The notes under the pieces: generated by a model
What the model was told of the DNA's origin: nothing
The model's input: only the letters and a program-made list of their open reading frames with translations
Databases searched by the model: none
In this document: positions 1 to 64,000 of the stretch, piece after piece
Position numbering within the stretch: the stretch's first letter is position 1
How the letters are laid out: every line of letters begins with the position of its first letter
Assembly: GCA_043799675.1 (NCBI GenBank)
Contig: JAZDNN010000024.1
Coordinates: forward strand, 7,418 to 71,417
DNA length: 64,000 nucleotides
Origin: Candidatus Aenigmatarchaeota archaeon
GTDB lineage: Archaea; Aenigmatarchaeota; Aenigmatarchaeia; Aenigmatarchaeales; JACQIB01
Direction: 5' to 3'
Translations under genes and position numbers: made by a program

Positions 1-485
1 GTATGATGACGGTGTCGAGCAGCTGGGCGGGATTCCGCCTCATGCCTGGTACATAACCGGTCCGCAGGCAATCTACATGAAACGGCAGGAAAAGAAACCG
101 ATCACTCCCGCGCAAAACAGGGAAGCGGTCAGAGAGATAAAGAAGATTTTCGGGATGAAATAATCAAGCAACGTATCTCGCTCTCAACGGCCTGCAATCG
201 AATTTGTTGTTGCGGTCATCCGACCAACTTGCTATTATATCGACTTCGGTAATCTGCTCGGGAAGATTCTGGGGAACAATCCTGACTTCGGCGGGCCGGA
301 AGCCGCTCATCACATAAACATGATGCGCATCCTGTTGACCGAATATCGAATTCAGGTCTTCAAACGTCTTGCCGGCCGCATATGTCGCTGCAATAAATTT
401 CATATATGTTGGCAATCTGTCGAACTGATCCGTCTTCTCAACACGTACGGGCATGAGAAATGTATGCAGGATAAAGAATAAATAA

Positions 486-1661
486 TCAACCCAGCAAGCC
501 GTCAGCGACCTTCTTGGCATCGAACTTCTGCAGGTCCTTGTAATCCTGGCCGACACCGATGTACAGGATGGGCTTCTTGATTGCCCAGGCGGTTGAAAGA
601 ACAGCACCTCCCTTCTCGTAAACGTCGGCCTTTGTGAGAATGACACCATCCACTCCAACAGCCGCGTTGAAGGTCCTTGCCTGCTCGACGGCATCGTTGC
701 CTGTCAAACAATCGACCACCAGAATCTTCAGGTCGGGCTTGTTCACCCTGATTATCTTCTTCATCTCGTCCATCAGGCCCGCGTTGGAATGGCTCCTTCC
801 GGCAGTATCGGCAAGCACAATGTCCAGCTTCCTGCTCTCCGCCGCCTTTACCGCATCAAAGATAACGGCGGCAGGGTCCGCGCCGTACTTGTGCTTCACC
901 ACCGGGATGCCCAGCTTCTCACCATGGATTTCTATCTGCTCCTGGGCTGCGGCGCGCCATGTATCGGCTGCAGCAAACAACGGGCTCAGGCCTTTCTCCT
1001 TGAGCATGTAACCCAAACGGGCAATCGTGGTCGTCTTGCCTGTCCCGTTGAAACCAAGAAAAATGACCTTCAGCGGCTTCTTTGTCTTGACCAGTTCGAA
1101 AATATCGACATCCGGCTGGTTAAGTATTTCATAGACGGACTTCCTCAGGCTCTCGCGGATGGTGCTTTCCACCTGCCCGCGGGAAATGCTCTTGCCAACA
1201 AGGGCACTCTTAAGATCATTAACAATCTTCTCAGCGACCTCCAAGGCGACATCGGATTCCAACAGGCCTGTCTGGATATCGCCCAGGACAGGAAGAACGT
1301 CCTTCTCCTCGATTTCCTTTTCGGTGATCGCTTTCTTCAGGCGCTCGAACAGGCCGCGCTTGGGCTTCTGCTCTGCCGCATGCTCAGCAACCGCCTCCTT
1401 GACGTCCTTGACAATCTCCTTCTTCACTTCGGGCGGGACTTCCTGAACAGTCTCCTCGGGAACGAGCTCCTCTTCTATCGGCAGTTCGGTCGCGCCCGCC
1501 TTGGCTTCAACTTCAACGGGGGCAGGTTCAACAGGAACGGGCTTCGCTTCCTCAATCTGCTCGGCCAGGTGCTCCTCGGCCTTCTGCCCATCCTCTCCCC
1601 TGATGGCCGAGGCTATCTTCTCGACAGATTCCTTCAACTTCTTCTTCAGGAAGCCGAACAT
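486..1661 (-). CDS. ftsY: signal recognition particle receptor FtsY
   Basis: C-terminal SRP GTPase domain with GTGKTTT P-loop, DTAGR and TKADV motifs; charged N-terminal domain. Confidence 0.9.
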   Translation of the reverse strand: MFGFLKKKLKESVEKIASAIRGEDGQKAEEHLAEQIEEAKPVPVEPAPVEVEAKAGATELPIEEELVPEETVQEVPPEVKKEIVKDVKEAVAEHAAEQKPKRGLFERLKKAITEKEIEEKDVLPVLGDIQTGLLESDVALEVAEKIVNDLKSALVGKSISRGQVESTIRESLRKSVYEILNQPDVDIFELVKTKKPLKVIFLGFNGTGKTTTIARLGYMLKEKGLSPLFAAADTWRAAAQEQIEIHGEKLGIPVVKHKYGADPAAVIFDAVKAAESRKLDIVLADTAGRSHSNAGLMDEMKKIIRVNKPDLKILVVDCLTGNDAVEQARTFNAAVGVDGVILTKADVYEKGGAVLSTAWAIKKPILYIGVGQDYKDLQKFDAKKVADGLLG

Positions 1662-1690
1662 AACCGGAAAAGAGCGCAGAACCTTTTAAA

Positions 1691-2146
1691 TCATCGTTCC
1701 TGCAGCATCGCTTCTATCTGGGGCTGGAGGCGGACCAGATCCGATTCAACGGCCGAGAGCTGCTGGCTGAGCTTGTTCACGTGCTTCTGCAGTTCCTCGA
1801 GCTTGCCGTCCAGAATCCTGATTGCCTCGGCGCGCGGCTTCTTCAGCACCGCACTGCCGCCTATGCTTATCACGACCTTGTCGGCCTTCTCTATCCTGCC
1901 CGGAACGAAGTTGTCGCAGCCTATGGGGAGCAAAGCATCTGCCGGCTTGATATCGCCCAACAGCTCAAGCGTGGATTTTGTCTGCGCAATCTCGTTGGCC
2001 TTCGTCACGGCCTGCTCCAGCTGCTGGCGCAGGTTCTGGTGGGTGTTCTGCAGGACCTGGAACTGCATCATCTTGGTCTGAAGCTGCTGCTCCCTCTCGG
2101 CCTTTTCATTAGCCATACGCATAGCAACTCCCGCCTTCGGCGGCAA
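1691..2146 (-). CDS. pfdA: prefoldin alpha subunit
   Basis: about 150 aa coiled-coil/beta-hairpin/coiled-coil layout; conserved archaeal neighbourhood with ftsY and rpl31e. Confidence 0.75.
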   Translation of the reverse strand: MPPKAGVAMRMANEKAEREQQLQTKMMQFQVLQNTHQNLRQQLEQAVTKANEIAQTKSTLELLGDIKPADALLPIGCDNFVPGRIEKADKVVISIGGSAVLKKPRAEAIRILDGKLEELQKHVNKLSQQLSAVESDLVRLQPQIEAMLQER

Positions 2147-2223
2147 AATTGTTATTGGCAGCTCTGCTGCTCATGCCACATTGCACCTGCAGCCTTCGGC
2201 TGCCAATCATCATTTGCGTATAA

Positions 2224-2676
2224 TCACTTCTTCTCTTCCATCTCGGACTTCTGTTTCACCGGCTCTGCCTGCTTTTCAGCGGCTCCCTTCTCTTCCTGTA
2301 TCTCCTTCTCGAGCGTCATCTTCTTCCTCTCCTTCCTCTCTTCCTTTATCCGCTGCTTCTTCTCCGCCTTCTTTTCCTTCTTCTTCTTCTCGTCGGCTGC
2401 GGTGGGCGTCTTGATATCGATACCGACCAATTCGCTGTAAACTATGCCCTCATGCCTGCGGACATGAATCCTGACCTTGCGCGGCGGGTGCTGGATGCCG
2501 CGGGTCCAAAGCATGTCATTTATCGAAGTCCCTATCTTCACGTTGTCGCTCTTCATGTGCTTCTCCAGGAACTTGCGGACAAGCAACGCGGCCTTCTTGG
2601 CCCTGCGCGTCCTGGGAGCGAGCCAGGCGTCGCGAAGCGGCACCATGTAGATCCTTTCTTCGGTCTTTTCAGCCAT
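2224..2676 (-). CDS. rpl31e: ribosomal protein L31e with lysine-rich C-terminal tail
   Basis: L31e core (VRIHVRRHEG) followed by K/E-rich extension. Confidence 0.8.
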   Translation of the reverse strand: MAEKTEERIYMVPLRDAWLAPRTRRAKKAALLVRKFLEKHMKSDNVKIGTSINDMLWTRGIQHPPRKVRIHVRRHEGIVYSELVGIDIKTPTAADEKKKKEKKAEKKQRIKEERKERKKMTLEKEIQEEKGAAEKQAEPVKQKSEMEEKK

Positions 2677-2745
2677 CTAGAAGCACCTGCCGCCTCTGGC
2701 GGCCAATTGTTCTTGGTTCAATTCATGAACATGCATACCATTCAC

Positions 2746-2913
2746 TTACCTTTGCAATCGTCCCTTCCTCCAATGCTTGGTCTCGCTGACACGTATGCGC
2801 CTGGTCTTCGCCCGCCTCCCGAACTTCTTCAGGTCGGCCCAGCGGGGGGCGCCCTTCTTCTTGCCCGCGGCTATGAGCCTGAGCTTTTTCTGCTTGAACT
2901 TTACCGGTCCCAC
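2746..2913 (-). CDS. rpl39e: ribosomal protein L39e (55 aa, GTG start; too short for the ORF track)
   Basis: my translation of the minus strand gives VGPVKFKQKKLRLIAAGKKKGAPRWADLKKFGRRAKTRRIRVSETKHWRKGRLQR, matching the L39e pattern KKLRLAKA..P.W...K..R...RR.WRR; expected position between rpl31e and rps19e. Confidence 0.55.
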   Translation of the reverse strand: MGPVKFKQKKLRLIAAGKKKGAPRWADLKKFGRRAKTRRIRVSETKHWRKGRLQR

Positions 2914-3158
2914 AAAATCACCCGTAATACTCCTTCAGTATCTTCTCCCTCACGCATGAACTTATGTCTTCACGCAGCCCGGGCATGTCCTCATCGTCCG
3001 CATACTTCCCGGCCTTGGAAGCTTCCGTTATTCCCATCAGAACGGCATACCTCACGGTCTGAATATGATCCGATTCCGCAAGGTCCGCGGGGGTGCATTC
3101 CGGAGCCTGGCGATGCCCGAATGCAGCCTGCCTGCCTTTTACTCCTGCTTGTGTCATA

Positions 3159-3419
3159 TCAACGCCTGATTATCTTGGTCTCTCGCTTGGTCACGAGGGT
3201 GTCCAGTATCTGCCTCAGCTTCGCGTCGGTAATCGTTTCCTTCAACTGACCCGCCTGCATGAGCTGGAGCAGGTACAGTTCCAGCTGGCTTGCAAGCATC
3301 GGATTTGCCATCCTGACGCGGCCGAGCCTCTCGATGGCCGCATTGTCGAGTATCTTGCTGAGCATCATCTTCTTCGCGACCTCGAGGTGCATCTCATCCG
3401 CTTGGGATTCCATGTTCAT
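3159..3419 (-). CDS. PDCD5/TFAR19-like dsDNA-binding protein
   Basis: 86 aa helical protein of the archaeal DNA-binding family usually adjacent to rps19e. Confidence 0.6.
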   Translation of the reverse strand: MNMESQADEMHLEVAKKMMLSKILDNAAIERLGRVRMANPMLASQLELYLLQLMQAGQLKETITDAKLRQILDTLVTKRETKIIRR

Positions 3420-3835
3420 GCCGAAGCACCCGCAAGCCTGTCGAGCAGCTTCTGCGCCTTCGGCGTGATTACCCTGCCCTTCCTCGGCTTCTCGACCTTT
3501 GTCACGAATCCGGCAGCCTCGAGCTGCTGCAACATGAGCCTGATGAATTTCCCGCCGGTCTTCGCATGATGGGCCGGCTTGTGGCCGCGCCTGTGCCTGC
3601 CGCCGAAAGCGGTCCTGAGCCTCTGGGTCCCGACCGGACCGGTGAGGTAGATCTTCCTCAGGATTGCGGCGCTCCTGATGTACCAGAAATCGGCCTGCTC
3701 CGGCGGCCTTTCGTTGCTGACACCCGACTTCGTAAATCCGGCCGCCGGGTGCGGCTTGATGGTCTCGATCTTTTTCAGTTCAGCGGCAAGCGCCGGAATG
3801 AGCTTATCCGCCGAAACTTCCTTTGCACTTGGCAT
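3416..3835 (-). CDS. rps19e: ribosomal protein S19e
   Basis: S19e-like sequence (FWYIRSAAILRKIY, RLRTAFGGRHRRG). Confidence 0.85.
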   Translation of the reverse strand: MPSAKEVSADKLIPALAAELKKIETIKPHPAAGFTKSGVSNERPPEQADFWYIRSAAILRKIYLTGPVGTQRLRTAFGGRHRRGHKPAHHAKTGGKFIRLMLQQLEAAGFVTKVEKPRKGRVITPKAQKLLDRLAGASA

Positions 3836-3903
3836 AATAGTTCAGCCCAAATACGACGCCCAATCCTTTTTAAGGTTGTTCGGAGGGGTGCCGACCTCGA
3901 AAA

Positions 3904-4137
3904 TCAAACGTGCGGGGTGGTGGTCTGATAACCCTGCTTTTTGAGCGTGTCAATCAGCTTACCGTATTCGGATGAGTTTGCAACCGAATCGTCAATCGGG
4001 TATATTTCCATCAGCTTGTGGGTCGGATGCGCCACGCAAACCAGACAGCCCTTTTTGTAAAAGCTGACGAACACGCTTTCCTCCGATTTGAATCCATGAG
4101 CCTCTCCGATATTCTGCAAATCCGTCGTATCTACCAT
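3904..4137 (-). CDS. hypothetical small protein
   Basis: 77 aa ORF, no recognisable motif. Confidence 0.35.
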   Translation of the reverse strand: MVDTTDLQNIGEAHGFKSEESVFVSFYKKGCLVCVAHPTHKLMEIYPIDDSVANSSEYGKLIDTLKKQGYQTTTPHV

Positions 4138-4223
4138 GGCAGATATCCGACAGAAAAGGATTAAAAGGGCATGGTGCGCCGACCGCGCGGACTGATGTCC
4201 GCTGAGTCGACCTCAGGAAAATT

Positions 4224-4400
4224 TGGTGCGCCGACAGGGATTCTCATAGCACTGCAACCCGAAGGCTGCCAAAACGCCTCTTGGCGCTTCGCGCTCATTT
4301 GAACCCTGGTCATCAGCTATCCTCTTTCTGGTGCAGGTCTTTGCCGTCAGGCAAAGAAGTGCCATGGAAGGCTGAGGTCCTACCACTAGACTATCGGCGC
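4224..4400 (-). tRNA. tRNA-Gly(UCC) candidate, about 177 nt, with a canonical 37/38 intron (about 46 nt) and a T-loop intron (about 55 nt)
   Basis: minus strand reads GCGCCGA-TA-GTC..GAC-C-TCAGC-CTTCCA[intron]A-GCTGA-TGAC-CAGGG-TTCAAAT[intron]CCCTG-TCGGCGC-A-CCA; acceptor, D, anticodon (UCC) and T stems all pair once two insertions are removed. Confidence 0.65.
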
Positions 4401-4430
4401 AGAGAAGCTTTGCGCACGACCCTCAAAAGC

Positions 4431-5123
4431 TTATTGCTTGCGGTAGAAAAGGTACGAGCGGCTCCTGGAAACGTCGGCCCTGTATTCGAGACCTATGTCC
4501 AGTTCCTTCATCGCGGCCTCGCTGACGATGACATTCATGTTGGTCCCGTCGTTGTCGGGCGCGGTCAGGCCGGCCCACTGGCTGTTCTTTATGTTGTCTA
4601 TGACCATCAGCCCGCCGCGGTTCATGTTCTTCGCCATGTTGGCCACGGCAAGCAGCCTCTGGCCGTCGATATCAGTGTCCGACCCGTTCCCTATGTGCTC
4701 GAAAACGTTGAGGCATTCGACATAATGGAAGGGGCCCAATCCGCTCAGGTCGGCGGTGACTATGTCACCCTGCACGCAATTGGTGCGAAGGCCGCCTCTT
4801 TCCCTGGCTTCCTCAAGCGCGGCGGCATCCACGTCCAAAACGTGTACCACGAAATCCTTCTCGTATTCCGCGAACTTCCTTGCAAGCTCCACGTGGCGGA
4901 TTGCGCACGTCTTGTCCTGGGCGGACTTCTTACCGACCCCAACAAGGAGGGCGTTCATCTCTCCACCGACGTTGTGAAGGAAACCGTCCAGATAGTCGTC
5001 CACCTTCAGATGTCTGTCCGGATATGAAACGTCAGAAATCATGTCAAGCGAATGGGGCCTGTAACTTCCCCTCACTTTCTCCTGCCACTCAGGCGTCAGA
5101 AGCGCTGCCATGCTTATATTCAC
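4431..5123 (-). CDS. class I SAM-dependent methyltransferase-like protein
   Basis: LNVFEHI motif typical of the class I MTase C-terminal region; 230 aa. Confidence 0.45.
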   Translation of the reverse strand: MNISMAALLTPEWQEKVRGSYRPHSLDMISDVSYPDRHLKVDDYLDGFLHNVGGEMNALLVGVGKKSAQDKTCAIRHVELARKFAEYEKDFVVHVLDVDAAALEEARERGGLRTNCVQGDIVTADLSGLGPFHYVECLNVFEHIGNGSDTDIDGQRLLAVANMAKNMNRGGLMVIDNIKNSQWAGLTAPDNDGTNMNVIVSEAAMKELDIGLEYRADVSRSRSYLFYRKQ

Positions 5124-5148
5124 TGTGTAGTAGTATATAAAGTTATCC

Positions 5149-5586
5149 TTACTCGAGCGCTTTCCGTATCATGTCGGCGGCCTTCTCCATCTGCTCCTTG
5201 GACATCTGCTTGCGGGCGGTCCAATTGATGGCCTCCCCGTGGCCGTCATCTGCAAAGCGGGGGATGAGATTTATGTGAGCGTGCTGGACCAGCTGGCCGA
5301 CCGCCGCCCCGACCACCCATTCTGTGCCCAGGCCCTTCTGCATCGCCTTCGCCACCTTCCTGGCAAACTCGAAATAGGATCCGGCATCCGGGATGTCCCA
5401 GACCCAGCGGCAGTGGTCCTTCGGAATGACAAGCACGTGGCCGGGATTCAGCGGGGTTATGTCAAGGAACGCTTCGAAATCCCCGTCCTTGCAGATGCTG
5501 AAGGACGGTACCTTGCCTTCCACGATCCTGCAGAAGACGCAGTTGGGGTCCCTCTTGGCGCTCGGATGTGGCTTGTATTCGGGCAT
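5149..5586 (-). CDS. HIT family hydrolase
   Basis: histidine triad HAHINLIP, about 145 aa. Confidence 0.8.
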   Translation of the reverse strand: MPEYKPHPSAKRDPNCVFCRIVEGKVPSFSICKDGDFEAFLDITPLNPGHVLVIPKDHCRWVWDIPDAGSYFEFARKVAKAMQKGLGTEWVVGAAVGQLVQHAHINLIPRFADDGHGEAINWTARKQMSKEQMEKAADMIRKALE

Positions 5587-5590
5587 ACGC

Positions 5591-5881
5591 TCACTTCAGC
5601 AGATAGGCATAAAAATGCGTGCTATCCGGAAAGATCGAGAGAATGAACTTTTCGGCTTCTGCAACATCCTTGGACTGAGGGGAAATCTTCCGCCAATTGT
5701 TTTGGAAGAATTCGTCGCCAAGGTCAAAGGGGACGACACTGCCTATAGACTTTCGCAGAATACGGCGACCGCACTGGAAGACCGCATTTTCACCATGAAG
5801 CAGGCGGGTGCGGACCTCGATGGTCTTGCTGCCGGCCTCCAGCGTCTCGAACACCGGCTTGTACACGCGGAACAACGGCAT
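5591..5881 (-). CDS. ASCH domain protein
   Basis: YKPVFETLEAGSKTIEVRTR resembles the ASCH N-terminus; start trimmed to an internal ATG because the upstream extension overlaps a tRNA. Confidence 0.45.
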   Translation of the reverse strand: MPLFRVYKPVFETLEAGSKTIEVRTRLLHGENAVFQCGRRILRKSIGSVVPFDLGDEFFQNNWRKISPQSKDVAEAEKFILSIFPDSTHFYAYLLK

Positions 5882-5882
5882 A

Positions 5883-6046
5883 TGGTGGGGTCGGAGAGAT
5901 TTGAACTCCCGTCCGCTGGTATCACCATCGGGCAATCATCACGGTCATATTTGGCCGCTCATCGCTCCAGCAACATTCTGGAGCCAGCTATCCTGCCTGG
6001 CTTTGTCAGACGCAAGACCTAACTTGCGCCTTTAGACTACGACCCC
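5883..6046 (-). tRNA. intron-containing tRNA (about 164 nt, at least 2 introns, anticodon unresolved)
   Basis: 5' GGGGTCG pairs with 3' CGACCCC-A-CCA; T arm GGGAG-TTCAAAT-CTCTC; internal hairpins interrupt the D and anticodon regions. Confidence 0.55.
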
Positions 6047-6253
6047 ATTGCTTTCAGAGGACGGGAGTATAAAAAGCGGAGTGGAGCCTTTAGTCTCCAC
6101 GCCACTTGCGAAACCCAAAAAAAGGTGGAGTGGAGCCTCGGGAGGGAATTGCACCCTCGACCTGCTGTTTGCTTGGTTGCTTACAAGACAGCCGCTCTTC
6201 TGCCTGAGCCACCGAGGCAAGAGATTTAATAGGCCGAGTCTTAAAAGCTTGGC

Positions 6254-6952
6254 ATGAAAGCAAGGGTCTCGGTCGTGGTTTGCGCAAGGAACGAGGAGAA
6301 GGTCATAGGAGCCTGCCTGGAAGCGCTCAAGAAACAGACGGCCTGCCCGGAGATAATCGTCATTGACGGACACTCGACGGACAGGACCAGGGAGATAGCC
6401 AAGAAGCATGCGGACAGGGTCATCCTGGACAACGGGAAGGGAATAGGGGATGCGAGGAACATCGGCTGGAAGGCGGCAACACACGGAATAGTGGCCTTTT
6501 GCGATGCGGATGCGAGACCGCCGCCGGACTGGGTGGAGAACATAGGAAAGCTGATTGACGACAACGCGGCCGTCAACGGGCCCCTCGTGCCTTACGATGC
6601 GCACAGATTCAGGACAAAGCTCACGATGAAGATATGGACGGACATTTTTTTGAGGGCGGGCTCGGCTGTCAGATACCCTATAGTGTGCGCGGCCAATGTG
6701 GCTTTCAGGAAAAGCATGCTGGAAAAGTATCCGTTCAGGCTCAACGCGCCCACCGAAGACTTCGATGTGGGCAGGAGGATGAGGCACGCGGGCAGGATAA
6801 GGTTCTTCAGCGAACTCCGTATGCCCATATCCGGCAGGAGATTCGAGAACAAGTTCTACAGGCGGACGGCCGTGATTTACCTAAGGAACTATTTCAGGGT
6901 CACGGTAGGGAAGGAAGCGAAGGACTTCGGATATTTCGAAAACAAGGGCTAG
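6254..6952 (+). CDS. family 2 glycosyltransferase
   Basis: N-terminal GT-A fold signature (VVVCARNEE, IDGHSTDRT, DADA). Confidence 0.8.
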   Translation: MKARVSVVVCARNEEKVIGACLEALKKQTACPEIIVIDGHSTDRTREIAKKHADRVILDNGKGIGDARNIGWKAATHGIVAFCDADARPPPDWVENIGKLIDDNAAVNGPLVPYDAHRFRTKLTMKIWTDIFLRAGSAVRYPIVCAANVAFRKSMLEKYPFRLNAPTEDFDVGRRMRHAGRIRFFSELRMPISGRRFENKFYRRTAVIYLRNYFRVTVGKEAKDFGYFENKG

Positions 6953-7326
6953 AACAGGAGAATTATCCATATCGTAAGGGCTATCAGGAAGCCCGAACCG
7001 AACGCTATGCCGAGCGGTATCTCGATGGGGACGCGTCCGCAGACATCATAGAGACAGGACTTCTGATACTTCCACCAGCCCTTCCCTGTCCCCCAAAGCT
7101 CCCATAAAATGTCAACGATGAAGGCGATGACACCGAATTCTACCATCAGCACAGACCTCAGTACCGCAAATGCAAAAGAGAAGAAAATCACGGCGATGAT
7201 CAGTCCCTTCAACAGGAAGGTCTGCTCGCTCTTCAGGAGCAGATATTCCGGTCTTTTCAACGCAAGCCTGTACTCGTGCCTGAGGGCGTCATACTTCCGC
7301 TTCAGCAACCGGTAATCCCGCATCAT
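6949..7326 (-). CDS. membrane protein, tandem paralog 2
   Basis: basic coiled N-terminus plus 2-3 TM helices; paralogous to the upstream ORF; start set to an internal ATG to avoid overlap. Confidence 0.45.
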   Translation of the reverse strand: MMRDYRLLKRKYDALRHEYRLALKRPEYLLLKSEQTFLLKGLIIAVIFFSFAFAVLRSVLMVEFGVIAFIVDILWELWGTGKGWWKYQKSCLYDVCGRVPIEIPLGIAFGSGFLIALTIWIILLF

Positions 7327-7327
7327 A

Positions 7328-7717
7328 TCACAACCCGAACATCCTGACAAGCACGAATGTGGCAAGGGAGGCCCCGGAGAAGAAATAGAAGACCGGTATC
7401 CCTATCGGCACCCTTCCGGCAATCATGTGCACTGAGTTCTCGTAGTTCCAGCGGCCGTTCTTGGTCGCGTACAACTCCATCACGAGCTCGCCGGCGGATA
7501 TCAGCGCACCCATTATGAAAATCACCGGATGATGATACCAGACGATGCCGAACACCGCGATTACCAGGAACGGGATGACCAGGGACCGCTTGCTCACAAG
7601 GGCGACCCTCTTTCTGGTAGGGAGGCGCCTTTCGTACCTTGCCCTCAGGTTCTTGTAGCGGATCTTCAGCTCCGCATATTTGCGCTCGAGCTTCCGGTAT
7701 GCGGCATCCATCTCCAT
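7328..7717 (-). CDS. membrane protein, tandem paralog 1
   Basis: same architecture and GRVPIGIP motif as the neighbour. Confidence 0.45.
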   Translation of the reverse strand: MEMDAAYRKLERKYAELKIRYKNLRARYERRLPTRKRVALVSKRSLVIPFLVIAVFGIVWYHHPVIFIMGALISAGELVMELYATKNGRWNYENSVHMIAGRVPIGIPVFYFFSGASLATFVLVRMFGL

Positions 7718-7807
7718 AAGAGACCTGTTTCGGCGGCGGGCTTATAAAAATAGCTGAACGGCCGGAAGGGTTATAAGAGTTCTGGCAGCGTTATTGAAGC
7801 GAAATGT

Positions 7808-9124
7808 ATGGGGTATGACCTGGTCATAGCGGGCTGCGGAACGGCCGGAGCGGCCGCGGCCCTGACTGCGGCAAAAGCGGGGCTGAAAGTCTGCGTCGTA
7901 GAACGGAAGGACAGGGCGGACATAGGAAGGAAGACCTGCGGGGACGCAATCCACGTGGACCACCTCGAATTCGCAAAAAAGCTCGGCGTGCAGTTCGGTG
8001 AGAAGGAGCTCCTTAACAAGATAACCGGAATGTACCTGATTGCGCCGAACAAGAAGGACATGATTTACGTCGAGGACGAGGGATACTGCGTAAACAGGCG
8101 GTTGTTCGGGCAGAAGCTCGTTTCCGAGGTGGAAAAGGAAGCCAAGCTGCTGAAGGTCAGCGCGATGGGACCCATCGTCGACGGGGAGAAGGTCACCGGA
8201 ATAATCACGGACAGGGGAAGGCTTGATGCGACCGTCACCATCGATGCGACCGGAGTGACGGGCATCCTGAGAAAGCAGATACCTTTCCAGACCGATTTCC
8301 CGAAGGAGATGCAGGTCAACGATTTTGCAAAGGCCTACAGGGGCATAGTGCAGATAGAAGGCGAGTTCGATACGCCGCAGGCGATCAAGATAGAATTCAA
8401 CAACGAAGTGGCTCCCGGAGGTTACATCTGGTATTTCCCGAAGGCAAAGAACGTCCTGAACATCGGAATAGGGCTGAAAGGAAATTCTTCCGCACAGGAG
8501 AACTACAACAAGTTCGTGGCAAGCCAGTTCGGAATAATAAAAGTGCTGGACGCGTCCGCATGGGCGCTGCCGATAAGGCGGCCGCTGGACGGGTTCGTGG
8601 CCAACGGTTTCATGATAATAGGGGATACCGCCTCACAGGTCAACCCGCTGGACGGGGCGGGAATAGGCTATTCGATGCGCGGCGGGGCGATGGCGGCCGA
8701 AGCCGCAACAGAAGCGGGAGAGCAACCGACACGGGAGAGGCTGTGGAAATACAACCACCGGTTCCAGACCGAAATAGGGATCAAGCACGTGCAATCGGCG
8801 ATATTCGTGGAAGCGCTTGCTTCTTTGAGCAACGAGGACCTGAACTTCGTTTTCGGTAAGAAACTGATAAACACGGACGACATTAAGCGGTCCTACACCG
8901 GCAGCATGAAGCTCAGCACTGCGCAAAAACTGAAGAAGGTGATGGCCGGGGCGGGAAGGCCGGAAGTGCTGTCCAAGCTCTACAAGGTGGTGAGCCTGGC
9001 CAACGAGGCCAAAGAACACTACAAACGGTATCCTGAAACGCCTGCAGACCTGCCGATGTGGGCCGCACTCTCCAAACGAATATTCGAAAGGTCGGCACAG
9101 GCGTTCCCGGCTTTCGGCACGTGA
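7808..9124 (+). CDS. geranylgeranyl reductase family FAD-dependent oxidoreductase
   Basis: N-terminal GxGxxG FAD fold (DLVIAGCGTAGAAAA), CGDAI motif; 438 aa. Confidence 0.8.
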   Translation: MGYDLVIAGCGTAGAAAALTAAKAGLKVCVVERKDRADIGRKTCGDAIHVDHLEFAKKLGVQFGEKELLNKITGMYLIAPNKKDMIYVEDEGYCVNRRLFGQKLVSEVEKEAKLLKVSAMGPIVDGEKVTGIITDRGRLDATVTIDATGVTGILRKQIPFQTDFPKEMQVNDFAKAYRGIVQIEGEFDTPQAIKIEFNNEVAPGGYIWYFPKAKNVLNIGIGLKGNSSAQENYNKFVASQFGIIKVLDASAWALPIRRPLDGFVANGFMIIGDTASQVNPLDGAGIGYSMRGGAMAAEAATEAGEQPTRERLWKYNHRFQTEIGIKHVQSAIFVEALASLSNEDLNFVFGKKLINTDDIKRSYTGSMKLSTAQKLKKVMAGAGRPEVLSKLYKVVSLANEAKEHYKRYPETPADLPMWAALSKRIFERSAQAFPAFGT

Positions 9125-9128
9125 TGAG

Positions 9129-10193
9129 ATGGAAAACGAACGGATGTGGTCGCTGGACACCTCGACCAAGGTAAAGGGCCTGACCTGGTGGTGGTGGTGG
9201 TGGCTTTTCTTCATCGACAACCCTTCGAACCCAGCAAGGCCGAGGCAGTTGATGATACTGTGGTCGACCAAGAACTGCAAGAAAGTAAGGATTGACGATT
9301 ATGATTGGAAACGGAAGCATGATGCGCAGAAAGAAGGCAATAACCTGAAGTTCAACGGGATGGCCGCGGCCTGGTACTTCGATGGGAAGCAGATGCACGA
9401 CCCCCTGCTGCTGGACGAGCACGAGCTAAAGGCAGAATGGTCTGACAATGCCGGAAAACTACATACTGATGGGGCAACAAGGCTGTTCGAGGGCAATGAC
9501 AAGGAATACAAGGTCAAGATAGAGCACAACGGACAGAACTTCGACTTCAAGCTGTTGCCGTGGACAAATTTCCAGTCGGAGCCGCATTATTCCGGGCGGA
9601 AATATGTAGGCAAGCTGGGCTACGACATCCTGAAAGTCCGCGGAGTAAAACTTGATGGAAAGATAAACGGAGAGCATGTGACAGGCACTGCATACTTCCA
9701 GAAGGTGATGGTGAACGCCCCTGCGGTGCCGTGGTACTGGGGCATGTTCCATTTCGAGGACGGCTCCTACTTCGATTATTTCATGCCACACGTGGGACTG
9801 CAGTGCCTCAGGAGGTCTGATAAACCGAAGAGCGCGTGGGACCGCGGGCATGTGTTCATGGCACGGAATGCACAATTTTTCCATGAGCCGACCGGGAAGC
9901 ATTACACGTTCAAGAAAGCGGGAATCAAAAAACTGGTCGAGAACGGCCTGCCGATATTCCAGCTGACTGCCAAAGAGAACGGAGTCAGCATCAAGGCAAA
10001 CATGGCGGCATACAGCCGCGCATGCTGGAGGTTCGAGCAGAAAGCCTTGGGGCTCAAGACGAAGCTGTTCTACAACGAATATCCCACGGAGATGCTGGAA
10101 TTCGAGCTGAAGGATAAGGAAAGGACAATTACCAAGAAAGAACTTGGTCAGAGCAAAGGCAACACGGAGCATGCATGGGGGACGCTGGCGTAA
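9129..10193 (+). CDS. CrtC/AttH-like (hydroxyneurosporene synthase family) lipocalin-fold protein
   Basis: N-terminal W-rich motif LTWWWWWWLFF resembles the EWWYF signature of CrtC hydratases; about 350 aa as in the family. Confidence 0.45.
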   Translation: MENERMWSLDTSTKVKGLTWWWWWWLFFIDNPSNPARPRQLMILWSTKNCKKVRIDDYDWKRKHDAQKEGNNLKFNGMAAAWYFDGKQMHDPLLLDEHELKAEWSDNAGKLHTDGATRLFEGNDKEYKVKIEHNGQNFDFKLLPWTNFQSEPHYSGRKYVGKLGYDILKVRGVKLDGKINGEHVTGTAYFQKVMVNAPAVPWYWGMFHFEDGSYFDYFMPHVGLQCLRRSDKPKSAWDRGHVFMARNAQFFHEPTGKHYTFKKAGIKKLVENGLPIFQLTAKENGVSIKANMAAYSRACWRFEQKALGLKTKLFYNEYPTEMLEFELKDKERTITKKELGQSKGNTEHAWGTLA

Positions 10194-10232
10194 GTCATAG
10201 AGCATAAATACTCTTCGGCAGCTAATCTTTCC

Positions 10233-10889
10233 ATGATAAAATTCATCATCAACGGCGACGACTTCTGTGCAAGCAAGGTGTTCAACGGGAAAATACTGAA
10301 TCTCCTCGAAAAGGGCTACATCAAATCGACCACCGTCATGGTCAACAGGGTCACCGAGGAACAGGAAGGGCAGATAAGGCAGCTATCCAGGCTATACAAT
10401 GAAAGAATAGTAGGTGTCGGACTTCACCTTGAGTACGACGAAAAACTACCGGTCCGCAAAGCCGTCGAATCGCAATACGGGAGATTCGTCAGAATTTTCG
10501 ACTGCCCGCCTAGCCACATCGATTTTCATAAGGGAAGGGGCATGCCGGAGGCCCAATTCATTAAGATGTTCACGGCCGGCGACAAGTTCGCAAAGGAGCA
10601 CGGCCTTCCCGCAAGGAATCGCGGGACGGCAATGACGGCAAGACACACCGCCTATCCGGCATTCATGTGCAAGGACATAACCCTGGATTTCGAGGAAGTG
10701 ACGGGATTTCTCCTTGGCGTGAAGGACGGCAGCAGCTGTGAGCTGATAACCCATCCGGGCGAATATGACCCCTTCAGCAAATCCAGCCGGAACAGGGAAA
10801 GGAAAGTGGACTATGACGTCATAGTCAGGCTGCAGGACTTCCTCAAGACGCACCCGAATTTCAGGAACATCAGCTATCTTGAGCTGTAG
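10233..10889 (+). CDS. YdjC/ChbG-like carbohydrate deacetylase family protein
   Basis: GLHL and ITHPGEYD motifs. Confidence 0.5.
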   Translation: MIKFIINGDDFCASKVFNGKILNLLEKGYIKSTTVMVNRVTEEQEGQIRQLSRLYNERIVGVGLHLEYDEKLPVRKAVESQYGRFVRIFDCPPSHIDFHKGRGMPEAQFIKMFTAGDKFAKEHGLPARNRGTAMTARHTAYPAFMCKDITLDFEEVTGFLLGVKDGSSCELITHPGEYDPFSKSSRNRERKVDYDVIVRLQDFLKTHPNFRNISYLEL

Positions 10890-10898
10890 AGAATTAGA

Positions 10899-11151
10899 TG
10901 GTGTCGGGGATGGGGTTTCCAGTGAACTTCGTTCACAGTCAAGCGAACGGAGTTCCGCTTTGAACCCACGACCTCGCGATCTCTCACAGACTCATAGCTC
11001 CGCCGCAAGCGGCAAATTGCTTTTGCCACCTTCGGTGGTTAAGCGAGTCTCAAATCTCATAATCTTGTTATGAGTCGCGCGCTTTTGGTTATCGAATCTA
11101 CCAGGCTTTGCCGGCTGCATGACGCATCATGCGACCATGAGCCACCCCGAC
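10899..11151 (-). tRNA. tRNA with at least 3 introns (about 253 nt, anticodon unresolved)
   Basis: perfect 7-bp acceptor GTCGGGG/CCCCGAC-A-CCA; D-arm pieces GCTCA..GCC-TGGT-AGA..GAGC separated by insertions (one 31 nt); T arm GTGGG-TTCAAA[insert]CCCAT. Confidence 0.5.
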
Positions 11152-11182
11152 TGTTCTGATTGAATGCAAGAATTCAAATAGG

Positions 11183-11623
11183 TTAGCCAAAGCTCTCGAG
11201 GGGCGGCATTACCCGGGTGTTTCCGTCCCACAGGCCGAAATAGTTCCGGAAGAGCGGGTCATGAACCTTTGGCCTCAGTTTTCCATAATTGGTATGTCTG
11301 AATATCTTTTCGATTGCAGCAGCCTTCGCCGCCCTTTCTTTTATTTTATCCCTGCTGACGTCGAACCCGCAGACGAAGCATTTCAGGTAATAATCCGTCC
11401 CGATGGAATCCTTCCCGGTGAACACCTTCACCATGCCCAGCGGGAATTCCGACGACGGGATGCCCTCGTCCGGCCACCCGTTGGAAGGCTCCGCTTCCAG
11501 CTCGGCGGAAATCGCGTTCTTGACCATGTCGTAAACGATGCCGTTCTTTTCGTGCTTCTTGCCAACGGGCGTCAACGAGCCGCATCTCATGCAGGGGTCC
11601 TTGGTCAGCCAGTACATCAACAT
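11183..11623 (-). CDS. hypothetical protein
   Basis: ORF trimmed to an internal ATG because the annotated N-terminus overlaps the tRNA at 11654-11850. Confidence 0.35.
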   Translation of the reverse strand: MLMYWLTKDPCMRCGSLTPVGKKHEKNGIVYDMVKNAISAELEAEPSNGWPDEGIPSSEFPLGMVKVFTGKDSIGTDYYLKCFVCGFDVSRDKIKERAAKAAAIEKIFRHTNYGKLRPKVHDPLFRNYFGLWDGNTRVMPPLESFG

Positions 11624-11653
11624 CGTTGTGTGAGAAAGGGATAAATCGACGAG

Positions 11654-11850
11654 TGGTGGGCCCAACGGGACTCTCGTAGCACTGCCGCGCTGGCGGCAAA
11701 AGCGCTTTTGGCGCTTCGCGCTCATTCGAACCCGCGACCTACCGGTTTCTCCAGTCACCGAACCAAAATGATGGTTCTCTTTTGGCTCCATTAAGAGCCG
11801 GTCGCTGATGGCTTGGTTTTAACCAATCTACCAGACTGAGCTATGAGCCC
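11654..11850 (-). tRNA. tRNA with multiple introns (about 197 nt); its T-loop intron is near-identical to that of tRNA-Gly
   Basis: GGGCTCA-TA-GCTC-AGTCTGGTAGA..; 3' end GCGGG-TTCGAAT[GAGCGCGAAGCGCCAA...GTGCTACGAGAGT]CCCGT-TGGGCCC-A-CCA. Confidence 0.55.
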
Positions 11851-11884
11851 GAACTATTCAGAAGTCGCGGAGTATTAAAAGCCT

Positions 11885-12172
11885 CTACTTCTTTTTCTTT
11901 TCTTCAGCCTTCTTTGCCAAGCTGTCCGCAACTTTCGGTTCCTTGTAATCGCAGTCCTTGCATAACTTAAGCAGTTGCGGCTCTTCGGGCCCGGTTCTGA
12001 CCCCTTCGTACCATCCCTCCAGCGCGCCCATGACTTCGGCGGTCGCCTGATCCCTGGCGATGATGGCCAGATATTTTATGTCCATAGCACCGAGACACAC
12101 GCCAGATGTATCTTTGTCATATGCATGGCACAGCCTGCAGAATTTTTCCGCCCTCGCAAGTGAACATGGCAT
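11885..12172 (-). CDS. hypothetical Cys-rich protein
   Basis: ORF trimmed to an internal ATG to remove overlap with rpl37e. Confidence 0.3.
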   Translation of the reverse strand: MPCSLARAEKFCRLCHAYDKDTSGVCLGAMDIKYLAIIARDQATAEVMGALEGWYEGVRTGPEEPQLLKLCKDCDYKEPKVADSLAKKAEEKKKK

Positions 12173-12204
12173 GAGAGCAATACAGGAGAAAAGGATAAAT
12201 AGAA

Positions 12205-12390
12205 CTATCTGGTGCGTTGCCTGCTGACCGTGCCCTTCCACTGCCACTTGAATGAGCGGGTCCTGGCCGCGGGGAAGCCGCAGGAGGCGCAAGTCTTCTT
12301 ATTGATATGGTAGGCGTTCCTGCCGCAGCGACGGCAGCGTATGTGGGATACTTTGTTGTGTTTGCCGAAACTGGGGGTTCCTTTTGACAT
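12205..12390 (-). CDS. rpl37e: ribosomal protein L37e
   Basis: [22 protein letters not shown] zinc-ribbon L37e signature. Confidence 0.9.
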
Positions 12391-12466
12391 CTATATCACA
12401 TCACAGCATGCCAGCGAAGCTGGGCAAAACTGTTAACCAGAGCATGCTTGGCGGACTATTTGAACC

Positions 12467-12688
12467 TTACTCTGCGGGGCTTGCGTAGATTATCGTGTCG
12501 CCCCTGACCAGCGTCGCGCCGAGCTTCACGGTCTTGTCATCCTTCCTGTCCTCGGCGTCGTCCAGCCAGATATTCAGGTGCAGATCAAATGCTTGAAGCA
12601 CACCGTTTATCTCCGAGCCGTTCTTCAGCTTCAGGATTACCCGTTTGCCCTTCGCGCGGTCCAAAACATCCAAAGGCCGCGAATTCAT
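12467..12688 (-). CDS. Sm-like (LSm) archaeal protein
   Basis: 73 aa Sm fold; conserved rpl37e-Sm pair. Confidence 0.75.
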   Translation of the reverse strand: MNSRPLDVLDRAKGKRVILKLKNGSEINGVLQAFDLHLNIWLDDAEDRKDDKTVKLGATLVRGDTIIYASPAE

Positions 12689-12725
12689 ATCAATCGATTG
12701 CTATAGAACTGGGTTGGATATAAAG

Positions 12726-13046
12726 ATGCCGCCAAGGCAAAGCATTCTTAAGGTTTTGTTTCCTATGCCTATCATGGACAGATGCAGAGGCTGCGGCGAC
12801 ATGGGCCGCTTTTACAATGACCCTATCGGCGAATTGGAAAATCCGTCCCAGCCCCCGTCGTTTTATCTCAGGCTGGCGATGGAGCATTTCGACGATATGG
12901 AGCTGAGGCATATCAATTTCTTCATTGCCAAAATGGCCGTCAAAAAGCATTTTCCCAAAGACTATCCCAGCGTTCAACCTCTGAAGAGCGAACGTTTGTC
13001 AATGGAACAACTGGACCGATTGATCAAGAAATATCCTTCTTCCTAG
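12726..13046 (+). CDS. hypothetical protein
   Basis: ORF only. Confidence 0.25.
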   Translation: MPPRQSILKVLFPMPIMDRCRGCGDMGRFYNDPIGELENPSQPPSFYLRLAMEHFDDMELRHINFFIAKMAVKKHFPKDYPSVQPLKSERLSMEQLDRLIKKYPSS

Positions 13047-13086
13047 ACTCCGATTAGTTTAAAAGGGCTAAAGGGGAACAGCACGC

Positions 13087-13470
13087 ATGCAGAAGCAGTT
13101 CAGGTCGCAGAGAAAGCCCACAGGCGGGCTTTACCACAAGCTGCGCAAGATGAAGAAGAGGGACCTTGGAAGGGACTTCGTGGCTGTGCACATGGCCCCG
13201 GCCAAGACCAAGAAGATCTGGGCTTACGGCGGAAACGTGAAGATGGCCATGCTGTCCGCCGATTATGCGAACGTTCTGGACCCGGCAACGCACACGGTCA
13301 GGAAAGCAAAGATAATCACGGTCAAGGAGAATCCGGCGAACCCGCACTTCGTCCGAATGAACGTCATCACCAAGGGAGCCGTGATTGACACCGAGGCCGG
13401 GATGGCAAGAGTCACTTCAAGGCCAGGGCAGCACGGGATCGTCAACGCCGTTTTAATTAAGAAGGCTTAA
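13087..13470 (+). CDS. rps8e: ribosomal protein S8e
   Basis: RKPTGG motif, 127 aa. Confidence 0.85.
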   Translation: MQKQFRSQRKPTGGLYHKLRKMKKRDLGRDFVAVHMAPAKTKKIWAYGGNVKMAMLSADYANVLDPATHTVRKAKIITVKENPANPHFVRMNVITKGAVIDTEAGMARVTSRPGQHGIVNAVLIKKA

Positions 13471-13547
13471 TTAGTCGGCCGGGCCGACACGTCGGATATT
13501 AAATGTATGCCAGACACTACGAATCGTTAAATTTATAGCCGACATAT

Positions 13548-14774
13548 ATGTACAGTATGAAAAACCCGAATTTGGTTGAGGCGGCCACCAAACCCGATAT
13601 AAGGTTCAACCCGAAGCGCTACACGTATAGTGTAGACCATCATTACTTCAAGATGTGGACGCCTCAAATGGCGTATATTTTAGGGTTCGTGTTTGCGGAC
13701 GGCGGAATAGAAAGGAACAATACGACCCTTGCCTTTGAGTTGCAGATGCGGGATAAAGAGATTTTACGAAAAATAAGAGCGGCTCTAAAATCTACCCATC
13801 CGATTTCAGCGACCAAAGCAGGCGAGTATGTACGATTACGGATCAATAGCCGTCAAATAGTTGACGATTTGAAGAAGCTTGGAGTAACGCATAATAAAAG
13901 CAAAGATTGCACATGTCCAGATATCCCTCAGCGGCTGTTGCCGCACTTCGTGAGAGGGTTCGTGGACGGTGATGGCTGGATTATTCAAAGAACCGGCAAT
14001 AACAGACATGAAATAAGCGCGGGTTTCTGCCATGGTTCTAAGGGGTTCCTTAGATCGCTGGTAAATCAGATTCGAGCGGCGCTTGATATCAAGGCATTTA
14101 ATCTACGGGCTAAGTATAAGGCAACTAGCAGCGGCAAGAGGTCGTGCACATATAGCATAGAATGGTATTCACACAACGCGTCGAAATTTTTAGATTGGAC
14201 ATACAAAGACGCAGACATCTTCTTGAAAAGAAAATACCAAAGCTATCTGAGAAGCAAACGGCTTTTTGAGGAGTTTTCTTCAAAAACGCGGCTTTGGAGA
14301 AAGGTCGAAACCAAACACAGAATGCCGCTAAGAGCCATCCTCGACGGCATGTTGGCCCGGGGTTCGAGCACCTGTCAGATTTCGGGGAATGTCGGAGTTT
14401 CATCGGCTACGATTTACAGGTGGTTAGACAAAACTGACATAAGGAAACCGGTGAAGAGGGTGTCCAAAGCGCCTGTTCTCATGAAGTGCCAGACCTGCGG
14501 TGACATTTTCAGAAAGTTTAAAGAAAACGCCAGCTATTGCTCACTTTCCTGTGCGGCGAAACATATGGCAGTTTCTAGATTGTCTGGGAACAACGTCACG
14601 TGCGCTGCATGCGGTAAACGTGTTTATAGGCCGAACTGGTGGTTTGCGATAAACAGTCGCGCCTTCTGTTCCAATAGTTGTCACGGGAAATGGCAAGAGA
14701 CCCGTTTGGCGACCAATTCGCTGCAACGCTGCAGGACCGATGGCCGCTTCCTTCCTGCTTCAGGGAGGCTATAG
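13548..14774 (+). CDS. free-standing double-motif LAGLIDADG homing endonuclease with C-terminal HTH and Cys-rich zinc-binding region
   Basis: motifs ILGFVFADGGI and FVRGFVDGDGWI about 100 aa apart. Confidence 0.8.
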   Translation: MYSMKNPNLVEAATKPDIRFNPKRYTYSVDHHYFKMWTPQMAYILGFVFADGGIERNNTTLAFELQMRDKEILRKIRAALKSTHPISATKAGEYVRLRINSRQIVDDLKKLGVTHNKSKDCTCPDIPQRLLPHFVRGFVDGDGWIIQRTGNNRHEISAGFCHGSKGFLRSLVNQIRAALDIKAFNLRAKYKATSSGKRSCTYSIEWYSHNASKFLDWTYKDADIFLKRKYQSYLRSKRLFEEFSSKTRLWRKVETKHRMPLRAILDGMLARGSSTCQISGNVGVSSATIYRWLDKTDIRKPVKRVSKAPVLMKCQTCGDIFRKFKENASYCSLSCAAKHMAVSRLSGNNVTCAACGKRVYRPNWWFAINSRAFCSNSCHGKWQETRLATNSLQRCRTDGRFLPASGRL

Positions 14775-14776
14775 AA

Positions 14777-15316
14777 ATGAGCAGTTTTTCACTCAAACGA
14801 ATCACGGATTCGGTCATAAGATTCGGTGAAATACACAACAAGAAGGTCATACCCGGCGAGGGCCCCTCTAACGCAAAATTGGTAATGGTCGGTGAAGCCG
14901 GCGGAAGGGAGGAAGAGAAATTGGGTCGGCCATTTGTTGGCAGAGCTGGGCGCTTTCTAAACAAAAGCCTCTCCGAGGTCGGTATCGACAGAAACAAGAT
15001 TTACATAACCAATGTGGTTAAGATGCGCTGGCAGGGTCGGCCACCTCCATCTGCTATCGAGGAGTGGCTACCGCTGCTTAAGGAAGAACTGGAGGCGGTA
15101 AAACCGCGGATAGTGGTATTACTAGGCGACGTCGCCGTCAAGGCAGTGCTGGACAAGAGCTACACTATAGGCAACAATCATGGCCAGTTGATACGGAAGG
15201 ATGGTCAGGGCTTTCTGGTGATGCCGCATCCGAGCGCGGCGATGAGGTTCAACAGGATGCGGCTGATGTTCAAGTCGGACATGGACGGACTCAGGCAGTT
15301 GCTGGGTGAAAAATAA
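14777..15316 (+). CDS. udg: uracil-DNA glycosylase family 4
   Basis: GEGP..AKLVMVGEAGG...GRPFVGRAG motif; internal ATG chosen after the upstream stop. Confidence 0.8.
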   Translation: MSSFSLKRITDSVIRFGEIHNKKVIPGEGPSNAKLVMVGEAGGREEEKLGRPFVGRAGRFLNKSLSEVGIDRNKIYITNVVKMRWQGRPPPSAIEEWLPLLKEELEAVKPRIVVLLGDVAVKAVLDKSYTIGNNHGQLIRKDGQGFLVMPHPSAAMRFNRMRLMFKSDMDGLRQLLGEK

Positions 15317-15563
15317 ATAAAACGCTTTAATAGCTTTGCCGGCATGCATAGAATCGTGTCCACGACAAAATCCTGCAGGAGCCGGAACAGCCCGTATTTT
15401 GGAATGATTGTGGATGCGAGTGCAAACGGAGTTTGCCTTAACAAAGAATGCCCCATATACAAAATACGTTGCGAACAGCTATACACAAGTTCTTGACCGT
15501 GATGCCGTTCTGGAGACCTGACAGGCTTTTAAGCTGGCCTCACGAAAAGCAGTCAGTGAAAAT

Positions 15564-16229
15564 ATGATCGGACAACTATTGAAAGGACTCATAGCCGATC
15601 CCGGAAACGCAATCGTTTCAGGCAAGCACGAACACAACATGAAGCAGACATGGACGTTGCTGGGCATAGAATGGGCAATTGCGGCAATATCCGTGCTGAT
15701 AGCCGGAGATGCCGTTGGCAATGCGCTAGGATCGTTTAAAAGCCTGGCCACAATGCTCGGCGGCATAGCGGCAATCGCGGTGCTGATCGGAGGCATCCTG
15801 GTGACCGTGTTCATCGCCTTCCTGCTGAAGGTCACGGTGAACGCGCTCGGAGGCAAGGGAACATACTTCGACGGACTGAGCGTCCTGGCATACATGATAT
15901 GGCCCCTGGCACTCGGCGGCCTGTTGGCATCGGTACTGCTGATGATACCCGCGCTCGGTGCCTTCCTCGCAGGATTGTCACTGGCATTCCTCGGCGTGCT
16001 CGCAGGTGCAATTGCGTTCCGCAGCATAAAGGAAATGTTCGGCGTCGATTACATAACCGCATTGATAGCGCTGGCGGTCCTAGGAATAGGACTGAACCTG
16101 GCGGCAGCCGCCGCCACTTCAGTTGCCGCGGCAACGCTCGCACTCAACTTCGTGCAAATGTTGAAATCGATGCTGGGAACGTTCCAGCTGCCGACAGGCA
16201 TGACGCTGCCTGGGATAATTCCGGGTTGA
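15564..16229 (+). CDS. polytopic membrane protein (Yip1-like)
   Basis: 5-6 predicted TM helices, Gly/Ala-rich. Confidence 0.45.
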   Translation: MIGQLLKGLIADPGNAIVSGKHEHNMKQTWTLLGIEWAIAAISVLIAGDAVGNALGSFKSLATMLGGIAAIAVLIGGILVTVFIAFLLKVTVNALGGKGTYFDGLSVLAYMIWPLALGGLLASVLLMIPALGAFLAGLSLAFLGVLAGAIAFRSIKEMFGVDYITALIALAVLGIGLNLAAAAATSVAAATLALNFVQMLKSMLGTFQLPTGMTLPGIIPG

Positions 16230-16274
16230 ACAGAAATTCATTTTCTTTTCTTTTTCGCGGCCTAGCGGGAGCCG

Positions 16275-17590
16275 TCACTTCTTCCTTGCGCCGCCCGGAC
16301 TGGAAAACCGCCCGTCCAGCAACCGGTACCTTTTCACCACCGCATACACCGCGATTATCGTGATCAGATAGACCGCCACTGTCAGGGGCCCGATCGGGAA
16401 CTCAAGCGGCTGCTCCTGCACCGGTCCGATGGCATAGGTATGGGATGCCGTACTTGCGAATATCTTCTGTGAATCTATGGCGAATGATGCAATCAACGGC
16501 TCGCCCGTATCATAACTCCACAGAACCTCACCGTTGGAGACCGACAAACCGTAAATGTTACCGTCCTGAGAACCGGCCAGTATGAACGCATCCGTTATCG
16601 CTGGAGATGCCGTCACTGCATCGCCGGTCAGGTGACTCCATGTGATGTCGCCGTTGTCCCCGTCGAGCGCGTAAACGTAACCGTCATTGGAACCCACGTA
16701 AATCACTCCCGTCCTGTTGTCAAGAGCGATAGTCGATTCAACGGCGGAAGACATCGTCCTGCTCCATTCTACGTTACCGTTGTCCCCGTCCAGGCTGTAA
16801 ATCGCCCCTGTTCCGTCGCTTCTAACCACGCCAAAAAAAAGCATGTTCTGGGAAGACACCGTCGGCGAGGACCTTATCCGGCCGACAGCCTGCGTCCTCC
16901 AAACCAGGTCGCCGCCGGTTGCGGAGAGGGCATACATGTAGCCGTCGTCCGAGCCCGCATAGACCGTCCCGCTGTCCAGTGCGGGCGAAGACTTCACCGC
17001 GCCGCCGGTCTGGTAGGTCCATTCAACACTGCCCGCCTGCGCATCAAATGCGTACACGTTGCCGTCGTCCGAACCGATGTAGAACATGCTCCCGTCAGGC
17101 AAAGCTGACGGGTTTGAGTTGAACTGGGCGGTCGCACTTCCGGTATAATCCCAAAGCTGCTGGCCTGTATACACGTCAAGGGCCACCACGTGGGAACCTG
17201 AGCCGAAAATAAGCCTGCCGTCCAACTGCAACGGCGTGGTCTTTGTTCCTGAATAAGCGTCGCTCTGCCACACGGTCGACCAGTCGGTGTCGCTGAGCGC
17301 ATACACCCTTCCGTCGTTCGATGCCACAAAGACGTTGCCTTCGTAGACGGTATCATCGACGGTGTACCTGTACGCCGGGGAGGCCTTTTCGACGCCCACG
17401 TCCCATGTGTTCAGGTTCACGATATTACCGGACATATCGCATGTCGAGCGGCCGCTGTGGTGCCAGTTGTGCTGGAAGGAATACCACACTCCGCCGCCTC
17501 CGGCGCACGCGAACGCCTCCACTGCGCCGAAAATTACGAACGAAACGACCAGCGCAGAGAGCAAAGTTGCAATTCGAGCTGCTGACTTCA
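16275..17590 (-). CDS. secreted PQQ-like beta-propeller repeat protein with C-terminal TM anchor
   Basis: signal peptide, then repeated D-G-x-VYA(L/F) blades (GSDDGNVYAFD, GSNDGYVYALD), TM plus basic tail. Confidence 0.65.
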
Positions 17591-17647
17591 TGGTCAGAAT
17601 ACGGACATTCTTACTTAAAAAACAATCGGTAATTTCTGCCTTAAAAA

Positions 17648-18927
17648 TGTCCGACTTTTTTTTAAAGGTTGCGGTACCAATCAGAAGCATGGTTTTAACC
17701 AAGTACGACCGCGGACTGCTGGAAATGATGTACCTGCTCACGAGGAAGCAGAGCCACATGAACCCTTCGGGGGTGGCAAGATACCTTTCCGAGCAGGGCA
17801 TACGGGTGACGGACAGGACAGTGAGGAGATGGTTCAACTACCTCCAGACGCACCGTTTCGACTACTTCCCGTACCCGAAATTCAAGGCGATGGGCCTCAC
17901 TCCCGTGTGGGTTTTCACGGATTTCAACGAAAAAATACTTGAAGCGATTCCACACAAGGTGGCAATAGTAAGCGGATTCGACCTCAGGAACCTCGAGAAA
18001 CGCCTGCTGGGCCTTTACTTGGTTCCGACGGAGCGGCTGAAGGATTTCAGTAAATTGTGGGCGGATGCCGTGGACGCAAAGGCGTTGAGCTTCTGCCAGC
18101 TGCTTGAAGTGGGCTCAATCAACTCCTTCTATTCGCCCTTCCACAAGCTGGTTGACCGTAACGGCATCGCCGACTTCGTGGATGACCACGAGCCGGACAA
18201 TTCCTACTTCACGGACATGCTGCGGAAGAGCACCGGCACGGAAAGCAGTGCCGGGATGAGCCCGCGCATATGCAAAAACCCGCTGATAATCCCGGTAATA
18301 TGGGAATCGTTCAGGAAGAACGCGTCGTCGCAGAAGATATGGAACTCGTTCGAAAGGAGGGCGGGTAAAGCCGCATGGGATTACATAAACAACCCGAAGG
18401 TGAGGAGAGAAAAGAAGACCGGATGCGGGATAAGGCACGTGCAGAACACCATGAGGGAGATGCAGGACAATTTCGGCGAGTTCTTCCAGCAGATGAGAGT
18501 GTCATACAATCCCCTGTACACGCACCACAACAGCATGTTCTATATGCTGCTGAAGCTGAAAAGAAGGGAAGACATCGTGCCGCTCTCGGAACTGCTCTCC
18601 AAACAGGCAATCTCAATCGTGGCGTACCCGCCCAGGGACGCGAAGAGCAGCCTGATGATGTACTACATCCTCACCAATGCCAAGGAAAGCGTCAATATCA
18701 TCAGCGACCTCATACAACCGTACATCGACAAGTCGTTCGACAACAGGATAATCACGGAGGACTTCAAGGGAACGGCGAAATACAGGAACCCGAACATGCG
18801 TCACTGGAAGGAGAACTACATGATGTCCTGCTACCACAAGCTGTTTGACCCCGTGACATGCACGTGGAAGTTCGATACCAAGGCGTACGCCAAAAAGCTG
18901 AACGCTGCCGGCATCAGACAGGGCTGA
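17648..18927 (+). CDS. hypothetical protein with N-terminal HTH
   Basis: HTH-like segment PSGVARYLSEQGIRVTDRTVRRWFNYL; start uncertain. Confidence 0.4.
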
Positions 18928-20335
18928 TGTTCTTCTCCAGCAGCTTGCAGATGAAGACGCGGAAATCCGGAGGAAGTTTTGATAGCATTGTGATAACCGG
19001 GGCACCGCTGGCAACGGTTGATTTCAAAAGGGCAGATGCTATGTGGCTCGGCATTCCTTTGCCCAAAAGAACATGCTCGGGCTGCGCAAAGAACGATTTC
19101 AGGTAATCCAGGGCGACCGTGTGTTCCCTCTCCGTTTCGGTGACCCAGCAGTCCTTCTCTATCCAGCACTTCTTCTCCCTGTAATGCTCCAAAAAGGCCT
19201 TTGCCTGCTTGTGCGACCAGATGGTCGGGCCGACGTGCTTCACCACCCGAGGAACCTGCCACACCTCGAGCTCGAACAGCAGGATGCAATCCTTTCCGTC
19301 CGCCCACACGTCCCTCCTGAGCACGCGGAATCCGCCGTCCGCCAGGAGACCTTCCAGGGAAGCGGAGGCCTTCCGCATCTGCGGCCACAGGGTATCATCC
19401 ACCAGATTCATCGGACGGTCGAACCTGACAAGGTACCAGCGGGTGCGCCTCCTTGCTATGGCTGCAGCCACTTCCTTCACGCTGTACGGCCTGGCGCGGG
19501 GAGGGAAGAACCACTTCTGATGGGGCAACAAAATGAAATCCCTGCACGCCCTGGCAAAAGCAAAGAAGCTGTCTGCCGAGACCGCCGCGGCAACGTTGCG
19601 GTTCGGGTCCACCGGATCTATCACCATCATGGGGGCGCGGAACTTCTCCAAAGCGGCCTGATAATCAACGGCCTTCCGCTCAAGGTCTATCAGGAGGCCT
19701 GCCTCCCATTTCTGCGCCTCGGCCGCGCAGCGGGCAAAACTGCCGTAATGAATGGCAAGCAACTCGCAAAGGTAGCCGGAGAAGCCCTGCGTCTTCACGT
19801 CGGCGCCATAAGCTCCTGCAGCTTTTGCGAAAGCCTTGATGAGCCTCGCGGTGTCGGACAGGTCCGGAGTGAAACGCTTCTTGATATAGGAAACGTGGTG
19901 CGGGGTCCTATCGACCGCGGACTTTATCCTCGACGGATCGGGAACGTCATACGCGGGCACGACGTCTATCGCATAATCCAGCTTTCCCGACTTCATCGAG
20001 CCGCGGAGGTAGGGATGCTCGGCATAGGCTATCTCCCACTTGCCGTTGAGGGTGGAAATTATCTTCTTCGCGAGGTCAAGCCCCTTCTTCTCAAACTCTT
20101 CCCGGCTGACGGCGGGATTGAAAAGCAGGAACAGGTCGAACTCGCGCTTTCCGGCAAGCCAGGTGCCCTTCTCCACCGAGCCGCACATCACGGGCACGGC
20201 CGTGTTTCCCGCTATCTTTGAGGCGACCTGCATCACGGCATTCACGGCCGATTGCATGGCTGACTGGTCGGAAGCGGAGGGGCGTATTTTCTTCAGAACG
20301 GAAGTAAGGACCTTCTCAACCGGCTGCGCTGGCAT
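18914..20335 (-). CDS. cca: CCA-adding tRNA nucleotidyltransferase (archaeal class I)
   Basis: GSVEKGTWLAGKREFDLFLLF polymerase-beta NTase motif; N-terminus trimmed where it is antisense to the CBS gene. Confidence 0.8.
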   Translation of the reverse strand: MPAQPVEKVLTSVLKKIRPSASDQSAMQSAVNAVMQVASKIAGNTAVPVMCGSVEKGTWLAGKREFDLFLLFNPAVSREEFEKKGLDLAKKIISTLNGKWEIAYAEHPYLRGSMKSGKLDYAIDVVPAYDVPDPSRIKSAVDRTPHHVSYIKKRFTPDLSDTARLIKAFAKAAGAYGADVKTQGFSGYLCELLAIHYGSFARCAAEAQKWEAGLLIDLERKAVDYQAALEKFRAPMMVIDPVDPNRNVAAAVSADSFFAFARACRDFILLPHQKWFFPPRARPYSVKEVAAAIARRRTRWYLVRFDRPMNLVDDTLWPQMRKASASLEGLLADGGFRVLRRDVWADGKDCILLFELEVWQVPRVVKHVGPTIWSHKQAKAFLEHYREKKCWIEKDCWVTETEREHTVALDYLKSFFAQPEHVLLGKGMPSHIASALLKSTVASGAPVITMLSKLPPDFRVFICKLLEKNISPV

Positions 20336-20381
20336 ACCTTTAATTGACAGCCTATAAATAAAGGCTAAGGAAAGATTCGGT

Positions 20382-20813
20382 ATGCTGGTCTCGGAAGTGA
20401 TGAACAAGCGGGTCAGGACCTGCCGGAAGGACGACACTGTCCGCCAGGCAGCGCAGGAAATGAACAAGTGGCACATAGGGAGCCTGATCGTGGTGGACGG
20501 CCCGGGAAAGGTCATAGGAATAATAACGGAGAGGGACATCCTGACCGAAGTGGTGGCCAAAGGCCTGCGGAGCGATGACGTGGATGTCAAGGAAATAATG
20601 ACCGGAGACGTGATAGAGGTCGAGTCCAGTGCCACCCTTGAGGATGCGGCCGAGATAATGACACTTAAAAAAATAAAGAAGCTGCCGGTGGTGAGGAAGG
20701 GGCAACTGGTCGGCATCGTGACGGCGACCGACCTGATAATGTACGAGCATTCGCTGATAGAAAAAGTGTCAACCCTGCTGCAGACCGGAAAAAAGGCCGC
20801 TGTGTGCGGCTAA
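20382..20813 (+). CDS. CBS domain pair protein
   Basis: two CBS motifs (HIGSLIVVD, KKLPVVRKGQLVGIVT). Confidence 0.8.
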   Translation: MLVSEVMNKRVRTCRKDDTVRQAAQEMNKWHIGSLIVVDGPGKVIGIITERDILTEVVAKGLRSDDVDVKEIMTGDVIEVESSATLEDAAEIMTLKKIKKLPVVRKGQLVGIVTATDLIMYEHSLIEKVSTLLQTGKKAAVCG

Positions 20814-21511
20814 GCTGAAATCACTTTCTCGTCCGGATAGACCTCGATGCCCCTGCTGGTGATTTCCGCGGCGACTATGCTCCTGTCATGGCTTGTCCCG
20901 CGCATCTTCCTGACGGCGATCGCGTGGCGGAAGTAATTTTCAAACCGTATCTCCATGATGCTTATGACCCCGTCGGCAACGAACTCCTCGAACCCCCACG
21001 TGCTCAGTTCGTCGCGGCCGTGCGATTCGCTGGTGAGGATGCCGGTGCAGCCCAGGCTGCTTATCGCATTGGAAAGATCGAGCAGAGCCTCGCGGCGCTG
21101 TGCGGGCGTTTCTATCATGGAAAGCATTCCGTTTATGCTGTCGAAGGCGACGCGCTTGGCCCTGTTCGCCCTCACCACTTCCCCTATCTCCGCGATTATG
21201 TCCTGCCAGTTGGCCTTCACCTTCCGCCTCCAGTGCTCGAGTTCGGCGGCGTTGCCGCCGAGCATGGTGAAGCCCCTCAGGTCTATTCCCACGCCCTGAA
21301 GGTCGGCCTTGAGCTTCTCCCTGTCCTCCTCCATCGTTATGAAGACGCCCGGTTCGCCGTGCCTGACGCCGGCCTCGATGAAATGCGCGGCAAGCGTGGT
21401 CTTTCCGGTGCCCGCGGGCCCGGTAACAAGGACTATCTTCCCGGCCGGTATTCCGCCATTAAGCATCTTGTCCAAACCGCGGACTCCCGTGCTCACTCTT
21501 TGCATGCTCAT
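20810..21511 (-). CDS. KaiC/RadA-like single-domain ATPase
   Basis: Walker A GPAGTGKT; 233 aa KaiC-domain layout. Confidence 0.7.
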   Translation of the reverse strand: MSMQRVSTGVRGLDKMLNGGIPAGKIVLVTGPAGTGKTTLAAHFIEAGVRHGEPGVFITMEEDREKLKADLQGVGIDLRGFTMLGGNAAELEHWRRKVKANWQDIIAEIGEVVRANRAKRVAFDSINGMLSMIETPAQRREALLDLSNAISSLGCTGILTSESHGRDELSTWGFEEFVADGVISIMEIRFENYFRHAIAVRKMRGTSHDRSIVAAEITSRGIEVYPDEKVISA

Positions 21512-22041
21512 ACATGTATCTTCCTATTTGTAAAGGTTGCGCTTGCCCCCGCAATGAAGCCCGCAAGGTGAAAAACGTCGGACCTGACCGCAATCATCCG
21601 GCCCGCCTCGAAGCTGTTCACCACCGAAACGCCGAAGATGAACATCACGACCATGGGATATGAGAACTTGACAGGTATCATCCCCCTTGCGCGGTCCAGC
21701 GAGACCGCAAGTGCGCCGAATATCGCGGTGCTGTTTCCGGCTATCACCGCCCCGGGGAAGAAGAACAGCAGCGGGACTGCTATGAAAGCGCCCAGCGCAT
21801 AGGCTGTCATGAACCTTGTCGGATTGATATCGAGTTCGATTGCGAGGGCGGCGGTGAGCAGGAGACCCATCAGATTCTCAATCAGGTGATAGACGTTGAA
21901 GTGGGCGAACGGGAACAGCAGGAGGGCCTGCGGATGAAAGTTGGTGAACGAAAGGGATATATCGTCAATGGGTATGGTCAGGAAGGCGAAAACGTTCATT
22001 ACCGCCATGGCTGCTGCGAAAAGGGCTATCAGATTCACCAC
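21508..22041 (-). CDS. rhomboid-like intramembrane protease (6 TM)
   Basis: GNSTAIFG (GxSG-like) and HLAGFIAG motifs in TM helices; overlaps the KaiC gene start by 4 nt. Confidence 0.45.
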   Translation of the reverse strand: MVNLIALFAAAMAVMNVFAFLTIPIDDISLSFTNFHPQALLLFPFAHFNVYHLIENLMGLLLTAALAIELDINPTRFMTAYALGAFIAVPLLFFFPGAVIAGNSTAIFGALAVSLDRARGMIPVKFSYPMVVMFIFGVSVVNSFEAGRMIAVRSDVFHLAGFIAGASATFTNRKIHV

Positions 22042-22185
22042 GGGTTCAATCCTCCAGCGCCTTCTTTATCCGTTCATAACGCAGGACGGAGTGGCGGAGC
22101 TTGTTCTTCTGATACCTGATGAACAGAAGAAGCACCATCGCCAGGACCGCACCGCCGAGACCGAATTCAAGCAGCATGGGTGATA

Positions 22186-22419
22186 TCATCGCATCTTCCT
22201 CCTCTTCACAAACAGGAAAATCATGAGCAGCATACCCAGCAGCGGGATTCCCGCCGCCCCGATACCCAGTTCCACGGTCTGGCCGTTGGCGGTCACCACC
22301 GGTATGAGCGGGACGTTGAAGGCCGCAGCGTTTATCACGAATACAGCAAGAATTGCGGCAAGCCCTGTCAGGAACGGACTGTCGAACGCCCTTGACTTTG
22401 AGCGCTTTTGCATCCTCAT
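22186..22419 (-). CDS. small membrane protein with C-terminal TM plus KRRKMR tail
   Basis: ORF; TM segment followed by basic tail. Confidence 0.3.
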   Translation of the reverse strand: MRMQKRSKSRAFDSPFLTGLAAILAVFVINAAAFNVPLIPVVTANGQTVELGIGAAGIPLLGMLLMIFLFVKRRKMR

Positions 22420-22518
22420 CCTTGTCAGAAATCATATTTAAACCTAGACCAATGGGCTCCGGACTATCCTTCCTGACGTTAACGTATCGGATAAATCCAG
22501 CATCGTATAACAGGTTGC

Positions 22519-22911
22519 ATGCAGATTGCGTGGAGGATAGCTCTCATCCTCCTGACCGGGTTCAGCTTCATCCTGATGCACGAGCTCGGACACTGGACGG
22601 TCGCGGAAGCGTTCTCACTCGACCCCCAATTCGTGCTCGGAGGGGCCAACAGCGGCATACTCGGACTGGCGGTGGGAGTGATGCACAATCCCGCATCGGC
22701 GGGGGAACAAACGATGATAATCCTGGGCGCGACCCTGCTGCCGATGCTGGTGGTGGTTGCGGCCGCCGGGGCGGCCCATTTCACCGGAAGCGAGACAGCC
22801 GTGATGGTCGCCGAGATATACCTCCTCCTTATAGTGGTAAACCTCGTACCGATACCGGGCGTCGGGCAGCTTGATTCGAACAGGCTGATGGCCGCGGTAC
22901 TGCCGCCCTGA
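22519..22911 (+). CDS. membrane-embedded HExxH metalloprotease-like protein
   Basis: HELGH within a TM helix, 130 aa. Confidence 0.4.
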   Translation: MQIAWRIALILLTGFSFILMHELGHWTVAEAFSLDPQFVLGGANSGILGLAVGVMHNPASAGEQTMIILGATLLPMLVVVAAAGAAHFTGSETAVMVAEIYLLLIVVNLVPIPGVGQLDSNRLMAAVLPP

Positions 22912-22922
22912 AGCATAAATAA

Positions 22923-23396
22923 ATGTGCATGATGCTAGTGATTGTCATGCGAATCGTTTTGCCTTTGGCTTTACTGCTGATGGTCCCGGCGGCCGCATTT
23001 GCCGGTGCCGGCGCGCAGGCGACGGCAACTGTGTACGTGTACACCCCTCCGCAGATGATGGTGCAGATAAGCGAGAATTCTTCCGGCCTCACGTGCGGCT
23101 GGACCATCACCGACCCCGATGTAGGCGACACGTTCAGCTCTACTGCGGAATGGTCCGTTGACGGGAAGCAGATGCCCGAGCTGAGCTCCGAAGTCAACGA
23201 CTGCGTTGCAGGAAAGGCGTGTCATTCTCCCTTGCTTTCACCCGCAAAGGAGGATGAGGAATGGACATGCAAGGTAAAGGTGACCGACAGCTACGGGGCC
23301 GTCGGAAACGGGGAAACGAGTTACACCATCGTCCCGCTGGGATTCTTCGGCGGACTTTTCAAGGAAATCGCATGCAACTGGTTCAAGTGGTGCTGA
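22923..23396 (+). CDS. secreted hypothetical protein
   Basis: signal peptide, Cys-containing. Confidence 0.4.
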   Translation: MCMMLVIVMRIVLPLALLLMVPAAAFAGAGAQATATVYVYTPPQMMVQISENSSGLTCGWTITDPDVGDTFSSTAEWSVDGKQMPELSSEVNDCVAGKACHSPLLSPAKEDEEWTCKVKVTDSYGAVGNGETSYTIVPLGFFGGLFKEIACNWFKWC

Positions 23397-23457
23397 AATA
23401 ATCCGGCAACAAGGACCGGCGGCAAAAACGAAAGTATATATTCAACCTCTCCACTCT

Positions 23458-23868
23458 TTGCCCTATATGGCGACGACCAAGGTGGCAATCAAGACCCTGA
23501 AGAACGGGAAGTTCTGCATGATTGACGGGGAGCCGTGCAAGGTCCAGAACCTTTCCACGTCGGTCCCGGGCAAGCACGGCGGAGCGAAGGCCAGGCTGGA
23601 TGCTGTCGGTCTCTTTGACAACCGGCACCGCTCGATAGTCAAACCGGCGGACACGGAGATAGAGGTCCCCATCGTTGAGAAGAAGACGGCGCAGGTGGTG
23701 GCCGTCAACCCGCCGAACGTCCAGCTGATGGACCTGGAGACCTACGAGACGTTCGATGCAATAATCACCGATGAGCTGAAGGACAAGCTCCAGACCGGGA
23801 TGGAAATCAACTACTGGGACATCGAAGGCAGGAAGATGCTCATCGGAATCCGCGCGGAAAAGGAATGA
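23458..23868 (+). CDS. aIF5A: translation initiation factor 5A
   Basis: hypusine-loop PGKHGGAKARL. Confidence 0.85.
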   Translation: MPYMATTKVAIKTLKNGKFCMIDGEPCKVQNLSTSVPGKHGGAKARLDAVGLFDNRHRSIVKPADTEIEVPIVEKKTAQVVAVNPPNVQLMDLETYETFDAIITDELKDKLQTGMEINYWDIEGRKMLIGIRAEKE

Positions 23869-23877
23869 TTACAGACC

Positions 23878-24165
23878 TCAATCGATCGTTCTCTGGACGG
23901 GACCTTTCTTCAGCCTTCCGTAAAGCGTGCCAAGGCCGCCCTCACTGAACATGTATTCCCATCTGCCTTCGCACGGGACCATCTCCGCCTCGCTGCCCTT
24001 TATCATTTCCTTCAGCAGGTCCCTGACGATGCGCGGGGGCGCCCGGAGCGTCAGAACGACCTGCTCAAAGGAGTAAGGACCGGACTGCGGAAGCTCCCCT
24101 GTCGGGTCCTCGGCGAAGGCGTATATGCACCTGAGGGCGTTCGTGATGTCGATTGGTCCGGTCAT
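23878..24165 (-). CDS. hypothetical protein
   Basis: ORF only. Confidence 0.3.
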   Translation of the reverse strand: MTGPIDITNALRCIYAFAEDPTGELPQSGPYSFEQVVLTLRAPPRIVRDLLKEMIKGSEAEMVPCEGRWEYMFSEGGLGTLYGRLKKGPVQRTID

Positions 24166-24195
24166 TCAATCGCTGGGAATTGCCCGAAAACGGAT

Positions 24196-24405
24196 TTAAG
24201 CCTTCTGCTTGCCGCTGGCTGAGAAGACGTCTTCTGCTGTGATCGTCTTTCGGCCTGCGCGTCTGGCTGCCAATGCCGCATCCAACGCAAGCTCAAAACC
24301 TATCTCATCGACCGCTTTCTGGAGCGCCTTTAATGCTTCGGGGGAAATCTTCTCCACCCCGGCGTTCTTCACGATTTTTTCCATGGATTCGACCGGCAGA
24401 GGCAT
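24196..24405 (-). CDS. archaeal histone (HMf family)
   Basis: 69 aa histone fold: IVKNAGVEKISPEA...AGRKTITAEDV. Confidence 0.8.
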   Translation of the reverse strand: MPLPVESMEKIVKNAGVEKISPEALKALQKAVDEIGFELALDAALAARRAGRKTITAEDVFSASGKQKA

Positions 24406-24440
24406 TCGGTTTATAAGCCGCTTAACTAAATAAAGACACT

Positions 24441-24842
24441 ATGGCACGTGCGAAGCGCAAGGCAAGGCATGCCGGGAGAACTGTGCAGGGGAAGCGGAAG
24501 GCTGCCGTCAGGGAGCCGACCGTGCAAAGGGTCTCGTTTTCAACCGCGGGGCGGGACGCGCAACTGCGCATGCTGAGGGAGAAGTTCAAGGAAGAGCTTG
24601 GGGAGATAATGAACACGGCGGCGCAAAAACGGAAGAAGGCAAAATCCAAGCAGCTCCAGCAGATAATCCTTTGGGAAATGGACCAGATACGGCACGCGGA
24701 CGCGAAGTACAGGACCGCCATTGACAGGTTGACAAAGGACGTGCCGGCAGGCGACGAGGAGCAGCGGAAGAACGCCCCGATGTTCAACGAATCTAAGACG
24801 GACAAGAGGCCCGCCCCGAAGGAACAGAAGATGGCCGACTAG
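24441..24842 (+). CDS. basic hypothetical protein
   Basis: K/R-rich 133 aa ORF. Confidence 0.35.
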   Translation: MARAKRKARHAGRTVQGKRKAAVREPTVQRVSFSTAGRDAQLRMLREKFKEELGEIMNTAAQKRKKAKSKQLQQIILWEMDQIRHADAKYRTAIDRLTKDVPAGDEEQRKNAPMFNESKTDKRPAPKEQKMAD

Positions 24843-24903
24843 CTGAAAACAATTGCCTTTTGGCGGGAAAGCATAAGCTTAAAAGGGTTAACGGAGGATA
24901 GCG

Positions 24904-24911
24904 TTTTATAA
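24904..24911 (+). promoter_or_regulatory. TATA box candidate (TTTTATAA) about 40 nt upstream of tfb
   Basis: archaeal TATA consensus TTTAWA seen in the sequence; coordinate +/-1. Confidence 0.4.
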
Positions 24912-24949
24912 GTTTGTATTTTCGCTTCACTACATTAGGGTAGCTAACT

Positions 24950-25945
24950 ATGCCAACCAAAAAGAAGCCTTCGAAACCCGCCAAGGAGGCCAAGCCGGTC
25001 AAGCCGGCAGGAAAGGCCGGCAAGGGCGTCAGTAAATGCCCCGAGTGCGGGACGATGCAGTTCTTCGAGGACGAATCGCGGGGTGAAAGGGTCTGCGCGC
25101 GGTGCGGACTGGTGCTTGAGGAAAGCATGGTCGATACCAGCCCCGAATGGCGTGCTTTTGACGAGGACCAGAGAGGAAAACGGACCAGGACGGGAGCACC
25201 CCTCACAAGGACCAAGCACGACATGGGAATGACCACCGAGATAGGGAGGGGCAAAGGGGAATTGTTCAGGGTCACGCCGGAGAAGAGGGCGCAATACCAC
25301 AGGCTCAAGATATGGCAGAAGAGACTGGTCGAGAGCAAGGACAGGAACCTTTCGTTCGCATTGTCGGAGCTTCAACGGCTCGTGAGCTTCCTGGGGTTGC
25401 CGAAGGGAGTGCACGAGGAAGTGGCAAAGAAGTACGAGCAGGCGGTCGACCGCGGCTTGGTCAGGGGCAGGTCGATGGAATCGGTCATTGCTTCATTATT
25501 GTACGCGGTCACCAGGGAACTGGGGACGCCAAGGACGCTCGAGGAAATTGCCGAAGCAAGCGGCGTGGAAAAGAGGGAAATCGGAAGGACCTACCGTTAC
25601 ATCGCAAGGGAACTGCATATCAGGATACTGCCGGCTCCGCCGGAAGACTATGTGCCAAGATTTGCCAGCATGCTCGGCCTTTCCGACAAGGTGCAGGCAA
25701 GGGCGATACAATTCTTGAGGAGCGCCAAGCGCGATGAGGTGACGGCAGGCAAGGGCCCTACCGGAGTGGCTGCGGCCGCCCTTTACATCGCGGCTGTGCT
25801 TGAGGGCGAGAAGAGGACGCAGAGGGAGATAGCGGATGCGATAGGCGTGACTGAAGTGACAATCCGCAACAGGTTCAAGGAGCTCGTTGAGAAGCTCGGA
25901 ATAGAGAAGGAAGTCGAGGCAAAAGTAAGGGAAATCGGCGGATGA
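24950..25945 (+). CDS. tfb: transcription initiation factor IIB
   Basis: N-terminal Zn ribbon CPECG...CARCG, B-finger, two cyclin repeats. Confidence 0.95.
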   Translation: MPTKKKPSKPAKEAKPVKPAGKAGKGVSKCPECGTMQFFEDESRGERVCARCGLVLEESMVDTSPEWRAFDEDQRGKRTRTGAPLTRTKHDMGMTTEIGRGKGELFRVTPEKRAQYHRLKIWQKRLVESKDRNLSFALSELQRLVSFLGLPKGVHEEVAKKYEQAVDRGLVRGRSMESVIASLLYAVTRELGTPRTLEEIAEASGVEKREIGRTYRYIARELHIRILPAPPEDYVPRFASMLGLSDKVQARAIQFLRSAKRDEVTAGKGPTGVAAAALYIAAVLEGEKRTQREIADAIGVTEVTIRNRFKELVEKLGIEKEVEAKVREIGG

Positions 25946-25951
25946 AAGGAA

Positions 25952-26185
25952 ATGATTGGAATGAATCTTAACAAGGCCGCGGAAATAGAGAAATTCAGGC
26001 AGGCACTTTCGGAACGAACCAAAAGGCCCGTTGTTTACGACGCCCAGATAGACGCGTACAGGTCCGGGCCTGACGGGAGCGTCCTGAAAATAACGAGGGA
26101 TGCGCAAGGCACCGCGGGCAGGATTGAAATAGACGGGGAGACCTTCCCGTTCGAATACGATCCGCAGACCGGACGTTACACATAA
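25952..26185 (+). CDS. hypothetical small protein
   Basis: ORF. Confidence 0.3.
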   Translation: MIGMNLNKAAEIEKFRQALSERTKRPVVYDAQIDAYRSGPDGSVLKITRDAQGTAGRIEIDGETFPFEYDPQTGRYT

Positions 26186-26205
26186 TTTTACATATAAAAG
26201 CTTAA

Positions 26206-26538
26206 TCAGAACCGCTTCAGCTTTTCCTCGATGAATTTCAGCCTGGCATCAATCGTGTCCAGCTTGCTGAGAATCAGCTCAAGCCTGTCATTCTCGGCGT
26301 GGGCATGCCTGGGCTCTTCCTTCGGCTTCTCGCGCTCGGGCGGGGGCTCGGGATGCTTGCGGGGTATGGTGATATCGAAGCCGCCTATCTCCGGCTCGTG
26401 CCTGACCAGCGGGTCGCCCAGCTCGTCTTCCGGAACGTCCTCGGGACCGGGCAGTCTGAGTTCCCTCTTTACCCTTTCCAGCCCTCCGGGCAAGTCGTCG
26501 TCAAGGGAGCCCTTCTTCCTCTTCAGGCGTTCGAACAT
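26206..26538 (-). CDS. hypothetical acidic Pro-rich protein (P3 of operon)
   Basis: internal ATG overlapping the upstream stop as ATGA; C-terminal coiled coil. Confidence 0.4.
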   Translation of the reverse strand: MFERLKRKKGSLDDDLPGGLERVKRELRLPGPEDVPEDELGDPLVRHEPEIGGFDITIPRKHPEPPPEREKPKEEPRHAHAENDRLELILSKLDTIDARLKFIEEKLKRF

Positions 26539-27059
26539 CAGCCTGGCCTCCTGTTGACGGATTCGCGGACATGCGCGTGGGTTATCCCGAACCTTTCGCG
26601 GAGCTCCGCATCGAAGCTGCGCACCTTCGCCTGGGAGTCGGCCAGGTACCTGCGCAGGACGGGCTTGTAGAACGTGTTGAAATACATATAGTAAAGCATG
26701 CCCGTGAACGGATTGTGCCATTCCAGCTCGGTGGTCATGGTAGGCTTCACCCTGACGACTATGTTGCCCGTCTTGGTCTTCTTGTCATACGTGCCCTGGC
26801 ATGCGACCTTTATCCAGATTGTCGTCCAGACGTCCTTCTTGTCCTTGTAGCGCCACTCGCCGTACCAGTGGACAGGGTCGCCGGTCACGTCCCATTCCAG
26901 CCGGTCGGTGAAGGTGCATGAGCTGGAGACGCGCCAGTTCCATTTTGCAATATCATTCATCTCGGCAATCACGAAAGTGGGCTTCGGGACGTTCTTGAAC
27001 TCGCCCGACCAGTCGCGGTTCGGTGCCAGCACGTCCTGCTGGAACTGTATCTTCGACAT
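26538..27059 (-). CDS. hypothetical protein P2 (paralog of P1)
   Basis: shares motifs with P1 (K.Q.QDDLL.P, EW..G...W..KD). Confidence 0.45.
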   Translation of the reverse strand: MSKIQFQQDVLAPNRDWSGEFKNVPKPTFVIAEMNDIAKWNWRVSSSCTFTDRLEWDVTGDPVHWYGEWRYKDKKDVWTTIWIKVACQGTYDKKTKTGNIVVRVKPTMTTELEWHNPFTGMLYYMYFNTFYKPVLRRYLADSQAKVRSFDAELRERFGITHAHVRESVNRRPG

Positions 27060-27060
27060 C

Positions 27061-27588
27061 TCAATCTTCCTTCCGCTCGTTCGTGATTTTCTTTACCTCG
27101 TCAACGAAGTTCGCTATCATCCGCCGCCCGTTGCGTATCCACTGCTCGCGCTTCCTCTCGTAGAACATGGAATGCCAGACCATCCTCAGCACCTCGTACA
27201 GCAGGCTCCTCTCCCAGACGGTGTCCTGCGGGTATTCGGTCCTCAGGTTTGCCTCCTTGACCGCTATCTTGACGGTGCCGTAGCCCTTGTTCTCGCTCCC
27301 GCTCAATTCCACCTCAATATAATAATAGCTGAAGTTGTCGAGGTCCTTGTCGGCCTCCCAAAGGACGCTGAACTTCTCGGTCTCCCCTTTCGTCCAGCTT
27401 ATCTTCTTCTCCTGAATCTGCCCGGTGTGCACCTTGAACGCGGTGGCCATCAGGTTCGGTATTTCCTTGTAAAGCTTCGACGGTTCCGGGCCCGTATAGG
27501 TTATCTGGACCATCGGCCGCGGGCGCAGCAGATCGTCCTGAAGCATCAGTTTGGTCCGCGCAATTGTCATCAGCAAACCTCCGTGCAA
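27061..27588 (-). CDS. hypothetical protein P1
   Basis: see P2. Confidence 0.45.
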   Translation of the reverse strand: MHGGLLMTIARTKLMLQDDLLRPRPMVQITYTGPEPSKLYKEIPNLMATAFKVHTGQIQEKKISWTKGETEKFSVLWEADKDLDNFSYYYIEVELSGSENKGYGTVKIAVKEANLRTEYPQDTVWERSLLYEVLRMVWHSMFYERKREQWIRNGRRMIANFVDEVKKITNERKED

Positions 27589-27750
27589 TTGTCATGTTTG
27601 CGGGACTGCAAGCATGCCTGCTTGCGTCCAGGAACGAAGTTCCTTGATGCCGAAACATTGAGGATGTTTCTCATACGGAGAGATTGCTTAGTCGGAATAT
27701 AAGTATTCGCATGAGGGTAACGCTTTAAGTATCGGCTGCCATCTTATGGC

Positions 27751-28014
27751 ATGTCCTCTCTTTTCGAGCGGATGGAAACCAACATGCAGACCGGACGGGT
27801 GTTCCTGGTGTTCGTTGCGATCGTCCTGTTCGCATGGGGACTGGCCAGCATAAGCCTCAAAATCCTGGGGGTCGCGGTCGCGACGCTCGGGTTCGCATTC
27901 CTGATATGGTTCCCGGGAAGAATCGAGCACCAGAGGAAGCTCTACACAAACGCGATAATAAAACTGGGAGTGCTCTTGGTGGCTGCCGGGCTGCTGATGC
28001 TGATATTCGGGTGA
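27751..28014 (+). CDS. small 2-TM membrane protein
   Basis: ORF; start of a plus-strand operon. Confidence 0.4.
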   Translation: MSSLFERMETNMQTGRVFLVFVAIVLFAWGLASISLKILGVAVATLGFAFLIWFPGRIEHQRKLYTNAIIKLGVLLVAAGLLMLIFG

Positions 28015-29829
28015 ATGAATGACAAGCAAAAACCGGGGAATGATGGGATGAGCGACGGAGAAAAACCGTTCTTTCCGCTGCTTGCGTCAGGCACGAAAGG
28101 CAAGTTTGAGACGCCGATGAAGGCCGACCTCAGCAACCAGGACAAGCCGGGAATAATCACAAGTGCCGGCAACAGTCCCTGGTCGAGCAGGCTGTTGTGG
28201 GCCGGCGAAACACTGCCGCCAAGGAGGGAGATCGGAGGCAACCAGTTCATAGCCCTGGACTACACAGGGCCGCCAGGCGAGGGAAGCGGGATCTACTACA
28301 GCCTCATGTTCCAGATGCTCAAGTGGAGATGGAACATCGTGAAGGTGGACGAGAGCATAGAGGTCAGCCCGACCCACCGCGAATACTACGAAAGGACCAT
28401 AGCCACGAAGGGGGCGCTGGAAGGGACCATCAAGGAGGGATTGCGCAGCGCGGCCCAGGCGGTGGCGGATTACGAACTCATACTGCACGACATCCGAAAA
28501 TACAAGGAGATAATGGACTACTTCGAGGCGGTCGCAAAAGCCAGGCAGACCAAGGACAAGGAGGAAAGGAAGAAGAAGGTCGCTTCGGCGGAGCATGTGC
28601 TGAAAGCAATGTACGCGGATCAGGTGGACATCCACACCGGAAACAGCAGCATCGTCCAGATGGCGCAGACGCGGTGGCCGACCATCCTTTCGGACTTCAT
28701 GCGGCTGACCGAAGACATGGACACCATGGACAGGATAAAAGGGGACCTGAAAATCAGCGGCGCGGAAGCTTTGGTGCTCAAGACCAAGAACGACCTGTTC
28801 AGGGAGTGGCTGAAAATATTCGGCCGGGCCGTCCAGGAAAGGTACGAAAGGCTGACCGGGATAACGATCGCAAGGAAGCGGTGCGTCGAGGAGTACAGGG
28901 AATGGATCAAGCCTTACGTTACCAGGTTCAAGGCGATGAAGACCGGGTCGAACCGGGAGGCGTTCAAGTCGTTCATCGACATAACCGGCCAGGCGCTGTA
29001 CAGCAACGAGATAAAGCTGTGGGCGTGGCAGCCGTACAGGGCGGTCGAGATACACAAGGCGCCGATGGTAAAATCGGGCGACTTCACTGTCGAACCCGCG
29101 GACCCGTGGACGGTTGAGCACTACATAAAATCGCAGGTCACCGGTCTCGCCCACAAGGATTATTATCCGTGGCTGCTGCAGGAGGAATCCCCGACGTTCA
29201 AGAAGGCGTCGGATTATCCGTGGCTCGCCGGATTCAGCACCGAAAAGAAGGTGACCATGGCCGACAACATGATAGCCAGGATACGGAACAACTGGAAGAA
29301 GGGGGAGATACCGTGCACGGACCCCAACGACAACTACTACCTCTTCATCACCATGGACATCGACCGGGCGGGGAGCCGGCTGCCCGTAGGAGAGCTTGAG
29401 GACATATTGTTCGACATGCGCATGCACGTCATCTCGCACAACGCGCTGCTGATAAAGATGGTGGAGCTCGACTGCCGGGAAAAGGAGATTGACAGGTACA
29501 TAGAGGAAATACTGGGCATCAAGAAGGACGACAAGAGCATAGAAGAGCTCGTCAAGAAGGAGTTCCCGGACCTGTTCGGGGTACAAAAACCGAAGGAACC
29601 GACTCAGTTCGAACTGTTCAAGAAGGAATGGAGCGACACCATAAACGGTTTCATGGCGCCGTTCAAGAGCGCGAACAAGACGCTCACGAAATCACGCCCG
29701 TGGCTGGTCAAGACCGGCCCGTACGAGACCGACTGGGACGAAAGGATAACCAAGCACTACCTCATCCCGTCCGGGCAGGTGTTCGGCATGGTCACCGGAT
29801 ACCTTATGTCGAAGATGGGCATCGAATAA
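28015..29829 (+). CDS. large hypothetical protein (604 aa)
   Basis: balanced composition; the antisense 499-aa ORF is rejected. Confidence 0.5.
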   Translation: MNDKQKPGNDGMSDGEKPFFPLLASGTKGKFETPMKADLSNQDKPGIITSAGNSPWSSRLLWAGETLPPRREIGGNQFIALDYTGPPGEGSGIYYSLMFQMLKWRWNIVKVDESIEVSPTHREYYERTIATKGALEGTIKEGLRSAAQAVADYELILHDIRKYKEIMDYFEAVAKARQTKDKEERKKKVASAEHVLKAMYADQVDIHTGNSSIVQMAQTRWPTILSDFMRLTEDMDTMDRIKGDLKISGAEALVLKTKNDLFREWLKIFGRAVQERYERLTGITIARKRCVEEYREWIKPYVTRFKAMKTGSNREAFKSFIDITGQALYSNEIKLWAWQPYRAVEIHKAPMVKSGDFTVEPADPWTVEHYIKSQVTGLAHKDYYPWLLQEESPTFKKASDYPWLAGFSTEKKVTMADNMIARIRNNWKKGEIPCTDPNDNYYLFITMDIDRAGSRLPVGELEDILFDMRMHVISHNALLIKMVELDCREKEIDRYIEEILGIKKDDKSIEELVKKEFPDLFGVQKPKEPTQFELFKKEWSDTINGFMAPFKSANKTLTKSRPWLVKTGPYETDWDERITKHYLIPSGQVFGMVTGYLMSKMGIE

Positions 29830-29927
29830 CCTTTTGCTCGCTGCTTACCGCAGCTCCAAAAGGTTAATCAAAACATTTACTGAGCCTGTTTCATAAAAGC
29901 TAAATACCAGACAGACGAACCCATGTC

Positions 29928-31559
29928 ATGGCTTATGTTTTGGGCGTGAGCACGGGAACCTTCGGGATAGCCCGGTCCGCCGACCCGGAGACCAGGCACG
30001 AATACATCGGAATCCCGAAGAAGGCGCTCTGGAGCATCACCAAGGGGGTGAACTTCGCCCAGGTGGACATGGAGAGCGTGTCCGAGTTCATCGAGCCGGA
30101 CCTTGAGAAGCAGATAGCCGCGCTTGAGAGGATAGGCATCGACGTCGGCATACACGGGGAGGCGAAGGAATACACGAGCGTGATGCCGTACCTGGACAGC
30201 GCCCTGTTCGAAGAGTGGCACCGGAGCCATGACAGGCTGATAAAGTCCCTCACCGGCGCCGGAAAGGACATCCATGCGAAATACTTTTTGCTTCACAGCT
30301 CGGCGAGCACCAGCTGGCAGACGCTCTGGCACGAGTTCCAGCCTACTAATCTGGCCGACATCTGGGGGCGCAGGCTGGACAAGTTCCTTGAGGACAATCC
30401 GGACGTGCAGGAATGGGCGATATCCTCGGAAAGGGTGATGGAGGTCGCCGGCCACCGGACAACCATCATGCCGAAAATTGAGGACCAGAAGAAGGAAGCG
30501 TTCGAGAACTACGTGGAAAGATGGAAACAAGGGCACGAGGGGAAGGAGCTCAGCTCCGATGAGCTTTCAAAAATGAAGAAGGAAGCGGAAGAGGCGACGG
30601 TGGAACAGTTCAAGCGGATACTGGAAAAATTTGTCACCACCTCCGAGCAGACCTACGGAAGCGAAAGGGTGGCCTACTATTGCATCGGGTACTGGATGCA
30701 GGAAGGAAGGAGATGCCCGGTACAGCTGAGGGAAATCTGGAAGAGCATCTGCGGAAGGGGAAATGTATCAGATCATAAATGGGCGGAGGCGGCGGGAGGG
30801 AACAACTGGGTCCCGGCGGTGACTTGCGCTTATACCTGGGGTCACTTCAACCCGGACAAGTGCCCGTCATGGCCGAGCGACCTGAAGAGGCCGGAAGACC
30901 CGAAGCCCATCCTCGAAAAATACAACCTGCTGTTCGTACTTGAAACCCCGGTCGCGGGGGCGGGCGAGGAGGAGCTGCTGAGGCTTGCCAAGCCCACTCA
31001 CATCTACGCACTGGTCAAGAATATGGGCTCGCCGAATGTCGGGGTGGCGTGGGACTCTGAACACCAGCTCTGCGGGGGGATAGACCCGATGAAGGAGGCG
31101 GACAGCCTGCCCGACGGGGCGGGAAAGATGGTAAGGGTGATACACGTCGGGTATCCGGCGGTCCTTGGGCCGGCGCACGTCCCGATACCGCTGGGGAGCG
31201 AGGCGCAGGAATACATCTACAGGATGCTGTGGAAGCTCCGCAAGAAGGGTTTCAAGGACGGGTGGATAATATTCGAACGGGGCGCCGGGCAGGAACCTGT
31301 CAAAGAAAGCGTTATCTCCCTGAGAAAGATAATCGAGTTCCTGGACAAGGAAATCGTTCCTGAAAAGCTGCCTGACGAATTCTACGGGATGGAGAAGGGC
31401 GGGGTGAGGCTGACCAGGCAGGAAGTGGCCATAAAGGACCACGCGATGGACCCGCTGAAAGGGCTGCTGGTGATACCGGAGGAGGAATACGGGTTCCTTT
31501 CAACCGCAGCGGCGGCCAAGGGCAAACTTGAGGAATGGAAGAAGGCCGAGCTGAAGTGA
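29928..31559 (+). CDS. hypothetical protein (543 aa), possibly TIM-barrel-like
   Basis: segments reminiscent of xylose isomerase-like barrels (VRVIHVGYP, WIIFE); weak. Confidence 0.4.
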   Translation: MAYVLGVSTGTFGIARSADPETRHEYIGIPKKALWSITKGVNFAQVDMESVSEFIEPDLEKQIAALERIGIDVGIHGEAKEYTSVMPYLDSALFEEWHRSHDRLIKSLTGAGKDIHAKYFLLHSSASTSWQTLWHEFQPTNLADIWGRRLDKFLEDNPDVQEWAISSERVMEVAGHRTTIMPKIEDQKKEAFENYVERWKQGHEGKELSSDELSKMKKEAEEATVEQFKRILEKFVTTSEQTYGSERVAYYCIGYWMQEGRRCPVQLREIWKSICGRGNVSDHKWAEAAGGNNWVPAVTCAYTWGHFNPDKCPSWPSDLKRPEDPKPILEKYNLLFVLETPVAGAGEEELLRLAKPTHIYALVKNMGSPNVGVAWDSEHQLCGGIDPMKEADSLPDGAGKMVRVIHVGYPAVLGPAHVPIPLGSEAQEYIYRMLWKLRKKGFKDGWIIFERGAGQEPVKESVISLRKIIEFLDKEIVPEKLPDEFYGMEKGGVRLTRQEVAIKDHAMDPLKGLLVIPEEEYGFLSTAAAAKGKLEEWKKAELK

Positions 31560-31571
31560 TCCGCGCTCTAT

Positions 31572-32036
31572 CTATGTGAAGAGACTAATGATATCAACGA
31601 GCTGGATCGCCCACCAGAAAAACAGTCCCGTATTTATCAACGCACCGATGCCGCAGACAGCCACGTCCCTTTTCGAAAAGACGTTGAGATTATTACTTGC
31701 CTTGGTAACGGCGCTGTAGCCCAGGATGGCACCCAGCCCCCAACATACGGGCGGGAAGATGAACAGGCCGATGATGGCAAGGAACCATGCGGCAGATGAT
31801 GTTCCCAGCACGCCATTTCTCATCGCGGGAGACGGCTTCTGCGGCGCATTAGTGGCAGCAGGAGCCGCCTGAGCCTGCGCCTTCGACGTCCCGAACACCT
31901 TGTCAGCGTCGCCCTTGCAATAAAGTTTGCCCCCGATCTCTACCGAGCATTTCTTGCAGATTCCTTCTCCGCATTCGCGGCAGACGCCGACGGCATTGAC
32001 CTTGGGATGCTTGTAACACTTCATGTTGCCACACAC
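31572..32036 (-). CDS. zinc-ribbon membrane protein
   Basis: N-terminal C4 ribbon CYKHP..CREC..CKKC then 3 TM helices. Confidence 0.5.
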   Translation of the reverse strand: MCGNMKCYKHPKVNAVGVCRECGEGICKKCSVEIGGKLYCKGDADKVFGTSKAQAQAAPAATNAPQKPSPAMRNGVLGTSSAAWFLAIIGLFIFPPVCWGLGAILGYSAVTKASNNLNVFSKRDVAVCGIGALINTGLFFWWAIQLVDIISLFT

Positions 32037-32092
32037 TTAATGGCGAAAGCCCGCTTAAATATCTTATTTTACATTCACACCCGCAATAATCT

Positions 32093-33013
32093 TCACTTTT
32101 GTGCCGTAAGGTTCAGGCAGATTCCTTTCATGCCGTATTCCGTGCTCTTTATTTCGTTACAGAGAGCTGTGTCCCTGTTTTCGATTGCGTACCATTGGAT
32201 GCACAGGTCCTGCTGGATATCGATATTCTCCATGGCGCAGGAAATGTCGCATGTGATTTTCCGGCATTGCGTCCAATCCCTGGTCGCCTTGGCCTTGCAA
32301 AAGCCCTTGGTCTTCGGCATGCCGGTAAGGTCGCATACGGAAACATCCCCCGTGGCGAGCGCATAGGCCCTGATGCAATCCTCCTCGCCAAACGTGGTCG
32401 AGTTGAACAGTTGGTATACCAGATTGCAGGCGCCTGGGTTCCTGAATTCGGCTGCAATCTTTGCCACGCATCCGGCAATCTTGCCTTCGCGCGACCATCC
32501 GTTCACATCAACAACCGGCTCGGCCATCAGGCGGCTGCAATTGCTCCTGACCGCCTGCTCGAGCTTTGCCTTCTCCAACATCGTGTCGAGTATGGAAATG
32601 CTGGTCCTCGCAACCACGGTCCCGCTGCCGCCCCTTATTGTAAGAAGCTCGACCGTGTATTTTCCCGGCCCAAGGTCGCGATAATATTTGTTTGCTTCCA
32701 CCCAATCGACCGCCTTTGCAGTGAACGTTTCATACACCGGCATGGTCACAAATCCGTTCGCATCGATGACCCTGAACCCGTAGGTTGTCCCTTCAGGAAG
32801 CCCTTTTTGCTGGAGAAAGAACCATTCGCCCGTTCCGAGGGATGTCACCGCATTATGGTCGTTGTTCAGGACGAACACCCCGACGCCGGGTGAGATGCCA
32901 TCGGAAACGGTCAGGTTCAATCCCGGCGGTAGCGTGGCGGGTATCATGCCGTTGAGGATGAACAACGCCAGAGGTATGAAAACAACGCACAGAAGCAGAT
33001 ACTTCTTTTTCAC
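32093..33013 (-). CDS. secreted Cys-rich protein
   Basis: signal peptide; C-terminal Cys cluster. Confidence 0.45.
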   Translation of the reverse strand: MKKKYLLLCVVFIPLALFILNGMIPATLPPGLNLTVSDGISPGVGVFVLNNDHNAVTSLGTGEWFFLQQKGLPEGTTYGFRVIDANGFVTMPVYETFTAKAVDWVEANKYYRDLGPGKYTVELLTIRGGSGTVVARTSISILDTMLEKAKLEQAVRSNCSRLMAEPVVDVNGWSREGKIAGCVAKIAAEFRNPGACNLVYQLFNSTTFGEEDCIRAYALATGDVSVCDLTGMPKTKGFCKAKATRDWTQCRKITCDISCAMENIDIQQDLCIQWYAIENRDTALCNEIKSTEYGMKGICLNLTAQK

Positions 33014-33122
33014 ATGCCTGATTTACAGATGCCGGCTTAAAAATGCGGCCACCGCTAAAGCGTGTGATAAAGCAGGACCGATGTAAAAGCCATTTAAAAG
33101 GATAGCTGCCATATTTGGTTCG

Positions 33123-34604
33123 ATGAGCAGACCAAAAAAGAAAACGGTGAAAAAGCAGAAAACGATGCTCCCCAACGTGCCGGCCGAGCTGGCGGAAAAG
33201 GCGAACATAGGATTCAGTGATATGGGCAGCGAAGCTGCCAAGGACGGCATTGCCGCCAAGGGCGGACATGCCATGAAGGGCAAGCAGCCGGTCGGGCAGA
33301 AGCTCAGGAAGTTCTCGCTGGAGACGAGGCTGAAAAGCTCGAACGAGTTCACGGACAAGGTCGTCAAGACGTTCAAGGACTACATCAAATCCGTGGTGGT
33401 TTGGGGTTCAATAACGAGAGGGGACTTCACCGGCAAGAGCGACGTCGATTTGTACGTGATATTTGATGATACCAAAATGCCGCTGAAAAAGTTTGATGAA
33501 CTGAGGGAGAAGATAGACAAGGACCTGTACAAGATGGCTTCCGATACCGACCCGAGGCTGCACGTACAGCCTGTGCTTGCCCTTACCGAGTTCTGGGACG
33601 GAATAAGAACCTGCCATCCCCTGTTCTACAACATCGTCAGGGAAGGGTATGCACTTCATGATACCGGATTCTTCATCCCGATGAGGAAACTGCTTGAGTG
33701 GGGCAAGTTCCCCGCGACCATGGAAGCGGCCGAAATCAGGATGGAAGGGGTGCCGAAGAGGATAAGCAGAGTCCAATCGGTCAAGCTGTACATGATTGCC
33801 GAGGACCTGTACTATGCAATCACCGATGCCGCGCAGAGCGTGCTGATGTACGTCGGGGTCGGGCCGCCGGCACCGAAGGTCCTGGCGAAGGAAGTGAGGA
33901 AGCACCTGGTCGAGACCAAGCTGCTGGAAGAGGAATGGGCGAAGCTGATTGAGGATGTCATGAGCTTCAGGAAGGCGGTGGAGCACAAGGAAATCAAGGA
34001 AATCACCGGGCAGGAGCTGGACAATTGGATAGCAAGGACGGACAAGTACGTCAAGAGGATGGGGGGGCTGCTGGACAACCTGGAGATCGAAAGAAAGGCA
34101 TATGACATCAAGAAGAATTACGAGGTCATGATAAAGGCGAGCGTGGCGGCATTGAAGGCAATCAACAAGCTACCGCCTGAGCCGGAAAAGCTGCCCGCAG
34201 CGTTCAAGAAATACCTGATCGAACCCGGGCTGGTGGCTCCATGGTATTCGGAGGTTTTCGGAAAGGTCATCGAGATGCGGAAGATGCTCGAGGACAAGAA
34301 GATGACGGACATCCCCGAAAGGGACGTCTACATGAGCAAGGAGTACGTGAGACGTTTCATCATGGACGTCAGGCGGGTGGTGGAGAGCAAACGACCCGAG
34401 CAAAAGCAGATGGAGATACCTTCAGAGCCGATTGACAAGATGTCCGAGGCCGGCGCAATGATCAACACGGCCAGGGAAATCGGCATGCAGCAGGAGGCGG
34501 TCGCGGGCATGAAACTTCCTTCTTCCGCCGACAGCAAGGTCAGGAAGATAGCGGAAAAGATTGAGAAAGGCAAGAAGGAAGCGCACAAGAAGCGCGGGGA
34601 GTGA
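33123..34604 (+). CDS. nucleotidyltransferase domain protein with helical C-terminal (HEPN-like) extension
   Basis: minimal NTase motif GSITRGDFTGKSDVDLYVIFDD. Confidence 0.6.
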   Translation: MSRPKKKTVKKQKTMLPNVPAELAEKANIGFSDMGSEAAKDGIAAKGGHAMKGKQPVGQKLRKFSLETRLKSSNEFTDKVVKTFKDYIKSVVVWGSITRGDFTGKSDVDLYVIFDDTKMPLKKFDELREKIDKDLYKMASDTDPRLHVQPVLALTEFWDGIRTCHPLFYNIVREGYALHDTGFFIPMRKLLEWGKFPATMEAAEIRMEGVPKRISRVQSVKLYMIAEDLYYAITDAAQSVLMYVGVGPPAPKVLAKEVRKHLVETKLLEEEWAKLIEDVMSFRKAVEHKEIKEITGQELDNWIARTDKYVKRMGGLLDNLEIERKAYDIKKNYEVMIKASVAALKAINKLPPEPEKLPAAFKKYLIEPGLVAPWYSEVFGKVIEMRKMLEDKKMTDIPERDVYMSKEYVRRFIMDVRRVVESKRPEQKQMEIPSEPIDKMSEAGAMINTAREIGMQQEAVAGMKLPSSADSKVRKIAEKIEKGKKEAHKKRGE

Positions 34605-35419
34605 ATCCGTTGCGCATCCTGGTGATGGGGGACTTCGAGGGAAGCGTCCCGAATGGTTTGAAGAACTTTGTTAAGAGAGAGAAAATAGACTGCATGATAA
34701 GCCCCGGGGATTTCTCGGACACGGCGGAAATAAAGAAAATCGAGTTCGGCAACTGGGGCAAGAGATGGGCCGGGATTGTCGGTAAGGAAAAGGCGGAGAA
34801 ACTGATTGAAAAGTCGTTCAGGAACGGGATTGCAACGCTTAAGGTGCTTGATAATATCGGCATTCCGGTTTATTGCGTCTACGGGAACAATGACGTGTAT
34901 AGAATCGGAAATAAAAAACACCCGTTAAGCAGGAAAGTTTCAAGCATGAAAAACGTCAGGATGATCGGAGGCAAAACGGTGATGCTCGACGGCTTCACAC
35001 TGGCCGCGCACGGCGGCTACAGGGGGTTCGGGCAGAAAAAAGACAGGTTTGAGAAAGTGGATGCGAAGACCGCAAGGAAAATCGAAGACATCAGGAAAAA
35101 ATGGCGCATGCAACTGAGGAAACTGCTGGAAGGAAAGAGAAATGTCATGCTGCTCACGCACGACGTGCCGTACATGTGCAAGCTGGATATGATCCGGAAC
35201 AAGAAATCGCCGCTGGACGGCAAGCACATCGGCGACGAGCTCATCCGGGAAGCCATACTCAGGTACAAACCTGTGATTCACTTGTGCGGGCACATGCACG
35301 AGAACCAGGGAACATGCAGGGTAGGGAAAACAACGATAATCAACGGCGGTTTTGGTCGGTTGGGGCAGGCTGCAATCCTGGAACTGCCGGAAAAATCGGT
35401 AAAGTTCGTCAGTATCTGA
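34601..35419 (+). CDS. calcineurin-like metallophosphoesterase
   Basis: GDFEGS...GNND...GHMH metal-binding motifs. Confidence 0.6.
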   Translation: MNPLRILVMGDFEGSVPNGLKNFVKREKIDCMISPGDFSDTAEIKKIEFGNWGKRWAGIVGKEKAEKLIEKSFRNGIATLKVLDNIGIPVYCVYGNNDVYRIGNKKHPLSRKVSSMKNVRMIGGKTVMLDGFTLAAHGGYRGFGQKKDRFEKVDAKTARKIEDIRKKWRMQLRKLLEGKRNVMLLTHDVPYMCKLDMIRNKKSPLDGKHIGDELIREAILRYKPVIHLCGHMHENQGTCRVGKTTIINGGFGRLGQAAILELPEKSVKFVSI

Positions 35420-35658
35420 ATTGCCTGTCAAAAGTTTTGGAAAAACCGCGCCAAGCTTTTATAACGATGTTATAAGAACCCGCCGATGATAGTAAAAATA
35501 GTTTTAAAAGGGGTTAAATGTGGCCGTGGGCCGATAATCTTATATGCTAATCGGTAGATTACTAAAGGATTAAGAAAAGCTGATAAGACCAGAAGTGATC
35601 ATATGCAAGTCAACAAAGTTGACCAAACAACAATTGGCTGCCAGAGGCAGCAGGTGCT

Positions 35659-35922
35659 ATGAGTATGGGAGACACAAAAGGCATTATCGTCACCTACCAC
35701 ATCGCCTATACCAAGGAGGTGCTGGTGCGGGTGCCCGGAATCAACAGCCGCAGGGACGCGGCGAAGCTAGTGGGCAAAAGGGCGACATGGTCCGACCCTA
35801 AAGGGGAGAAATATACGGGCATGGTCAATGGATTGCACGGGACCGCAGGGACGGTGAAGGTCAAGTTCAAGAGCCCGCTTCCTCCGACAGCCTTGGCGAA
35901 GCCCATTGACATAGCGGGCTGA
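35659..35922 (+). CDS. rpl35ae: ribosomal protein L35Ae
   Basis: 87 aa L35Ae-like beta-barrel sequence. Confidence 0.6.
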   Translation: MSMGDTKGIIVTYHIAYTKEVLVRVPGINSRRDAAKLVGKRATWSDPKGEKYTGMVNGLHGTAGTVKVKFKSPLPPTALAKPIDIAG

Positions 35923-35971
35923 CAAAAACACGCCCAATACGCCGAAGCTATTTATGTAAACGGCTTTATTC

Positions 35972-38668
35972 TTGTCCATGAAAAACGGCATTGACAAAGG
36001 AAGGCTGTTTTTGTCTCTCATGGTTATAGCCGGAACGTTTCTGCTGACCGGCGTCGGGGGAGTCAGCGGTTATCTAGTCATGACCGACACCATCCAGCCT
36101 GACAGCGGCGGGAAGGACGCCCATATGATATCGGGTTCCCCAAATTTCAATTACGGTGCGGATACAGGGATGGACATAAGAGGCGACGATAACAGGCGCG
36201 CCCTGATAGAGTTCAACCTTTCGAACGCATCGGCGTACACCAACATGATTTCCGCCACCATGAGGCTTTACGCGACCGCAAAGGGGTCCGCAGACCCGGT
36301 AGTGTACGTACACAGGGTGACCAATCCGTGGGTCGAAGGCAGCGGCACGGGTTCCAAAACGGGTGACGGCGTCACATGGAACAACCGGTCCGGCTCGCAG
36401 GCATGGACTTCGTCGGGCGGCGACTACGATCAGAACATCATTACGAACACCACGGTAACGGGCACGAACGCGTGGTTCAGCTGGGACGTGACCGACCTGG
36501 TACGAGGCTGGGCAAACGGGACGTATTCCAACTACGGCCTGCTCATCAGGACGAACACCACCAGCAGCGCCACGACCACCTTTTCCACCAGCGACAACGC
36601 GAATTCGAGCAGGCGGCCCGTCCTTGAAATAAGGTATTTCATACCCCTCAATATCGGTTTTGTGAGCCCGACCCCCGACAGCGGGAGCACGGTGAACCAG
36701 ACATGGGTGTATGTCAACGTGACCCTGTCCAACGGCAACGCCACTGCGGCAAAACTGGAGTTCAACGGGACAAACTACACGATGAGCAACGCCTCCGCAA
36801 CACCCGGCGTCAGGTGGTTCTACAACAAGACAAACATGGCCAACGGGAACTACACGTACAGGGTCTATGCCAATGACACCGATAACAGGGTTTTCTATAA
36901 TTCCTCGGTCAGGACCGTCACCGTCAATGTCTATACGGATTCCACACCGCCGCAATGGAGCAATGCAAACAGTTCAACACCGGCAACATATTCGACAACT
37001 TCATCATCGTTCAACGTCGCATGGACAGACAATGCAGGCATCTCCATTGCGCTGTTCGAATCGAACTACAGCGGAACGGCAACGAATTACACCATGTCCG
37101 GCTCCGGCACCTACAGCTATAGCGCCGTATTGCCGGCCGGGACGTTCTACTGGAAGAGCTATGCGAACGATACCAGCGGTAACCGGAACAGCACGGGCAT
37201 TCGGTACTTCACAATAGGCAGGGCAGACAACCCCGTCAACCTTTACCTGAACGGAAACAGGAACAGCAATATTACGATCGCTTACGGAACGCAATCCAAC
37301 GCCACGGGAACTGCCCAAGCAGGAACCGCGACCATGTTCAGAAACGATGCTTCAATCGGCAACCCTGAAACGGCCATATTCGGTGTCAACGCTGCCGGAC
37401 ATGCATACAAGGTCAACGCCACCGGAAACGCCAACTACTCAGATAACACCACCGGCATCACATATTACCTGATTATCAGCAAGGCGGCCTCGGCAGCTTC
37501 GTTGACGTTTTCACCGGCCTCGCCGGTCTCATATGGCACCGCGACAACTGCAAGATGTTCTTCAACAAATCCGGAAGGTGCGGCCAGGCTTTACAGGGAC
37601 GGCACGGATGTGACGACCGAGAACAATACCGCAATAATCCTTGGCGCAGGCACTTACGGGTATGTGTGCAACGCCAGTGCAACGCAGAACTACACGGCTG
37701 CAAACAGCAACAGCAGCTACGTTGTGAACAAGGCGGCCACAACTACAGCCTTGTTAATAGACGGGACACAGGCCGACAAGACCGTGACCTACGGCACGCA
37801 AACCAACGTGACGGCAACGACGTCCACCGGATCGTTGACACTTTACAGGAACGGGCTGGTCGTATCCAATCCTGACATCACAAACCTCGGGAACGGAACG
37901 TACAACTACACGGCATACAACTACGGAAATGCCAACTTTTCCGGCAGCTCGGTGACACGATGGGTGACCGTGGGCAGCATGACCTCATCCGTCCTGCTCA
38001 TGCTCGACGGGCAGCAGGCCGACCTGTCCGTGACCGCGGGGGATTCGGTCAACATAACCGCGGTTCTGGTCTCGCCTGCGGCAGGGAACCTGAACCTGGC
38101 CATGGACGGCACGACCATCGATTCCGGCCCGTCGCCGCTGCAGAACATCACACTCTTTGCTAATGCAGGCACGTTTTTCATCAATGCGAGCTATGCGGGC
38201 AACGCCAACTATACCCCGGCCAACGCGGGCCTGTACGTGACGGTGCAGAACTCAAAAGCACCCTCCAAAAAAGCGCTAGTGGTCCAGGCGGGCCCGGACG
38301 CGTGCCTGAGATGCCCGCCCCTGACCGACTGGTCCGCATGCGCTGACGGGAAGCAGACAAGGACCGCCTATGATTGCGCCAGCACCACCGCCTATCGCTG
38401 CATCCCGAGGACCGAGGAAAACGCCTGCACCAATCCTGCGCCCCCGATAGTCCAGGAAAACCGGCCGGCCCAGACCGCGCAAGGGGCAGCCGGAAATGCC
38501 AACAATCCGGCGGGCGGGACCGCCCCGCTGGCCGCAGTGACGGGCGCGGCAGGCGCCATGCCGGGCCTGGAACTGATTGCCGGCCTGGCAATCCTGGCCG
38601 GAGGCATAGGGCTGGTCTGGATGAGGCGTACACGGCATCCGCACAGACCGTCAAAAAGGCCCCGCTGA
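35972..38668 (+). CDS. large surface glycoprotein with DNRLRE-like domain, many N-x-S/T sequons, C-terminal TM anchor
   Basis: signal anchor; GDDNRRALIEFNL; more than 40 N-x-T/S sites; C-terminal PGLELIAGLAILAGGIGLVW-MRRTRH resembles PGF-CTERM sorting signals. Confidence 0.6.
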   Translation: MSMKNGIDKGRLFLSLMVIAGTFLLTGVGGVSGYLVMTDTIQPDSGGKDAHMISGSPNFNYGADTGMDIRGDDNRRALIEFNLSNASAYTNMISATMRLYATAKGSADPVVYVHRVTNPWVEGSGTGSKTGDGVTWNNRSGSQAWTSSGGDYDQNIITNTTVTGTNAWFSWDVTDLVRGWANGTYSNYGLLIRTNTTSSATTTFSTSDNANSSRRPVLEIRYFIPLNIGFVSPTPDSGSTVNQTWVYVNVTLSNGNATAAKLEFNGTNYTMSNASATPGVRWFYNKTNMANGNYTYRVYANDTDNRVFYNSSVRTVTVNVYTDSTPPQWSNANSSTPATYSTTSSSFNVAWTDNAGISIALFESNYSGTATNYTMSGSGTYSYSAVLPAGTFYWKSYANDTSGNRNSTGIRYFTIGRADNPVNLYLNGNRNSNITIAYGTQSNATGTAQAGTATMFRNDASIGNPETAIFGVNAAGHAYKVNATGNANYSDNTTGITYYLIISKAASAASLTFSPASPVSYGTATTARCSSTNPEGAARLYRDGTDVTTENNTAIILGAGTYGYVCNASATQNYTAANSNSSYVVNKAATTTALLIDGTQADKTVTYGTQTNVTATTSTGSLTLYRNGLVVSNPDITNLGNGTYNYTAYNYGNANFSGSSVTRWVTVGSMTSSVLLMLDGQQADLSVTAGDSVNITAVLVSPAAGNLNLAMDGTTIDSGPSPLQNITLFANAGTFFINASYAGNANYTPANAGLYVTVQNSKAPSKKALVVQAGPDACLRCPPLTDWSACADGKQTRTAYDCASTTAYRCIPRTEENACTNPAPPIVQENRPAQTAQGAAGNANNPAGGTAPLAAVTGAAGAMPGLELIAGLAILAGGIGLVWMRRTRHPHRPSKRPR

Positions 38669-38712
38669 CATAACCGCCAACGGAAGAAGGCAACGCATTT
38701 TATAAGCCAGCT

Positions 38713-39435
38713 TTGTTAAAATTACATGTGGTAAAGAAAGCCGGAAAAACCGAGGAACGCCCGACACTTCAGCGGGTGACGACAGGCATCACGGGGCTTG
38801 ACAAGCTTCTGGAAGGCGGCCTGGTGAAAGGCAGCACCGTCCTGCTCGCCGGCGGACCCGGCACCGGAAAGACCATTTTCTGCGCCCAGTTCCTGATGGA
38901 GGGGCTGAAAAGGGGCGAAAAGTGCCTTTACATAACGCTTGAAGAAAGTCCCGAGGACATAATCGACGACTGCATGCGGTTCGGGTGGGACCTTTCCAAA
39001 TACCTGGCCAACTGCCAGCTGAAAATCGAATTCAAGGACCCGCTGGAAATGGTCGACGTCAAAAGGGAGTTTCTGGACAACCTGTGCCGGCTGAAAATGG
39101 ACAGGGTGGTCATAGACAGCACATCGGTGATGGGGCTCTACTTCAAGAACCCGTCCGACATCAGGAAGAACCTGTACCAGACCCTGCAGGCCATCAAACG
39201 GAGCGGCGCGACCACGGTAGTAACAGCGGAAGCGCCGGAAGAAGGGAAGACCATAACGCGATTTGGGGTGGAGGAATACGTGACGGACGGCGTGATAACC
39301 ATGCATTTTGTCGGATTCGGTGGCGCTTCCTACCACAGCCTCCAGATACGGAAGATGAGACGGACCGACCACGGCAAGGACATCTACCCGATGTTCATCA
39401 ACAGGAACGGTATCGAAATAAAGAAACTGGAATAA
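38713..39435 (+). CDS. KaiC/RadA-like single-domain ATPase (second copy)
   Basis: Walker A GGPGTGKT. Confidence 0.7.
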   Translation: MLKLHVVKKAGKTEERPTLQRVTTGITGLDKLLEGGLVKGSTVLLAGGPGTGKTIFCAQFLMEGLKRGEKCLYITLEESPEDIIDDCMRFGWDLSKYLANCQLKIEFKDPLEMVDVKREFLDNLCRLKMDRVVIDSTSVMGLYFKNPSDIRKNLYQTLQAIKRSGATTVVTAEAPEEGKTITRFGVEEYVTDGVITMHFVGFGGASYHSLQIRKMRRTDHGKDIYPMFINRNGIEIKKLE

Positions 39436-39437
39436 AA

Positions 39438-40811
39438 TTAGAACTTCTTGACTATACGAAGGCGCTTGGGGGTGCCGTTTACCACAAGCATCTTCTGGAA
39501 TTCGTCATGCGGGACGGGATGAACGTTAACGTTCAGTATTCCCGCTTCATACGCCTGGAACAGCTGCTCCGTACGCTGGTCCTTTGAGAGGCTATCCAGG
39601 ATGGCATCGGTTATCCGCCCCTTGTCAAGCCCGCCATTGTCAATCAGTATGTCGAACTTGTGGGTCTTGCCTTCGGAATCCTTGCTCCAATGTATCTGCC
39701 AGTCGGGTATCAAATACTCCTGTCCGACCTCCTCGAACCTGCGCTCTATGTGATTCTCATAGGTCTTGGCCCCGCCTATGTTCAGCACCTTGTCTGTCCT
39801 CGATATCACGCGGGCGTTCGGCGCGGTTATGCCGCACGGGCATTCGGTATCAATGATCTCGATGACGTCCCCTATATCATAGTTGATGAGCGCAAAGGCC
39901 TCCCTGTTCGGGGTTGTGGCACGCAAGGGCCCGATGTCCCCTTTCTTGCATTCCCACAGCCACTTGGGTCCCTCGTCGGTCATGAGCTGGTAGATGTTAT
40001 CATCGAGAAACATGTGTGAACCTCGATGATGCTTGCATTCGACCGCCGGGGACGAAAGCTCGGCGGAGCCGTACATCTCGTATGCCTCGACTCCGAACCT
40101 TCCGAACGCTTCCCTCTGCTTCCCGTTCATCGCCTCGCCTGCCATCACGGCCATCCTCAATTTCGGGAACACCTTCTTCAGCGGGGCGGGAATCTTTTCG
40201 GCCATCGTATCCAAGAAGCGTATGCCTATCGGGGGCACCCCGGTCAGCCCGACTATGCTGCCCGCGTTCTTCATCAGGCTGCCCATAAGCTCCTGGGGTC
40301 TTGCCATGATTCCCCTTGTCACCGGTATGCTGCCGAGACCGTACGCGTCGGACGTCCAGCCGGACATTATCTGGGAACAATGGGGTGGCTCCGCTCCGAT
40401 GTTGATGACCACGTCGCCCTTTGAAAGCTCCGACATGAATGCATACCTTGACCCATAGGCCCCCAGCCTCCTGGTATCATACTCGCTGAACGGATAGAAC
40501 TTCATCTTCCTGCTGCCGGTGGAACATAACCAACCGTCATTGGCCTGTTTCACCGGTCCGGATGGGATGAGAGGGTCGCGTTCCTTGAAGCCCGTGTAGA
40601 AATCCGGCGTAAGAACCGGAACCTCCTGAAGGACGGCGAGCTCGGCAGAATAGCTTTTCCCGCCCCAGAGAAGCCTGTAGACCTCGGATTTCTTCGCACG
40701 CTCCATGACTTCCGATTCGGCGAGCATCGTCTCCGCCTGCTCCCTGAACTTGGAGCGCGGCATGTACATCGCTTCTTTCACTTCATCCAAAGAGGGTATC
40801 GGTCTCATCAT
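39438..40811 (-). CDS. phenylacetate-CoA ligase / coenzyme F390 synthetase-like adenylate-forming enzyme
   Basis: PaaK-like layout; start set to MMRPIPSL after the V4R stop. Confidence 0.55.
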   Translation of the reverse strand: MMRPIPSLDEVKEAMYMPRSKFREQAETMLAESEVMERAKKSEVYRLLWGGKSYSAELAVLQEVPVLTPDFYTGFKERDPLIPSGPVKQANDGWLCSTGSRKMKFYPFSEYDTRRLGAYGSRYAFMSELSKGDVVINIGAEPPHCSQIMSGWTSDAYGLGSIPVTRGIMARPQELMGSLMKNAGSIVGLTGVPPIGIRFLDTMAEKIPAPLKKVFPKLRMAVMAGEAMNGKQREAFGRFGVEAYEMYGSAELSSPAVECKHHRGSHMFLDDNIYQLMTDEGPKWLWECKKGDIGPLRATTPNREAFALINYDIGDVIEIIDTECPCGITAPNARVISRTDKVLNIGGAKTYENHIERRFEEVGQEYLIPDWQIHWSKDSEGKTHKFDILIDNGGLDKGRITDAILDSLSKDQRTEQLFQAYEAGILNVNVHPVPHDEFQKMLVVNGTPKRLRIVKKF

Positions 40812-40813
40812 AA

Positions 40814-41347
40814 TCACTTCACTTTCAGCACGAACTCGCAGTAAGGCGCGCCCATCGCGAGGCACCTGGTCTCCTCGCACCCGAACTTCTTGCCCTTGAA
40901 GGCGCTCTCGAACACGCCGACCATGGTGCCGCAGAAGAACCAGTCGACGGGGAACCTGGTCTTCCCGTTCAGCTTCAGCACCTCGCGCGCCATGGTGGAA
41001 TCCCTTATGTGCACCGTGGCTTCGCCGCTGAACGGGTCGTACTTGGTGACCTCCATCAGGCCGATGCCCATCATGTTGCTGCTGTCGGCCATCTGGTCGG
41101 AGAACTTCTGCTTGTCGACGCCGAAGTGCTCCATGGAGACCTTGCCTATGAGACGGCCGTGGTTCATGCCCGCTTCGTAGAACATGTCGAACGCTTTCTT
41201 GCCCTCCGTCTTGTAAATCTTCAGGAATATTTCCGCAAGGACGGGCGAGGAAACTATCACGGCACCGACGCCCATTATCTCTATCTTGCCCTCATCGAAG
41301 CTGGCGAGGTTGGCGAAAATCATCTTGTTCATGAACTTGGAAAACAT
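40814..41347 (-). CDS. V4R domain protein
   Basis: 177 aa, C-terminal Cys pattern C...C..C typical of V4R. Confidence 0.5.
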   Translation of the reverse strand: MFSKFMNKMIFANLASFDEGKIEIMGVGAVIVSSPVLAEIFLKIYKTEGKKAFDMFYEAGMNHGRLIGKVSMEHFGVDKQKFSDQMADSSNMMGIGLMEVTKYDPFSGEATVHIRDSTMAREVLKLNGKTRFPVDWFFCGTMVGVFESAFKGKKFGCEETRCLAMGAPYCEFVLKVK

Positions 41348-41439
41348 ACGATACCAGTCTTACGATACCTATTTTCACAAATAAAGGTTCCTCCCGACAA
41401 AAGTTAACGGGATTTATCCTTTGCGCCTGAAGTATCCGC

Positions 41440-43065
41440 ATGGCGAGAGTGTTCCTGAGCCCGATATACGGCGACAAGAAAACGCAGACGTTCGACTGCC
41501 TGACGCCGAATCCGGGTCCGGCAATGCTGGCAGCCTCGCTGCTGAAGGAAGGCCAAACCGTCCGCATCTACGACCCGAACCTTCCGCGCAACAGCATGAA
41601 GGGGCTTGAGACTTGCATAGACGGGTACGACCCCGACCTGCTTGCCCTCAGCGTCTACCAGAACGGCTTCTTCGACACGATAGACCTGGCAAAGAGGGTC
41701 AAGAAAAAACACCCGGAAATCAAGATAGCCGCCGGCGGACCGCAGATAACCACATGGGACTCCTACGTCTACAACGTGACCGATGCGTTCGACGTCCTCG
41801 GCATCGGGGAAGGCGAATACACGATAACCGGCCTGGCGGATTGGGCGGACGGCGGTAAGCTGGGCGAAGTTCCCGGAATAATCTACAAGGAAGGGGGAGA
41901 AATCAGAAGGAACCCGCCGAAGGTGTTCACGAACCTTGATGAGCTTCCCTCACCCGCATGGCAGCTGTTCGAGCTGGACAAGTACCTGCCGATGTTCCCT
42001 CTCGAGCTCGGAAGGAGCTGCCCATGGGCCAAGTGCGCATTCTGCGTGCACGGAAAGCTCTCGGGAAAGAGGAGGGAACGCTCGCCAAAAATCTCTGTCG
42101 ACGAAATGGAGAGAGACATAAAGGAATACGGAATGACCAACTTCAGGATAACCGACTCATCGCCCACACATCGCACGCTGGAAGGCTTTTCGGACGAGAT
42201 TCTCAACAGAAAACTGAAGGAGAAGTATGACGTCAAGTGGTGCACCCTGGTAAGGGCCAAGGAAACGGATTTCCCTTTATCGAAGAAGATGCATGCGGCC
42301 GGATGCGTTGCCGAATTCATCGGTGCGGAGTCCGGGGACGACCAGATGCTCCGGCGCATGAACAAGGGCGAAACAGCTGACGAAAATCGCAAGGCAATCA
42401 TGGCGGCAAAAGATGCCGGGGTGAAGGCGTCTGTCAGCACCATAATCGGCTTCCCGGGGGAGACCGAGGAGAGCATCCAGAAGACGGTCAATCTCATTTA
42501 CGAGACCATGCCGGACTCTGTCATGATATACCCGCTGGGCGTGATGCCCAGCACGCCGCTGTCGGGAAACCCCGAAAAATACGGAATCAAGCTGCATGAA
42601 GACTGGAAAGAAAAGTTCATGAAAACCAGTGTCAAGCTGATAGGCGGAAGGATGAAGGTGCCCCATTATTTCGATTACGCGGACGGGAAGCCGAACACTT
42701 ATTACGGCAAGAAAGTTGGCAAGCTCCTCATGAAGAACGCGAAGGCGCTGGTCCGGAAGGGGGTGCTCATCCAGGTACCGGAGCACCTGTTCCTGTTCGC
42801 GGAAATGCTGGAAAAGGAGAAGGCCGGAAGGCTCATCAACAATCCGGAGGCGGCATACGAATCCAAAATCAAGAATGCCTGGACCACCGTGAAAAAGAAG
42901 GCCGTGAAAGCGATGGGCAAACCGGATTTCCCGTACGAGATGAAAATGATGAACGGCTTCCACAGCTGGCTGAGGAACGGGTATGCCGAGGGCGTTGAAG
43001 AGATTGTCGGCATGATGTGGGAAAACAGCAGGGCCCGGGCCGGGGGCAAAGCGAAGGCATTATAA
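41440..43065 (+). CDS. B12-binding domain radical SAM protein
   Basis: N-terminal cobalamin-binding Rossmann region then CPWAKCAFC radical SAM cluster motif. Confidence 0.75.
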   Translation: MARVFLSPIYGDKKTQTFDCLTPNPGPAMLAASLLKEGQTVRIYDPNLPRNSMKGLETCIDGYDPDLLALSVYQNGFFDTIDLAKRVKKKHPEIKIAAGGPQITTWDSYVYNVTDAFDVLGIGEGEYTITGLADWADGGKLGEVPGIIYKEGGEIRRNPPKVFTNLDELPSPAWQLFELDKYLPMFPLELGRSCPWAKCAFCVHGKLSGKRRERSPKISVDEMERDIKEYGMTNFRITDSSPTHRTLEGFSDEILNRKLKEKYDVKWCTLVRAKETDFPLSKKMHAAGCVAEFIGAESGDDQMLRRMNKGETADENRKAIMAAKDAGVKASVSTIIGFPGETEESIQKTVNLIYETMPDSVMIYPLGVMPSTPLSGNPEKYGIKLHEDWKEKFMKTSVKLIGGRMKVPHYFDYADGKPNTYYGKKVGKLLMKNAKALVRKGVLIQVPEHLFLFAEMLEKEKAGRLINNPEAAYESKIKNAWTTVKKKAVKAMGKPDFPYEMKMMNGFHSWLRNGYAEGVEEIVGMMWENSRARAGGKAKAL

Positions 43066-43087
43066 GCGGCAGAATGCTTTTTCTCTG

Positions 43088-44743
43088 ATGTCGTGGCACG
43101 AGCTGAAGGCGGAAATTGCGAAGCATCTTGATGTGCCGGAGCAGGAAATAGAAGAGCCCGGCAAGGAAGGTTTCGGGGACTTTGCGTGGCCGGCATTCTC
43201 GAAAGCAAAGGCAGAAAAGAAGAACCCGGTCGAGATTGCAAAGGCACTTGCAGCCAAGCTCAAGGTGAAAGGGATAAAGGAAATCAAGGCGGTCGGGCCG
43301 TACGTCAACTTCTTTGTCGACTGGGCTGCGCTTGGGAACGACATTCTGAAAGAGGCCGGATCCGGCTACGGAAAAGGGAAGGAAAAGAAAAGAGCGGTCA
43401 TAGACCTGAGCAGCCCGAACCCCGCACACCCGTTCCACATGGGGACGGTGAGGAGCACGGTGATAGGCGAGGCGGTAGCAAGGACACTTGAAAGCAGGGG
43501 ATGGAAGGTCGACAGGCTGTGCTATGTCAACGACCTTGGAAAGCAGGCAGCCACTTTGCTTACAGGATACCTGCGCTATGCGAACGGGCAGAAACCGGAA
43601 GGAAAGCCGGACGTCTGGCTCGGCAAGCTTTACATGAAAATCAACGAGGAGAGCGAACAGATAGAGGACGAGGTGTTCCAGAACCTGCACAAGTACGAGC
43701 TCGGCGACAAGACGATGAGGGAGCTCGGAAGGAAGGTTTTCGGCTGGTGCCTTGAAGGGTTCGGGCAGAACTGGAAGCTGCTCGGGGTTAAGTTCGACCA
43801 CATGTTCTGGGAATCCGACCTGGTCGGGGAGAGCAAACTGATAATCAAGGAGCTCGAGAAGAAGAAACTCACGTTCGAATCGGAGGGGGCGATGGTGCTG
43901 AATCTTGAGCCGCACGGCCTTCCGAACACCATAATCCAGCGGAAGGACGGCTCCGGTCTCTACCTCTCAAGGGACATACCGCAGGCGATATGGAGATGGA
44001 AGAACATGAAGCCCGACCTGAACCTGTACGTGGTCGCGGAGGGGCAGAGCACCCACTTCAACCAGCTGTTCAAGACGCTGGAGCTGCTCGGCCACGGGGA
44101 GCTGGCAAAGAGGAGCAGGCATCTCGCTTACGGGACGGTGCTACTTGAGGGGGAGAAGATGTCCTCAAGGAAGGGCATCACGGTCCTGTGGGACCAGCTG
44201 CTTGAAGAGGGGATAAAGCGGGCCAAAGAGGAGATAATCGGGCGCTGGCCCGACCTGAGCGAGAAGGAAAGGAATGAAAGGGCGGAACAGATAGCGGTCG
44301 GCGCAATCGTATATTACATCCTAAAATATTCACCGGAGAAGACGGTCAACTTCACCTGGAGCGAGGCAATGAGGTTCGAAGGGGACACCGGACCATACCT
44401 GCAATACACCCATGCAAGGGCCAAGAGCATACTCGCAAAGGAGAAGGCAAAATCGTTCGATGCCAAGCACCTCACGGATGAAAAGGAGAAAAACCTGCTG
44501 AGGATGCTTGCCCAGTGGCCTTCCGTGCTGAAAAAATCGGCAGCGGACCTCCAGCCTCATCAGGTCGCCGAATACCTCCACAGGCTTGCCGATTCATTCA
44601 ACGAGTTCTACCAGACGGTAAGGGTGATACAGGCGGAAAAGAACGAGCAGAAGCAGGCGAGGCTGAAACTGGTCGAGGCGGTCTCCGAGGTCCTCAAGAC
44701 GGCGATGACACTGCTGGCAGTTCCTTCACCTGACAAGATGTGA
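43088..44743 (+). CDS. argS: arginyl-tRNA synthetase
   Basis: class I HIGH-like PFHMGTVRS and KMSSRKG motifs; 551 aa. Confidence 0.85.
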   Translation: MSWHELKAEIAKHLDVPEQEIEEPGKEGFGDFAWPAFSKAKAEKKNPVEIAKALAAKLKVKGIKEIKAVGPYVNFFVDWAALGNDILKEAGSGYGKGKEKKRAVIDLSSPNPAHPFHMGTVRSTVIGEAVARTLESRGWKVDRLCYVNDLGKQAATLLTGYLRYANGQKPEGKPDVWLGKLYMKINEESEQIEDEVFQNLHKYELGDKTMRELGRKVFGWCLEGFGQNWKLLGVKFDHMFWESDLVGESKLIIKELEKKKLTFESEGAMVLNLEPHGLPNTIIQRKDGSGLYLSRDIPQAIWRWKNMKPDLNLYVVAEGQSTHFNQLFKTLELLGHGELAKRSRHLAYGTVLLEGEKMSSRKGITVLWDQLLEEGIKRAKEEIIGRWPDLSEKERNERAEQIAVGAIVYYILKYSPEKTVNFTWSEAMRFEGDTGPYLQYTHARAKSILAKEKAKSFDAKHLTDEKEKNLLRMLAQWPSVLKKSAADLQPHQVAEYLHRLADSFNEFYQTVRVIQAEKNEQKQARLKLVEAVSEVLKTAMTLLAVPSPDKM

Positions 44744-44814
44744 GCCCCGAGAGAACCTAGGTTCCCTTAAGGGTTTATTCCTCCTAAATTGGCTGCGGCC
44801 ATAATGAGAAAATA

Positions 44815-45225
44815 TTATTTCTTTTTTCCGGCGCGCAATATCCTGTAGACATCCTTGTCGACAAGGCACGGGCATTTGTCGCAGGTTTCGTTCCTGCACT
44901 TGTAGCCGACAATCTTTTCTTCCGATTTCACTATCTTGGGGTCTCTTGAATCCGGGAGCTCGGCCTCAAGGTCTTCAACCTCTGAAATGGAGTCTTCGTT
45001 CTCAGGCCTCCTTTCATACGTGAGCGTCATGGTGATGGACGCTTCGCGCACGGAAAGTATCGGAGAGGTCGTATCTTTAAAGTATTTTATCAGGGCCTTC
45101 TTGCCCAGATAAGCCGGCAACGCGCTGACAACCTCATTGTCGTCCCTTGAGTCGCCCGTCTTAAAACCGAAAACACACCTGCAGTCCTCGTATTCAGCCA
45201 TATTGTTGCCTGAAATCAGTTGCAT
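44815..45225 (-). CDS. hypothetical protein with C-terminal zinc ribbon
   Basis: CRNETCDKCPC. Confidence 0.35.
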   Translation of the reverse strand: MQLISGNNMAEYEDCRCVFGFKTGDSRDDNEVVSALPAYLGKKALIKYFKDTTSPILSVREASITMTLTYERRPENEDSISEVEDLEAELPDSRDPKIVKSEEKIVGYKCRNETCDKCPCLVDKDVYRILRAGKKK

Positions 45226-45387
45226 GGAAAAGGATTTAAACGGGCATCATCCGCTTGCAGAAAACACCGCTTCCGTCGGAAATGATTCCTTCCTATTTCC
45301 GCTTGTGCTTCGCCTTGAGCTTACCCATGAACGTATTTCCGGCATTCAGCTCATTCGATGCATCATCGAAATCGTTTATCATCATGA

Positions 45388-45891
45388 TCACGAGCAGCTC
45401 AGCAGGGCCTGCAGCTTCTCGGCCGAGCTGAAAATGTTGTTGAGATTGACGCCCACGATGGGAATCTGGTAGCGCTTGCCGTGCATCGCCGTTTCCAGCT
45501 CCTCGATCAGGACCCCCTTGCCCGGAACGTTCCTTGTGCCGTTGGCGAGCTGATGGACCGCCCAGGTCGGGTTGAACTCGACCCCTAACACCCCAACTAT
45601 CTGGTATTTTGATTTCATGTAACTCTCAATCTGCCTGACAATATCGTCGGCGTGCTTCTTGCAGGTGCCCCTGTAGGCCTTGGTGTCGAGCGCCTCCTTC
45701 CCTTTCGACTTGCGGTCAAGGCCGAAGCACTCGAGCTCGGGATCAGGAAGCTGTATTATGCCTATTCCGGATTCCCCCAGCAGTTCAAGCAGTTCCTTGA
45801 CGGCACCCGGAGCGCGTTCGCAACCGGCGGCAGCCGCGTTCTGGTTCAGAAGCAAGTGCGAAACAAATATTACTTTTCTGCTCCTTTCCAT
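45388..45891 (-). CDS. DUF523-like protein
   Basis: VSHLLLNQNAAAAGCE motif; internal ATG chosen. Confidence 0.4.
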   Translation of the reverse strand: MERSRKVIFVSHLLLNQNAAAAGCERAPGAVKELLELLGESGIGIIQLPDPELECFGLDRKSKGKEALDTKAYRGTCKKHADDIVRQIESYMKSKYQIVGVLGVEFNPTWAVHQLANGTRNVPGKGVLIEELETAMHGKRYQIPIVGVNLNNIFSSAEKLQALLSCS

Positions 45892-46099
45892 GATCAAACC
45901 ACTCAATAGGGGGGTCCGTTTTGCAAAACCCCAGAACCGCCCTGACATATACTGTGGCCAACACGTATTTAAAGTTTACTCGGATTGTGTAGTGAACAGA
46001 ACAACCGTTCGGCAATGGTCGAAGCGATACGACGAGCTTTTATCCATTGTGACGGAACAACATAATCCGGATTGAAGCTGCCGAAAGAAGGAATGAAAA

Positions 46100-46963
46100 A
46101 TGCCAAAGGAAACGGATGAAGAACTGCTGGACGACATGACAGCGGCGGAAATAGACTTCATACGCTACAGCGAGATTGTGGACTGCCTGAAGGACGTGAA
46201 CGGACCGAGAGGTCCGCCGCTGAAGAACGCGAACGACATGTACACTTTCTTCATGCGATATGCGCGCGACCATACGGATGATCCTTACAACAAATTCTCA
46301 TGGTATCCCGAAAGGGACGGGCCGAACGGATACGTGCGCCGCCTGGATGATTCCATAGAGAAGGCGGAAAAGAGCGTGTTCGAAATAAGCGGTGACGGGG
46401 ACTTCGCAAAGAGCGATGAACGGATGGCGATGTACAAACGGAAAATAGCCGGCGAGGTCGTTTCGACGGTAAGGAAGGCGGAAGACGGCAGGGACGAAAC
46501 CGTACAGACGGAAAAGAAAGGGATACAGATGCGCTTCATGCTCGATGTCGAGGAGGGCTGGCTTAAATCGCTTGACAACTTCGAGCGGTTGGTGGAAGCC
46601 GGCGCGGAGATAAGAAATTTCATACCCGGCACGCCCTATGGAAAGTCCCATTTCGGCGTAATCGACGATAAAATGTTCTTCAGCATAACCAGGCAGCAGA
46701 CGCCGGAATCCACCATATCAAAGACCGTCGGGGAACCGCAGATGGAAAAAAGCATCAAGGAGAGCACCGGCGAGACCATACAGGAAATGAGATACGCCAT
46801 GTTCACAACCGAGCATCCTGTCGTCGTGAAGACGGCGAAAGGCGTGCTCAAACGCTGGTGGGCAAACGCCGAAGAGTACGAGCCTGCCGTGAAAAGACTC
46901 GGAGGTTTTCACGAGGAGCATTCGGTAATCAACGGCGCCAACGGCAACGGAAAGCGATATTAA
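46100..46963 (+). CDS. hypothetical protein
   Basis: ORF, 287 aa. Confidence 0.4.
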   Translation: MPKETDEELLDDMTAAEIDFIRYSEIVDCLKDVNGPRGPPLKNANDMYTFFMRYARDHTDDPYNKFSWYPERDGPNGYVRRLDDSIEKAEKSVFEISGDGDFAKSDERMAMYKRKIAGEVVSTVRKAEDGRDETVQTEKKGIQMRFMLDVEEGWLKSLDNFERLVEAGAEIRNFIPGTPYGKSHFGVIDDKMFFSITRQQTPESTISKTVGEPQMEKSIKESTGETIQEMRYAMFTTEHPVVVKTAKGVLKRWWANAEEYEPAVKRLGGFHEEHSVINGANGNGKRY

Positions 46964-46973
46964 ATTCTGAAAA

Positions 46974-47801
46974 TCATTTCAGCTGCTTCCAGCAATTCTC
47001 GAAATTCTCGCGCAGGGCCGTAACAAGCGGCTGGCTATCGATGGTCATGAACTCGTAGCGGAACTCGGAATCGGTCCCGGGCTCGCCGGATGAGATTTCG
47101 GCCCCCTTCACCAACGGTATCTTGCTTATCACTATCGCCATGCAGCTGTCGGCGACATGCGCGCGGAGGTCGCCTGCATAGCCCGAGCGGACGGACAGGC
47201 CGAGCTGCTTCGCCTTCCGTATGTTCTCGGCTATCTTTTTGTTGCCTGTCGGGTCCTTCAAAATGACACGGACATGGATGCCCTTGCGGACCATGCTGCG
47301 AAGGACATCAGAGGACTCCCATATCCAGGACATGTCACCGGCGAAAATCGCGACGTCCTTCCTTGCGCACTTTTTTATCTCGTCAAGGAGCTTGCTGACG
47401 TTCGCCCTTTTCTGGGTCGACCAGATGTTCGAGCTGTCATCACCGACCACGAGCTCCGGCTCTATGTGCGAAAGGACCTCGGCGGCATCCTTCACGCGCG
47501 CCTTCATGGTCTCGAGCTGGGCGGTCAGATGCTTGTTTCTGGTCTCGGTGTAACGCTCAAGGGCGGTTGCAGCCGGGACGGCCTTGAACACCTTCGGCCT
47601 GGTCTTGCTGACCAGAACAAATCCTTTCCGCTGGAGCTCGGTTATGGTATCATAAACACGCGGAAGCGGGATGTGAGCCATCTCGCTTATCTTCTCGGCA
47701 GTAAGGGTGCCGTAACGCAAAAGAGACACGAACGCCTTCGCCTCGTACTCCGTGAGGCCTATCGACTTGAGCACCGCTTCCGGCTGTTCCATTTCCCCCA
47801 T
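46974..47801 (-). CDS. TrmB family transcriptional regulator
   Basis: N-terminal winged HTH LTEYEAKAFVSLLRYGTLTAEKISE...RVYDTITELQRKGFV plus sugar-binding-like C-domain. Confidence 0.7.
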   Translation of the reverse strand: MGEMEQPEAVLKSIGLTEYEAKAFVSLLRYGTLTAEKISEMAHIPLPRVYDTITELQRKGFVLVSKTRPKVFKAVPAATALERYTETRNKHLTAQLETMKARVKDAAEVLSHIEPELVVGDDSSNIWSTQKRANVSKLLDEIKKCARKDVAIFAGDMSWIWESSDVLRSMVRKGIHVRVILKDPTGNKKIAENIRKAKQLGLSVRSGYAGDLRAHVADSCMAIVISKIPLVKGAEISSGEPGTDSEFRYEFMTIDSQPLVTALRENFENCWKQLK

Positions 47802-47861
47802 TAACCCACCATCAGTTTAATTCGCTGCGGCGTAATAGCTCCATAAAAGGTTATAAAGCTA

Positions 47862-48353
47862 TTGGACTGGCGCAAGGCATTTCACGACCGGTCATTTAAG
47901 AGCCGGAAAACAAAGCTGCTCATGCCGAAGTTCAGGTTCATTCCCGAGATAGCGATAGCTGATGTAGCCTTCGAAGCGGAAGGTAAGGACATCAATGAGC
48001 TGTTTGTGAACTGCGCCCTTGCAACCGAGGAATCCATGGTCAACACAAAGAAGGTGAAGCCGAAGGTCAGCAAGACCATAAAGCTGGAAGCGGATGCGCT
48101 GGACAGACTGATGATTGACTGGCTGAACGAGGTGATTTACTACAAGGACGCGGAGGGGCTGCTGTTTTGTGAATTCATCGTCAAGGTATTGCAAAAGGGA
48201 AAGAACTGGACGCTTGAAGCCACGGCAAAGGGCGAAAAGAGGGACCCGAAGAAGCACGAGCTCAGGGCGGATGTGAAGGCGGCGACTTGGCACCTTTTTG
48301 AACTGAAGCAGGAAAAGGGCAAGTGGAAAGCGAGGATTGTAGAGGATATCTGA
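47862..48353 (+). CDS. archease (RtcB activator)
   Basis: FIPEIAIADVAFEAEGKDINELFVNCALA matches the archease N-terminal signature. Confidence 0.6.
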   Translation: MDWRKAFHDRSFKSRKTKLLMPKFRFIPEIAIADVAFEAEGKDINELFVNCALATEESMVNTKKVKPKVSKTIKLEADALDRLMIDWLNEVIYYKDAEGLLFCEFIVKVLQKGKNWTLEATAKGEKRDPKKHELRADVKAATWHLFELKQEKGKWKARIVEDI

Positions 48354-48362
48354 TTACAACGC

Positions 48363-49196
48363 TTAGCTGCGTATTCCGCGGATTGTCCCTGTCGTGAACA
48401 CATTGTTGCCCTGGTCGACGTAATCTATCCGCACCGACACGCTGTACGGGTCCCCTGCGTTGCCGTTATTTCCCCGGCCGACATACCATGCGCTGTAATC
48501 GGGTTCCAGAGTTGGCGCGTTGATGTTGCTCAATAACGTTCCGTTCAGGGATACCAAGGCAATAGTTATAGCGTAATTGAAATGGGAATTCAGCAGGAGC
48601 ATCCTGAAAGTGCCGTTATGCGAGTAATCTGCATCGATCACGTCTATGCTGCCGAAATCGGATATCATCTTCGGCGTGCATGCCTGCGATTCCTGCGGTT
48701 TTGTATTATTCAGACCGCACGAAGCGGCATCAACACACGTACGCGTCTGCATCGCATTGGCGCCGCAAACCGACCACGCGCTGCACTGCCATACCGGGGC
48801 GCACGTGCATGCATCGCTTTCGGATGGCTTGCCTACGGTCGTCCCGCAGTGGTTCGAATCGCTGCACGTCCTTGTCTGGGTTCCCCCGACGCACAGGGAC
48901 CACGCACCGCAATACCAGTTCGGCGTACAATGGGTCACCTGCGCACAGCCGTTGGTTTCCTCCGGCCTGCCCGTGTTCGTACCGCAGGAGTTCTCATCAA
49001 CGCACGTCCTGGTCTGGACTCCGGAGACCGAGCATGCGCTCCATGCGCCGCACTGCCAGTCCGGCGTGCATACAGCTGGTGTCGGTTCGGGTTCAATCGG
49101 CCTTACAATAAACTGCATGACGAATACCAACGCAAGCGCGATGAGCATCAGGGACAATATCAGGATGACGGCGTTTTTGCTTCCGAATTTCAGCAC
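48363..49196 (-). CDS. secreted Cys-rich repeat protein (4 repeats of CxPxWxCxAWSxCxxxGxQTRTCxDxNxCG)
   Basis: signal anchor; repeats directly visible. Confidence 0.55.
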   Translation of the reverse strand: MLKFGSKNAVILILSLMLIALALVFVMQFIVRPIEPEPTPAVCTPDWQCGAWSACSVSGVQTRTCVDENSCGTNTGRPEETNGCAQVTHCTPNWYCGAWSLCVGGTQTRTCSDSNHCGTTVGKPSESDACTCAPVWQCSAWSVCGANAMQTRTCVDAASCGLNNTKPQESQACTPKMISDFGSIDVIDADYSHNGTFRMLLLNSHFNYAITIALVSLNGTLLSNINAPTLEPDYSAWYVGRGNNGNAGDPYSVSVRIDYVDQGNNVFTTGTIRGIRS

Positions 49197-49260
49197 AACT
49201 GAAATGGTGATTATCGCTTAATAAAGAAAAATTTCGGCTTTGCTATCTGATTGCAGGCGC

Positions 49261-50127
49261 TTAGCTGCGCTCTCCGGAAACCGTTCCGGTAACTGAAAAC
49301 CCGTTACTGCCGCTATCCAAGTATGTCATCGTTACAGCGAGGGTATATGGATCTCCAACGTGGCCATTCACTCCCATGGTATTTGTGCCTGTCAGCCATA
49401 CCCTTTCCAGAGGGAATAAGTTCATGGGCACGTTCATGGATGGTATTTGTAAACCGTTGACGCTTACAGACGTAATGCTGATGGTATCGCCAACCCTGTC
49501 CTCCACCCACAATTTTAACGTACCATTTGCAGCGTAATCGACATCCAGCACACCTATGTTCGTGAAGCCGCTGATTGTCTTGGGAGTGCAGGTCTGTGAT
49601 TCCTGCGGTTTGCTTGTCGTTGTCCCGCAAGAATTCGTGTCAATGCATGTTCGCATCCGCGTTCCGCCGGCACCGCACGCGGACCATGCATCGCATTGCC
49701 AGTTAGGAGTACATGTACATGGTTGTGTTTCCAAAGGCCTGTCGCTAAACAGATTGCATCTGTTTGCATCCGTGCATACCCTGCTCTGATTTCCCGAATT
49801 ACTGCAATTGGTCCATGCACTGCACTGCCAGTCAGGCACGCAGGGTGGCGTGCAGAACTGGGTTTCAACAGGCTTGTTATAATTCACGCTGCAGGAATTC
49901 GCATCTATGCATGTCCTTGTCTGCGTTCCTGAAGCGGAGCATGCATTCCACGCCCCGCACTGCCAATCAGGCGTGCATACTGGGGGCATCAGAGGCCCAC
50001 TTGGCTTAATCAGGGATTGCACAATATACAACGATGCAAGCGCAACGATTATTACAGCCAGAACCAAGATAATGACGTTTTTCTTTTCGGATTTAGGCAC
50101 ACCTATTTTCTTTTCTGACTTAGGCAC
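49261..50127 (-). CDS. secreted Cys-rich repeat protein, paralog
   Basis: same repeat module. Confidence 0.55.
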   Translation of the reverse strand: MPKSEKKIGVPKSEKKNVIILVLAVIIVALASLYIVQSLIKPSGPLMPPVCTPDWQCGAWNACSASGTQTRTCIDANSCSVNYNKPVETQFCTPPCVPDWQCSAWTNCSNSGNQSRVCTDANRCNLFSDRPLETQPCTCTPNWQCDAWSACGAGGTRMRTCIDTNSCGTTTSKPQESQTCTPKTISGFTNIGVLDVDYAANGTLKLWVEDRVGDTISITSVSVNGLQIPSMNVPMNLFPLERVWLTGTNTMGVNGHVGDPYTLAVTMTYLDSGSNGFSVTGTVSGERS

Positions 50128-50210
50128 ACCAAAAATGACTATTACCGCTTAATAAAGATGAATTTTGGCTTTGCTGCTTGATTTATTAGCGGCGCAAACG
50201 ATTAGCTGGC

Positions 50211-51795
50211 ATGGAGCAGGAACCTGAAAAGCAGACAGGCAGTCTGCCGAAGGAAATCAAGAAAATCAGCGAGGTCGTCTGGGAACTGCCCACCAGCTAC
50301 AAGAAAGGCATGCGCGTGCCGGCAAGAATATATGCGACCAAGAAGCTGCTCGATGCGATGGACGCGGGAGTGTTCGAGCAGGTCACCAACGTCGCGACCC
50401 TGCCGGGAATCGTCAAGCATGCGTTCTGTATGCCGGATGGGCACTGGGGTATGGGTCAAGTCGCGGCTTGATTCACTCAAATATGGGTTCCCAATCGGCG
50501 GCGTGGCTGCATTCGACCCGAAGGTCGGCGTGATCAGCCCGGGCGGCATCGGGTTCGACATCAACTGCGGCATGAGGTTCGTCACTACCAACCTTACTGT
50601 CAAGGACGTCAAACCCAAGCTGAAAGAACTGGTGGATATCCTGTTCAGGACGGTTCCCGCGGGCGTGGGCGGGGAAGGGTTTGTAAAATTAAGCCGCAGC
50701 CAATTCGACGAAATAATGGTCCAAGGGGCCAATTGGGTCATCGAGCACGGCTACGGTTGGAAAGAGGACACGGAAAGAATAGAGGAGTACGGCTGCATCA
50801 AAGGTGCTGATCCGTCAAAGGTCAGCGACAAGGCAAGGACCAGAGGCATCACGCAGATGGGGACGCTCGGCTCAGGGAACCATTACCTGGAAATCCAGAC
50901 TGCCGAGAAAATTTTCCTTCCCGAAGTCGCAGAGGCATTCGGCGTGAACGAACAGGGGCAGATAGGGGTGATGGTGCACTGCGGCTCGAGGGGGTTCGGC
51001 CACCAAATCGGAACGGATTATCTCAGGATATTCGACATGGCAATGAAGAAGTACAACATCACGGTGCCTGACAGGGAGCTTGCCTGTGCGCCTTTTGCGA
51101 GCCAGGAAGGACAGGATTATTATCACGCGATGGCCTGCGCGGCAAACATGGCTTTTGCCAACAGGCAGGTGATTTTGCACAGGATACGCGAGGCTTTTGC
51201 AAAGGTGTTCAGGAAATCCCCCGAAGACATGGAAATGCACCTGGTGTACGATGTCGCGCACAACGTGGCCAAGGTGGAGAAACACCTGGTCGACGGTCAT
51301 GAAAAGGAACTGGTGATGCACCGGAAGGGGAGCACGCGCTGCTTCGGTCCGGGTAGGCCGGAGATTCCTGAAGCTTACCGCAAGGTCGGCCAGCCGGTGA
51401 TTGTGGGCGGCAGCATGGAAACGGGCAGCTTTTTGTGCGTGGGCACGGACAAGGCTCTGACAGAAACATGGGGAAGCACCATGCACGGCGCGGGCAGAAC
51501 CATGAGCAGGACTTCAGCGAGGAACCAGGGCTCGGGCTTGGCGTTGCAGAAGAAGATGGCCAAGGAAGGGATACTGGTGGAAGCCACGAGCATGAGCGGG
51601 CTTGCAGAGGAAGCGGGCTTTGCCTACAAGGACCTGAACGAAGTGGTCGAGACCATGGAAATCGCGGGCGTGAGCAGGAAGGTCGTTCTGCTGAGGCCTT
51701 TGGGTAATATTAAAGGCACCGCCCGGGCCTCATACAGCCTTTTAGCTTTCCCCATACTTGTCATGGTCTTGGCCTTGATTTCGTCCCTTATCTGA
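50211..51795 (+). CDS. rtcB: tRNA-splicing ligase RtcB, interrupted by a 31-nt frame-breaking insertion (candidate BHB mRNA intron about 50451-50481); C-terminus extended past the usual ...IKG end
   Basis: N-terminal ORF (50211-50471) ends ...AFCMPDGHWGMG*; second frame continues YGFPIGGVAAF...; deleting the 31 nt restores MPDGHWGYGFPIGGV. Confidence 0.8.
50451..50481 (+). other. 31-nt insertion in rtcB (candidate archaeal BHB-type mRNA intron, or pseudogenising indel)
   Basis: flanked by direct repeat TATGGG; exon UGGG (ending 2 nt before the junction) pairs with intron CUCA 2 nt before the 3' junction; internal hairpin UCAAG/CUUGA. Confidence 0.5.
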
Positions 51796-52859
51796 ACGAT
51801 AAGCGGTTCGACCTGTTTCCACCTCGTGATGTTCTTGCCGATTATTTCGAGAATCAATTCCTTTTTGGCCGTTTTCTCGGGATGCCTCAACGGCAGCAAT
51901 TCGAGCATCCGACGGACATCGGCCTTCCTGAAGATTTCTAAGGCGAAATAATCCTTGCTGTATCTTATACTGACCCCATGAGTGTCTCTGCCGTCCCCGC
52001 GCCTGAAAATCCTGTATAGAATTGGATTAAAGCCCTGTTCCCTTAGTTGCCGTTTTATCCTACCAAGCAAGGTTTTATTTTCGGTGCCTATCCGCATACA
52101 ACACTGCAAATTTTCCCTGATTTTCTTGACCAGAAGCGACCCTTCCGCATCGAAGTAGCCGGCCAGGAACGACAGGAAAACATTCCGTTCGGATTCGACC
52201 AACTCTGAAATCAATCGTTTCCTGTTTTCCAGCAAGAGGAAGTCGAAGCTGTTGTCGAGGTCTGCGGATGTCGTCCACATGTAATTTCCAAAAGTTCTGT
52301 TCTTCGCAGGATATGTCCTTACCTTCGCATATCCTTTGAACAGGCTCTCGAAGACATCCAGGAATCCTTCATGAGTCGTGTTGGTTATGGCCCGAATGGT
52401 ATGCTTCGATCTTCTGAAGGCTGTCACATCACCCTCCACGAAACCAACCATGTAAGCCTTTTCTTCATCCTTTCCATCAAAACTTTGCCGTTCATGTTTC
52501 CTGTTTGTCAGCAGGATAGCCTCATCGTTTCCACGCACCCGAAAGCCGTTTTCTTCCAGCACCTTATGCAACGTGCCTTTGGAAGAACCAAATTTCTTGG
52601 CCAGCTTTTTCAACGATATTTTCTCCGTGTCATAAAGTCTCAGAATTTCCGTCACAGGCAGGTGTTTCCTGTGAGACAACGAATGTGCCTGACTGAGATT
52701 CCTTATCGGTATGTCAAGTTTGATGAACCGTTTTCTTACGGCCGACCACGATATATCGTCTCCGAGCTTAACACTCAATATCGCCGCCACTTCTTTGAAC
52801 GTCTTACCGGACGAATAGAGACTCTCGGCTTCCTTCAGGAGTTCGCTGTTCAGCTTCAT
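51624..52859 (-). mobile_element. free-standing LAGLIDADG homing endonuclease gene (HTH N-terminus, two LAGLIDADG motifs)
   Basis: YMVGFVEGDVT and FLSFLAGYFDAEGSL; 3' end overlaps antisense to the extended 3' end of rtcB. Confidence 0.7.
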
Positions 52860-52914
52860 GGTCGTCTATTATATCCCGTTAGGCACTATAAATTGATATA
52901 TATTCTCGAGCACA

Positions 52915-53991
52915 CTAATCATGCAGAATACATCCAAAAATATTATTATACCTTCCAGCGAGCGCATTTCTCAACCTGAACGTGTCGCCCTGCGCCGCAT
53001 AGGCCATCCAGCCCTCAAGGCTTTTCGCAGCCTGTTCTGCCGAAATCTCACCGGATTCGTACTGCAGTCTGAGTGCCGTCATCCTTTTTTCGAGCTTCAG
53101 CAGGTTCCTCCTTTTTGGAATCCTGTAGTGGTAGAACACCCTGAAGCCGAGCAACGATATCCCCTTATGCAAAGGGTAGACCTGCGATTTTTCCTCATGC
53201 AACTCTAGCTTTAACCGTTGTTTGAGGAACCCGTTTATCCCGCTCCTGAACTGCATCAGCGCGGCCTCAGACCTGTCCAGAATCACGAAGTCATCTACAT
53301 ACCGGAGATAGAACCTTGCCTTAAGCACGTGCTTCACGAAATGGTCCAGCTCATTCAGGTAGACGTTCGCGAAGAACTGGCTCGTCTGATTGCCTATCGG
53401 CATCCCCTTCGGCAGGGCAGGGTCGTTGTTCGACAGGATTTTCCGTACCAGCCAGAGCACGCTTTCGTCCCTTATTTTTCTCCGTATGATGCCAATCAGG
53501 ACATCGTGGTCGACGCTCGGGAAATAGTGCCTTATGTCGGCCTTCAGTGCATAGCCGACCACCATGTTGTTGTCCTTCGCGCCGTGCACCAAACGGCCGT
53601 TCCCGGAAACCTTTCGCTTGAAGCAATCAAACCTGTCCAATGCTGCCAGGCCGCCCTTTCCCTTCCTGTTGGCGTAGCTGTCGTGGATGAACGTTTTGTC
53701 GAAAATCGGTTCGAGCACGTTGCATAACGCATGATGGACAACACGGTCCCTGAAATGCGAGGCATGAATTACCCGTGTCTTGGGGTCGCGGATGATGAAC
53801 CGTTTCAACGGGCGCGGCGAATACGTACGATTTTCAAGCTCAGTTTTCAAATCTGCCAATTCGCCATCAAGATTAGCTTCGAATCTTTTGACATACCATT
53901 TCTTCGACTTGCCCTTCCTCGCCTTTCTGAATGCCAGCAAAAGGTTCTCTGGCGAGCAGACCTTTCCGTAAAGGTTGTCAAATGTTTTCAA
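52915..53991 (-). CDS. diversity-generating retroelement reverse transcriptase
   Basis: RT motifs including the DGR-specific motif-4 IGNQTSQ (IGxxxSQ) and YVDD; about 358 aa, no maturase or endonuclease domain; TTG start. Confidence 0.85.
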   Translation of the reverse strand: MKTFDNLYGKVCSPENLLLAFRKARKGKSKKWYVKRFEANLDGELADLKTELENRTYSPRPLKRFIIRDPKTRVIHASHFRDRVVHHALCNVLEPIFDKTFIHDSYANRKGKGGLAALDRFDCFKRKVSGNGRLVHGAKDNNMVVGYALKADIRHYFPSVDHDVLIGIIRRKIRDESVLWLVRKILSNNDPALPKGMPIGNQTSQFFANVYLNELDHFVKHVLKARFYLRYVDDFVILDRSEAALMQFRSGINGFLKQRLKLELHEEKSQVYPLHKGISLLGFRVFYHYRIPKRRNLLKLEKRMTALRLQYESGEISAEQAAKSLEGWMAYAAQGDTFRLRNALAGRYNNIFGCILHD

Positions 53992-54021
53992 AAATATCCC
54001 CTATCGGCGGCCCGTGCTATT

Positions 54022-54196
54022 GGCGCAGACCCCGTTGTCATTCAGGCTTCCCGCCAAAAGGCAATGAGGAAGTTTCCTGTTCGAGGGCCTGTTCGCATTT
54101 ATGCCGGCGGAACGTTTCCTTCCAACCGTTCGCATTGAAGCACCCTTGACGGCCCGAAGGCTCTCGTCCGTGTTCCAATCCGACCTGACGGAAGGG
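54022..54196 (-). ncRNA. DGR template repeat (TR), 175 nt unspliced; carries three BHB introns (plus-strand 54146-54162, 54099-54129, 54041-54073); spliced length 94 nt
   Basis: homologous to the 3' ends of the three target genes; Asn-codon (AAC/AAT) rich; see findings. Confidence 0.75.
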
Positions 54197-54436
54197 TTTC
54201 GGTAGCCTCTCCACCGACATGACACCGCGGCTTCAATCTTCGGGAACCTACCAACTGAAACCGCTGAATTTAATGGCACAAGCATTCGGACGGCATGAAA
54301 TGCCATCGCACCATCTTGCGCTCTATGGAAAGGCGTATAGCGCGGGCCTTTGCCGGGAGAATGAAATACCCGCCCCCCGATTGGGAAGGAAAGAACTCTG
54401 TCATGCAAAAATTGAGGGACGAAACGATTTATGCGC

Positions 54437-55183
54437 CTATTTTGAGGTCTTAACCGCTTTTTTTGCGGCGCAGACCCCGAGGTCATGCCTGAGCGAGGGC
54501 CCGCCCGCATCCGCATCGAAGCACCCCCCGTCGGAGTGCCAAGTCGACCTGACGGAAGCCACTTCAACCGGGATTAAGGCTTCTGTTTCGATTTCTACTA
54601 TATCCAGTTTGTTGTCTTTCATCCTGTAAGAAGCCGCTTTCTGTTTGGCCAGCTTTTGGATGACCTCAAGATTATGATTCCAGTAATCGTCCATCGTTGC
54701 CTTGTATTCCTTGTCGGAATTCATCAGTTCAGCCGACTCCTGTGCCTTGAAGTGTCTTACTCCAAAGTCCAGCTTGAACTCCTCGGGTATTCTCTGATAG
54801 ACCAGTTCCTGGATTATCCTGTCCGCATTGGCGATGAACCCTTTGCGTTTATAGTCCCTGAACTTTCCTGCGTCCCCTTTGGCCATCAGGAGCGCATAGC
54901 CTTTCTTTTCAAGGTCCTTTTCCAGCCTCTTTCCGTCAATTATGGCCAATATTTCATCGACCTCTCCCAACCTTTCTTTTACAGAAAAATCATCATCAAA
55001 TATTACAGAGCCATTGTAAGCGGCCAGCTTCGAATCATACGCGCCTGCTGCACGCAGATAATCGAGAACACAGCCTTCAACAGTTACAGGCACGGCTTTT
55101 CCCGTGAACCTGAATTCCCCGTCGATAATCCTCACTTCAGGCTCGGGCATCACGACCGTTGTTATTTTGCTCATGATAATCAT
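54437..55183 (-). CDS. DGR target protein A (variable region at C-terminus, plus-strand about 54467-54560)
   Basis: C-terminal ...SVRSTWHSDGGCFDADAGGPSLRHDLGVCA aligns to the spliced TR with differences at TR adenines. Confidence 0.75.
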   Translation of the reverse strand: MIIMSKITTVVMPEPEVRIIDGEFRFTGKAVPVTVEGCVLDYLRAAGAYDSKLAAYNGSVIFDDDFSVKERLGEVDEILAIIDGKRLEKDLEKKGYALLMAKGDAGKFRDYKRKGFIANADRIIQELVYQRIPEEFKLDFGVRHFKAQESAELMNSDKEYKATMDDYWNHNLEVIQKLAKQKAASYRMKDNKLDIVEIETEALIPVEVASVRSTWHSDGGCFDADAGGPSLRHDLGVCAAKKAVKTSK

Positions 55184-55186
55184 TCT

Positions 55187-55912
55187 TCAGAAGTGCTTCT
55201 TCACGACTTCGAGGTCTTTCATCAAAGCGTCATATTTCTTTGACTTTTCCAGAAGCTCCCGGTATTCGCTCTCCGCGACCTCGCACATCTTCGGAAGCTC
55301 GGCCTTCTCGTCCGTTTTAAGGAGGGCGCAGACCCCGTCGTCAGCCCAGTGCGAGGGCCTGCCCGCAGTCGCATTGAAGCACCCCTCGCCCGTGGTCCAA
55401 GCCGACCTGACGGAAGCTTCACCGTTTTCAAACGAGATGCTTCCCCTCCAGACCTTCTTTTTCGGTTTCTTGAACAGCCCGGCATTCACGAGTGTATCAA
55501 AGACGTCCGATTTGCTTATCCCGGCCCTTGTTCTTTTGCCGTCATATTTGAGTTCACCGTTCACTTCCTTCACGACGGGGTCGGCTATTATCTCGCCCTT
55601 CTCAAGGGCGACTTCCCTGTTGTGCAACCAATAATCAATATTCATTTTCTTGAACGACTTGTCCTCGTGCACCAAATCGTAAGAAACCTGCAACGGCAGG
55701 AGCGTGTAGCGCTCGCCGACCTTCTTTGATACTTCCTGACCGAGAAGCGTCATCTGCCTGTGGTCGAGGTTCGCCACGAGGCCATTGCCTTTGTAGTCGT
55801 TGTGCCCTTCGGCAGGACTTCCCTTCCATTTCGGGAAATACACCGTTTCCTTGCCCGTGGGCGGCACTATCTTTCCCGCTATCTCATGGACGATTTCGGC
55901 CTGTGTTACCAT
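55187..55912 (-). CDS. DGR target protein B (VR plus-strand about 55325-55416)
   Basis: paralog of A; VR differs from the spliced TR only at adenines (11 of 11 differences). Confidence 0.75.
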   Translation of the reverse strand: MVTQAEIVHEIAGKIVPPTGKETVYFPKWKGSPAEGHNDYKGNGLVANLDHRQMTLLGQEVSKKVGERYTLLPLQVSYDLVHEDKSFKKMNIDYWLHNREVALEKGEIIADPVVKEVNGELKYDGKRTRAGISKSDVFDTLVNAGLFKKPKKKVWRGSISFENGEASVRSAWTTGEGCFNATAGRPSHWADDGVCALLKTDEKAELPKMCEVAESEYRELLEKSKKYDALMKDLEVVKKHF

Positions 55913-55972
55913 GAGGACAATACCACCGCAAAGGATTTAAGCGGAAGACTGAACGTAAACGGCTTGAACTAC

Positions 55973-56695
55973 TCAATCGCCGCATTCGTCCAAAGCCGCT
56001 TTCCTAAAATCCAACGATTTAGGAGGGTCCTTCAGAAACTGTTGATATTCGCTCTCCGCAATCTTGCGCACCTTCGGCTTCTCAACGGCCTTGCCCGTTT
56101 TCACGAAGGCGACAACCCCGCGGTCAGGCCCGGAGGAGGGCCAAGACGCACCCACAGCGAAGCACCCAAAACGGTTTCCCGACTTGACGGAAGAAATGCC
56201 GTCATTCTCGTAAATGATGCCCCAATCACAGACGTTGTGATTGAGCTGCTTGAACAGTTTTGCGCTGGCAAGCGTCTTTATCACGGACTCTGCGTCAATG
56301 TTCGCCTTTACGCTCCTGCAACCATCATTGAGCCTGAGCTCGCCGTCGACTTCGCTGACAATCGGGACGGAAATAACATCCCCGTTTCTCCGTATGACTT
56401 CCCTGTTGATTATCTTATAATCGGCCATCATTTTCTTGAAACTTCTGTCATTATGCACCAAATCATAACTCGTCTGAAACGGAAGTTCGGCATAACGCTC
56501 GCCCACTTTCTCGGATATCATCTGACCCAAGAACACGGACTGCCACTTATCGAGAGTCGCAACAAAACCCTTACCGTAACGATCGTTGCGTCCTTCTATC
56601 GGACTTCCCTTCCACTTCGGAAAATACGCCGTTTCCTTGCCGGTAGGCATCCTAATCTTGTCCAAAATTTCATAGACGATTTCAGCTTCACCCAT
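55973..56695 (-). CDS. DGR target protein C (VR plus-strand about 56108-56195; more diverged)
   Basis: paralog of B; VR-like C-terminus with adenine-site pattern plus extra divergence. Confidence 0.65.
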   Translation of the reverse strand: MGEAEIVYEILDKIRMPTGKETAYFPKWKGSPIEGRNDRYGKGFVATLDKWQSVFLGQMISEKVGERYAELPFQTSYDLVHNDRSFKKMMADYKIINREVIRRNGDVISVPIVSEVDGELRLNDGCRSVKANIDAESVIKTLASAKLFKQLNHNVCDWGIIYENDGISSVKSGNRFGCFAVGASWPSSGPDRGVVAFVKTGKAVEKPKVRKIAESEYQQFLKDPPKSLDFRKAALDECGD

Positions 56696-56771
56696 TATAA
56701 CTAACTAGTGGTGATAGTATTTAAGGTTTCTTTTTGGGCTGGTTTATAAACCTCGGAGCAGAAAGTGGCAC

Positions 56772-57056
56772 ATGCCAATCTCGGGAGCACCGTACACGCG
56801 GCAATGGGAGCACCACAAGGGGCGGGGACACGAATCCTCGGTCACATGCGGCTACTGCGGAAGGCTTGTGCCTCGGTACAAGACGTTCACCAAGTTCAGG
56901 GGCTTCAGAATCACCGATCCCACGATACTTCAGGCGGTGGACAGGCAGTTCATCCACACCTTCAGCCAGAAGATATACGTCTGCCCGAGCTGCGCGCGGT
57001 CCCACAAGATAGTGCAGAGAGGCAAAACGAAGCAGAAAAGCCACATGTTCAGATAG
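56772..57056 (+). CDS. rps26e: ribosomal protein S26e
   Basis: KGRGH..CGYCGRLVPR...CPSCAR pattern as in S26e. Confidence 0.65.
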   Translation: MPISGAPYTRQWEHHKGRGHESSVTCGYCGRLVPRYKTFTKFRGFRITDPTILQAVDRQFIHTFSQKIYVCPSCARSHKIVQRGKTKQKSHMFR

Positions 57057-57096
57057 GATTAAAAAGAACGGTTTCTATATACTGGAGCAGATAGAT

Positions 57097-57423
57097 ATGA
57101 AAGTCATCGAAATACAACCGACGACCATGGCGGAGGCCAAGGAGATAGTGCTCGCGAAGGAGAAGGACAAGGAGCTGGGCTACGAGCAGAAGCTCGCGGC
57201 GGAGCACCTGAAGAAGTTCACCAAGCTGAAGCGCGAGGATGCCAAGAAGTTCATGAACGAGCTGACTTCCGTGCTGAAGGCCTCGCCCGAGACGCTGGTG
57301 ACCATAGCGAACGTCCTCCCGCAAACCACCGATGAGGTACGGCTGATTTTTGCCAGAGAGAAGTTCAGCGTGAAGGAAGACGAGATTTCCAAGATACTGG
57401 AGATAGTCAAGAAGTTTGTTTGA
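57097..57423 (+). CDS. rpoF: RNA polymerase subunit Rpo4/F
   Basis: 108 aa helical protein at the head of the conserved rpoF-DUF655-ksgA cluster. Confidence 0.6.
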   Translation: MKVIEIQPTTMAEAKEIVLAKEKDKELGYEQKLAAEHLKKFTKLKREDAKKFMNELTSVLKASPETLVTIANVLPQTTDEVRLIFAREKFSVKEDEISKILEIVKKFV

Positions 57424-57432
57424 GGGTTTTCT

Positions 57433-58005
57433 GTGGAAAGAGACGAATGGGCCGTAGTTCTAGACTTCCTACCTAAGGGAAAAGCATCCGGCAAGCCTGA
57501 GCCATTGGCACAAGTGCTCGGTACCTTCCGATTCGGCCTGCTGGAAGTGGTGGTAAGGGAAGGGGTCATACTCAAGCCGGGCGAGAGGCTGTACATCGGG
57601 GAACAGGAAAGGAAGGAAGTGGACCACATCAAGCGGAGGATAGCCTCCAACGAGCTGACCTCCTTTGCCCGCAATGACCTGCCGTTCGCGGTGGAAAAGA
57701 TAGTCAGGGCGGAAGAGGCGAGGTTCGTGGACTTCTTCAACAAGGCCACTTCCATCTCCGTCAGGACCCATCAGCTCGAGCTGCTTCCGGGAGTCGGAAA
57801 GAAGCACATGTGGGACATAATCAACGAGAGGAAGAAGGGGCCGTTCAAGAGCTGGGACGACATCAAGAGCAGGATAAGCCTGCTGCCGGATCCTGCCAAG
57901 CTCATAGTCCAGAGGATTCTCAAGGAGATAGACAACGACGACGAACGGTTCAGGATATTCGTGGTCGGGCCGCCGAGGCCCGAGGACAGATGGGGCAGAC
58001 GCTAG
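57433..58005 (+). CDS. DUF655 family RNA-binding protein
   Basis: conserved neighbour of rpoF; OB plus HhH-like C-terminus. Confidence 0.6.
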   Translation: MERDEWAVVLDFLPKGKASGKPEPLAQVLGTFRFGLLEVVVREGVILKPGERLYIGEQERKEVDHIKRRIASNELTSFARNDLPFAVEKIVRAEEARFVDFFNKATSISVRTHQLELLPGVGKKHMWDIINERKKGPFKSWDDIKSRISLLPDPAKLIVQRILKEIDNDDERFRIFVVGPPRPEDRWGRR

Positions 58006-58012
58006 TGATTTT

Positions 58013-58771
58013 GTGCCAAGAAAGCTCGGCCAGCATTTCCTGAAGTATCCGGAGATAGCGGAGCGGATGGCTGCGCTGGCCATAGTCGATGATTGTGATA
58101 TCGTTCTTGAGATTGGACCGGGCCATGGAGAGCTGACCCAGGTTCTTGCCTCCAAGGCCAAAAAAGTGATTGCGATAGAGAAGGACAAGATGCTTGCCGA
58201 GGCACTGGAAGGCAAATTGAGCAATGTCGAGGTGATTGCCGGGGATGCGGTAAAGCTCGAATGGCCGCACTTTGACAAGCTTGTGGCGAACCTGCCATAC
58301 GAAATAAGCAGCCCGGTGATGGAGAAATTGTTCGAGAGGAAGCACTGGAAGGTCGCTGTGCTGATGCTGCAGAAGGAGTTTGCGAAAAGGCTGACTGCGA
58401 AGGAAGGGAGCGAGGAGTGGAGCAGGCTCGGGATGGCTGCCAGTTATTACGTTGACGCGAAGCTGATTGCGAAGGTCGGGCGGGGGGCGTTCAGGCCCAT
58501 GCCCAAGGTCGAGAGCGCGATAGTGCTGATGAAGCCCAGGGAGCACCCGTTCAAGACGGACAGCCTGTTCTGGCTGGTGACAGGGAAGCTGTGGCAGCAC
58601 CGGAAGAAGCAAGTCAGAGCTGCATTGAAGCACCTCGGCAGGTACGACGGCTGCGGCGTCGGGATAGATTTTGTGCCTCACGGGATTGCGGAGAAGAGGG
58701 TGGAAAGATGCTCACTTGAGGACTTCAGGCTGATTGTTGACACGCTGAGGGAACACCTGGGGAGCGGTTGA
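58013..58771 (+). CDS. ksgA: 16S rRNA (adenine1518/1519-N6)-dimethyltransferase KsgA/Dim1
   Basis: LGQHFL, VLEIGPGHGELT, NLPY motifs. Confidence 0.9.
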   Translation: MPRKLGQHFLKYPEIAERMAALAIVDDCDIVLEIGPGHGELTQVLASKAKKVIAIEKDKMLAEALEGKLSNVEVIAGDAVKLEWPHFDKLVANLPYEISSPVMEKLFERKHWKVAVLMLQKEFAKRLTAKEGSEEWSRLGMAASYYVDAKLIAKVGRGAFRPMPKVESAIVLMKPREHPFKTDSLFWLVTGKLWQHRKKQVRAALKHLGRYDGCGVGIDFVPHGIAEKRVERCSLEDFRLIVDTLREHLGSG

Positions 58772-59014
58772 ATGGACCTGACCAACGAGAGCTATGTTAT
58801 TCTGATACACACCAAAACGGCCACCGAGCGGTACTACCGGGACAGACAGGGTTGGGTGAAGGTAAGCACCAGAGACAGAAAGTTCCGGGCGACCGCGGAG
58901 CAGGTCCTGAACCACCTGCTGCCCGCGCTGGCCGGACTCAAACCGAACGTGACGGTCGAGGTGAAACACCGCGAGGCAAGGGGCACAAGCCCGAGGGCAA
59001 TCGGAAGCGGTTGA
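58772..59014 (+). CDS. hypothetical small protein
   Basis: ORF. Confidence 0.25.
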   Translation: MDLTNESYVILIHTKTATERYYRDRQGWVKVSTRDRKFRATAEQVLNHLLPALAGLKPNVTVEVKHREARGTSPRAIGSG

Positions 59015-59077
59015 CTGCAATTGTCGACAACGGTTTCGTCAATCTGCGTTTTTAACAGACGCGAAAAAGGCTTTTAA

Positions 59078-59302
59078 ATGGGCGAATGGAATCTAGCGCA
59101 AGGTGAACCAATGAAATACGACCTATACTTCGTCGTGAAGCTGTTGACCATAATCGGTGCCATACTCTGGCTACCGTTGGCCTTCGGCTACAATGTGATA
59201 GGGACCTTATTCAGCGCCATACCGGTGCTCGTCCAAGCGATATATGTTATCATCGGATTGTGCGGTCTCTACAAGCTGTACCTGCTCTTTACAAAGAAGT
59301 AG
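59078..59302 (+). CDS. small 2-TM membrane protein
   Basis: ORF. Confidence 0.3.
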   Translation: MGEWNLAQGEPMKYDLYFVVKLLTIIGAILWLPLAFGYNVIGTLFSAIPVLVQAIYVIIGLCGLYKLYLLFTKK

Positions 59303-59329
59303 GTGCGGAATTTCCTTTTTATTCTTTTG

Positions 59330-60130
59330 TCATTCAGGTGCAGACGGGGGAATGGCGTACAAGGTTGACAGTTCCGCAGGCTTCTTTCCGGTGAGCTGGC
59401 CGACTATCTCAACGTAAGCGTCGTATTGGGCATCCACCTTTTCCTTCGGCCTCCGCTTCGGATCGTAGCTGCCGTTCTCTATCTTCACCACCGGAGCGCC
59501 GAAGCCGAGCTTTCGTGCAAGCAGAGGCATCGCGACGTCGAAGCCCCAGCGCCTGTTGTAATTCCTTATCATCGGCTGGTCAAGCAGGGTTGCCATGGCC
59601 TTCCGGCTGTAAAGCTGGCTGCCAGCGGAAGGGGGATCGAACTCGGTCAGGCCGAATTCCTCCTTCAGTATCCTGAGCATGTCCTCCCTGCGGTCGACCT
59701 CATGGGAATTCTCCGCCCTGCTTATCTCCCTCCACCTGATTCCTGCAACCGCATCGGCGCCGTTCACTACGAACGGCATTAACCTCTCAAACACGGTCTG
59801 CTGGTTGAAATCCGCATCGAGATCGGTCTTCAGGAAATAGTCCGGGTTGAACTGTGAAAGTATCCTGATGTACGCATCGTGGACGGTCCTTGCGATGCCC
59901 AGGTTCTTTTCGTTCCGGTAGGGAATCGCGGGCAGTTCGTAATCGGCACAACAACGCACCATCACATCGTAGGTGCCGTCGGTACTTCCGTCATCTATCG
60001 GGAACAGCTTGAATGAATTATCATAAAGCCTACGAAACTCATCTATCCCGTCCTTTATGTTTGCAAAGGGTTTCTTCAACCCGTCCGCCTCGTTGAAAGC
60101 GGGAAGCACGACGGCAACGGTCTTCGGCAT
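59330..60130 (-). CDS. family 2 glycosyltransferase (dolichol-phosphate sugar synthase-like)
   Basis: VVLPAFNE..., DDGSTDGT, DAD motifs. Confidence 0.75.
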   Translation of the reverse strand: MPKTVAVVLPAFNEADGLKKPFANIKDGIDEFRRLYDNSFKLFPIDDGSTDGTYDVMVRCCADYELPAIPYRNEKNLGIARTVHDAYIRILSQFNPDYFLKTDLDADFNQQTVFERLMPFVVNGADAVAGIRWREISRAENSHEVDRREDMLRILKEEFGLTEFDPPSAGSQLYSRKAMATLLDQPMIRNYNRRWGFDVAMPLLARKLGFGAPVVKIENGSYDPKRRPKEKVDAQYDAYVEIVGQLTGKKPAELSTLYAIPPSAPE

Positions 60131-60232
60131 GCACGTAAATGACCCGCAGACCCTTTAAATATAACTACTTGTTAGGAATATCTTTATATATCACTTCGAC
60201 ATATATGTTGTTACAACTGTTTTGGTGCATAC

Positions 60233-60595
60233 ATGACGAACATGAAACTTCCGTTAACGAAACCCGTGTTTGAACCGTTCTTCGGCCTTGTGAGACCGAA
60301 GCAGCCGCTGTTCAACATAGGCGGCACCGATTACAGGCAGATAACGCCGAAGAGGCCGATGGTCATACGGAAGGGATACAGCGTGAAGAGCTGCTTCTAC
60401 TACCGCGGGACAAAGACCTGCATGGGCGTGCAATGCTACTGGCCGAAGGTAGGAACATGCTCATTATACGACAGGCTGTATGCAAACACGAAGGGCGGAA
60501 GGATTGCGGCGATAAAGACCGACAGAATAAAGTTAATCAGGGCGAAACGTGCCAGGATGAAGGGCAGGCCCGCGAAGCCGTGGGGGAAGTCCTGA
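60233..60595 (+). CDS. small Cys4 protein, tandem paralog 1
   Basis: module RPMVIRKGYSVKSCFYYRGTKTCMGVQCYWPKVGTCS. Confidence 0.45.
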   Translation: MTNMKLPLTKPVFEPFFGLVRPKQPLFNIGGTDYRQITPKRPMVIRKGYSVKSCFYYRGTKTCMGVQCYWPKVGTCSLYDRLYANTKGGRIAAIKTDRIKLIRAKRARMKGRPAKPWGKS

Positions 60596-60846
60596 TGCCG
60601 GTGCTCCGCCCGACCCCAAGAAGGCCGGAGCCGCGCTGCCCGACATTCATGCCGATGATAATCAGGGCCGGGGAATACAACAAGCTGGATTTCAAGAGAC
60701 CCGCGGTGTTGAGGAAGGGAAACGACGTGATAACATGCTATCTCTGGGAAGGGACCAAGCAGTGCCTGAAGGATGCGTGCTTCTGGCCGAGGTCAGGGAA
60801 GTGCAGCATTTTCAGCAAGATAGTCAAGAACGGCAAGAAGAACTGA
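60595..60846 (+). CDS. small Cys4 protein, tandem paralog 2 (TGATG overlap with paralog 1)
   Basis: module RPAVLRKGNDVITCYLWEGTKQCLKDACFWPRSGKCS. Confidence 0.45.
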   Translation: MPVLRPTPRRPEPRCPTFMPMIIRAGEYNKLDFKRPAVLRKGNDVITCYLWEGTKQCLKDACFWPRSGKCSIFSKIVKNGKKN

Positions 60847-61938
60847 TTATAACAATAATTTCTTCAGTTCCTCGTAGCCTGCATCCGTCTTTATCGCCGT
60901 GCAATCGAAATGGGTGCGGACAGCCAGCCTTCCGCTTTCATGCAACCTGAGCATCACATCTTCCGTGCCCTTTGCGGGCACCTTGAGCTTCGAAGCCAGA
61001 ACGTGCAGGTCCCAGTAGAAGGGAGGGGCATCAGCCTCTTCCATAATCTGGGAAAGCATCTTCGCCTCTGCCGGTTTTTGTTTGAAGTCCCTGCCTTTGA
61101 TATCATCGAGGACTTCATTGACGAATACCTTGTCCTGTATCGGACCCAGATAGATGGGGCCGGCGAACTGCCAGTTTTCAATGGGTTGTGAACCTGTGCG
61201 ATATTCGCCTGTCTTTGGATTGTAACTCACGAATTTGAACTTCTTCAGCAGACCTTCTATCTCGCCTGCATGCCCGATCCTTCCGTAGCAACGGAAATAA
61301 TGGCGCGTGGAATGGGAAAGCACCGGAACAAAAGCCCTGTCCCGGCGGGCGAACGTGAGGATTATGAACGAAACGAGGGTCCTCAGTCCCAATTCGGAAT
61401 AGAACGGCGCGCCCTTGAAGGTGACGATGCCGTACTTGCGGAAACAGGCGGCCGGGGCGGAGCCGCTCAGCGGGGCGGTGTCGGTGGCAGTGACGGCCAC
61501 GAAGCCCTTGTGCCAGACGCTGCGTGCAGCACCATCCAGGAAAAGATTGGGGGAACCGAACGGGTCGATGTCGATGAAATCGAACAGACGGTCATGGAAC
61601 AGCCTGTTCGCATCAACACAGGACGTCCTGCATCTTTTCTGAAGTTTGTTGAGCGTGATGTTCTTTTTGATTACTTTGACCGCGAACGGGTTCTTGTCGT
61701 TCAGCACTACCTCCTTCAGTCCTTCGACTTCGGCTGCATAGCGGAGGCCGCGCATCCCGGCGGCTGCCAATGCGTCACAGACCGTGAGCTTCTGCCTGCT
61801 GATTCTCTGCCAGGTCTGAAGGACGGAAATCGAGATGTCGCGCTGGAACTCGGCCGCGGGATTGTAGAACGCGCCCTTGCCGAGCGCAGGGGAGGCCCAG
61901 ACTTCGACCTTCCCTTCCCGGACTTTCTCAACACTCAT
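60847..61938 (-). CDS. trm1: tRNA (guanine26-N2)-dimethyltransferase Trm1
   Basis: IDIDPFGSP and Trm1 N-terminal motifs. Confidence 0.8.
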   Translation of the reverse strand: MSVEKVREGKVEVWASPALGKGAFYNPAAEFQRDISISVLQTWQRISRQKLTVCDALAAAGMRGLRYAAEVEGLKEVVLNDKNPFAVKVIKKNITLNKLQKRCRTSCVDANRLFHDRLFDFIDIDPFGSPNLFLDGAARSVWHKGFVAVTATDTAPLSGSAPAACFRKYGIVTFKGAPFYSELGLRTLVSFIILTFARRDRAFVPVLSHSTRHYFRCYGRIGHAGEIEGLLKKFKFVSYNPKTGEYRTGSQPIENWQFAGPIYLGPIQDKVFVNEVLDDIKGRDFKQKPAEAKMLSQIMEEADAPPFYWDLHVLASKLKVPAKGTEDVMLRLHESGRLAVRTHFDCTAIKTDAGYEELKKLLL

Positions 61939-62174
61939 ATGCCCACCAGAATCTTCCTGGCACCCTTCCTCTCAATTCTGGATTCCATGACATGCGAGAG
62001 GAAGCTCAGCAACCAGCAGGCAAGTGCAAGATAAGCGAACAAAAAATCGGAACTGCCTATCGCCATTACCGTGAAAACCGCTATGCCGTAGAAACCTATA
62101 TGTTCCAGCAGACCGAACAACCTGACCGCTTGCATATTACGATTGACGTAGGGACACCTTATAACTATAAAAGG

Positions 62175-63215
62175 ATGTGCACGCGTCAGTTGCGCATGCC
62201 CGTGGACTTCCTGAAAGTTCTGGCGGAGAAGAAGAACTTCGTCTGGCCGGAGCTGCAGAGCTATCTGCCGAAAGACGGCTGCCTGCACAGCAGGATGATC
62301 AGGGACTATCCGGAAAGGGGAGGAAAATACGTGCGTTCGGGCCTGGTGATGCTCGCCTGCGAGGCGTTCGGCGGGGACCCGAAGAAGGCGATAAAGACGG
62401 CGGCGGCGATGGAAGCCAGCCAGAACTGGATACTGATTCATGACGACATAGAGGATGATTCCGACGACAGGAGAGGGAAGCCAACGCTGCACAAGATGTA
62501 CGGAAGCGAGCTGGCAATCAATGCGGGCGATGCCCTTCATGTGCTCCAATGGAAGATGCTGGCCGACAACCGCCAGGTGCTCGGGGACGCGATGATGTGC
62601 AAAGTGCTCAATGAATTTTACAGCATCCTGGAAAGGACCACGCTGGGCCAGACCATCGAGATGGAATGGATAAAGAGCAACAACTTCAATTTCACCGAAA
62701 AGGACTACTACGTCATAAGCGATTCCAAGACAGGACTTTATACGATAACCGGGCCGATGAGGCTGGGCGCGATAATCGCGGGGGCCCAGGAACATGAAAT
62801 GGTCGCATTGGGAAAGTTCGGCATCCCGTTCGGGCGGGCGTTCCAGATACAGGACGACGTATTGAATCTGACAGCCGAACAGGCGAAGTACGGGAAGGAA
62901 ATCGGCGGAGACATCCTTGAGGGAAAGAGGACGCTGATGGTGGCACATCTTCTTGCCAACACCGACGGGCATGAAAAGCAAAAGGTGATTGAGATTTTCT
63001 CGAAGCCGCGCCAGCAGAAGACGCAGGAAGAGACGAAATGGGTGCTGGACATGATGAGAAGGAAAGGTAGCATAGATTTCGGGAAGCGGAAGAGCCTGGA
63101 ATTCGCAAGGGAAGCGGAACAAATCTTTGACAGGGAGATGGGGTTCCTGAAGGACAGCCCTGCAAAGGAAGCGCTAAGGGCGGGAATAGAATTCGTGGTC
63201 AAACGCGACCTTTAG
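62175..63215 (+). CDS. geranylgeranyl diphosphate synthase (short-chain trans-prenyltransferase)
   Basis: two aspartate-rich motifs HDDIEDDSDDRRG and QIQDDVLN; internal ATG chosen. Confidence 0.8.
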   Translation: MCTRQLRMPVDFLKVLAEKKNFVWPELQSYLPKDGCLHSRMIRDYPERGGKYVRSGLVMLACEAFGGDPKKAIKTAAAMEASQNWILIHDDIEDDSDDRRGKPTLHKMYGSELAINAGDALHVLQWKMLADNRQVLGDAMMCKVLNEFYSILERTTLGQTIEMEWIKSNNFNFTEKDYYVISDSKTGLYTITGPMRLGAIIAGAQEHEMVALGKFGIPFGRAFQIQDDVLNLTAEQAKYGKEIGGDILEGKRTLMVAHLLANTDGHEKQKVIEIFSKPRQQKTQEETKWVLDMMRRKGSIDFGKRKSLEFAREAEQIFDREMGFLKDSPAKEALRAGIEFVVKRDL

Positions 63216-63228
63216 CCGCCTTTTAAGC

Positions 63229-63936
63229 GTGATTTTTTTAATACGGCAATCGGTGAATAAGGCAATTGTCGCGGTCTGCGTTATGTATGGAAAGGACGTG
63301 GATGTTGTGATGCCGAACCGGTCGATTCCGAATATGATTGGACGAAGTATTGCTTTCACGGACTGCACCGACATGTACATGGACGAGGTGAGGCCGCTGG
63401 CGGAAAGGTTCGGTCTTTACGGGGCGTACATGGAATCCAAGTCCAATCTTGACGGAAAGAAACTGAAGAAATACTCGATGCTTCTGCAAGGGCACAGCCT
63501 CGGCGAGGTGGAAGGCATGATGACCGCCGAACCGTTCGAGGGCGCCAGGGGCGTCATACACGCCCTGAAGAACTCGGGCTACGAGGTGCATGTGATAAGC
63601 GACAACCCGCTGCTTACCCTCCCCGGGGCGTCCAAGAAGCTGTACCAGCTCGGTATAGGATACATCCATCCGACCATCAAGCTGGACGTCAGGAACGGCT
63701 GTTTCACCGGCTATCTGGACAGCTACAGGCCGAAGGAGGAGATAGTGATGGAAGTGGTGAGAAAGATGCAGCCCGACCGCATTATCGGGATAGGGCACGC
63801 GAACAACGACAGGGACATGCTGGAAATCGTGAAGGATCTTGAGGGGACCACGATAGCCATCGGGAAAGAACTCGAAGCCGACCACAACGTGAATGATCTG
63901 GACGAGCTCGCCCGCCTGATTCCGATGCTCCCATGA
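63229..63936 (+). CDS. HAD-superfamily hydrolase-like protein (start uncertain)
   Basis: IGIGHANNDRDML resembles HAD motif III/IV; motif I atypical. Confidence 0.35.
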   Translation: MIFLIRQSVNKAIVAVCVMYGKDVDVVMPNRSIPNMIGRSIAFTDCTDMYMDEVRPLAERFGLYGAYMESKSNLDGKKLKKYSMLLQGHSLGEVEGMMTAEPFEGARGVIHALKNSGYEVHVISDNPLLTLPGASKKLYQLGIGYIHPTIKLDVRNGCFTGYLDSYRPKEEIVMEVVRKMQPDRIIGIGHANNDRDMLEIVKDLEGTTIAIGKELEADHNVNDLDELARLIPMLP

Positions 63937-64000
63937 ACTTTTAAACACCGCAAAGCATCTGCAGCGTATGCTCAACCAAAGGGTGATGGTCACCGCGGTG

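Follow-up and report, generated by a model that had tools for sequence, protein, structure and literature searches.

Four loci in the 64,000-nucleotide stretch of DNA analysed here (the window) are very probably functional tRNA genes, carried by an uncultivated archaeon of Aenigmatarchaeota-like (DPANN) type and interrupted by bulge-helix-bulge (BHB) introns, one of which, the family F1 intron, appears to have been copied among tRNA species. A custom search that combined an acceptor stem of 7 bp with a T-arm and an encoded CCA returned exactly these loci, at 4224-4400, 5883-6046, 10899-11151 and 11654-11850, in exact agreement with the original prediction. They all lie on the minus strand, with lengths of 177, 164, 253 and 197 nt. 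ARAGORN and Rfam (at the gathering threshold) recovered none of the four multi-intron genes and saw only the neighbouring tRNA-Thr(TGT) gene (6131-6218, minus strand, 88 nt; Rfam tRNA, 50.9 bits). After in-silico intron removal, ARAGORN assigned the four loci to Gly(tcc) (74 nt), Trp(cca) (76 nt), Met(cat) (77 nt; of either the elongator Met or the Ile2 type) and Lys(ctt) (77 nt), and all four encode their CCA. The predicted two to four introns per gene were thus borne out, with 11 insertions distributed as two in tRNA-Gly(TCC), two in tRNA-Trp(CCA), four in tRNA(CAT) and three in tRNA-Lys(CTT). Together with the single insertion of the Thr gene, excision of 12 inserts of 12-88 nt, located at positions 14/15, 22/23, 37/38 and 59/60, yielded five canonical cloverleafs with encoded CCA.

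The failure of standard predictors to call the four loci would be expected of decaying pseudogenes or relics riddled with insertions, with the functional tRNAs encoded elsewhere in a genome that was covered within the window only. We regard this explanation as very improbable, since the spliced forms retain every universal tRNA position and the CCA, and every insert displays BHB geometry at exactly the boundaries needed. Three of the genes are preceded by TATA-like boxes 22-30 nt upstream, as read from the sequence, including TTTTTATA at 6068-6075 for the Trp gene (22-29 nt upstream) and TTTTAATA at 11873-11880 for the Lys gene. Further evidence against decay came from relatives. In L006, whose flanks are ~92-93% identical to the window, the Lys exons are identical at 77/77 positions, and all seven substitutions in the gene fall within two introns; four of the seven form two compensatory pairs, and the 22/23 intron displays a compensatory G-C to A-U change. 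The spliced Gly exons share 90.5% identity with their syntenic counterpart in L001, a Gly(TCC) gene that lacks introns, and the T-stem shows compensatory changes. These comparisons support the assignment of the four loci as genuine tRNA genes that each carry more than one non-canonical intron of the type removed by an endonuclease.

Each insertion could be placed between a pair of 3-nt bulges that flank a 4-bp helix, mostly in the relaxed form of the BHB motif in which the outer or inner helix is absent. At the cloverleaf-restoring boundaries, the central helix was complete (4/4) in nine of the 12 introns and 3/4 in the other three; by our own calculation, a 4/4 helix has a chance of ~0.02 per site, giving ~1e-13 for 9/12. 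BHB-constrained folds lay within 0-3.2 kcal/mol of the minimum free energy (MFE) fold for all 12 introns. A generic BHB scan of the window returned 53 hits compared with 54-76 in shuffled sequences, and the motif is therefore informative only when combined with cloverleaf restoration. On that combined basis, the proposal of endonuclease-type introns held for all sites. That the inserts are instead self-splicing group I or group II introns, or insertion-sequence fragments, is extremely improbable: the interruption of genes is the sole point in its favour, whereas the inserts measure only 12-88 nt, match no Rfam intron family and show BHB geometry throughout.

All of the introns lie on the minus strand. 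In tRNA-Gly, the 37/38 intron (4319-4364, 46 nt) has a 5-bp outer helix, a 4/4 central helix (CTTC/GAGG) and bulges CA↓T and AT↓A, and the T-loop intron at 59/60 (4241-4297, 57 nt; F1, A-type) uses the T-stem as its 5-bp outer helix, with a 4/4 central helix TTCA/TGAG; its inner helix AGCGC/GTGCT follows a G·A mismatch, and its MFE fold is a three-way junction. The Trp D-loop intron at 14/15 (6002-6032, 31 nt) forms an HBh' motif with a 3/4 central helix (GTC/GAC), bulges TA↓A and AA↓G, and a 9-bp inner helix closed by a 6-nt loop, while the Trp 37/38 intron (5921-5977, 57 nt) combines a 5-bp outer helix with a 3/4 central helix. The single Thr intron at 37/38 (6170-6181, 12 nt) has a 5-bp outer helix and a 4/4 central helix (CTTG/CAAG). 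In tRNA(CAT), the D-loop intron at 14/15 (11107-11137, 31 nt; central helix 3/4, inner helix 3 bp) ends in CAAA↓GCC, resembling the end of the Trp 14/15 intron; only one 31-nt D-loop insert had been predicted, and both proved to be of this length and at this position. The same gene carries a D-arm intron at 22/23 (11084-11097, 14 nt; TGGT/ACCA, 4/4; bulges AG↓A and AA↓A) whose MFE fold is the BHB fold, a 37/38 intron (10981-11068, 88 nt; outer helix 5 bp, CTCA/TGAG 4/4, inner helix 2 bp) and a T-loop intron at 59/60 outside family F1 (10916-10958, 43 nt; outer helix 5 bp, TTCA/TGGA 4/4). The tRNA-Lys introns occupy 22/23 in the D-arm (11807-11827, 21 nt; TGGT/GCCA 4/4, inner helix 5 bp), 37/38 (11747-11791, 45 nt; outer helix 5 bp, CTCT/GGAG 4/4) and 59/60 in the T-loop (11671-11724, 54 nt; F1, D-type; outer helix 5 bp, TTCG/CGAG 4/4, inner helix AGCGC/GTGCT).

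We propose that each gene is transcribed into a long pre-tRNA, in which the four exon nucleotides that directly precede the 5' splice site would pair with the four intron nucleotides that directly precede the 3' splice site, thereby putting both cut sites into 3-nt bulges. The tRNA splicing endonuclease (EndA) would presumably cut at these bulges, and RtcB with Archease would join the exons. Both of the latter are encoded on the plus strand of the window, the RtcB cofactor Archease at 47862-48353 (Pfam PF01951, E=7e-39) and the RtcB tRNA-splicing ligase at 50253-51795 (Pfam RtcB, E=3.6e-157). A relaxed-specificity endonuclease, as the original prediction had envisaged, was not found in the window: a Pfam scan of ~75 window ORFs identified RtcB and Archease but no EndA. 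The RtcB gene is itself interrupted by a 31-nt BHB-like insert (50451-50481), which splits the tblastn match of intact relatives into frame 3 and frame 1; its BHB geometry emerged both on reading the sequence and in the BHB scan. In the proposed pairing, the exon strand of the helix is a stretch conserved in all tRNAs at 59/60 (T54-T55-C56-R57) and at 22/23 (the D-loop GG), and at 14/15 it is the 5' D-stem strand (GTC/GCT here). Since the intron brings its own complementary strand, a cleavable motif would be possible in any tRNA.

The T-loop introns of tRNA-Gly and tRNA-Lys had been described as near-identical. Their kinship is clear, with an alignment score of 31 compared with a maximum of 9 in 2000 shuffles, but 'near-identical' overstates an identity of 45/57 (79%). 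Apart from two positions (a Y and the final R), the introns agree over the first 17 nt and the last ~15 nt; they diverge in between, where compensatory changes distinguish the two centres. As predicted, the window contains exactly two copies of the shared 16-mer GAGCGCGAAGCGCCAA, on the minus strand at 4281-4296 and 11708-11723; the 11722 given for the second copy is where the match ends and not where it starts. The two introns share the ending GTGCTAYGAGAR. The predicted length of ~55 nt agrees with the observed 57 and 54 nt (4241-4297 and 11671-11724), but the BHB motif puts the splice site at 59/60, after TTCRAA and not after TTCRAAT, and both introns start with TGAGCGCG.

At least five tRNA species carry F1 at 59/60, namely Gly(TCC), Lys(CTT), Leu(GAG), Lys(TTT) and Asn(GTT), the last three on contigs from two JGI metagenomes (Ga0315276 and Ga0315287) that possibly represent one population. 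F1 folds into a three-way junction that is conserved and bears a UUCG-capped hairpin; in a structural alignment (A2) hand-fitted to this proposed fold, 98% of cells were paired and six pairs had changed on both sides, four in the host T-stem and two in the intron. The intron strand of the central helix tracks the host T-loop within F1 (A57-U, G57·U and G57-C), and the central helix follows it across families as well (TTCA/TGAG compared with TGCA/TGCA in F3); F3 and a further 59/60 family, F2, occur in related lineages.

Syntenic orthologues in relatives either lack the shared T-loop introns or carry different ones. The Trp 14/15 intron is absent from L011, and the Gly 37/38 site of L009 holds 13 nt only. 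The tRNA(CAT) orthologues contain two introns in L003 and one in L001, both lacking the 22/23 and 59/60 introns; L003 has a 31-nt homologue of the 14/15 intron, with identity at 23/32 positions and an inner helix of 11 bp, and the ends of the 37/38 intron are homologous to those of ~40-nt 37/38 introns in L003 and L001. Homologues of the Lys 37/38 intron were found in all relatives (L001, L003, L004 and L014). It is the only Lys intron in L001. F1 is absent from the orthologues in L001, L003 and L014, and in L004 the unrelated F2 stands in its place. The Lys gene of L014 corresponds to that of L004 minus exactly the 32-nt 19/20 intron and the 41-nt 59/60 intron; L003 has a 43/44 intron instead. 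The L014/L004 allele pair, together with the presence and absence among relatives, points to fast gain and loss of the non-canonical introns, with the direction assigned by parsimony, while the 37/38 introns appear to be old. The occurrence of F1 in at least five tRNA species, alongside orthologues that lack it or hold another intron, supports the suggestion that the shared T-loop intron reflects mobility.

The original prediction offered a functional RNA embedded in the shared intron as another possibility, and such a stable RNA (a guide, a protein-binding RNA or a circle), kept by selection and not spread by mobility, would account for several features. Between the window and L006, the F1 intron of the Lys gene has not changed (54/54), compared with differences of ~7% in the flanks and ~10% in the remaining two Lys introns, and the three-way junction with its UUCG-capped hairpin is conserved. 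A precedent exists within the same cluster, where the Trp 37/38 intron contains a guide directed at C34 along with a D'/C'-like box pair: the fifth nucleotide upstream of the D'-like box in the guide CTGGAGC pairs with C34, and a GTGATGA C'-like box follows. The GCTGGAGC guide and the ATGA and GTGATGA boxes are retained in L001 (CTGA, CTGATGA) and L011 (AATGA, CGATGA). In Euryarchaeota, box C/D guides reside in the tRNA-Trp intron, as in the Haloferax volcanii pre-tRNA-Trp (Cm34/Um39). The window's Trp 37/38 intron resembles that system in its C34-pairing guide and differs in its degenerate terminal C and D boxes and its DPANN host, and the likeness is limited to this intron, excluding the shared T-loop intron. 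F1 itself contains no C or D boxes and matched nothing in Rfam, even at E<=5. The conservation of its 3' end is explained by T-loop pairing, its 5'/3' stem is the BHB inner helix, and high identity between copies is equally expected after recent copying or gene conversion. Moreover, function leaves unexplained the absence of F1 from L001, L003 and L014 and its replacement by F2 in L004. We therefore consider an RNA function without mobility unlikely, and favour copying of F1 among tRNA species.

The copies may have moved by DNA-level gene conversion via the conserved T-arm, or by reverse splicing followed by reverse transcription. A purely DNA-level spread of F1, F2 and F3, by gene conversion or recombination via GGTTCRAAT...CC, has in our estimate slightly less than an even chance. 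All family members occupy one site, 59/60, whose neighbouring sequence is the most conserved of the tRNA, and the precise presence/absence alleles with identical flanks fit homologous recombination; the published view of Thermoproteales likewise favours a DNA-level process (PMC4090602). Weighing against it, the introns are bordered by very short stretches of homology (~9 nt 5' and 3-5 nt 3'), and the host T-stems differ. The window also encodes a reverse transcriptase, though nothing connects it to the introns.

The cluster is a clear example of an already known kind of tRNA gene disruption, as both multi-intron tRNAs and intron "transposition" have been published. Contrary to what had been suggested, such tRNAs do not define a lineage: Thermoproteales, ARMAN and Asgard archaea are known to have them. 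The window itself is Aenigmatarchaeota-like, since named homologues of its ArgRS put it in Aenigmatarchaeota (DPANN). For Thermoproteales, multi-intron tRNA genes and 'large-scale intron transposition' have been described (Sugahara 2008; Fujishima 2010, both as relayed in PMC4090602), and similar introns in unrelated tRNAs were read as transposition (Fujishima 2010, as relayed there). The likeness lies in highly similar introns in tRNAs of different identity, with gain inferred after lineage split. The window differs in its Aenigmatarchaeota-like DPANN rather than TACK affiliation, in having its families all at 59/60 and in the strain-level presence/absence alleles documented here. It also holds four introns in one gene, compared with a maximum of three reported at the time of PMC3239211. 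In the Asgard Atabeyarchaeia and Freyarchaeia, introns are present in 92-95% of tRNA genes, with up to four per gene, e.g. in Ile2(CAT), Arg(TCT) and Trp(CCA) (PMC11291895, Supplementary Data 4). This system agrees with our cluster in that more than half of the tRNAs are multi-intron, with many non-canonical positions, and that tRNAscan-SE under-calls them; it concerns another superphylum, and the paper treats neither sequence families nor intron mobility. The tabulated lengths and spacing of its tRNAs, compared in full for Atabeyarchaeia-2 and Freyarchaeia and in part for Atabeyarchaeia-1, disagree with those of the window, which is thus not from any of these genomes. Among DPANN, EndA inserts correlate with tRNA disruption and alpha4 EndAs carry an L3 loop (PMC5829648), and the epsilon2 EndA of ARMAN-2 (Micrarchaeota) cuts 59/60 tRNA introns, cleaving a relaxed hBH intron at this site in vitro (PMC3239211); Aenigmatarchaeota lie outside the lineages analysed in both studies. 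The window shares with ARMAN-2 a DPANN host and relaxed hBH introns at 59/60, but the ARMAN-2 intron measures 13 nt, whereas those described here are 36-57 nt long, structured and grouped in families.

When the window was searched for three features alone, an acceptor stem of 7 bp, a T-stem of 5 bp beside the start of the T-loop and an encoded CCA, exactly the four intervals of the original prediction were recovered, all on the minus strand, namely tRNA-Gly (4224–4400, 177 nt), tRNA-Trp (5883–6046, 164 nt), tRNA(CAT) (10899–11151, 253 nt) and tRNA-Lys (11654–11850, 197 nt). The one further match lies inside a long ORF and is an evident false positive. Across the unspliced 64-kb window, ARAGORN (with and without its intron options) and Rfam at the gathering threshold detected only a fifth gene, tRNA-Thr(TGT) (6131–6218, minus strand). 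Following in silico removal of the inserts, ARAGORN called all five genes as clean cloverleafs, Gly(tcc) of 74 nt, Trp(cca) of 76 nt, Thr(tgt) of 76 nt, Met(cat) of 77 nt and Lys(ctt) of 77 nt, each ending in the discriminator base and CCA. The multi-intron genes are thus confirmed where they had been placed, and tRNA prediction supports them once they are spliced. An Rfam tmRNA match at 5883–6046 was rejected, as it reflects merely the tRNA-like ends of the Trp gene. The CAT gene carries G1-C72 and lacks the G29-31 run; it is therefore a non-initiator, of either the elongator Met or the Ile2 type, and is called Met below. Standard annotation would miss four of the five tRNAs in the window, and completeness and codon-usage inferences for metagenome-assembled genomes of this kind would be wrong.

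In Sprinzl numbering, the introns are located at 37/38 (46 nt) and 59/60 (57 nt) in Gly; at 14/15 (31 nt) and 37/38 (57 nt) in Trp; at 37/38 (12 nt) in Thr; at 14/15 (31 nt), 22/23 (14 nt), 37/38 (88 nt) and 59/60 (43 nt) in Met; and at 22/23 (21 nt), 37/38 (45 nt) and 59/60 (54 nt) in Lys, giving 12 introns in five neighboring genes and up to four in one gene. Self-splicing of the group I or group II type was rejected, since such introns have a catalytic core structure and exceed 200 nt, whereas the inserts measure 12–88 nt and match no Rfam intron family; a relaxed Rfam search (E ≤ 5) over both tRNA clusters likewise gave no match to the introns. The bulge-helix-bulge (BHB) geometry was evaluated by a fixed rule, in which the 4 nt preceding the last two exon nucleotides form one strand of the central helix, the 4 nt preceding the last two intron nucleotides form the pairing strand, and each cut site follows the second nucleotide in a bulge of 3 nt. 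At the boundaries that restore the cloverleaf, this helix was complete (4/4) in 9 of the 12 introns and paired at 3/4 in the other three. By our own arithmetic, a random 4/4 helix has a frequency of ~2%, and 9 of 12 at predetermined boundaries a probability of ~1e-13. Searching the entire window for a generic BHB motif gave 53 matches, compared with 54–76 in shuffled sequences. The motif is thus not enriched, and its weight as evidence comes solely from its coincidence with the boundaries required for the cloverleaf. This coincidence bears out the earlier interpretation of the inserts as non-canonical introns of the endonuclease type. BHB-constrained folds lie 0–3.2 kcal/mol from the unconstrained minimum free energy (MFE) fold for all 12 introns, the two folds being the same for several of them, and the same geometry fits eight introns in related loci.

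The strict hBHBh′ form, with both flanking helices, is the requirement of the alpha4 and alpha′2 endonucleases, and most introns of the window do not adopt it. The 37/38 and 59/60 introns have a 5-bp outer helix, supplied by the anticodon stem or the T-stem (hBH type), while the directly adjacent inner helix is mostly missing (0–2 bp). The 14/15 introns and the Lys 22/23 intron have the inner helix without an outer one (HBh′ type), and in the Met 22/23 intron of 14 nt both helices are nearly absent. Such relaxed hBH and HBh′ forms were described previously (PMC3239211). The exon half of the central helix suggests a simple rule for the hot sites, as it consists of conserved tRNA sequence at 14/15 (G10-Y11-Y12 of the 5′ D-stem strand), 22/23 (the universal U-G18-G19-U) and 59/60 (the universal T54-T55-C56-R57). 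The intron carries the complementary strand, in effect its own address, and would therefore be able to function in any host tRNA.

Two of the 37/38 introns contain further features. The 88-nt Met intron holds a nested BHB-like motif of 44 nt (10995–11038, minus strand) with a 6-bp outer helix and a 4/4 central helix (GCTT/GAGC), at the position of the extra sequence that distinguishes it from the ~40-nt introns of the related metagenomic contigs L003 and L001; it could represent either one intron nested in another or a chance match. Introns of euryarchaeal tRNA-Trp are known box C/D guides that pair with C34. The Trp intron (5921–5977, minus strand) has the same arrangement, with a guide CTGGAGC followed by a D′-like box ATGA and a C′-like box GTGATGA, and C34 is paired with the nucleotide five positions upstream of D′. 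The D′-like box is CTGA in L001 (~6080–6150), a counterpart is found in contig L011 (1251–1456), and the terminal C and D boxes appear degenerate.

The T-loop introns of Gly and Lys share sequence. In the whole window, the 16-mer GAGCGCGAAGCGCCAA is found at two places only (4281–4296 and 11708–11723), and the BHB geometry places the splice after A59, yielding introns of the form TGAGCGCG...GAGAR with 57 nt in Gly and 54 nt in Lys. The two are identical at 45 of 57 positions (79%), with an alignment score of 31, whereas 2000 shuffles scored at most 9; no other intron pair in the window comes close in the same test. Their first 17 nt are the same and their last ~15 nt differ by two mismatches, divergence being concentrated in the middle, so that the earlier description as near-identical is accurate for the ends, which are shared beyond chance, and too strong for the whole. 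The predicted fold of this family (F1) is a three-way junction composed of an inner helix, AGCGC/GTGCT, that follows a G.A mismatch, a first hairpin, AAGCGC(C)/(G)GCGYTT, and a second hairpin, GCAGCC-UUCG-GGUUGC in Gly and GCCGC-CAGC-GCGGC in Lys. Since both introns keep the hairpin fold, most of the divergence in their middle parts is compensatory. Within the central helix, the conserved YGAG at the 3′ end supplies the intron strand and is the partner of T54-T55-C56-R57. A functional RNA embedded in this shared intron had also been suggested. A box C/D sRNA would have a C box (RUGAUGA) and a D box (CUGA) that form a K-turn, with a guide 5′ of D. The F1 sequences contain no such boxes, and the Rfam C/D families gave no significant match, the only one being sR17 (15.9 bits, E = 1.2) over the T-arm and the 37/38 intron, which speaks against a box C/D sRNA.

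Scanning metagenomes with the pattern GAGCGCGAAGCGCN{16,46}GTGCTAYGAGA identified F1 in five contigs. Two carry orthologs of the window genes (L006 for Lys, 93% identical, and L009 for Gly, 98% identical), while three revealed new hosts, Leu(GAG) in L007, Lys(TTT) in L008 and Asn(GTT) in L010. F1 is located at 59/60 in every case, in five tRNA species altogether (Gly(TCC), Lys(CTT), Leu(GAG), Lys(TTT) and Asn(GTT)). In a MAFFT alignment (A1), where hairpin 2 is out of structural register, 50 of 74 columns are invariant, compared with 49 in the N-padded manual alignment (A2) that replaced it, and the T-stems of the hosts differ. In A2, which was fitted to the fold by hand and represents only two F1 subtypes, 98% of the cells are paired across six distinct copies, and both partners have changed in six pairs, of which four belong to the host T-stems and two to hairpin 2. 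The pair between position 57 and the intron is A-U, G.U or G-C. Two other families occupy the same 59/60 site, F2 in Thr of L003, Lys of L004 and Asp of L008, and F3 in Tyr of L008 and Thr of L012. The intron strand of F3 is TGAG opposite a host T-loop TTCA, and TGCA opposite an unusual host T-loop TGCA, a difference that, read from the paired strands, is a compensatory change in the central helix. The 13.7-kb contig L008 contains three disrupted tRNAs on its minus strand whose 59/60 introns come from the three families: Lys(TTT) with F1 (7578–7825), Asp(GTC) with F2 (7858–7973) and Tyr(GTA) with F3 (10518–10677). In its Asp gene the F2 strand CGAA faces TTCA, and the resulting A.C mismatch is what a recent transfer out of a host with TTCG would leave. 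A collection of viral contigs contained no copy of the F1 pattern. Similar introns thus occur in tRNAs with different identities and without closely related bodies, and together with orthologous genes that lack 59/60 introns, this supports the mobility suggested earlier for the conserved intron.

The neighboring geranylgeranyl reductase gene (GGR, 7808–9124) has metagenomic homologs at 97–56% identity, although looking up its exact protein sequence retrieved no record. Among GTDB representative genomes, a GGR search retrieved no close relative, and the exact pattern of T-loop plus intron start gave no match; the lineage therefore has no close representative there. Among homologs of the ArgRS encoded here, those with names are consistently assigned to Candidatus Aenigmatarchaeota archaeon (58–40% identity), and the window also encodes S19e, S8e, aIF5A, TFB, Rpo4/Rpb4, ArgRS, Trm1 and a CCA-adding enzyme. 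Based on the ArgRS homologs and this gene content, the window belongs to the chromosome of an uncultivated DPANN relative of Aenigmatarchaeota. The published Atabeyarchaeia and Freyarchaeia genomes were considered as its origin and rejected, since the window differs in tRNA lengths and spacing from all entries listed for Atabeyarchaeia-2 and Freyarchaeia and from some of those for Atabeyarchaeia-1, and the named ArgRS homologs point to Aenigmatarchaeota. RtcB was discarded as a taxonomic marker, the protein being too conserved, and a look-up of its cluster yielded no names.

Relatives were defined as contigs with GGR homologs and examined with the same acceptor/T-arm scan and by BLAST of the spliced tRNAs. 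In L001 (GGR 57% identical), Gly(TCC) and Thr(TGT) are intronless and Met and Lys have the 37/38 intron only; in L003 (GGR 74% identical), Met has 14/15 and 37/38 introns only, and Thr has 37/38 and 59/60 introns. The orthologous tRNA-Lys(CTT) is interrupted at 37/38 only in L001 and L014; at 37/38 and 43/44 (30 nt) in L003; at 19/20 (32 nt), 37/38 and 59/60 (41 nt) in L004 and L005; and at 22/23, 37/38 and 59/60 (F1) in the window and L006. Five different insertion sites are therefore used in one gene across close relatives, and L004 has F2 where the window has F1. The Lys genes of L004 and L014 are identical, including the 37/38 intron, with 58 of 60 nt matching upstream, and their sole difference is the precise presence of two non-canonical introns. 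Consistent with recent gain, Gly, Met and Lys of L001 lack 59/60 introns, and the extra introns of the relatives all fit the BHB geometry. Lys, Met and Trp have 37/38 introns that are recognizably homologous across all relatives, and, on these alignments, we regard the 37/38 introns as old and the non-canonical ones as young. These loci provide an unusually clean view of intron turnover, with three families competing for the 59/60 site. Separately, the Gly 37/38 intron (4319–4364, minus strand) is 46 nt long in the window and 13 nt in L009, where the flanks are 98% identical; the difference is a 33-nt hairpin indel, the rest of the gene being conserved. The Trp ortholog of L001 (~6030–6250, minus strand) has, besides its 37/38 intron, apparent insertions in the 5′ acceptor strand (GGGG...TCG) and the D-arm, with approximate boundaries.

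Several observations together argue strongly that the four multi-intron loci are not pseudogenes. Between the window and L006, the Lys flanks are ~92–93% identical, while the 77 exon nucleotides are unchanged, which at the flank rate has a probability of ~0.002 by our own arithmetic. The seven substitutions in the gene are all confined to its 22/23 and 37/38 introns, with two compensatory pairs accounting for four of them. F1 is unchanged at 54 of 54 positions (probability ~0.01), which would fit either structural constraint or recent homogenization between copies. Further support comes from compensatory T-stem changes between the window Gly and the intronless Gly of L001, and from A/T-rich TATA-like boxes, read by eye, located 22–30 nt upstream of the Trp, Lys and Met genes. 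The window tRNA-Thr has an unusual T-loop, TGCAATT, with G for the universal U55. Thr genes of L001 and L003 have the normal TTCRAAT; the unusual loop is conserved in three relatives (including L011, 2152–2290, and L012, 1024–1135) and is thus a lineage trait, not damage. In L012, the Thr 59/60 intron pairs with this loop through the self-complementary TGCA. A 12-mer, AGGCTCCACTCC, spans the 3′ end of the window Thr gene (6127–6138, minus strand) and is repeated 49 nt downstream (6078–6089, minus strand), right before the TATA-like box of tRNA-Trp.

Among the splicing enzymes, profile searches located Archease (47862–48353) and the ligase RtcB (50253–51795), both on the plus strand, while a Pfam search of ~75 window ORFs for the tRNA splicing endonuclease domain (tRNA_int_endo) gave no match. 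The RtcB gene is itself split, with intact relatives aligning to frame 3 (residues 4–71) and then to frame 1 (residues 70–481). Deleting exactly 31 nt (50451–50481, ATGGGTCAAGTCGCGGCTTGATTCACTCAAA) restores the reading MPDGHWG/YGFPIGGVAA. The insert has a 4/4 central helix (TGGG/CTCA), bulges GT/A and AA/T (the slash marking the cut), and an inner helix that measures 9 bp when counted by hand or 11 bp by scan; at 9 bp, its 1+9+6+9+4+2 layout is that of the 31-nt tRNA-Trp 14/15 intron. Judged by this architecture, the mRNA of the splicing ligase itself probably contains a BHB mini-intron. A hidden intron was also considered in the ORF of the CCA-adding enzyme (600 aa) and rejected, as the protein is colinear with its L001 homolog and owes its length to upstream over-extension.

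From established knowledge, the splicing endonuclease would cut the pre-tRNA at the bulges, and RtcB and Archease, both encoded in the window, would ligate the exons. Intron copies, in turn, might move by DNA-level conversion or by RNA-level reverse splicing. Related populations contain, side by side, alleles distinguished solely by one or two precisely inserted introns. We tentatively propose, as a possibility that we still consider rather doubtful, that this DPANN clade has BHB introns which act at present as mobile, self-addressing elements and whose 31-nt architecture has also invaded an mRNA, that of RtcB. Under such active mobility, the introns would be portable to any tRNA because each brings its own complement to the T-loop TTCR, the D-loop GG or the 5′ D-stem strand. 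If true, this coexistence of alleles would make the clade a natural, testable system for the mechanism of archaeal intron transposition, in which reverse splicing with reverse transcription could be told apart from endonuclease-stimulated gene conversion. The window encodes a reverse transcriptase (52915–53991, minus strand; Pfam RVT_1, group-II-like by NCBIfam below the cut-off), adjoined by an Rfam RT-16 RNA (54197–54373, minus strand; 57 bits, above gathering), and no link between either and the tRNA introns was found. Two free-standing ORFs of ~410 aa (13548–14774, plus strand, and 51624–52859, minus strand) match LAGLIDADG_3 and HTH weakly (E = 4e-7 and 3e-9). Proteins resembling homing endonucleases might bear on intron spread at the DNA level; the two ORFs are not paralogs, have no NCBIfam identity, and nothing ties either to the introns.

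Relaxed splicing has precedents, as the ARMAN-2 enzyme cuts relaxed hBH introns at 59/60 (PMC3239211), and DPANN alpha4 enzymes with an extra loop correlate with tRNA disruption (PMC5829648). In Thermoproteales, multi-intron tRNAs and similar introns in unrelated tRNAs were described as 'intron transposition' (Sugahara 2008; Fujishima 2010, reviewed in PMC4090602), and F1–F3 resemble them in joining tRNAs of different identity. The maximum was three introns per tRNA gene in 2011 (PMC3239211). According to a 2024 study of Atabeyarchaeia/Freyarchaeia, 92–95% of their tRNAs contain introns, and four-intron tRNA genes are listed (PMC11291895, Supplementary Data 4). In kind, the four-intron gene and the conserved intron are therefore both known already. 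Our literature search found no report of multi-intron tRNAs for Aenigmatarchaeota, and what is new here is the lineage, the three competing 59/60 families and the fine-grained presence/absence data, which extend heavy tRNA gene disruption to an Aenigmatarchaeota-like DPANN lineage.

Follow-up and report, generated by a model that had tools for sequence, protein, structure and literature searches.

The window, by which we mean the whole 64-kb stretch of DNA that was analysed, comes from an Aenigmatarchaeota MAG (a DPANN archaeon) and carries on its plus strand an rtcB gene (50211-51795), which encodes the RNA ligase for spliced tRNAs and whose reading frame changes inside the invariant MPDGHWGYGFPIGG motif. 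The N-terminal ORF (50211-50471) encodes 86 aa and terminates ...MPDGHWGMGQVAA*, and the body of the gene lies in the +1 frame (...SLKYGFPIGGVAAF...) and continues to 51795. A preliminary description of this DNA had placed the two parts in different frames and had proposed that a 31-nt deletion would restore the motif. The first claim was confirmed from the ORF coordinates and translations, and the second by removing 50451-50481 (ATGGGTCAAGTCGCGGCTTGATTCACTCAAA, 31 nt) in silico, which gave ...CMPDGHWGYGFPIGGVAAF and a product that matched the whole Pfam RtcB model (1-426 of 426, E 5e-171). Exon 1 of the repaired gene (50211..50450, plus strand) encodes residues 1-80 and ends ...CAC UGG GGU (His-Trp-Gly); by tblastn, residues 1-89 of the spliced protein map to 50190-50456. 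Exon 2 (50482..51717, plus strand) begins UAU GGG UUC (Tyr-Gly-Phe) and reaches the usual RtcB C-terminus (...LGNIKG), and its product could be aligned over the full length to the RtcB of P. horikoshii (PDB 7lfq/1uc2). One rtcB copy was detected in the window using tblastn.

Two further features of the window belong to the same pathway. The RtcB cofactor archease (47862..48353, plus strand) was identified where it had been claimed to lie (Pfam PF01951, E 7e-39), 1.9 kb upstream of rtcB with two inserted minus-strand Cys-rich genes between. The match begins at residue 32, and archease translation probably begins further downstream than the TTG at 47862. In two relatives, L019 and L140, archease directly adjoins rtcB. 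On the minus strand, tRNA-Thr(UGU) (6131..6218) carries a 12-nt bulge-helix-bulge (BHB) intron (6170-6181) with 4/4 central-helix pairs, and only excision of the 12 nt gives back its 5-bp anticodon stem. Non-canonical introns had been claimed for the tRNAs of this segment; one intron was confirmed, and it sits at the canonical 37/38 position. This tRNA is a substrate of the EndA/RtcB pathway in the genome that carries the rtcB intron.

The rtcB insert (50451..50481, AUGGGUCAAGUCGCGGCUUGAUUCACUCAAA, 31 nt) fits the geometry of a BHB intron of the HBh' type, with all of its elements on the plus strand. The exon strand of the central helix H (UGGG, 50445..50448) pairs with the intron strand H' (CUCA, 50476..50479) at 4/4 positions, one of them G-U, and the helix is flanked by a 5' bulge GU|A (50449..50451) and a 3' bulge AA|U (50480..50482) with predicted EndA cuts at 50450|50451 and 50481|50482. 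The inner helix h' (50452..50475) is a 10-bp hairpin, 50452-50461 with 50466-50475, closed by a CGCG loop (50462-50465), and is counted as 11 bp under a lenient loop rule. The outer helix is absent, making this a relaxed HBh' motif, a recognised subclass, and not a strict hBHBh' motif. The relaxed motif described previously was reproduced at every position, the UCAAG/CUUGA hairpin reported with it proved to be part of the 10-bp stem, and the flanking TATGGG direct repeat is present at 50450-50455 and 50482-50487. The exon-1 frame is closed inside the intron by a UGA at 50469-50471. By the BHB rule, cleavage occurs between the second and third bulge residue (PMC2738675), and joining at the corresponding positions produced HWGYGFPIGG and a full RtcB, with the predicted spliced junction ...CACUGGGGU|UAUGGGUUC... 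in the window. An offset deletion (50450-50480) resulted in the same protein, using GGA instead of GGU, but without BHB geometry, and this junction was rejected.

Chance expectation was assessed by scanning both strands of the window for BHB geometry (6.0 million position-by-length tests). Inner helices of at least 8 bp were found in 32 matches and of at least 11 bp in two, the rtcB insert among them. With short inner helices the geometry is frequent by chance (458 matches with at least 5 bp in a separate scan). BHB motif scoring had been proposed as a check on the insert, and in a structure-only scan of 50400-50520 the segment 50451-50481 alone among the candidates restored the conserved motif. 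An unspecific search of the window for further ORFs split by BHB introns gave many chance matches, and its 'through-ORF' filter left out rtcB itself. The MFE fold of the window region by itself was not significant (z = -1.3); single-sequence thermodynamics does not establish the BHB motif. The distal exon-exon helix of this fold was considered as an outer helix and rejected, being without covariation and equally frequent in intron-less genes.

Where only one sequence is considered, an essential gene with a broken frame usually reflects error or decay. The 31 nt would then be junk or an assembly or sequencing indel and this rtcB copy would be dead, another copy being conceivable elsewhere in the genome. 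However, two close relatives that were assembled independently have rtcB broken at the same point (L018 from JGI, with about 93-94% aa identity, and L019 from NCBI, with about 91-92%), and inserts of 17-39 nt at the same site were found in at least 120 metagenome contigs in one scan, which argues that the insert is not an assembly artefact. Both exons are under purifying selection, as indicated by the full Pfam match, by 46-93% identity among intron-bearing RtcB genes and by the 47 of 65 fully covered genes that were intact after in-silico splicing. A second BHB intron, again with 4/4 geometry, accounts for 16 of the 18 remaining genes and lies at GGIGFDINCG in other lineages. Over the two sites, introns occupy at least seven nucleotide positions in the rtcB catalytic motifs, which also carry inteins.

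Comparison of orthologs returned both the presence and the absence of the intron. Homologous 32-nt introns occur in L018, L019, L101 and L117. Hainich groundwater (ERZ1292623/ERZ1292640) is among the source environments of the intron-bearing contigs, and JGI samples contain L018 and L024, the latter with a canonical form of the intron. The intron-less L140 has ~88% nucleotide identity to the intron-bearing L101 and L117 and a common archease-rtcB synteny, and differs from them at the junction by exactly 32 nt. Intron-less relatives were seen at 86-96% protein identity, and the distribution is patchy. The insert was absent from 17/17 species-representative genomes at 53-71% identity, no close relative was found among the GTDB representatives, and a contig scan for the interrupted motif gave 0 matches in viral contigs. 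An exact look-up of the 86-aa N-terminal fragment returned no record. Protein searches with the spliced products of two lineages detected only truncated calls and relatives that lack the intron, the latter at no more than 90% identity. They revealed no junction-spanning protein identical to an intron-bearing lineage, and neither a spliced transcript or cDNA nor a circular intron came to light.

The insert-bearing contigs were reduced to 109 unique sequences, which form the basis of the family statistics. A junction restoring Gly-Tyr-Gly (GGN-UAY-GGN) was possible in 109/109. With the canonical register defined as exon -6..-3 paired with intron L-5..L-2, the central helix at this coding-defined junction formed 4/4 pairs in 83/109 sequences and 3/4 pairs in 17/109. 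The combination of 4/4 pairs and an inner helix of at least 3 bp was observed in 79 sequences at register (0,0) as compared to 0-5 at any shifted register. The intron strand covaried with the codon before the Gly (AAGG/CCUU, AGGG/CCCU, CAGG/CCUG, CUGG/CCAG, GGGG/CCCU, and UGGG/CUCA in the window). Central-helix pair 2 formed in all 109 sequences (G-C in 67, A-U in 37; shuffle maximum 92), and inner-helix pairs 1-5 formed in 108, 107, 106, 103 and 97, with 4-6 pair types each and every count above its shuffle maximum (62-85). Outer-helix pairing was low (O1 in 35/109, O3 in 1/109), and the intron sequence varied freely outside the structure. The central helix of the closest relatives of the window (L018, L019, L101, L117) is GGGG/ACCA with 2 Watson-Crick pairs only; in this clade, recognition thus follows rules that are not entirely canonical.

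Codon statistics were measured on the same set. Intron length was a multiple of 3 in 38 sequences, and length is thus unconstrained by frame; in-frame stops were present in 37 of these 38, whereas shuffled sequences averaged 21.6 and never exceeded 30. Of the 109 intron-bearing genes, 99 used GGA for the Gly codon that forms part of the 5' bulge, as compared to 6 of 18 genes lacking the intron (Fisher p = 3e-7). The Tyr codon was split U|AY across the insert in 105/109 genes (phase 2). The junction of the window is offset by 1 nt from all 105 of these introns, with exon 1 losing an A and the start of exon 2 gaining a U, and the shift is compensated such that the frame and the Tyr codon are preserved only if the cuts obey the BHB rule. 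Such compensation, like the compensatory changes that conserve the insert structure, runs against decay. Recurrence, the coincidence of coding junction and geometry, and inner-helix covariation effectively refute a pseudogene or assembly error, which we regard as scarcely credible.

Group I and group II introns were rejected on size, with inserts of 17-39 nt against a catalytic core of hundreds of nt, and Rfam gave no match in the region. An IRE1-type (XBP1/HAC1) intron was likewise rejected, as the two junctions are placed in the bulges on either side of a single 4-bp helix and not in 7-nt hairpin loops; to our knowledge archaea lack IRE1.

Translational recoding would account for the gene without RNA splicing, the ribosome bypassing the 31 nt by hopping or frameshifting. 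Hopping is exemplified by phage T4 gene 60 and the yeast mitochondrial byp elements, and the window has the anatomy of gene 60 in outline, with a short insert, a stable hairpin and the UGA at 50469-50471 soon after a conserved Gly codon. For a hop, the take-off codon and the landing codon must match, and the ribosome takes up decoding again past the latter. The TATGGGT repeats, however, are 32 nt apart, the wrong phase for the required 31-nt shift, and a ribosome that landed on the GGN downstream would leave the invariant motif without its Tyr-Gly. The split Tyr codon of the 105 phase-2 genes is beyond rebuilding by a hop, and bypass has no need for an exon that covaries, in the exact BHB register, with the 3' end of the insert. 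We therefore consider recoding very unlikely.

The 31 nt at 50451-50481 are very probably an archaeal BHB intron of the relaxed HBh' type in the rtcB pre-mRNA. This reading, already put forward in the preliminary description, is strongly supported by the at least 120 contigs, by the coincidence of junction and geometry (79-83/109 vs 0-5), by covariation and by the intron-less alleles. In the transcript, exon UGGG (50445-50448) would pair with intron CUCA (50476-50479) to give a 4-bp helix between two 3-nt bulges, with the 10-bp intron hairpin stacked on the helix. The tRNA-splicing endonuclease EndA would cut after the second base of each bulge (GU|A, AA|U), leaving 2',3'-cyclic phosphate and 5'-OH ends, and RtcB, with the help of archease, would ligate ...UGG GGU to UAU GGG..., restoring both the frame and the invariant HWGYGFPIGG motif. 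From unspliced rtcB mRNA only the 86-residue fragment would be made, and new ligase synthesis would depend on EndA and pre-existing RtcB.

Among the ~50 ORFs of the 64-kb window scanned with Pfam, no EndA gene was found. Relaxed motifs are reportedly left uncut by strict endonucleases of the alpha4 or alpha'2 type (PMC5829648), and for a relaxed motif without an outer helix a broad-specificity EndA must therefore be assumed. An association between DPANN EndAs carrying the L3 loop and disrupted tRNA genes has been reported (PMC5829648). Provided that no other 3'-P/5'-OH ligase exists, RtcB has to seal the mRNA that encodes it, and making RtcB ligase appears to require RtcB ligase. The autoregulatory loop suggested earlier would be only a logical consequence of RtcB being the only ligase.

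Watanabe, in 2002, reportedly described a BHB intron in the cbf5 pre-mRNA of Crenarchaeota. The cbf5 pre-mRNA intron of Crenarchaeota (cbf5 is a pseudouridine synthase; Yokobori 2009, PMC2738675) resembles the rtcB intron in being short (16-44 bp in cbf5, 17-39 nt in rtcB) and placed at a catalytic-motif codon of a coding gene, and in having a BHB that is relaxed or unconventional, its junctions falling between the second and third residues of the bulges. In both, some introns have a length divisible by 3, gain and loss are patchy among relatives, and gene callers split or misannotate the gene. The two systems differ in gene, in superphylum (Crenarchaeota as compared to DPANN) and in endonuclease background. 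Within the rtcB family introns sit at two or more sites and in several phases, and rtcB encodes the ligase of the splicing pathway, making its maturation self-referential. Splicing of cbf5 has been demonstrated by cDNA and in vitro cleavage, whereas we infer that of rtcB. The analogy to cbf5 drawn previously thus held for the kind of intron (short, in a catalytic motif, patchy) and failed for autoregulation, as cbf5 is outside the splicing machinery.

The archaeal tRNA and rRNA BHB introns, which EndA cuts and RtcB seals, include relaxed HBh' motifs (PMC2738675, PMC5829648), reportedly described by Marck and Grosjean in 2003. The rtcB intron shares with archaeal tRNA and rRNA BHB introns the 4-bp central helix, the 3-nt bulges, the 2|1 cuts and the intron-internal helix. 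It differs in that the exon strand is fixed by codons and the intron strand follows, that the substrate is an mRNA coding region, and that neither an outer helix nor a tRNA body aids recognition. Inteins occur in archaeal RtcB, for example P. horikoshii PH1602, and like the introns they are removable insertions in RtcB catalytic motifs, but they are removed at the protein level, keep the frame and are hundreds of residues long. Intein-sized ORFs and one intein start after DINC were also seen in intron-bearing rtcB genes. The BHB intron in the 5'-UTR of Haloferax volcanii HVO_1309 is likewise an mRNA substrate of the splicing endonuclease (PMC7714728), but it lies in an untranslated leader in a single species, whereas the rtcB intron breaks an ORF in >100 metagenomic lineages. 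In XBP1/HAC1 splicing (PMC4282640, PMC10630183) the protein endonuclease IRE1 cuts out a short intron that shifts the frame (26 nt in XBP1), leaving 2',3'-cyclic phosphate and 5'-OH ends that are ligated by RtcB/Trl1, and splicing turns on the product. IRE1 reads twin 7-nt stem-loops, whereas rtcB would use EndA on a BHB; the rtcB target is the ligase itself, and no stress sensor is known for rtcB.

The searchable literature yielded no description of an intron in rtcB; cbf5 is named there as the only archaeal protein-coding gene with a BHB intron, and papers from 2020 and 2025 cite only cbf5 and the Haloferax 5'-UTR intron (PMC7714728, PMC12397907). Within this literature rtcB adds a second protein-coding gene family with BHB introns, in DPANN. 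Coding-region BHB introns look like a recurrent feature and not a curiosity, because they are present in DPANN, on at least 120 metagenomic contigs and at two intron sites, with clear covariation. New RtcB would need old RtcB and EndA, a self-referential loop parallel to eukaryotic XBP1/HAC1 splicing. Interrupted rtcB genes get called as two fragments or as pseudogenes, and RtcB, and probably other genes, are therefore undercounted in DPANN metabolic and completeness reconstructions. A junction-anchored BHB test could become an annotation rule.

A spliced BHB intron in rtcB may be without regulatory function, selfish or neutral, with the self-dependence of RtcB accidental, and we lean slightly towards this explanation. 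Such introns would persist through the broad-specificity endonucleases of DPANN and the difficulty of precise loss from an invariant catalytic motif. The patchy distribution, with intron-less relatives so close, and the freely varying intron sequence are consistent with neutrality, and the spread of introns over many positions at two sites, together with inteins, is the pattern expected of parasites targeting conserved sites. The cbf5 intron has likewise been gained and lost and has no known function (PMC2738675, PMC7714728). Retention of the site across RtcBs down to 46% identity points the other way, as does the enrichment of in-frame stops in introns of 3n length (37/38 vs ~22 expected), which suggests selection for a clean off state; neither is decisive.

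Two further readings are offered tentatively, as possible but rather unlikely: that the rtcB introns are a control circuit of the splicing pathway and, separately, that they are mobile BHB elements repeatedly homing to rtcB catalytic motifs in DPANN. As a circuit, they would couple ligase synthesis feed-forward to endonuclease activity, RtcB supply would be self-reinforcing or titrated by competing tRNA halves, and the in-frame stops would guarantee the clean off state, an archaeal counterpart of XBP1/HAC1 switching. As mobile elements, they would have homed to two sites and at least seven nucleotide positions, alongside inteins.

Downstream of exon 2, the rtcB ORF of the window runs on into a hydrophobic C-terminal extension (51718..51795, plus strand) of 25 codons (TARASYSLLAFPILVMVLALISSLI) plus the stop codon. 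The extension overlaps a convergent LAGLIDADG ORF, and it is kept in L018/P0008 and P0002 and missing from L019/P0011.

Homology searching of the 64-kb window identified a single rtcB, on the + strand, encoding the ligase that seals spliced tRNAs. The head ORF (50211-50471, +) encodes 86 residues and ends ...CMPDGHWGMGQVAA at a stop codon, and the remainder of RtcB continues in the next frame as far as 51795. Deleting 31 nt (50451-50481, +) produced ...CAC UGG GGU + UAU GGG UUC CCA... and a product that reads MPDGHWGYGFPIGGVAAF; deletion of 50450-50480 instead gave an identical protein. The joined RtcB covered the full Pfam RtcB model (1-426 of 426, E 5e-171) and aligned end to end with P. horikoshii RtcB, whose motif is MPDGHQGYGFPIGG. 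The preliminary description had placed the frame break, its repair by the 31-nt deletion and an upstream gene for the RtcB cofactor archease (47862-48353) correctly. It had also read the insert as a bulge-helix-bulge (BHB) intron, a reading that our analysis supports and that we consider very probable.

Substrates of the archaeal splicing endonuclease (EndA) contain a 4-bp helix between two 3-nt bulges, and the cut in each bulge falls between the second and third residue (PMC2738675, PMC5829648). As described earlier from the window, exon UGGG (50445-48) pairs with intron CUCA (50476-79) between the bulges G U^A (50449-51) and A A^U (50480-82; ^ marks the cut). A 10-bp inner hairpin (50452-61 with 50466-75, loop CGCG) runs straight on from the central helix, and the energy of the BHB conformer by itself was -12.6 kcal/mol. 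The plain minimum free energy (MFE) fold of the window intron region was not significant (z = -1.3), yet the BHB geometry of the insert was rare in the window. Among 6.0 million position-by-length combinations tested on both strands, 32 had 4/4 central pairs and an inner helix of at least 8 bp, and only two, this insert being one, had an inner helix of 11 bp. Scanning 50400-50520 by structure alone gave 50451-50481 as the candidate restoring the conserved motif.

A protein search returned two close relatives (P0008, 94% identity; P0011, 91%) annotated as truncated RtcB bodies. On their contigs, L018 (JGI metagenome) and L019 (NCBI assembly), a 32-nt insert divided rtcB into a head of 81-83 residues and a body; the insert differed in sequence from that of the window, and its removal again restored HWGYGFP. 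Because these independent assemblies have homologous inserts at the same position, site 1, inside the HWGYGFPIGG motif, neither an assembly error nor a private pseudogene is tenable. Metagenomes were scanned for the MPDxHxG and GFPIGG coding blocks with an extra 20-50 nt in between, and at least 120 contigs of the collection matched. The contigs among the matches listed, together with the window, yielded 109 unique sequences, whose inserts ranged from 17 to 39 nt. A junction rebuilding GGN-UAY-GGN was possible in all 109 listed sequences; the cut phase was GGN U^AY in 105, after the Tyr codon in three and GGU^UAU in the window alone. At this coding-defined junction the canonical register had 4/4 pairs in 83 of the listed sequences, 3/4 in 17 and 2/4 in nine. 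With all four pairs and an inner helix of 3 bp or more as the requirement, the true register fitted 79 listed sequences, and only 0-5 qualified when either junction was slid by 1-2 nt. Protein restoration and RNA geometry, as independent criteria, therefore picked the same phosphodiester bonds. The window junction is displaced by one base compared to relatives (GGGGAU^...^AUGGG to GGGGU^...^UAUGGG): its lineage lost one base in exon 1 and gained one in exon 2, a matched change that is explicable only if cleavage of the RNA obeys the BHB rule.

In the central helix, the last two bases of the codon preceding Gly, followed by GG, make up the exon strand, and the intron strand tracks it. Among the matches listed, the helix was AAGG/CCUU with Glu GAA (24 sequences), AGGG/CCCU with Glu GAG (7), CAGG/CCUG with Ser UCA (6), CUGG/CCAG with Ser UCU (1) and GGGG/CCCU with Trp UGG (32); it was UGGG/CUCA in the window (1). 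Covariation was assessed alignment-free, with positions anchored on the junction only and 1000 shuffles as control. Central pair 2 was formed in 109/109 listed sequences (G-C 67, A-U 37, G-U 4, U-A 1; best shuffle 92). Inner-helix pairs 1-5 were formed in 108, 107, 106, 103 and 97 of the 109 listed, each showing 4-6 pair types; shuffling gave means of 46-76 and maxima of 62-85. An outer helix was absent in the listed sequences (O1 paired in 35/109, O3 in 1/109), and the distal exon-exon pairing of the MFE fold, considered as a substitute, was without covariation and equally frequent in intron-less genes. The motif is therefore of the relaxed HBh' type. Nine listed sequences, the window's nearest relatives included, had GGGG opposite ACCA with only two Watson-Crick pairs. 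Contigs with this variant (L018, L019, L101, L117, L046, L054, L065, L080 and others) have intron tails ...ACCAAA^ and a helix of two G-C pairs with G.A oppositions at the flanks. Apart from the intron their host genes are intact, suggesting tolerance of non-canonical central helices by DPANN endonucleases.

Insert length was independent of frame among the matches listed (71 frame-shifting, 38 multiples of 3), and 37 of these 38 in-frame inserts contained a stop codon, compared to 21.6 on average, and at most 30, after shuffling. The Gly codon with its third base in the 5' bulge was GGA in 99/109 listed intron-bearing sequences versus 6/18 intron-less ones (p = 3e-7). After in-silico splicing, 47 of the 65 whole-gene loci listed were intact. 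From this conservation we infer that the rtcB intron would be spliced.

Because the intron-bearing RtcBs listed were 46-93% identical to the window protein, site 1 is occupied across a deep radiation. The intron-less contig L140 was 96% identical in protein and ~88% in DNA to L101 and L117, which have a 32-nt intron. L140 has the same archease-rtcB arrangement and its junction reads CAT TGG GGG TAC GGG TTC; the nucleotide alignment stops there, with 36 versus 4 unaligned bases, a 32-nt difference. Among relatives of the L081 lineage, some were uninterrupted (86-90% identity) and others truncated (87-94%), and the L069 lineage had an intron-less relative at 90%. This mirrors the patchy distribution of the cbf5 intron (PMC2738675). 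Bacteria such as Kryptonia and Aminicenantes are among the sources of the uninterrupted homologues closest to these DPANN RtcBs (~70% identity; genome representatives L001-L017 and searches), and the intron was absent from every bacterial rtcB gene examined. Sequence similarity points to movement of this kind of RtcB across the boundary between archaea and bacteria.

TFIIB, an archaeal CCA-adding enzyme, Trm1 and geranylgeranyl reductase in the window agree with an archaeon. Named relatives of the other intron-bearing lineages were Woesearchaeota, Nanoarchaeota or Nanoarchaeia, and S26e and Rpb4 genes were present in L019. The window tRNA-Thr(UGU) gene (6131-6218, -), called by ARAGORN without marking its intron, has a 12-nt BHB intron (6170-6181) at the canonical 37/38 position with central helix CUUG/CAAG, and removal restores the 5-bp anticodon stem. 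This implies that the organism depends on EndA and RtcB; the window ORFs scanned yielded no EndA gene. Most likely, EndA would cleave the rtcB pre-mRNA at 50450^50451 and 50481^50482 and RtcB/archease would then ligate the exons, by analogy to known BHB processing (PMC5829648, PMC7714728). As the motif has no outer helix, this scheme presupposes an EndA of broad specificity; an association with disrupted tRNA genes has been described for DPANN alpha4 endonucleases that have the L3 loop (PMC5829648). It follows logically that production of RtcB would rely on EndA and pre-existing RtcB. This self-dependence could be used for regulation, but the view that the introns and inteins in rtcB are selfish elements fits at least as well, as both are scattered over its catalytic motifs.

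Among known cases the cbf5 intron comes closest; it shares with the rtcB BHB intron the size range, a catalytic codon, a relaxed BHB and patchy gain and loss. The rtcB intron differs in its gene and superphylum, in occupying multiple sites and in interrupting the gene for the ligase of the splicing pathway itself. In XBP1/HAC1, a functional analogue, RtcB seals a short frame-shifting intron, although nuclease and motif differ. No report of an rtcB intron was found in the full-text literature searched, and cbf5 was still given as the sole coding-gene example in 2020 and 2025 papers (PMC7714728, PMC12397907).

A second BHB intron site (site 2) was observed inside PGG[IV]G[FY]DINCG, the metal-binding Asp/Cys motif, ~90-130 nt downstream of site 1. 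Among the matches listed it was occupied in L023, L026, L027, L033, L036, L048, L052, L056, L070, L074, L096, L100, L111, L120, L132 and L137, by inserts of 12-33 nt at five or more different codon positions, and 16/16 had 4/4 central-helix pairs at the motif-restoring junction. The window rtcB has no site-2 intron. Spliced ORFs of 641-1005 aa or intein-like insertions were seen in L028, L127, L031, L046, L058, L083, L085, L124 and L134; in L028 and L127 the insertion (CL...) directly follows ...GFDINC. In some rtcB genes, catalytic motifs are thus interrupted by a BHB intron as well as an intein. The window RtcB extends 25 hydrophobic residues beyond the usual ...NIKG end (51718-51795, +; TARASYSLLAFPILVMVLALISSLI). 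Similar tails were present in L018/P0008, P0002 and L059/L064, absent in L019, and found in 4/44 complete intron-bearing genes listed. The tail may represent either a membrane anchor or translation beyond a lost stop codon. A convergent ORF of the LAGLIDADG family (51624-52859, -; MFH0829934.1) overlaps the tail with its own 3' end.

A second LAGLIDADG-like ORF (13548-14774, +) directly precedes a uracil-DNA glycosylase ORF (14678-15316, +) and overlaps it. A 29-nt BHB-geometry match (14746-14774, 7-bp inner helix) would join these ORFs into one and is probably due to chance. The CCA-adding enzyme ORF (18914-20716, -; 600 aa) matched Pfam domains from residue 288 only, with no Pfam match for the N-terminal nucleotidyltransferase domain; ~150 residues above the usual length, it may hide an insertion. 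The window also has a reverse-transcriptase ORF (RVT_1; 52915-53991, -), an Rfam RT-16 RNA match (54197-54373, -; 57 bits) and a pair of 93-nt direct repeats (54467-54559 and 55325-55417, 82% identity). The repeats resemble the template and variable regions of a DGR, and two BHB-geometry matches lie in this region (54514-54541, -; 54550-54593, +). Archease directly adjoins rtcB in L019 and L140. In the window, two paralogous Cys-rich proteins with CTPDWQCGAWSxC repeats and no Pfam match (48363-49196 and 49261-50127, -) lie between these genes, and their upstream regions have a common 78-nt repeat (49175-49252 and 50106-50183).

Follow-up and report, generated by a model that had tools for sequence, protein, structure and literature searches.

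The window analysed here, 64,000 nt from a Candidatus Aenigmatarchaeota MAG (a tiny DPANN archaeon), holds the parts of a diversity-generating retroelement (DGR). These are a DGR-type reverse transcriptase (RT), an RNA of the Rfam RT-16 family, a template repeat (TR) and target genes that lie in tandem and have a C-type lectin fold. Unless stated otherwise, coordinates refer to minus-strand features. The RT gene (52915-53991, 358 aa) was first assigned to the DGR type from its motif 4, IGNQTSQ, and its YVDD box, and the assignment holds: the translated ORF contains PIGNQTSQ, which fits the [I/L]GxxxSQ form of motif 4 in the DGR clade, and RYVDDF, it matches RVT_1 at 3e-16, and its best match among solved structures is 8ub7 ("Reverse transcriptase", 4e-43), with group II intron RTs at 4e-23. 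We take 8ub7 to be the RT of the Bordetella DGR. The protein is 100% identical to an NCBI protein of a Candidatus Aenigmatarchaeota MAG. The RT-16 RNA (Rfam RF03019; 54197-54373) scores 57.2 bits with the covariance model, against a gathering score of 50, and stops 3 nt 5' of the TR. In 12 related loci the same motif scores 57-98 bits, and in all 12 its end coincides with the start of the TR. An ORF resembling Avd, an accessory protein that many but not all DGRs have, sits between TR and RT in one sublineage of relatives (L012, L014, L036, L010, L018, L023, and L045); a tblastn search of the window with the ORF of L012 found no Avd match (E above 1). Lacking a detectable Avd, the window DGR may differ in its biochemistry from the studied model.

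Three tandem paralogous target genes lie upstream of the RT gene: A (54437-55183), B (55187-55912), and C (55973-56695). Alignment with the TR places one variable region (VR-A, 54467-54558) near the 3' end of gene A and another (VR-B, 55325-55416) in gene B, which has a C-type-lectin-fold domain. DGR target genes carry their VR at the 3' end and encode a ligand-binding fold, usually a C-type lectin, and the element agrees with this. All three targets had been described as hypervariable in the initial annotation. This stands for A and B, whereas the VR-like repeat of gene C (56108-56193, the 3' coordinate being approximate) is degenerate: 6 nt are deleted from it, and it differs at several positions other than adenines. 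It is probably no longer rewritten by the window TR, so present-day diversification seems confined to A and B.

The interrupted template repeat

The TR (54022-54194) is located in the 445-nt gap that separates target A from the RT gene. A fourth copy of the repeat had been noted in this gap, correctly as to its place; its length is 173 nt rather than 175, and the gap had been put at 440 nt. Compared with the VRs, the TR contains three inserts of 17, 31, and 33 nt, and once these are removed 92 nt remain. The inserts had been reported as absent from the targets, and the alignment confirms this. A DGR ordinarily has a single continuous TR colinear with its VR; because of its three inserts, the window element is a variant of a DGR. 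In RNA order, exon 1 (54163-54194, 32 nt) is colinear with VR-A and VR-B and differs from them at TR adenines only, except at two positions in VR-A. It is followed by intron 1 (54146-54162, 17 nt; GACG AG^A GCC-UUCG-GGC CGUC AA^G, the carets marking the junctions), exon 2 (54130-54145, 16 nt), intron 2 (54099-54129, 31 nt; AUGC GA^A CGGU..GCCG GCAU AA^A), exon 3 (54074-54098, 25 nt), intron 3 (54041-54073, 33 nt; CAGG AA^A CUUCC..GGAAG CCUG AA^U) and exon 4 (54022-54040, 19 nt), the exons being delimited by the TR/VR alignment. Exon 4 has a GC-rich end, GGGGTCTGCGCC, common to both VRs, beyond which the TR and both VRs diverge completely.

The adenine-specific pattern of a DGR emerges only with the three inserts taken out. 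The insert-free TR differs from VR-A at 14 adenine sites and 2 other sites, and from VR-B at 11 adenine sites and no others. Adenines make up 22 of the 92 TR positions. The 25 of 27 differences originally counted on adenines stand; the template length of 94 nt given with them does not. A statistical test of this specificity had been proposed as a check; Fisher's test puts it at about 1e-9 for VR-A (p = 2.5e-9) and about 1e-8 for VR-B (p = 1.3e-8). The sequences flanking the VRs in genes A and B are 36% identical, and yet 68 of the 70 non-adenine TR positions are identical between the two VRs, which argues that both have been rewritten from the window TR.

Bulge-helix-bulge geometry in the window and in related loci

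Each of the three inserts in the window combines a 4-bp exon-intron helix with all four pairs Watson-Crick (GACG/CGUC, AUGC/GCAU, and CAGG/CCUG), a 5' bulge of 3 nt and an inner stem, and the register is one that is compatible with the VRs. The insert junctions lie 2 nt beyond each helix strand, which is the archaeal rule for cutting bulge-helix-bulge (BHB) motifs. Folding, suggested earlier as a check, bears this out in part. In local folds the BHB cores appear in the MFE or centroid structure of all three inserts: for intron 1 the centroid is the BHB core, and for intron 2 the H helix, its 3-nt bulge and the inner stem are all in the MFE structure. When the whole TR (a 206-nt region) is folded, on the other hand, only the motif of intron 3 is recovered, and this motif is also present in the local MFE structure. 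The z-scores of the local folds against shuffled sequences are unremarkable (+0.5, -0.9, and -2.0). The motifs had been called textbook examples, which overstates them. Their 4-bp helices, 3-nt 5' bulges and inner stems are as first described, but the outer helices are weak or displaced by mismatches and small internal loops, and the strict hBHBh' form, in which an outer helix h closes the 3' bulge, is absent.

The same geometry recurs in other DGRs. We surveyed 89 distinct loci with a clean TR/VR pair, of which 76 belong to the DPANN clade and 13 have RTs with less than 49% identity. Inserts were found in 32 of the 76 DPANN-clade loci, 55 inserts altogether, 15-57 nt long; what had been viewed as the peculiarity of a single locus is therefore lineage-wide, and the search for intron-containing TRs in related genomes that the initial annotation recommended has been answered positively. 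The BHB geometry is perfect in exactly the register required by the VRs in 50 of the 55 inserts, and the remaining 5 have a single mismatch in the 4-bp helix. By chance about 0.6-0.7 fits are expected (0.59 of 41 inserts; maximum of 5 in 2000 trials), and wrong registers gave 1 fit in 738. Across the 32 loci the VRs fit the TR from which the BHB inserts have been removed with about zero non-adenine mismatches. None of the 13 distant loci had TR introns. Among 51 viral DGR loci no BHB-like insert was found, the 7 candidates all being chaining artefacts.

The helices of the motifs covary. Over 50 distinct sequences, in which many types of pair occur, pairing reaches 97.5% in the H helix and 96.7% in the three pairs of h'; covariation scores 0.877, compared with 0.203 for shuffles (none of 500 reached 0.877), and pairing falls to about 30% when the partner strand is slid out of register. 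A single site may carry GACG/CGUC, AACG/CGUU, CACG/CGUG, or CGUG/CACG. All 55 inserts have A as the last of the three 5'-bulge nucleotides. The outer helix is 48.7% paired across the inserts, which is the chance level. Since it is both weak and unconserved, we assign the motifs to the relaxed HBh' class rather than to the textbook one, and their cleavage would need an EndA that accepts relaxed motifs. Such broad-specificity EndA enzymes are reported from several DPANN lineages (PMC5829648).

Relatives whose RTs are 71-85% identical to that of the window have three inserts at identical TR positions. Their intron interiors differ, with other inner stems, and both the 4-bp helices and the inner stems still pair: the UUCG loop of intron 1 is replaced by GCAA or GUAA with the stem retained, and intron 2 keeps its position with a variable interior. 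The site of intron 3 bears an intron in many other DPANN DGRs. TRs without an intron (that of L045, and that of L078 at site 3) show exactly the predicted exon-exon junction.

BHB introns also occur elsewhere in the window genome. An RtcB RNA ligase gene (50211-51795, plus strand; RtcB Pfam model, 3.6e-157), 1.1 kb from the RT gene, has a 31-nt BHB intron at 50451-50481, which is an insertion relative to the orthologue of L002 and whose excision restores HWGYGFPIGG. A tRNA-Thr of the same genome has one as well. In both, the 5' bulge follows the pattern of the TR inserts and ends in A.

Proposed splicing of the template and competing explanations

We think it highly probable that the locus is an active DPANN DGR with a split-gene TR, which EndA and RtcB would splice before adenine-mutagenic copying. 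The spliced-template reading had been put forward in the initial annotation, and all of its sequence-level predictions that were tested came out; the comparison with related loci supports it strongly as well. In the scheme we propose, the locus would be transcribed into an RNA carrying the structured RT-16 element followed by the TR, and the three mini-introns would fold into relaxed BHB (HBh') motifs, each 4-bp helix pairing a 5' strand from the upstream exon with a 3' strand from the intron's end. EndA, the tRNA-splicing endonuclease, would cut 2 nt beyond each strand and RtcB would join the exons. The continuous 92-nt TR RNA would then be copied by the DGR RT with adenine-specific errors, and the cDNA would replace the VRs in at least two target genes with a C-type lectin fold. 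From the sequences we infer that EndA and RtcB perform the splicing, with RtcB as the exon-joining enzyme, and that splicing precedes cDNA synthesis. Because the VRs lack introns, splicing before cDNA synthesis would be required, at least for productive homing.

The inserts could instead stay in the RNA and be lost during copying, if the RT jumped the bases of the hairpins by template switching; the 4-bp helix does juxtapose the two exon ends. We consider this improbable: template switching does not predict a fixed 4-bp helix, 3-nt bulges or junctions offset by exactly 2 nt in 50 of the 55 inserts, which is the EndA rule. The geometry also recurs in a tRNA of this genome and in its RtcB mRNA, neither of which involves an RT, and such inserts are confined to archaeal-clade DGRs. 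About equally improbable is removal from the RNA by an activity other than EndA and RtcB, such as another nuclease with a ligase, or self-cleavage. The missing outer helix of the strict motif would be in keeping with this idea, but known self-splicing introns are larger than these inserts of 15-57 nt, the region has no match to any Rfam ribozyme or intron family (E up to 1), relaxed archaeal BHB introns have exactly this geometry, and an RtcB gene adjoins.

Less probable still is a template elsewhere: a continuous TR beyond the window, which covers 64 kb of a contig recorded as 96 kb, would rewrite the VRs, and the interrupted copy would be a relic. The window contains no second, uninterrupted copy; the interrupted TR of every relative is in its canonical position, with the RT-16 RNA on one side and the RT on the other; exons are conserved while introns drift (9 of 92 exon columns and 32 of 81 intron columns vary among close relatives); and once the BHB inserts are taken out, the TR agrees with the VRs in 32 independent loci. 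That the copy is a decayed pseudo-target whose random indels fold into BHB-like shapes by chance is effectively refuted, even though BHB cores carry little information and loose matches to them number thousands in the window, by the adenine-specific differences, the exact register, the covarying helices, the sites conserved across lineages and the lack of such inserts in bacterial and viral DGRs.

If the TR is indeed spliced, its introns might also have a use. Speculatively, they may split the DNA homology between TR and VR into stretches of no more than 32 nt, which could make the tandem repeats less prone to recombination and shield the TR from being overwritten by its own cDNA, and they could couple diversification to the condition of the RNA-splicing machinery. 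A stronger version, which we offer tentatively and rate as rather doubtful, is that DPANN DGRs do not simply tolerate BHB splicing as a passenger but require it as a licensing step under selection, the introns blocking recombination between TR and VR and overwriting of the TR. Diversification would then depend on EndA and RtcB activity; since the RtcB mRNA itself needs BHB splicing, ligase production, tRNA maturation and hypermutation could form one feedback circuit, and TR introns would identify DGRs and viruses of unknown origin as having archaeal hosts.

Relation to known retroelements and BHB introns

A copy that lacks an intron present in its donor bears the signature of having passed through spliced RNA, as in Ty1 and LINE-1 reporters and in processed retrocopies. 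In those cases the loss reflects a marker or an accident, whereas here it would be built in and conserved in a domesticated prokaryotic element. Among DGRs, the TR of the Bordetella phage BPP-1 was reportedly tagged with a td intron by Guo et al. in 2008. An engineered self-splicing intron in the BPP-1 TR is lost before cDNA synthesis, and the spliced form serves as template (PMC5703328, Naorem et al. 2017). The window DGR resembles that of BPP-1 in having an RT with adenine-specific infidelity, one-way transfer from TR to VR via RNA and a target with a C-type lectin fold. It differs in that its RNA element is RT-16, 5' of the TR, rather than the RT-10/Sp element 3' of it, and in having no detectable Avd. 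Unlike the group I intron of the BPP-1 construct, its TR introns are natural, number three per TR and are conserved in the lineage; judging from their geometry, they are of the archaeal BHB type and would be protein-dependent, relying on host tRNA-splicing enzymes. We found no prior description of a natural intron-interrupted DGR TR in the literature.

Non-canonical archaeal BHB introns occur in tRNA, rRNA, and a few pre-mRNAs (PMC5829648). The TR introns share with them the 4-bp central helix, the 3-nt bulges cut after the second nucleotide, the very short length and the relaxed HBh' forms, for which an EndA of broad specificity is required. They depart from them in their substrate, a non-coding retroelement template RNA, and in that the outcome of splicing would be written back into DNA, the VRs being intron-less retrocopies.

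Also among the closest known systems are the archaeal and DPANN DGRs of Paul et al. 2015 (PMC4372165), which have RTs of the same clade and the same kind of host, and for which no TR interruption was reported. One of our surveyed loci, L026, lies on a contig of Nanoarchaeota SCGC AAA011-G17, a genome described in that paper, although it may differ from the paper's own DGR locus. Its TR contains an 18-nt BHB insert, with 16 VR-matching TR nucleotides beyond it.

An interrupted template repeat in a DGR array

The diversity-generating retroelement (DGR) array lies on the minus strand at 52.9-56.7 kb of the window. In transcription order it consists of three tandem paralogous target genes, C (55973-56695), B (55187-55912) and A (54437-55183), a 445-nt non-coding gap that contains the RT-16 RNA motif and the template repeat (TR), and the gene for a 358-aa reverse transcriptase (RT; 52915-53991). 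The translated RT ORF carries the DGR-type motif 4 (PIGNQTSQ) and YVDD and matches RVT_1; its closest solved relative is 8ub7 (4e-43), with group II intron RTs far behind (4e-23). The RT protein sequence is identical to a database entry from a Candidatus Aenigmatarchaeota MAG. Pfam and PDB sequence searches gave no informative match for the target proteins, for which structure prediction alone was informative. The window element has all the DGR hallmarks that we tested, except for a continuous TR and a detectable accessory protein, Avd.

The TR (54022-54194, minus strand) is the fourth copy of a repeat that otherwise occurs close to the 3' ends of genes A and B. It contains three inserts that are absent from the target genes: insert 1 of 17 nt (54146-54162), insert 2 of 31 nt (54099-54129) and insert 3 of 33 nt (54041-54073). 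Without them, the TR is 92 nt long, with adenines at 22 of the 92 positions, and both variable regions, VR-A (54467-54558, minus strand) and VR-B (55325-55416, minus strand), align to it without gaps. VR-A differs from the insert-free TR at 14 adenine sites and two others (Fisher p 2.5e-9), and VR-B at 11 adenine sites and no others (p 1.3e-8); adenine substitutions are present in each of the four TR exons, including positions adjacent to the junctions. Genes A and B are only 36% identical over the 150 nt upstream of the VR, yet they share 68 of 70 non-adenine TR positions; thus, VR-A and VR-B have both been rewritten from this template in its intron-less form. The corresponding repeat of gene C (~56108-56193, minus strand) has degenerated: it carries a 6-nt deletion and changes at non-adenine sites. 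Its 3' end (GGGGTTGTCGCC) fits the TR of relatives such as locus L002, not the window TR (GGGGTCTGCGCC), which suggests that gene C is an older paralogue with a decayed VR that is no longer rewritten. The DGR with an insert-bearing TR that the initial annotation described is therefore confirmed by the RT motifs, the three inserts and the adenine-specific VR differences seen once these are removed; the adenine specificity that it reported for VR-A and VR-B holds.

The RT-16 motif (Rfam RF03019; 54197-54373, minus strand, 57.2 bits) ends just before the TR, which begins three nucleotides downstream. Across the window and all 12 related loci examined (L001, L002, L005-L009, L012-L014, L020 and L164), 0-3 nt separate the end of RT-16 from the first TR nucleotide, which identifies RT-16 as a conserved 5' structured element of DPANN DGR RNAs and gives this orphan Rfam motif a functional context. 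In the studied model DGR of Bordetella phage BPP-1, by contrast, the RT-10/Sp element is located 3' of the TR.

In the window's sublineage, the TR and the RT start are ~30 nt apart, and a search within the window detected no Avd homologue. In a sister DPANN DGR sublineage, a 117-aa Avd-like ORF is found between the TR and RT (L012, 5661-6014); an ORF of this type occupies the same position in L014, L036, L010, L018, L023 and L045.

Geometry and conservation of the TR inserts

In all three inserts, four exon nucleotides form a perfect helix with four nucleotides close to the intron 3' end (GACG/CGUC, AUGC/GCAU and CAGG/CCUG). The exon strand of this helix is followed by a 3-nt bulge, and the intron is closed by an inner stem. 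The exon terminates 2 nt past the 5' helix strand and the intron 2 nt past the 3' strand; cutting 2 nt past each strand is the rule for the archaeal splicing endonuclease (PMC5829648). In place of the outer helix that closes the 3' bulge of a strict bulge-helix-bulge (BHB) motif, there are mismatches or small internal loops. Thus, the 4-bp helices, 3-nt 5' bulges and cut register reported in the initial annotation stand, whereas its term "textbook" does not: the motifs are of the relaxed, HBh' type. Folding gave a similarly divided result. Local folds contain the BHB cores (intron 1 in the centroid, introns 2 and 3 in the MFE structure), but their energies and z-scores are not significant compared with shuffles, and the fold of the whole TR region recovers only the intron 3 motif. 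Because thermodynamics alone is indecisive, we relied on register statistics and covariation.

Relatives of the RT were collected from GTDB genomes (80 loci), JGI metagenomes (80 loci), individual contigs and IMG/VR viral contigs (80 loci). From every locus, the 700 nt preceding the RT were aligned with the remaining sequence, tolerating adenine mismatches and permitting long gaps in the TR only; this intron-aware alignment was used instead of blastn-short, which misses multi-intron TRs because their exons are too short. Inserts were counted at a length of at least 11 nt, and a fit required all four pairs of the 4-bp helix and at least 2 bp of inner stem in a VR-allowed register. A clean TR/VR pair was obtained in 89 distinct loci, 35 of which had at least one insert (58 altogether). 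The inserts of L065, L156 and L138 were alignment artefacts and were dropped, so that 32 loci remained, with 55 inserts of 15-57 nt; each of their TRs had one to three. BHB geometry in a register allowed by the VR alignment was found in 50 of the 55. For the first 41 inserts, the chance expectation was a mean of 0.59 fits and a maximum of 5 (2000 trials at random genomic positions, matched in length and freedom of register), and only 1 of 738 wrong registers fitted.

In an alignment of the 55 introns anchored at their junctions, the central helix is paired at 97.5% and the inner stem at 96.7%, each in a wide range of pair types; when the partner is shifted by 1-3 columns, pairing falls to 27-39%. 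The covariation score is 0.877 versus 0.203 for shuffles, none of 500 of which scored as high. Outer helix pairing (48.7%) is at chance level. Helix variants include GACG/CGUC, AACG/CGUU, CACG/CGUG and CGUG/CACG at intron site 1 and CAGG/CCUG, CGAG/CUCG, CUCG/CGAG and CUCG/CGGG at site 3. All 55 TR introns begin with A, which occupies the third position of the 5' bulge, as do the window's tRNA-Thr and RtcB introns, and A is the first base of the 3' bulge in at least 90% of TR introns; this bias may stem from a preference of the DPANN endonuclease for certain sequences.

The closest relatives (L001, L002, L084, L086 and L164-L167; RT 71-85% identical to that of the window) have three inserts at the same TR positions. 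Among them, the UUCG loop of intron 1 is replaced by GCAA or GUAA and its GCC/GGC stem by ACAG/CUGU, the intron 2 and intron 3 stems vary in sequence and length, and the 4-bp helices are 100% paired; variable columns number 9/92 in exons versus 32/81 in introns. Intron-less alleles show the same junctions: L045, which has no intron, reads GACAACAGGAACCCGAATATCGG, and L012 with its intron removed reads ...CAGGAA|CCCGTG..., the predicted junction. Similarly, L078 lacks the site 3 intron present in L007, L008 and L009, and its junction is as predicted. Two other readings of the fourth copy were rejected. A TR located elsewhere is contradicted by the lack of any further copy of the repeat ends in the 64-kb window and by the conservation of exons while introns vary; a decayed target pseudogene does not account for the adenine-specific differences, exact register and helix covariation.

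Introns were found in 32 of 76 loci of the clade with RTs at least 51% identical to the window RT, in 0 of 13 loci below 49%, and without exception within that clade. The search of related genomes that the initial annotation suggested thus did yield intron-containing TRs. Intron-bearing loci are labelled Aenigmatarchaeota, Nanoarchaeota, Woesearchaeota or unclassified archaea; a few are labelled "Methanosarcinales" or "bacterium", which we suspect to be binning errors. One nanoarchaeal locus, L026 (SCGC AAA011-G17, AQRL01000028, 1646-1749), carries a BHB insert of 18 nt within the TR (CUCG AA|A UCU..AGA CGGG AC|U), and the TR continues for 16 nucleotides past the insert, matching the VR. This genome was described as a DGR carrier with no mention of a TR insert (Paul et al. 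2015), although L026 is a contig of that genome and not necessarily the same DGR locus. The same pipeline found no BHB-like inserts in 51 viral DGR loci, where seven inserts were chaining artefacts. Split templates account for about 40% of resolvable DPANN-clade DGR loci, and by these alignments the split-template DGR is a widespread variant in DPANN archaea.

Splicing in the host and the path of template information

RtcB is the ligase that joins the products of the tRNA-splicing endonuclease (EndA). Its gene (50211-51795, plus strand) lies 1.1 kb from the RT, and a 31-nt insert (50451-50481, plus strand) divides it into two reading frames; the L002 orthologue, which is 95% identical, has no such insert. 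The inserted sequence fits a BHB (UGGG GU|A [9-bp stem] CUCA AA|U), although its MFE structure contains the 9-bp stem and not the 4-bp helix; its removal restores ...MPDGHWGYGFPIGGVAAFDP, the conserved HWGYGFPIGG motif. The ligase that seals BHB exons would therefore itself depend on BHB splicing of its mRNA; we found no earlier report of a BHB intron in RtcB mRNA. A window-wide scan for ORF-fusing BHB cores was uninformative, with thousands of loose candidates, the RtcB intron among them. The tRNA-Thr(UGU) gene (6131-6218, minus strand) has a 12-nt intron at 37/38 (CUUG UA|A GCAAC CAAG CA|A), unflagged by ARAGORN; its helix is CUUG/CAAG and its bulge UA|A, and as there is no inner helix, the motif is relaxed and BHL-like. 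Broad-specificity EndA variants are reported to cleave relaxed motifs in several DPANN lineages (PMC5829648). Together, the tRNA-Thr and RtcB introns make BHB splicing of non-tRNA transcripts plausible in this organism.

We propose that an RNA with RT-16 and the TR is transcribed, that EndA would cut its three HBh' motifs and RtcB would ligate the exons, and that the 92-nt spliced TR would then be reverse-transcribed with adenine mutagenesis, the product replacing VR-A and VR-B. What can be read from the DNA is limited to the writing of information into the VRs without introns, exactly at the BHB junctions; cDNA could also be made from unspliced RNA and then lost by selection. The spliced template proposed in the initial annotation is supported at the sequence and comparative level, and the sequences give evidence for a processed RNA as the intermediate of information transfer in archaeal DGRs. 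The archaeal elements would be a natural counterpart of the classic intron-loss experiment. The closest precedent comes from the laboratory: a td group I intron put into the BPP-1 TR was spliced out before cDNA synthesis (PMC5703328). In the portions of the literature accessible to our search, which took in DPANN and splicing, we found no paper linking DGRs with BHB introns or the splicing endonuclease, and the main archaeal and survey DGR papers that we consulted say nothing of TRs with interruptions. The archaeal tRNA splicing pathway and a hypermutating retroelement, which are not known to interact, would be linked, and a retroelement template RNA would join the short list of BHB substrates (tRNA, rRNA and a few mRNAs). 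Tools that require a colinear TR/VR alignment are expected to truncate or miss split templates; estimates of archaeal DGR activity and of TR lengths may therefore be too low.

The introns may serve to protect the TR, to make the array of repeats more stable or to regulate mutagenesis. They break TR-VR DNA homology into stretches of at most 32 nt, which, speculatively, could suppress recombination among the direct repeats or overwriting of the TR; it is likewise speculation that intron-less TR alleles may arise through such overwriting.

Genes around the array

Apart from the closest relatives, only L006 and L007 show synteny of RtcB and the RT, a pattern too weak to support a claim of functional linkage. 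Between the two genes lies a 411-aa ORF (51624-52859, minus strand) with LAGLIDADG_3 and HTH domains, which looks like an inserted homing-endonuclease-type element. It is missing from L002 and L003, where the RT and RtcB are directly convergent; in the window, where the RtcB ORF is ~25 codons longer, the two ORFs overlap at the 3' end of RtcB. Just upstream of RtcB, a 288-aa ORF (49261-50127, minus strand) has tandem Cys-rich repeats (C-TPDWQC-AW--CS-SGTQ-R-C-D-N-C) and looks like a secreted or surface repeat protein.
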